A stretch of 16,671 bases of DNA from Promethearchaeota archaeon (GCA_048938005.1 JBHLMQ010000027.1:1-16671), one strand, 5' to 3'; numbered from the stretch's first letter, positions 1 through 16,671 are shown. The notes: generated by a model from the sequence alone, not told the origin. Numbers and translations: made by a program.

Positions 1-449
1 GCTAAATTTCCCATAAAAATTCCTTCAGGATTAAATATTTTTTTTAAATAGTCAGCTCTATCATTTTGATCTTCTGATATTTTCATCGAATGAGGTTTTA
101 ATATCTCTTTTTCCATTAAATCTTCAATAATAAAAAATACGTTTATTGTATGGTCTACTTTTTTGTTGGTTTTTTTATCTATTTCTGTACATATAATAGG
201 ACGACCCTGAATTACGTATTGTAATTCAGTTTCCAATTCAGCGGTAATATATTTAGTTATTTTTACATTTTTTAATTTTTGCCGTGTTAAGACATAATCC
301 GAAATAGTTTGCTCATTTAATATTTGGATAATTATATAATAATTTTTTTCATCGCTCTCAGATTCGAGTTTAATAAACCCATGAAGATGGATATATTTTT
401 CATAAAAAATTTCAATTGTACTCTCGAGAGAATTTATTCTAATTATCAT
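1..449 (-). CDS. Partial CDS (runs off the window edge); probable N-terminus of a HerA/DUF87-family ATPase (HAS-barrel-like region)
   Basis: Not in the ORF track. Translated by hand from ATG at 449-447, open for 149 codons to position 1: MIIRINSLESTIEIFYEKYIHLHGFIKLESESDEKNYYIIIQILNEQ...DRADYLKKIFNPEGIFMGNLA. A beta-rich N-terminus followed by 'LKKIF..EGIFMGNL' resembles the 'I-x-(I/L)-G-x-L' segment that precedes the HerA P-loop domain. The Walker A motif would lie outside the window. Confidence 0.55.
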   Translation of the reverse strand, partial: MIIRINSLESTIEIFYEKYIHLHGFIKLESESDEKNYYIIIQILNEQTISDYVLTRQKLKNVKITKYITAELETELQYVIQGRPIICTEIDKKTNKKVDHTINVFFIIEDLMEKEILKPHSMKISEDQNDRADYLKKIFNPEGIFMGNL

Positions 450-570
450 TTTTATCTTTAATCCTTTCTCTTATTAACTAATACTATTATTCAATTTAAA
501 TAAATAAAAAATTGTATTAATACAGACTTACATTTGATATATGGTCTTTTGATTGTATTATTTGTCTTAA

Positions 571-578
571 TATATAAA
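571..578 (-). promoter_or_regulatory. Putative archaeal TATA box for the 449 gene
   Basis: TTTATATA on the minus strand, about 120 nt upstream of the ATG at 449. The AT-rich background weakens the call. Confidence 0.3.
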
Positions 579-605
579 GTTCAAAGACTTAACTAGTTTA
601 GTAGT

Positions 606-2741
606 CTATAAAAGATCTATTGCTGATTTGAACAAATCTTTTTTATCAATTTTCCCTTTTTTTTTCTGGGGTTTGAATTGGACTGAGGATTTCCTATAAA
701 CCTTGGGATTTAATTCAGAAACAAATTGAGATGGTCTTACCATTTGTGGTCCTCGATATGTTTGTTTAATCGAGGGAGATATAAGATATAATTGATCTTT
801 TGCTCTTGTTAGAGCAACATAAAATACTCTACGTTCCTCCTCGAAAGCATCTGAATCACCTATGCTTCTGCTTGAAGGAAATGAATCCGCACATAACATA
901 GGGATGAATACCACTCGCCATTCAAGTCCTTTTGCTCTATGTATAGTAGATAATATTAATGGTTTTTCTTCTTCTGTTTGCTCACCTAAATGAACTGTTC
1001 TAGATTCTAAATTAGATAAATTTAAACTTAAATTTTCTAAAAATTTTAGAATAGTAGGAAAATTCTGAGCATACACACTCAATTGGTTTAAATCCTCAAC
1101 CCGTTCTTGCCAATTATCAAATTTCGATTTTAAATGATCTTCAAGTACTATTATTAAATTTTTGATAACTTCTGAGGGATTGTCTTCGGGTTTAAAATCT
1201 ATTAGGTTTTTTGTATATGATATTAAATTCTTTATAGCTCCCTTAGATATACGAGTTCCTTTTAATTTTTCAGCATAAAACATCTTGTTGATTAAAACAT
1301 CGAGGGGATGGTCTACTTTGGAGATTGCCTCAAAAATTTTTGAACCTGATGAGGTTCCTATACCTTGAATGATTGAAAAAATTCTAGTCCAAGAAATTTC
1401 ATCATGTGGATTCTCAATTATTCGTAAATGAGCTATCATATCTTTAATATGAGCTCTTTCGAAAAATGCAACTCCTGCCCGAACTTCATAGGGTATGTTT
1501 TTAGCTCTTAATTCAAGTTCTATTCTAAGTGAATGAGATCCCGCACGAATTAATATCGCCATTTCATTTAAATCATATCCATCTGAACGTAATTTTAAAA
1601 TTTGGTTAGTAATAAATCTCGCTTGGTCCATATCATCTCCTAAATTAACCTGAAATGGCAAAATTCCTTTGGAGCGGGTGGAGCGCATATTTTTTTTAAA
1701 TTGTTTTTCATTATGCTCTATTGAGTTATTTGCTAAATCTAAAATCTCAGGTACACTCCTATAATTATAAGTTATTGTATACTTCTTACAATTCTTATAT
1801 TTATTTTCGAAATTCAGAATATTTTGAAAATTAGCCCCTCTAAATGCATATATACTTTGAGCATCATCTCCAACTGCCATAACATTATGTTCTGGATTCT
1901 GCTTTACAATTTTATAAATAATCTCATCTTGGATGTAGTTTGTATCTTGATATTCATCAACAAGAACATATTTTATATTCCTAGCGATTAATTGAGCTAT
2001 TGATCTCGCGTCAAGTAATTGATCCCAATATATTAATAAATCATCAAAATCTACTAAATTATCTTTTGCTTTCTTAGTTTTATAAATATTGAAGACTTCT
2101 TCTAATTTCTTAATAACCGTCTCAGTATCAAATTGATTATATTTCCATAATATGACGTCTCGAATTGATTTATTGCAATTAAAAGAATACGATAAAATAT
2201 CTTTTGCCATTCTAGAATTAGGAAAACGTTCTTCGATTTCTTTTATATTAGCCTTTTCAATTGAAAGTTTCATCAATGCTTTAGCATCCGTTTCATCCAT
2301 TATAGTATAATTTGTTCTTAACCCCAATAGTTTTGCATATCTTCGAATAAAACGATTTGCTATTGAGTGAAATGTGCCAGCCCAGATTCCTTTGGGACGC
2401 TTTCCGAGAAGTGTTTCTACTCGTTTAATCATTTCATTTGCAGCTTTATTTGTAAAAGTGACTAACATAATTTGATTAGGTTTTATACCCAACAATAATA
2501 ATTTCGCAACTGAATAAACAATAGTTCTGGTTTTTCCACTCCCTGCTCCCGCTATTACTAAAATTGGACCTTTAATACTATTTACGATTTCAAGTTGTTC
2601 TTCATTTAATTCTTCTTCAAAATTAATCTCATTATATTCTTCTATAACTTGAGGAGTTATTTCTTCTAAAGTTTCAGCATAATCCTCATCATAGAACTCA
2701 AAAATGTATTCTTCTTCAATATTTTCTTTCTTCTGATTCAA
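606..2741 (-). CDS. uvrD: UvrD/PcrA/Rep-family SF1 ATP-dependent DNA helicase
   Basis: Q motif LNEEQ, Walker A AGAGSGKT, VTFTNKAA, TFHS, Walker B VDEYQD, VGDDAQSIYAFRGA, NYRS, LSTIHRAKGLEW and EEERRVFYVALTRAK. A TTG start is required because the first ATG lies after Walker A. Confidence 0.95.
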   Translation of the reverse strand: MNQKKENIEEEYIFEFYDEDYAETLEEITPQVIEEYNEINFEEELNEEQLEIVNSIKGPILVIAGAGSGKTRTIVYSVAKLLLLGIKPNQIMLVTFTNKAANEMIKRVETLLGKRPKGIWAGTFHSIANRFIRRYAKLLGLRTNYTIMDETDAKALMKLSIEKANIKEIEERFPNSRMAKDILSYSFNCNKSIRDVILWKYNQFDTETVIKKLEEVFNIYKTKKAKDNLVDFDDLLIYWDQLLDARSIAQLIARNIKYVLVDEYQDTNYIQDEIIYKIVKQNPEHNVMAVGDDAQSIYAFRGANFQNILNFENKYKNCKKYTITYNYRSVPEILDLANNSIEHNEKQFKKNMRSTRSKGILPFQVNLGDDMDQARFITNQILKLRSDGYDLNEMAILIRAGSHSLRIELELRAKNIPYEVRAGVAFFERAHIKDMIAHLRIIENPHDEISWTRIFSIIQGIGTSSGSKIFEAISKVDHPLDVLINKMFYAEKLKGTRISKGAIKNLISYTKNLIDFKPEDNPSEVIKNLIIVLEDHLKSKFDNWQERVEDLNQLSVYAQNFPTILKFLENLSLNLSNLESRTVHLGEQTEEEKPLILSTIHRAKGLEWRVVFIPMLCADSFPSSRSIGDSDAFEEERRVFYVALTRAKDQLYLISPSIKQTYRGPQMVRPSQFVSELNPKVYRKSSVQFKPQKKKGKIDKKDLFKSAIDLL

Positions 2742-2876
2742 GATTTTTAAAATAATTTATTTAGTATTAAAATTCAATAATGCAGAATTAAAAAATAATT
2801 TAAGGGAGATTGTTTAATAAATTTTGAGATCTGCCAAAAATCTTATTAGTTCTTTTAAAAAGTCTTTTGATTTTTT

Positions 2877-3170
2877 TTATATGAGACCTACTAATACTTT
2901 AAAGGCTGCAGTTTCTTCATTTTCGTCTATAGATGTAATTGTAAATGTTAAATCATGTTTATCTCTTATCTTGGGGGCTGCTTGCGCCGAAATAAATTTC
3001 ATTCTTGGATTTGTATTTGCTCCTTCCCAAATCCATACTTTATTATCATGCATATCAACAAAAAGCAGAATTTTATCTGAATCTAATAATTCAAATAAAG
3101 GAACATTTTCCTTAACTTCGATTTCTTCAAAATCTTCTAATTCTTCTTTGAATTGATATACAAATATCAA
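2877..3170 (-). CDS. Single-domain gelsolin-like protein (Asgard-type actin regulator)
   Basis: 97 aa with the gelsolin-repeat pattern LDSDKILLFVD..KVWIWEG...MKFISAQAAPKIRD...ITSIDENEETAAF (L-x-S-x-x-hh-h-D, h-W-x-G, long helix, terminal E-x-x-x-F). TTG start. Confidence 0.8.
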   Translation of the reverse strand: MIFVYQFKEELEDFEEIEVKENVPLFELLDSDKILLFVDMHDNKVWIWEGANTNPRMKFISAQAAPKIRDKHDLTFTITSIDENEETAAFKVLVGLI

Positions 3171-3414
3171 ATTTTAATCGCTTGAATTTCTTTCTTATTA
3201 TATATATTATTTTAACTTGGTAATTTATAAATTTTTAACATTTCAATAAAAGCATATTACAATATCTTACGTAATTAAAAATTCGAAAGAAATTTATTTT
3301 CAAATCTTAATAGAAATAATTGTATATAACAATTTGATAGACAATGTAAAGGAGAATAAAACCTTTTAATAATCATTTTGAAATATGTTTACTCAGTTAA
3401 GTAAAATGATTTTA

Positions 3415-3594
3415 TTATAAAACAGAATTAGTTTTAAAATCAACATTTTCAAAATTTATAGACCAATAGCTTGATGATATTGCCTTATTTTCTTGCTGAA
3501 TTTTTTTGTAATAATCCATAAAATCTTTACCGTAATAATAACAATTCTCAGCGTAATATGCAGGACAATCTAAACAATCAAAACCTTCACACAT
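3415..3594 (-). CDS. 59-aa Cys4 microprotein (putative Zn/Fe-binding)
   Basis: Below the ORF-track size cutoff. ATG 3594-3592 to TAA 3417-3415: MCEGFDCLDCPAYYAENCYYYGKDFMDYYKKIQQENKAISSSYWSINFENVDFKTNSVL. It has a C-x4-C-x2-C-x7-C motif, starts 22 nt after the upstream co-oriented stop, and fills an otherwise empty gap. Confidence 0.6.
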   Translation of the reverse strand: MCEGFDCLDCPAYYAENCYYYGKDFMDYYKKIQQENKAISSSYWSINFENVDFKTNSVL

Positions 3595-3616
3595 TTTTAC
3601 TAACTTCTTATATTAT

Positions 3617-3985
3617 TCATAGATCATTTTGGAATCTCCTTCTTCGCAATGTTGAAATGAGATGTCCCTTTGAGAGTAGTTGAATGCCAAATTGTGAGCT
3701 ATACTCTCTAGAAAAATCAGTTATTATATTACAAATCATTATTCCACCTTCAATATTCGTATCGATACATGCTTTATGTAATTGTCGTAATTGTGTAATT
3801 GATATCTCTCTTTTCCAATCTCGGATGAAGACTCCATACGTATTAAGTTTATTTTTTACCATAGCATCAAAAGTCCAGACCTTTCCAGATACACCTTTCA
3901 ACCTTGAAGGACCAATTCTAAACTCATACTTCTCGGAAAATACATTTTTAGCTAAATCAATTAAGCTTTTATCTCCTAATGACAT
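3617..3985 (-). CDS. Stand-alone Mrr-like restriction-endonuclease-fold protein, probably catalytically inactive
   Basis: LKGVSGKVWTFDAMV...GVFIRDWKREISITQLRQL...GGIMICNIITDFSREYSSQFGIQLL matches the Mrr_cat layout (G-x-SG...D...(E/Q)CK...V....V...G-hhh....T..A......I.L), but the (E/Q)xK motif reads F-I-R. Confidence 0.7.
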   Translation of the reverse strand: MSLGDKSLIDLAKNVFSEKYEFRIGPSRLKGVSGKVWTFDAMVKNKLNTYGVFIRDWKREISITQLRQLHKACIDTNIEGGIMICNIITDFSREYSSQFGIQLLSKGHLISTLRRRRFQNDL

Positions 3986-4006
3986 AAATACACACTATAA
4001 ATGTAT

Positions 4007-4014
4007 TATATAAA
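4007..4014 (-). promoter_or_regulatory. Putative TATA box giving a leaderless transcript of the Mrr-like gene
   Basis: TTTATATA on the minus strand ends about 22 nt before the ATG at 3985, the usual archaeal TATA-to-start distance. No Shine-Dalgarno is visible. Confidence 0.45.
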
Positions 4015-4149
4015 TATTATTTGAAGAATTATCTGAATATTATATAAGCTGATGTATTACGTCTGTATTATGCATTTATCTGTTTAATTAAATTAAGTGA
4101 TAGATAACAAGATAAAAAAGATATCAACGTAGTTTTAACCTAGAGAATC

Positions 4150-4950
4150 TTAATTTTTACTAAAACTAGTTAATTTAAGAAAAGAATATTCTCCCTCACT
4201 ATCAGGATTTTTTTGTACATACTTCAACAAAATTTGTTGTAAAAACTCTAATAATCCTTCATATACTTTTTCACACACAGAAGTACATTTTAGGAAATCA
4301 ATGTCACAATTCTTATTATATTCTGAACAAAATTTTTTCATCTGTAAGGATACTCCTTGAGCAGGTAGAGGCATAACATAATCCCAAGTATCCTTAAAAC
4401 CTGCAAGTTGACTTGGAGGAATTTCTTTGAGTAAATTTCTTAAATTATTTTCGGAGGAACTTTTATTTAACCGATTCTTAATATTTTTTATTTCCTTCTT
4501 GGCTTCAAGTTGGCAGAGAAAAATGTAATATTTCAATAATTTTTCAGCTTCTTTTGTCTTTTCGGAATCAACTATTTTCCAACCATTGGCCCTTTTACAA
4601 CTTATTTCTTTACATTCCGGATTAGAAAAATTCGTAGGATAAATCCAACACTGTGGAGGTTTTATACCTGAATTATGAACTGAACAACCATTCATTTCTT
4701 TCTTATATAGAAAACATTTTGCTTTTTCCTCATCAAATCTCAATTTAAAACTAAAAGTATCGCTTCTAATGAAATCTTCTTTAGTTGCATATCCTTTTTC
4801 AATATACTTTTTAGCTAAAATTTTAGGAACATCGATTTTTATTGAACAACAATCTGCATTACAAACAACTAAGCAATTTGGACCATCTATTGCCGATCTC
4901 ATTAAAAAATTATACTTTATAACAACTTCCCAAAATTTATCGTCAACCAC
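4150..4950 (-). CDS. YkgJ/CxxCxxCC-family cysteine-cluster protein with an extra C-terminal Cys cluster
   Basis: CLVVCNADCC...CFLY......CSVH...KPPQCWIYP...C matches the YkgJ/FliB pattern (C..C..CC, C-x-(F/L)-L, C-x-(I/V)-(H/Y), (R/K)P..C..(Y/F)P). 14 Cys in total. GTG start. Confidence 0.75.
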   Translation of the reverse strand: MVDDKFWEVVIKYNFLMRSAIDGPNCLVVCNADCCSIKIDVPKILAKKYIEKGYATKEDFIRSDTFSFKLRFDEEKAKCFLYKKEMNGCSVHNSGIKPPQCWIYPTNFSNPECKEISCKRANGWKIVDSEKTKEAEKLLKYYIFLCQLEAKKEIKNIKNRLNKSSSENNLRNLLKEIPPSQLAGFKDTWDYVMPLPAQGVSLQMKKFCSEYNKNCDIDFLKCTSVCEKVYEGLLEFLQQILLKYVQKNPDSEGEYSFLKLTSFSKN

Positions 4951-5142
4951 AGTAAGTTTAATCAGCGTAATTATAATATATAATTTTCAAGATTTATTAT
5001 CATTTAAAATTCATATATAAAATATCTTTCTATGTAAATAATTTTAAATTAGAATAATATTATTATTTAGTAAATTTTGAGAACGAATTTCGAATAAAAT
5101 TATTTCTAAATCTAAATAATATGAATCCGAGAAGAGTATCGA

Positions 5143-7254
5143 ATGTCGCAAAATCTTATAGTTATAGATATTACTGATGAGGAGCACATAATTCTTGATG
5201 GTACACAAAATATGAAAAAAATTACTGGAAATGGAAAGCTTATCATAAAAAATCCGTCACAAACAAGTAGATTATGGAATTTAATATGTAATGTTAAAGA
5301 AAATGTGAATACATCTCTTGAATCTAAAGAAATAAATGTAGGGGTTCTAAATCCTACTCAAGAATTTCTTAAAAAATATGAAATAAGAGAACTTAAAGAT
5401 TCCTCCTTGAAAATTCAGGAAATATTTGATACGGATATATCCAATCCTGGTAAAGTAAATAATACCTTTCTCTATAAAACAGATAATAAATGCAGCTTAA
5501 AGCTCATACTTAAAAATCCTTTGAACTTACCTATCTTCGATATAAAAGTTAAGAGGGATATACCGGTATTTATTCAAGAAATTGAAATGCGAAATCCTAC
5601 TATTGGTAATGCATTCTTAAAAGAAGAAGGAGGAAAAAGAGTACTTTCTTGGGAGTTGATATCTCTAGATGCTGATAATAGAGCTGAGCTTGAGATTTTC
5701 TTTACAGTGAATATAAAAGAATTATCTCCCCAAGAACTTGGAGTTTTGAGGGTTATTTATTCAATTAATAACTATAAATTAACAATGATGAACCCTGAAA
5801 TTAGAGGGTCGACTGATTCGATGAGTGGAATTGAAAGAGATGAGAGCTCTGAACCTGGCATGTGGGAATGTAATGTCGAATTCATTAATGAATCCGAATT
5901 CCAAGTTAGGTTAGAAGACGCAAAGGTTACTCAAAAAATTTTAACTGGGAGTGAAGTTGTAGTCTCTCAGACTCCAAATAGAGTTTTAAATCCTGATGAA
6001 TCTTGGGCTTTTAATTTTCAGGTTGAAGCTAAGGATATACCTGAATTAAGCTCTGAAATTGGATTTACTCCAATGTTTGTAGTAATTCCTAGAGTTTTTG
6101 GTGAAATTATAAAAGAATCAACTTTTTACAATGTATTGAATGCAACTATCCGTAAAGAAATAAATCCACCCGAAGTTGATACATATGTTAATACTGATAT
6201 ATCAATTGTCAATACCATTATCAATAAAGGTTCTTCAGTAATTGAGAAATTTTTTCTATTGGATGAGATTCCATCTGATTTTGTTCCACCCTTAGTTGAG
6301 GATATAAAAATAACTATAGGAGTATTAGATATAAGTTCAAGAGAGGAATTTATCAAAAGAATATTAATAGATCCAAGCGATCAAGATTTTTCTGAAAAAC
6401 ATCAAATTTATGTTGAATTATATAATCTTTCGACTGTATTTCTGCCCGGGAAAGAGATGATAGTTTCATATCCTCTTTTAGCAAGAAATCCACGACCACC
6501 AACTGAAACAAAATATATAACACCTGTAAAAATAGAAATTAATAGTCCAGTAGAAGGTAAATTTTTTATTAAAACACCAGATGAAGAACCAGAATTAAAG
6601 GTTAGATATGTAAAACGTAAATTAAAAACACTCAAAAGCATCAAACCAGGTTTTTCTGAAGGAGAATTTAGTATCGCTGTCAGAGTACAAAACAAAGGAG
6701 ATGTTGAATTGGAAAATGTTCTTGTTAAAGATGTGATTCCCTCTAGTTTTAGTGTAACAGAATTCACACCTCCAGCTGGTACCACACATAAAGTAATACG
6801 AGTAGGAGATCAATCTGAATTACATGTAAGAGTTGCTGAGATAAAAGGGGATTCTTCCGTGAGCATTAATTATAATTGCTCTGGTTCAGGTGATTATCCT
6901 CGTTTTGAACCTGTTATTATTGTTGAAGGAAGGGGTGCTGGAGAGCTATCAAGTTTTTCAAATGCACCTCTAAGAGGTACAGAAACTCCAAAGGCTCACG
7001 TAAGAGATTCACAAGCAGGAAAAATACATGATATATTTATTGAAATATATAAATCCGTTGATCAAGCCCCAACTGGTGAAGTTTTGGGGGATTTATTAGA
7101 AAAAAGAAGAGATGAATTACCCCCAGGACCAATTCTTCATCAAATCTTATCTTATGCTAAGGAAATGAAAGCACTTGGAGATAAAATAATCGTTGGGTCA
7201 TTACGAGACGAAGTAATGAATAAATTAAAAGAATTTAAAAGTAAATATGATTAA
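5143..7254 (+). CDS. 703-aa cytosolic multi-beta-sandwich protein: mu-homology-like N-terminus, DUF11/Ig-like repeats, C-terminal helical bundle
   Basis: Long ORF with an ATG start. It has repeated 'h-x-h-x-N-x-G...h-x-h-x-D-x-IP' Ig/DUF11-like units (aa ~118-190, ~350-445, ~508-580), no signal peptide and no TM helix. The CDS is secure but the function is inferred. Confidence 0.6.
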   Translation: MSQNLIVIDITDEEHIILDGTQNMKKITGNGKLIIKNPSQTSRLWNLICNVKENVNTSLESKEINVGVLNPTQEFLKKYEIRELKDSSLKIQEIFDTDISNPGKVNNTFLYKTDNKCSLKLILKNPLNLPIFDIKVKRDIPVFIQEIEMRNPTIGNAFLKEEGGKRVLSWELISLDADNRAELEIFFTVNIKELSPQELGVLRVIYSINNYKLTMMNPEIRGSTDSMSGIERDESSEPGMWECNVEFINESEFQVRLEDAKVTQKILTGSEVVVSQTPNRVLNPDESWAFNFQVEAKDIPELSSEIGFTPMFVVIPRVFGEIIKESTFYNVLNATIRKEINPPEVDTYVNTDISIVNTIINKGSSVIEKFFLLDEIPSDFVPPLVEDIKITIGVLDISSREEFIKRILIDPSDQDFSEKHQIYVELYNLSTVFLPGKEMIVSYPLLARNPRPPTETKYITPVKIEINSPVEGKFFIKTPDEEPELKVRYVKRKLKTLKSIKPGFSEGEFSIAVRVQNKGDVELENVLVKDVIPSSFSVTEFTPPAGTTHKVIRVGDQSELHVRVAEIKGDSSVSINYNCSGSGDYPRFEPVIIVEGRGAGELSSFSNAPLRGTETPKAHVRDSQAGKIHDIFIEIYKSVDQAPTGEVLGDLLEKRRDELPPGPILHQILSYAKEMKALGDKIIVGSLRDEVMNKLKEFKSKYD

Positions 7255-7348
7255 ATTTTTTGATATTATCATATGAACTATCTTATTCTATACATTTTTT
7301 TAAAGAACTCGTATATTTTCATAATATAAAAAAAAATCAAAAATAGAT
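7255..7348. terminator. Convergent intergenic region with oligo-T tracts on both strands (putative archaeal terminators)
   Basis: T6 at 7256-7261 follows the + strand stop, and A9 at 7328-7336 (T9 on the minus strand) lies 12 nt after the - strand stop. Confidence 0.35.
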
Positions 7349-7699
7349 TTATAAATATATATTGAGTTTATCAACATCTTTTTGAATTCTTAAAATGCGC
7401 TTTTCTTGACCCTCTTCATCGAATCCTTGTATATCTTCTTCTAAATTTAACTGCTCTTCTTCATACGCTTTTTCAATTTCCATTCCGTATCTCATGGCAA
7501 AAGCCACTAATTCTGGAATTAGAGAGATCATGGCTCTGAAACTAAAAATTCCAGATAACACTGAAAGTCTATGTATCATTTCACCAAAAGGATCCATTTC
7601 CATTTCTGGTTTTCTCATTATTTCCAATATTCTTTTGAATAAAACTTCGTAGAATAACTCCTGTTCTTCTTTACTTAATTTTTCTTCTTCCTCTTCCAT
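7349..7699 (-). CDS. Small acidic helical hypothetical protein with a C-terminal HbYX-like motif (IYL)
   Basis: 116-aa ORF with an ATG start, amphipathic helical core, acidic linker and ...KLNIYL-stop. Confidence 0.7.
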   Translation of the reverse strand: MEEEEEKLSKEEQELFYEVLFKRILEIMRKPEMEMDPFGEMIHRLSVLSGIFSFRAMISLIPELVAFAMRYGMEIEKAYEEEQLNLEEDIQGFDEEGQEKRILRIQKDVDKLNIYL

Positions 7700-7802
7700 T
7701 ATTAATACCTTGAGTTTTATATAATATTATTAAATTAAGAAATAAATTTAATTGATTTTAATTAGAATTATCTTATAGAAATGTTTTAAAAAATTAGTAT
7801 TC

Positions 7803-8879
7803 ATGAATGCTCGTGAGCGATATCTTGCTGTTTTTGATGATAAAGCACGAAAAAATCTAGATAAAATTCCTACTCATGTTCAATACATAAGAGAGGAATT
7901 TATTTCAAAATATAAAAATGAGATTACAAAAAATTATGATGGAAAAAAATTTAATAATGAATATTTTGATATACCTCTCGCATTAGGATTTGAATCAATT
8001 TTTGCACCATTTCCTCCGAGTTTTAAAATCAAATCACTTAGACTTCGTGATGAAAATGGAAGATTAGTTATAATTAAGGAAACTGGTCAGGCAATGAAAC
8101 AAAAATCAACCTATTATGAAGGAGGTTTTATACATTCTAACGTAATCTTAAATGAGTTATGGACAAATTTAAAAGAAGTTGATAACAGCAAAAATATTCT
8201 AAAAGTAATTACGCAATATGAAAAACTGGCTCCATTTATTTTTCCAGTATTAATAGTAGAGGGTTTATTTGATAGAGTTTGGAGAAGTATGGGGATGTCT
8301 TTATTTAGCCGTAATTTCCATAAAAAGACAAAACTATATCAAAAATTAATAAAGTTCTATGCCGAATTAACTGAACTAAATATTGAGGGACTAATTAGCG
8401 CAACGGGAAATAGAGGGAAAGTAATTACATTATTAGATGATGTAGCATTTAAAGGACGCCTGATGATATCAAAAGAACGCTGGAACCAAGATTTTCTACC
8501 TTATTATAAAGAGATTCTTTCGATAATTTCAGATGCGAAATTAATTCCTCAAATTCATACTGACGGTGACCCCACAGAGTTAATTCCTTCTTTTCAGAAA
8601 GCAGGTTTTCGGGGATTACAAGGTTGGGAGGGAGGAGCGGATCCTCAGTTTATTAATGATAATTTCCCTGATTTTATAGTAATTGGTTTTGGTGATGTTA
8701 GTCATATTTTACCATATGGTAATAAAAATAAGGTTGAAGAGCATGTGAAACACTTGATGGATATCTTTAAAGAAAATAAACATTTTATAATAGGACCAAG
8801 TACCGTGATTTTTAAAGAAATACCACTACAGAATGTTATAGCCTTTATTAATGCTGCTAGAAAATATGGAAAATACTGA
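7803..8879 (+). CDS. Uroporphyrinogen decarboxylase/MtaA-CmuA superfamily protein (URO-D-like TIM barrel)
   Basis: MNARERYLAV...DKIP N-terminus, LDDVAFKGRLMIS, IHTDGD, FGDVSHILPYG..VEEHVKHL, HFIIGPS...IPLQNVIAF.AARKYG. Confidence 0.8.
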   Translation: MNARERYLAVFDDKARKNLDKIPTHVQYIREEFISKYKNEITKNYDGKKFNNEYFDIPLALGFESIFAPFPPSFKIKSLRLRDENGRLVIIKETGQAMKQKSTYYEGGFIHSNVILNELWTNLKEVDNSKNILKVITQYEKLAPFIFPVLIVEGLFDRVWRSMGMSLFSRNFHKKTKLYQKLIKFYAELTELNIEGLISATGNRGKVITLLDDVAFKGRLMISKERWNQDFLPYYKEILSIISDAKLIPQIHTDGDPTELIPSFQKAGFRGLQGWEGGADPQFINDNFPDFIVIGFGDVSHILPYGNKNKVEEHVKHLMDIFKENKHFIIGPSTVIFKEIPLQNVIAFINAARKYGKY

Positions 8880-8950
8880 TTTTCTAACATCAGAAATTAT
8901 TAAATGAACATAATATTAATTAGATTAAATTTAATTGTATTATAACGAAA

Positions 8951-9592
8951 ATGATCCTGTTAATTACTATAATTTTAGTACTTATTTTTATTTTAAACCT
9001 TATAACATATTGGATATTATTTTTAAAAGTAAAAGATAAGCAAAATAAATTGGTTAAGTTTTTTCTTAAAATTTTTCCAGTACTATGGACAATCTCTCTG
9101 ATTCCAATACCAATTTTAAATTCAAGCTTTTTAAATATATATTTTCCCCAAAATAATAGCTATTTTCATGAATATTGGATATATTTTGCCTTGCTTGGTA
9201 TATTTTTTGTTATAGTAGGAATAATTTTTGCCAATAAGGCAAATAAAGTGTATAAAGTTAAAGCATTAGATGAGTCTAGTTCCAAACTAATTACTACTGG
9301 AATCTTTAGAATTATAAGGCATCCAATATATTCAGCTTGGGGGATTATATTTCTTGGAGCTGCGATAATCTCAGATTCCTTCGTTTCTTTGATCATATGT
9401 TCATTGATTTTACTCATCTTAGAAGTTAATGCGATAATCGAAGAAAATTTAATCCTTATTCCAAAATATAGTAAAACTTATGAACAATATAAAGAAAAAA
9501 CGCCATATAGAATTATACCAACACCTTTAAATTTTTTATTAATAGTCATTGCGTTTATAATAGTCTATGTTGGTTTTTTGAATATCATTTAG
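8951..9592 (+). CDS. Isoprenylcysteine carboxyl methyltransferase (Ste14/ICMT/PEMT)-family membrane protein
   Basis: About 6 hydrophobic segments, the signature LITTGIFRIIRHPIY, and EE..L...Y...YEQYKEKTP. Confidence 0.85.
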   Translation: MILLITIILVLIFILNLITYWILFLKVKDKQNKLVKFFLKIFPVLWTISLIPIPILNSSFLNIYFPQNNSYFHEYWIYFALLGIFFVIVGIIFANKANKVYKVKALDESSSKLITTGIFRIIRHPIYSAWGIIFLGAAIISDSFVSLIICSLILLILEVNAIIEENLILIPKYSKTYEQYKEKTPYRIIPTPLNFLLIVIAFIIVYVGFLNII

Positions 9593-9743
9593 AATATTAG
9601 AAATTCCTTATATCTTCTTATAATTATATTAGCTCTCAGAAATAAGGAATAATATTTTATAAACTATAAAATAAAATACATAAGTCTCTCTATTATTAAA
9701 TTAGGACTACAAAATAATTCCTTACAATTAGGATCAAAAATTT

Positions 9744-9748
9744 GAGGT
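9744..9748 (+). promoter_or_regulatory. Shine-Dalgarno-like element of pfpI
   Basis: GAGGT ends 10 nt before the ATG at 9759. Confidence 0.4.
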
Positions 9749-9758
9749 ATAATAAAAC

Positions 9759-10271
9759 ATGAAAGAAAAAATAGCAATTCTTGCTACAGATGGATATGAA
9801 GATCTTGAACTTCATTATCCACGTATTAGATTAAATGAAGCAGGGTATAAAACTGAATTGATTAGTTTACATAGGAGAGAAATCAAAGGAAAGCATGGAT
9901 ACCCTATTAAACCCGATAAATTAATAAGGGAAGCAGATTCTGATGATTATGATGGTGTGATTATTCCTGGAGGTACAAAAAATCCTGATTATCTAAGAAG
10001 AGATAAGGATGTGCTAGACTTTGTAGCAAAAATTAATGATCAAGGAAAATTAGTGGCTGCTATTTGTCATGCAGGTTGGGTTTTAATATCGGCAAAAATT
10101 ATAAAGGGACGTAAGGCGACAAGTTATTTTGCGATAAAGGATGACATGATAAATGCTGGTGCAGTATTTGAAGATTCTCCTGTAGTAATAGATCAAAATT
10201 TAATTACATCACGAATGCCAGCTGACTTACCTGAATTTATGAAAGCTGTACTGGAATTTCTTGAAAAATAG
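9759..10271 (+). CDS. pfpI: PfpI/DJ-1 family intracellular protease/deglycase (class I glutamine amidotransferase-like)
   Basis: DGYEDLELHYP, IIPGG, nucleophile elbow AAICHAG, LITSR.P.DLP.F. Confidence 0.9.
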   Translation: MKEKIAILATDGYEDLELHYPRIRLNEAGYKTELISLHRREIKGKHGYPIKPDKLIREADSDDYDGVIIPGGTKNPDYLRRDKDVLDFVAKINDQGKLVAAICHAGWVLISAKIIKGRKATSYFAIKDDMINAGAVFEDSPVVIDQNLITSRMPADLPEFMKAVLEFLEK

Positions 10272-10288
10272 AAAAAGATTTGACTTAT

Positions 10289-11512
10289 TTAATATAGGGA
10301 TTTAACCCTTCTTACATCATCTTTAAGAATTTCAAGAAAGCTGGTTATTTGTTCCATTTGTTTATTGATTATTTCAATTTTTTTATCAATAATCTCTGAA
10401 TCCGATAAATCTTTTTTCTCTAATTCTTTTCTTACAATATTATAAGATCTAATCTGATTCAATATATTTTGCATTTTCTTTATCTTAATTTCGTATAGTT
10501 TCTTATATTTCTTTAGATCTTCGAGTTTTGTTTCGATACTTTCGACATAATTAAAACATTTATCAATATTTTCTTCTTTCTTTAAATTTTTAATAATCAT
10601 TTCAATGCTCATTAAATACGCTAGTACTAACTCTTGCTGTTTTTTATCTATGGCTTCAAATTTAATGCGTGCTTCTGAACTTATATCGTCGAGTATATCT
10701 GATGTGTATTTTATGTTAACTTTATGTGATGCTTTGCTTGACATTATATCTACATTATTAATATCATCTTTTGTCCCAAACTTATCAAGATCAGTTATTA
10801 ATTCTAACTCATCCAACTCTACTTTGGTAATTAACGGTGAGAATTTTACCTGTAATTTCTTATGTCCGAAATATTCGTCGTTTTGTCTTAATATTTGAGT
10901 ATACATTTGCATAAATTCTTGTCCAATAGGTGCAAATAAGACTCCCCCGTTATTATCGAGTTGTTTTAATAGAGGATGAATTTTTGATTGCTCAATTGCT
11001 CCAGTTACCAAAATTTTTTGCCAAGGACTTAATTCTGGCATTCCATTAAGCGGATTTTTAACAATTATTGAAATATTTGAATCTAACTTTAATCTCTTTA
11101 GATTATCAGAAGTAATTTTAGCGATTTCTGAGTTAGCTTCAAGAATTATTATTTCTCCCTTTGGTGCTAATTTATGCGCTAAAGCGGCTATATATCCACT
11201 TTTAGCTCCCAAAATTAATAAGTCATCATTCTCAGTTAAAGAAAGCCCCTGAAGCATTATCGTTATCATATGAGGGGCAGATATAGTCCTATAATTGTGA
11301 GGATTTTGTTCATCATAATAAAAAAGATTTGGTACATCCTCATAAAGTTTAACTAAATTAATGAATTTTTCTGGAATAAACTTTTCTAAAGGTACATCCA
11401 TAAAAGCTTGTATTAATCGCTTGTCTTTCAAGATTTCATTTAAAATTAATGAATCTAATAAGCGTTTTTTCTTTAACTTCAATCTTTCCTTTATTTTTTC
11501 GTTTCTGTCCAA
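10289..11512 (-). CDS. Protein-L-isoaspartate O-methyltransferase (PIMT/Pcm)-like protein with degenerate SAM motifs and a ~175-aa C-terminal extension
   Basis: AFMDVPLEKFIP, TISAPHM, LILGAKSGYIAAL, SPWQKILVTGA, LLKQLDNNGGVLFAPIG, VKFSPL. TTG start. Confidence 0.8.
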   Translation of the reverse strand: MDRNEKIKERLKLKKKRLLDSLILNEILKDKRLIQAFMDVPLEKFIPEKFINLVKLYEDVPNLFYYDEQNPHNYRTISAPHMITIMLQGLSLTENDDLLILGAKSGYIAALAHKLAPKGEIIILEANSEIAKITSDNLKRLKLDSNISIIVKNPLNGMPELSPWQKILVTGAIEQSKIHPLLKQLDNNGGVLFAPIGQEFMQMYTQILRQNDEYFGHKKLQVKFSPLITKVELDELELITDLDKFGTKDDINNVDIMSSKASHKVNIKYTSDILDDISSEARIKFEAIDKKQQELVLAYLMSIEMIIKNLKKEENIDKCFNYVESIETKLEDLKKYKKLYEIKIKKMQNILNQIRSYNIVRKELEKKDLSDSEIIDKKIEIINKQMEQITSFLEILKDDVRRVKSLY

Positions 11513-11610
11513 AGGTTATCTCAACTTTTTATATTAAAAAAATAATATTGTTATACTTTATTATACTTTTTTATAATATTTGCTAACTGTTTCAATTGTA
11601 TACTATTACT

Positions 11611-12198
11611 ATGATGGTTCTTGATATTGAAAATTTAAAAGAAGCTAAAGTAACTTTAACTTTAATTTTTATCAATATCTTGAGTTTTTTCTTATTTGCT
11701 TTTGCTTTTCCTGAGGATATAATAATGTTTTTTGTACAAATTAATAGAAATATTATCAATGAATATGAAATTTGGAGACTCATTACCCCTGTTTTTATTC
11801 ATGCTGATCCGATGCATCTCTTTTCAAATATGATTGCTCTGCTAATCTTCGGAGCTACAGTAGAAAATAATGATTATATATCTAAGATACAGTTTTTAAT
11901 TATCTATCTTATATCAGGTTTAATTGGTAATATCTTTTCATTATTACTTTTTCCTTTAGATACAATTAGTTTAGGTGCTTCAGGAGCAATTTTCGGTTTA
12001 ATAGGAGTTGCTTTTATAATGGTTGCAACAGATTTCCCTCCACTCTTACTTTTTGCTTTATTTTACATCGGATTTTTTATTATTACTTCATTTACTCCCG
12101 ATATTAATTATTGGGCTCATTTATTTGGTTTATTAGGAGGAATTCTTTTCGGGTACTTATTTTATATACGCAAAAGAAAAATTAGAATCGGTTATTAA
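11611..12198 (+). CDS. Rhomboid-family intramembrane serine protease
   Basis: WRLITPVFIH...HLFSNM, catalytic GASG, and WAHLFG. The start is placed at ATG 11611 (or 11614); the TTG at 11596 is possible. Confidence 0.92.
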   Translation: MMVLDIENLKEAKVTLTLIFINILSFFLFAFAFPEDIIMFFVQINRNIINEYEIWRLITPVFIHADPMHLFSNMIALLIFGATVENNDYISKIQFLIIYLISGLIGNIFSLLLFPLDTISLGASGAIFGLIGVAFIMVATDFPPLLLFALFYIGFFIITSFTPDINYWAHLFGLLGGILFGYLFYIRKRKIRIGY

Positions 12199-12225
12199 TT
12201 ATTTTTTGAATTATAAAGACTAATA

Positions 12226-12891
12226 TTATTTCTTCTTCCTATTTTTTATTGCTAATTCCATGGAAAAATCTTTTGGACAAGTATCATTTATTAGGCAAAT
12301 ATCGCATTTAGGTCGAATAGGTAAACATATTTGTTGTCCAAATCTTACAAATAATCGGTTCAATTTTAACCAAAGTTCTTTTGGAATTGTATTTTTTAAC
12401 TCTTTTTCTGTTTTAATAGGATTTTTAGTTTTTACCCAACCTAATCTATTCGAAATTCTATGTACATGGGTATCCACTGGGATTGCCGGTACTTTAAAAG
12501 CATAAACTAACACACAATTAGCAGTTTTACTCCCTACACCAGGTAAGCTAATCAATTCTTCATAATTATCGGGAACCTTACTTTGGTATTTTTCAATTAA
12601 CATTTTTGAGACATCCTTTATTCGAGCAGCTTTAACCTTATAAAACCCTGAAGATTTTACAAGCTGCTCAATTTCTTCAATATTGGCTTCAGCAATAGTT
12701 CTTGGAGTATTATATTTAGCAAATAGTTTCTCAGTGGCAATTCTAGTATTTGCATCTCTCGTCCGGGCGGATAATATTGTTGATATTAAAATTTTAAATG
12801 GATCCTGTTTTTTTCTAGCTAATTCATCTAAATGAGCTTCTCCTTCTAATTGTATTTCAATCTTATCTAAAATCTCTTTATAACTCATCAT
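12226..12891 (-). CDS. nth: Endonuclease III (HhH-GPD DNA glycosylase/AP lyase, 4Fe-4S)
   Basis: LISTILSARTRD, HhH LPGVGSKTA, IPVDTHVHRISNRLG, and the FCL motif C-x6-C-x2-C-x5-C (CLPIRPKCDICLINDTC). Confidence 0.95.
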   Translation of the reverse strand: MMSYKEILDKIEIQLEGEAHLDELARKKQDPFKILISTILSARTRDANTRIATEKLFAKYNTPRTIAEANIEEIEQLVKSSGFYKVKAARIKDVSKMLIEKYQSKVPDNYEELISLPGVGSKTANCVLVYAFKVPAIPVDTHVHRISNRLGWVKTKNPIKTEKELKNTIPKELWLKLNRLFVRFGQQICLPIRPKCDICLINDTCPKDFSMELAIKNRKKK

Positions 12892-12894
12892 TCC

Positions 12895-14301
12895 TCATTT
12901 TTTTTCTAAAACATAAAGTTTTCTTTTTATTATTTGCCCTTTCTTAGCATCTATCATGGTTTTTACATACTGTTTGCGAAATCTAAGTTTTGGATTAGAT
13001 TTAATATTTATCCTGTTGAGATCTAATATTGGTATCAGTTTAAAATTATTTTTATTAGCGATTTCTTCAATATTTGGTTGAATATCATCTCCGTCTACAG
13101 TACTAATAATTGGAGAAATAAAACACATTCTACAATTAGGTTTTAGGATTTTATATGCTTCCCTAAAAAATTCATCGTATAAGGGGATTAATTCTGTTTC
13201 AATTAATTCTTTAGCTTGAGTATAATAAGGTTTTTCAGTGTAAAATGGTCCTAATTCGGGTTCAGTGCAGATACCATCAAAAAAATAAGGATCAAAAAAA
13301 TTTGATAACTTTTTCGCATCATGGTTTGAAAATCTTTTGTTAATAAATGGAGGTATTTCTTCTTCCAATAAATCTAATAACCAATGAATATTACGTATTG
13401 TATTTTTAACTTTCTGATTATTATTATCTGACCCATAAATCTCAAAATCCTGCAATAAAGCAAATAATACGATTGTTCCATTTCCGACAAAGGGATCAAG
13501 GATTATCTTATTTTCTCTATGTTCAAACAAGTTCAGAAAATTCAACATCATTAGTGTTAGTTTTGGAGAAATAGCACTTTTAAATTCCTTATAAGGTCTT
13601 TCTTCATCAATCTTCTTTTTAAAATTAGGATCATCTGTAGTAAATGTTCTAGAAATGTACACACCTTCCTCTGTAAAGCCAAAAATTATTTCTGCTCTAT
13701 TTTCTTTGAGAAGTTCATATTTAATCAAATGATGTGGAAATATTGGATTCAGATTACCTGATTTTATGTTTTTTTCAGGATATTGATAATATAATGTTTT
13801 TATTGCTCCTTTTTGTTTAATTATTTCCATTATTTCTTTATTTAGAAACGGTAAAAAATGTTTAATCAAAATTTCCGAATAATATTTTTCATCATAAAGA
13901 TTGGGATAAATTGAAACGGCAAAAAACATACTCTCGTAAACTTTCGGAAAGATCCCCTTCCTTCCTATAATTAAATTATCAATAATATTAATGATCTTAT
14001 TCCTAGTTCTTTCTACAAATTTAAATTTATCTATTTGAGCTGGAAAGGCATCTTGGATGGTATTAATATCAATAAAATCATAAATTTTCGCAATTTTTTG
14101 GCATCCCCCTAAAATAAATTGAATCTCCATGAGTTTATTAATATACTGTCTATCTTGATGTAATTCCTCAAATTCAACTATTGCTATATTAGCAGAATAA
14201 TCTATGATTTTTCCTTTGTTTTGAGAATAGTTTAGGTAATTATCTAATTCTGCAATTGAGAGTTGCCAGTTTGATCCTAAAACGAATAAAAATCTTTCCA
14301 T
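12895..14301 (-). CDS. Trm11/TrmG10-like THUMP-domain SAM-dependent RNA methyltransferase
   Basis: N-terminal FVLGSNWQLSIAEL...LGGCQKIAK, DEERP....AISPKL, motif I LDPFVGNGTI, YGSD, and the N-methyltransferase motif variant TEPELGP. The substrate is inferred. Confidence 0.75.
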   Translation of the reverse strand: MERFLFVLGSNWQLSIAELDNYLNYSQNKGKIIDYSANIAIVEFEELHQDRQYINKLMEIQFILGGCQKIAKIYDFIDINTIQDAFPAQIDKFKFVERTRNKIINIIDNLIIGRKGIFPKVYESMFFAVSIYPNLYDEKYYSEILIKHFLPFLNKEIMEIIKQKGAIKTLYYQYPEKNIKSGNLNPIFPHHLIKYELLKENRAEIIFGFTEEGVYISRTFTTDDPNFKKKIDEERPYKEFKSAISPKLTLMMLNFLNLFEHRENKIILDPFVGNGTIVLFALLQDFEIYGSDNNNQKVKNTIRNIHWLLDLLEEEIPPFINKRFSNHDAKKLSNFFDPYFFDGICTEPELGPFYTEKPYYTQAKELIETELIPLYDEFFREAYKILKPNCRMCFISPIISTVDGDDIQPNIEEIANKNNFKLIPILDLNRINIKSNPKLRFRKQYVKTMIDAKKGQIIKRKLYVLEKK

Positions 14302-14359
14302 ATTTAGATGAAATCTATACCTAAGAAATAGAATAATAGATCCAATTTCTATTTTGGGA

Positions 14360-15613
14360 TTAATTCTTATCCTTCTTTTCCAGCCATTCTTTAAAAGCTA
14401 TTGTAGCTTTACCCCTCCAAATCGCCTTTTTGGGGAATTCCTTCTCAAATTCAATAACATCCTCTTCAGAATATTCTAATTTTGTCGCATCCCCAACTTT
14501 CTCAACTTCCCCTAAATCTATAGAAATTTCATACTTTTCACCAGTGATATCTCCTAAAGCATCCATAATTTCTTCAAGATCTTCTTTTTTTCTGACAAGA
14601 ACCGGAACTTTTTCTATTATTTCATCCTCACTAATTTCTTTTTTTTCCTCTTCTTTAATAGCTTTTTCATAGGCTTTCCTTTTCTCTAATCTTTCAAGTC
14701 TTAATTTTTTTATCTCCTTAATAATTTCTTTATAATTATCTTTAAAATATTTTAAACTTACATTAATAAGATCTGAAACATTATCCCATTTTTCCTGCTT
14801 AACAACATTTTCTGCCCAATAGTATAAATCCAGATTTAATTCAATTGTTACGGGTTTTCCTTCCGTATCTAAACTCCCCATTAAAAAACTTAAAATATTG
14901 GCTATTAGAATATCGTTATCAAAAGCAGAGAATCCATACTCGCGTGTAAGTGATGAAAATATACTAAGATTTCCAAAACCCACAACCTTACCTTTATAAT
15001 ATTCTACAACCACCATTAATGGAATTTTAGGGCAGTCTTCTTCAATCCAATTTTCTCCATCATACCGTTTACGCCACCCATTTAATCCAGATTGTAATAT
15101 CCATTCCAATTTTACATTCTTTTCATCTTCAATAAAATCCAAAATTTGTATAGAACAAGAGCTTGAAAAAACAATTCTTTTTATTTGTTCAGTAATTACA
15201 TGGGGTTTAAATCTAGTAATAATGGGCCTCTTCTGAAGATTAACATAATTCACTGAATCATATATCTCGTCTGATACAAATTCAAAACCGAATTTTCGTG
15301 TTAATTCATTTAGATTAGTTTTATTTGCTAAATCTCCTCCAGTAGAACTGGTAATTAAGAGACTCCCTCCATTTCTTACATAACTTTCGAGAGTTTTGAT
15401 TTCACTTTCCTTTAAGCTAATATTTTTCGGTGTTGAGAGAATTATTGTATTATATTTTTTCAAATCACCTAAAGAGGTAAAACCAGTTTCAATTTTGCCC
15501 AATTTATATCCCGATGTAAATAAGAATTGTGTAAATTCAGCAAAACTCGATGATTCAATCGTTAAAATATTATTATGACTATAATCTAGGCCAATTGCTG
15601 CTTTTCCATTCAA
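14360..15613 (-). CDS. Cytosolic GIFT (IFT52/GldG/DUF4350-like) domain protein fused to an RHH-like segment, coiled coil and C-terminal KKAIWRG motif
   Basis: IGLDYSHNN, IILSTP, EIKTLESYVRNGGSLLI...GGD...TNLNELTRKFGFEFVSD, HVIT, GKVVGFGNLSIFS, DNDILIANILSFL. No signal peptide. TTG start. Confidence 0.75.
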   Translation of the reverse strand: MNGKAAIGLDYSHNNILTIESSSFAEFTQFLFTSGYKLGKIETGFTSLGDLKKYNTIILSTPKNISLKESEIKTLESYVRNGGSLLITSSTGGDLANKTNLNELTRKFGFEFVSDEIYDSVNYVNLQKRPIITRFKPHVITEQIKRIVFSSSCSIQILDFIEDEKNVKLEWILQSGLNGWRKRYDGENWIEEDCPKIPLMVVVEYYKGKVVGFGNLSIFSSLTREYGFSAFDNDILIANILSFLMGSLDTEGKPVTIELNLDLYYWAENVVKQEKWDNVSDLINVSLKYFKDNYKEIIKEIKKLRLERLEKRKAYEKAIKEEEKKEISEDEIIEKVPVLVRKKEDLEEIMDALGDITGEKYEISIDLGEVEKVGDATKLEYSEEDVIEFEKEFPKKAIWRGKATIAFKEWLEKKDKN

Positions 15614-15712
15614 TTTTATTCATGCCTGTTAATATTAAATTCGAATAAAAATAAGTTCTCTCTTCCTACTTCTATATATGATATATTTCTTCTATTCTAT
15701 AAATAAAATTAT

Positions 15713-16570
15713 CTACATTTTTAAAACAAATATATCTAAAACTACATGAAATAAATTCGGACCATAGCTTTTAACAAATCTATGCGATTTTAACTCACAT
15801 TTATAGCTTTCTTTCTGAGCGATTTCCTTAAATTCTTCAAATAGGGCTATATAATTATCCTTCTCTACCACTCCTTCATAATGAAACATTGTTCCTTTAT
15901 TATTTACTAAAGTTAATGCCTCCTTAATGTACTCTTTTGGTGCCGGGAAAACCCCCATGATTATTCTGTTGGCTCTAATTCCAGATTTACTAAGTTTTAA
16001 AACTTCAACTTTGCAATTTCCTTTGATTGGTATAATACTATTCTCTAAATGATTTATCCTAATGTTTTCCACTAAAAATTTATATGATACAGGGTTAAAC
16101 TCAATGCTATATATTTTGTCTACTGAAGAATGTTTTGCAATGGGTAATGAAAAATATCCAATCCCTGCAAACATGTCCACAATGACTTCTCCACTTTGAA
16201 CAAGCGTAGCGAGATGTTTTCTTTCATTAACATTTCCCTTACTAAACATGATTTTCGTTATATCAAATCTATAAATTATATCATGCTCTTTATGTTCAAC
16301 AATAGGATTATTTTCTCCCGCAATAAATTCGATTTTTTCTGGTTCTCTAAAAGTTCCTACTATTCTACCTCTATTAACATAAACAGATTTGATTCTAGGG
16401 AATAATTCCAAACAGGCTTCTCCAATTAATTTTCCTTTTTCAAAAAGTTTTGGATTGAGCTTTAAAATTATTACTTTCCCTAAAGTTTGAAATCCTCTCG
16501 GAAGTATTGAAAGCTCTTCTTCTGTCAATTCTCCTTGTAGTTCTTCTTTTAATTTATCTTTAAAACCCAT
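15713..16570 (-). CDS. taw2: Taw2/TYW2-type tRNA(Phe) wyosine-pathway aminocarboxypropyltransferase (Trm5/Met-10+ family)
   Basis: G.FREP, FDITKIMFSKGNVNER, VDMFAGIGYFSLP and EFNP. RIIMG and HYE are Taw2-like rather than the NLP motif of Trm5. Confidence 0.8.
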   Translation of the reverse strand: MGFKDKLKEELQGELTEEELSILPRGFQTLGKVIILKLNPKLFEKGKLIGEACLELFPRIKSVYVNRGRIVGTFREPEKIEFIAGENNPIVEHKEHDIIYRFDITKIMFSKGNVNERKHLATLVQSGEVIVDMFAGIGYFSLPIAKHSSVDKIYSIEFNPVSYKFLVENIRINHLENSIIPIKGNCKVEVLKLSKSGIRANRIIMGVFPAPKEYIKEALTLVNNKGTMFHYEGVVEKDNYIALFEEFKEIAQKESYKCELKSHRFVKSYGPNLFHVVLDIFVLKM

Positions 16571-16671
16571 TAATCTTCAAAAGTGTAAATTATTTTAAAT
16601 AAGAACTTATAGTGATTCAAGTTAAATTATTATATAATAATAAATCAATCATATTATAATATAGGAAAATT

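Follow-up and report, generated by a model that had tools for sequence, protein, structure and literature searches.

A probable mu-homology domain at the N-terminus of a multidomain, predicted cytosolic protein of Asgard archaea

The window, i.e., the whole stretch of DNA analyzed, is an entire contig of 16,671 bases (26–33% G+C) belonging to the 3.72-Mb, 95% complete genome of a Lokiarchaeia-type Asgard archaeon. According to the ORF list and the translation, it harbors at 5143..7254 (+) an open reading frame with an ATG start, encoding a multidomain protein of 703 aa followed by a stop codon. This is the frame singled out in the preliminary description of the locus, whose range of 5143–6132 corresponds to aa 1–330. 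The gene stands alone, the upstream gene being divergent and the downstream ORF convergent. Since the N-terminal motif MSxNL[IV][IV]ID[IV]T[DE] is conserved among the homologues, the start codon is considered to be correct. Neither a transmembrane helix nor a signal peptide was found in the protein (the 19-residue Kyte–Doolittle mean peaks at 1.3, and the N-terminus is acidic), in line with the initial reading; judging by its sequence, we take the protein to be cytosolic and soluble. A search of 5.8 billion proteins returned 271 relatives at E ≤ 1e-3. The best 120 of these are almost all 698–709 aa long, and the named ones among those 120 come from Promethearchaeota or Lokiarchaeia-type Asgard MAGs. 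One paralogue resides in the host genome, on contig C65, and has a BBS7-like propeller as a neighbor.

The divergent upstream genes at 4150–4950 (−) and 3617–3985 (−) accompany the gene in 72/79 and 69/79 related loci, respectively. Both are missing from the loci of distant orthologues in other Asgard families (0/15), 12 of which feature a metallo-beta-lactamase-fold gene upstream instead. Thus, no neighborhood is common to the gene and these 15 sampled loci, and no hint of function was obtained from this comparison.

The C-terminal half of the protein comprises several units. A beta-rich, Ig-like domain (aa 334–480; 6142..6582, +) is delineated by the strands found at 334–477 of the full-length AF2 model (block pLDDT 63–92); it has no family match, a Pfam search with aa 339–488 giving none even at E ≤ 10. 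It is followed by a DUF11-type beta-sandwich (aa 484–594; 6592..6924, +) with matches to PF01345 and TIGR01451. In the 703-aa protein, PF01345 scores 21.2 bits at aa 508–570 (the cut-off is 24.6) and TIGR01451 scores 20.3 bits; PF01345 matches 28 of the 28 homologues at E ≤ 1, the best at 7.9e-10. The next stretch (aa 596–616; 6928..6990, +) is a linker, probably disordered, with a pLDDT <50, the lowest column identity of the protein (0.50), and a gappy appearance in the alignment A4. The C-terminal domain (aa 625–702; 7015..7248, +), delimited with the full-length model and A4, is predicted to consist of four helices (625–640, 645–658, 663–677, and 685–702) and carries the motif PPGP[VI]LHQ; it has no Pfam match at E ≤ 10. 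This four-helix tail is present in the Lokiarchaeia-type orthologues and is not covered in the Thorarchaeota-type ones of ~595 aa; the BLAST coverage for 12 complete distant orthologues amounts to 76–85% of the query. Alignment of the domains of the 703-aa protein against each other with hhalign yielded nothing above 10% probability. The architecture proposed at the outset, a mu-homology domain followed by two Ig-like domains and a helical bundle, is reproduced in the full-length model, where the beta domains 334–480 and 484–594 precede the four helices.

The mu-homology domain (MHD) is a two-sandwich module binding short peptide motifs in AP mu subunits, delta-COP, and muniscins. As known from the structure of mu2, its subdomain B is inserted in subdomain A, and the chain returns to A at the C-terminus. 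The subdomains A and B, both beta-sandwiches, are named so in the accessible text of PMC11670165. In the predicted structure of our protein, the two-sandwich A/B arrangement is recognizable within aa 1–333. The first part of the MHD-like subdomain A (aa 1–85; 5143..5397, +), assigned from the AF2 model, the VIA alignment, and conservation, includes the modeled strands 6–18, 24–36, 44–52, 63–69, and 74–81 and accommodates the superfamily-wide motif G31, N37, R43, W45; the VIA alignment begins here, at model residue 1–4, on mu2 170. The subdomain B-like beta-sandwich (aa 86–216; 5398..5790, +) was delineated using PF00928 in close homologues, fragment tests, and covariation; sequence-profile matches to MHD models (PF00928, plus PF10291 in a relative) are confined to this region. 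It is followed by a conserved linker and an extra beta-sandwich insert (aa 217–310; 5791..6072, +; AF2 model, VIA alignment, and conservation), an insert which the eukaryotic MHDs lack. In the model of aa 1–340, this region displays strands at 217–233 and 239–310 with a pLDDT of ~77–93, and the start of the insert (E234, P238, W241, C243, N249, S251, F253) is among the best-conserved stretches of the superfamily. Finally, the returning strands 312–324 and 327–332 (aa 311–333; 6073..6141, +), assigned from the AF2 model, the VIA alignment, and plmDCA, would complete subdomain A alongside the N-terminal strands.

The model of aa 1–340 was built on a shallow alignment (A2, 29 sequences of this region). 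Two of the five AF2 models were confident (mean pLDDT 89.9 and 87.2, the former with a pTM of 0.81); the others had a pLDDT of 66.3, 62.7, and 53.2. A Foldseek search against 350,542 chains listed as matches the MHDs of AP2 mu2, AP1 mu1, AP3 mu3A, and delta-COP (E 4.5e-10 to 4e-8), the sole non-MHD row among the matches listed being an integrin at rank 47; the superposition on 4en2_A had an rmsd of 4.4 over 252 columns. In VIA-align 2, run against all 48,161 representatives without the Foldseek pre-filter, ranks 1–10 were all MHDs, exceeding every other fold by 2–5 Z units, with 211–225 residues aligned vs. ~120. Such a result, like the lack of PF00928 matches in 14 control genomes, goes beyond a chance resemblance. 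Model residues 3–326 fall on mu2 170–435 (225 residues aligned), and the alignment reaches model residues 325–328 at the C-terminus of mu2, mu4, and delta-COP. Hence, the Foldseek comparison suggested in the preliminary description returned MHDs as nearly all of its best matches, and the structural alignment extends to the last mu2 residue. About 100 of the 324 model residues are left unaligned to mu2, which agrees with an extra insert ahead of the returning strands. Such an insert had been expected at aa ~228–310, with a returning strand after it; the model places strands at 239–310 and then at 312–324 and 327–332. The full-length model, obtained from a less diverse alignment, has a mean pLDDT of 71.2, dropping below 50 at 216–238 and 247–309; the strand positions in sandwich A (D1) and sandwich B (D2) and those of the returning strands are nearly identical between the two runs.

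The same topology was approached with covariation, using per-site plmDCA on 488 family sequences aligned to the A2 model (Beff 234), with no structure used. Per-site plmDCA was preferred to mean-field DCA and to an unconverged GREMLIN-style run, both dropped as too noisy. The pairs ranked 1–3 (89–204, 89–123, and 91–204) are all situated in sandwich B. Seven of the top 100 pairs link aa 1–30 with 313–332 (1.07 expected, p 1.1e-4), led by the pair 18–322 at rank 4; none of the top 100 connects 241–306 and 313–332 (2.4 expected). Among 18,336 long-range blocks, the maximum is found at (1–34) × (306–325), and the strongest long-range coupling overall is that of aa 1–34 with 306–332. The pair 39–252 (rank 7) joins the conserved patch of sandwich A and that of the insert start. 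The signal between the N-terminus and the returning strand was stronger with 488 sequences than in a run with 435. The maps are noisy, with an intradomain enrichment of only ~2-fold, and the first bins were picked after an earlier run on overlapping data; as support rather than proof, covariation agrees with strands rejoining the first sandwich after two excursions and not with tandem Ig domains. A tandem of independent DUF11/Ig domains, named in the preliminary description as the arrangement that would speak against an MHD, is disfavored by the coupling of aa 1–34 with 306–332 together with the MHD fold matches.

The sequence-profile evidence comes mostly from the relatives. The Pfam model PF00928 (Adap_comp_sub) has a gathering cut-off of 31.6 bits. 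The 703-aa protein shows no match to it at E ≤ 1 and does not qualify as its member, and a search of its own genome gave 0 matches at E ≤ 1. Among the close homologues, PF00928 is detected at E ≤ 1 in 9/28 with 26.2–29.3 bits, all below the cut-off, always at aa ~94–215 corresponding to profile positions ~104–226 of 259; a same-genus orthologue scores 30.7 bits. The A2 profile retrieved from 1.84 billion representatives 233 proteins of many architectures at E ≤ 1e-3 (163 at E ≤ 1e-10), including P0154 at E 1.1e-38. The PF00928 cut-off was passed by 9/102 scanned distant representatives (4/40 + 5/62); P0154, P0165, P0167, P0178, and P0187 align across profile positions 12–236, equivalent to ~aa 3–218 of the 703-aa protein. 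Thus, the profile match anticipated earlier was obtained for relatives and not for the protein itself. Taken as a set, the five MHD motif matches listed at that stage agree in order and extent with the PF00928 matches and with the VIA-align result.

Fragment tests located this signal more closely. In two Hodarchaeales relatives, sandwich B alone scores 24.1 and 26.1 bits to PF00928, and in one of them it also scores 18.7 bits to the muniscin model PF10291 at matching positions. Sandwich A alone of both relatives yielded nothing at E ≤ 10, and it adds only ~4.5 bits to the PF00928 score; the D1 and D2 fragments of the 703-aa protein match nothing. Since the profile signal lies almost wholly in sandwich B, the homology of sandwich A is argued from structure and topology alone. 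Sequence searches of the PDB with the 703-aa protein and the A1, A2, A3, and A5 profiles never reached an AP mu chain, matching instead BabA, PrgA, Csm2, a fimbrial subunit, the gamma1-adaptin ear (E 0.32), and HEAT/alphaRep proteins.

These results should be weighed against the possibility that the protein is an ordinary archaeal DUF11/Ig-repeat scaffold, its MHD likeness being generic or convergent, with neither common descent nor an adaptor-like role behind it. Indeed, DUF11 is the only Pfam family reached by the 703-aa protein at E ≤ 0.01. The ESM Atlas contains no model of this protein, and the clusters closest to it by language model consist of archaeal “DUF11 domain-containing proteins”; once the DUF11-type clusters are set aside, the top named one is eukaryotic (38% of its members with PF00928 and 13% with muHD), a lead only, as its score of 0.75 is below the noise level of the tool. 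In many relatives, sandwich B clears the DUF11 cut-off at least as readily as that of PF00928, and D1 alone is devoid of MHD profile signal. DUF11 repeat proteins are typically secreted or exposed at the cell surface. The protein in question resembles the DUF11 repeat proteins (PF01345/TIGR01451) in its probable DUF11-type domain at aa 484–594 and in the DUF11-like sandwich B of its relatives, but it has interleaved sandwiches and no signal peptide, and no MHD signal comes from its C-terminal DUF11-type domain. When this C-terminal domain was scanned in four proteins as a control, it matched DUF11 and never PF00928 or muHD. The scaffold reading also sits poorly with the lead of 2–5 Z units of MHDs over other folds, with about twice as many residues aligned; with the match to a rare interleaved topology backed by covariation; with the absence of PF00928 from the reference (control) genomes (0/14); and with two different MHD models matching equivalent positions. 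On this balance, we regard it as unlikely.

A functional variant of the MHD reading concerns the C-terminus: the protein could be an ESCRT-linked adaptor whose four-helix tail is a Vps28-C-like module docking on ESCRT-II. Vps28-C is a four-helix bundle, and the tail is likewise modeled as four helices. A Vps28-C multidomain protein is encoded on contig C82 of the same genome, and many Asgard multidomain proteins ending in Vps28-C, including “adaptin appendage + longin + Vps28-C”, are described in the accessible text of Makarova et al. 2024 (PMC10936438). However, hhalign of the tail alignment A4 gave only 0.55% probability against Vps28 of this genome and 0.92% against the C82 protein, which are the only two loci of the genome matched by PF03997; the tail has no Pfam match, and it is uncovered in the distant orthologues. 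This variant appears quite improbable. Least probable of all, and very unlikely, is that AlphaFold, given only the shallow 29-sequence alignment, reproduced a memorized fold and the MHD-like model is thus artefactual: the three models with a mean pLDDT of 53–66 and the low pLDDT of 216–238 and 247–309 in the full-length run would fit it, but the element positions recur in both runs, the structure-free covariation of 488 sequences gives the same contact of the N-terminus with 306–332, and the Pfam MHD profiles match relatives where an MHD would lie and with its parts in the proper order.

Accepting the MHD reading, the protein still differs from the known MHD proteins. Compared with the C-terminal MHD of the AP mu subunits (mu1–mu4, PF00928), identity is 8–12% and the 703-aa protein stays under the Pfam cut-off. 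Unlike AP mu, it possesses neither an N-terminal longin domain nor the linker, the MHD-like module beginning from residue 1–5; it features ~100 extra residues forming a third sandwich before the returning strands, and its MHD is trailed by the Ig/DUF11 domains and the helical tail. No above-cut-off match to PF01217 (Clat_adaptor_s, longin) was found in the host genome, this gene included. Hence, lacking a longin domain ahead of the MHD, the protein is not a mu-adaptin orthologue in architecture. AP mu subunits and delta-COP assemble with two large HEAT/ARM subunits and a sigma/zeta subunit; in the host genome, Adaptin_N-like matches are only weak or borderline, and no candidates lie adjacent to the gene. 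In delta-COP and in the muHD of muniscins, SGIP1, and Syp1 (PF10291), the domain is eukaryotic and C-terminal, in contrast to the N-terminal MHD with an added insert described here. The N-terminal partners in delta-COP and the muHD proteins are F-BAR or longin domains.

The family is widespread in Asgard archaea. The A2 profile matches 212/301 sampled Asgard genomes (~70%) at E ≤ 1e-5, including 68/90 high-quality ones; PF00928 is found in 55/301 at E ≤ 1e-3 and above its cut-off in 13/301. Ten of the 12 listed above-cut-off PF00928 places overlap those found with A2 or with the paralogue of the host genome, and the eleventh aligns to A2 by hhalign with 96.4% probability. With 11/12 of the listed places inside the superfamily, the Pfam-detectable Asgard “mu C-terminal domain” is therefore equated with this MHD superfamily. 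The Thorarchaeota orthologues are publicly annotated as “DUF11 domain-containing protein”. The 54 members found in Hodarchaeales and Heimdall bear the annotation “HEAT repeat domain-containing protein”, their MHD-like module being preceded by a fused, short HEAT_2 domain; in Hodarchaeales, this fusion bears on an adaptor-like assembly, if only suggestively.

The InterPro entry IPR022775 presumably represents the longin-type N-terminal domain of AP mu/sigma and not the MHD. In the accessible text of Xie et al. 2021, the “mu/sigma subunit” is this very entry. A mu C-terminal domain in Asgard archaea was already given in a figure legend by Eme et al. 2023 (PMC10307638), where, as far as the accessible text goes, the AP domains are “sparsely distributed” and “not fused to each other”; this domain very probably belongs to the same superfamily as the 703-aa protein, and the sparse picture differs from that obtained with the family profile, positive in 212/301 genomes. 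The accessible text of Makarova et al. 2024 (PMC10936438) treats the adaptin appendage domains and not the MHD, and two structure-based Asgard surveys (PMC12962969, PMC13734099) leave the mu domain unmentioned in the main text. Literature searches covering main texts revealed no paper modeling or characterizing an archaeal MHD; supplements may list these proteins.

Collectively, the fold, the Foldseek matches, and covariation favor the suggestion, made at the outset, of a candidate prokaryotic relative of vesicle-coat adaptor modules, the coat or cargo function itself being a matter of inference. We consider it probable that aa ~1–333 form an MHD in a soluble cytosolic Asgard protein whose candidate function is interaction with other proteins. 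According to the model, sandwich A would be composed of aa 1–85 and the returning strands 311–333, an assignment also supported by covariation; sandwich B (aa 86–216) would be inserted into A as in the eukaryotic MHDs; and a second, archaea-specific sandwich (aa ~239–310) would be inserted before the chain returns. The putative MHD would then be followed by the two Ig/DUF11-type domains, the flexible linker, and the small four-helix domain. The module is likely homologous to the eukaryotic MHD and not merely convergent with it, and its sandwich B may bridge the MHD and the archaeal DUF11 domains. The protein might serve as a protein–protein interaction hub binding a partner or a linear motif via the MHD, with the Ig domains and the helical tail recruiting further partners; participation in membrane traffic can be hypothesized.

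In the known MHDs, subdomain A binds peptide motifs, e.g., YxxPhi (mu2) or Wxn(W/F) (delta-COP), and there is a basic lipid-binding patch. The strands of the putative archaeal MHD equivalent to those forming the YxxPhi site of mu2 show no particular conservation within the superfamily (1.46 and 1.25 bits vs. the mean of 1.53). The best-conserved positions are G31, N37, R43, and W45 in sandwich A and E234, P238, W241, C243, N249, and S251 at the insert start. The D2 fragment (sandwich B) has a pI of 8.0, a value that says little about lipid binding.

A broader scenario can be put forward tentatively, and we hold it to be possible though doubtful. The eukaryotic MHD (AP1–5, COPI, TSET, muniscins, and stonins) would descend from this Asgard-wide family, which itself would have arisen as a DUF11-type sandwich inserted into another sandwich. 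The HEAT fusion of Hodarchaeales would then preserve a trace of a proto-adaptor whose solenoid and MHD were already acting jointly, and the Asgard proteins would bind linear motifs of their partners for sorting or membrane recruitment.

The MHD is the module by which the clathrin adaptors and COPI read sorting signals, and its origin is part of the question of the origin of vesicle coats. Earlier reports of the Asgard mu-type domain did not go beyond sparse Pfam or InterPro matches. What is new here is the confident fold prediction with an interleaved topology, the occurrence in ~70% of the sampled Asgard genomes, and the putative bridge between MHD and DUF11, along with the HEAT-repeat fusion of the family found in the closest relatives of eukaryotes. 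Thus, an entry in a list becomes a tractable family, the members of which could be expressed, solved structurally, and screened for partners, also in the cultured Lokiarchaeia.

The gene under study (window positions 5143–7254, forward strand) has two small conserved genes divergently upstream of it, both on the reverse strand: one encoding 266 aa at 4150–4950, with a weak CxxCxxCC zinc/iron-chelating match, and one encoding 122 aa at 3617–3985, with a weak Mrr_cat match. This arrangement is found in 72 (266-aa gene) and 69 (122-aa gene) of 79 related loci, and the conservation of both genes extends to related loci at 43% identity. Neither was present at any of the 15 orthologue loci from other Asgard families (L085–L099); at 12 of these, a co-directional gene of ~230 aa with a metallo-beta-lactamase fold (Lactamase_B_3, 58–82 bits) directly precedes the orthologue of ~595 aa. 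The window also encodes a 417-aa protein (14360–15613, reverse strand) that scores 39.5 bits against ABC_transp_aux and 31.4 bits against the IFT52 GIFT domain.

The same genome encodes a paralogue of 722 aa (contig C65, L100:3483–5648, reverse strand), which is followed on the same strand, after 155 nt, by the gene for a 556-aa BBS7/BBS2-like beta-propeller protein (L100:1658–3325, reverse strand; PF23743, 72.5 bits; BBS2_Mid, 43 bits). Both genes occur together and co-directionally at four of four loci from the same taxonomic family, and in convergent orientation at two loci of a sister family; the pair was not found at six further paralogue loci. Another contig of this genome, C82, carries the gene for a protein of at least 597 aa (L084:808–2601, reverse strand) with a Vps28-C-like C-terminus (PF03997, 28.2 bits), which may belong to the multidomain Asgard proteins with Vps28-C that Liu et al. 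and Makarova et al. have reported. It is separate from the plain Vps28 of the genome, encoded on contig C97 (L083).

The MHD-like module also occurs in fusions. In members from Hodarchaeales and Heimdallarchaeia (734–740 aa), it is preceded N-terminally by a HEAT_2/PBS-lyase HEAT domain, and PF13646 was detected in 47 of 54 relatives (P0394–P0447). One such member (genome G139, contig C4, L125:1624–3834, forward strand; HEAT match at 56 bits) aligned with A2, the 29-sequence alignment of aa 1–340, at 97.2% probability (hhalign). Other architectures were represented by proteins from the A2 profile search: in P0187, TPR repeats come after the MHD-like region (aa 12–220; PF00928, 37.4 bits); P0223 matches TPR_1 below threshold (25.8 bits vs. 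a cut-off of 27.8); and P0240 (1322 aa), whose cluster includes a member named Candidatus Borrarchaeum, matches NACHT and NPHP3_N, both near the cut-offs.

Across the superfamily, the most conserved residues are G31, N37, R43 and W45, together with E234, P238, W241, C243, N249, S251 and F253 (window 5143–6162). Both stretches, aa 31–45 and aa 234–253, cluster where sandwich A joins the archaea-specific insert and are tied together by the covariation pair 39–252. This cluster may represent a functional site specific to the family and missing from eukaryotic MHDs.
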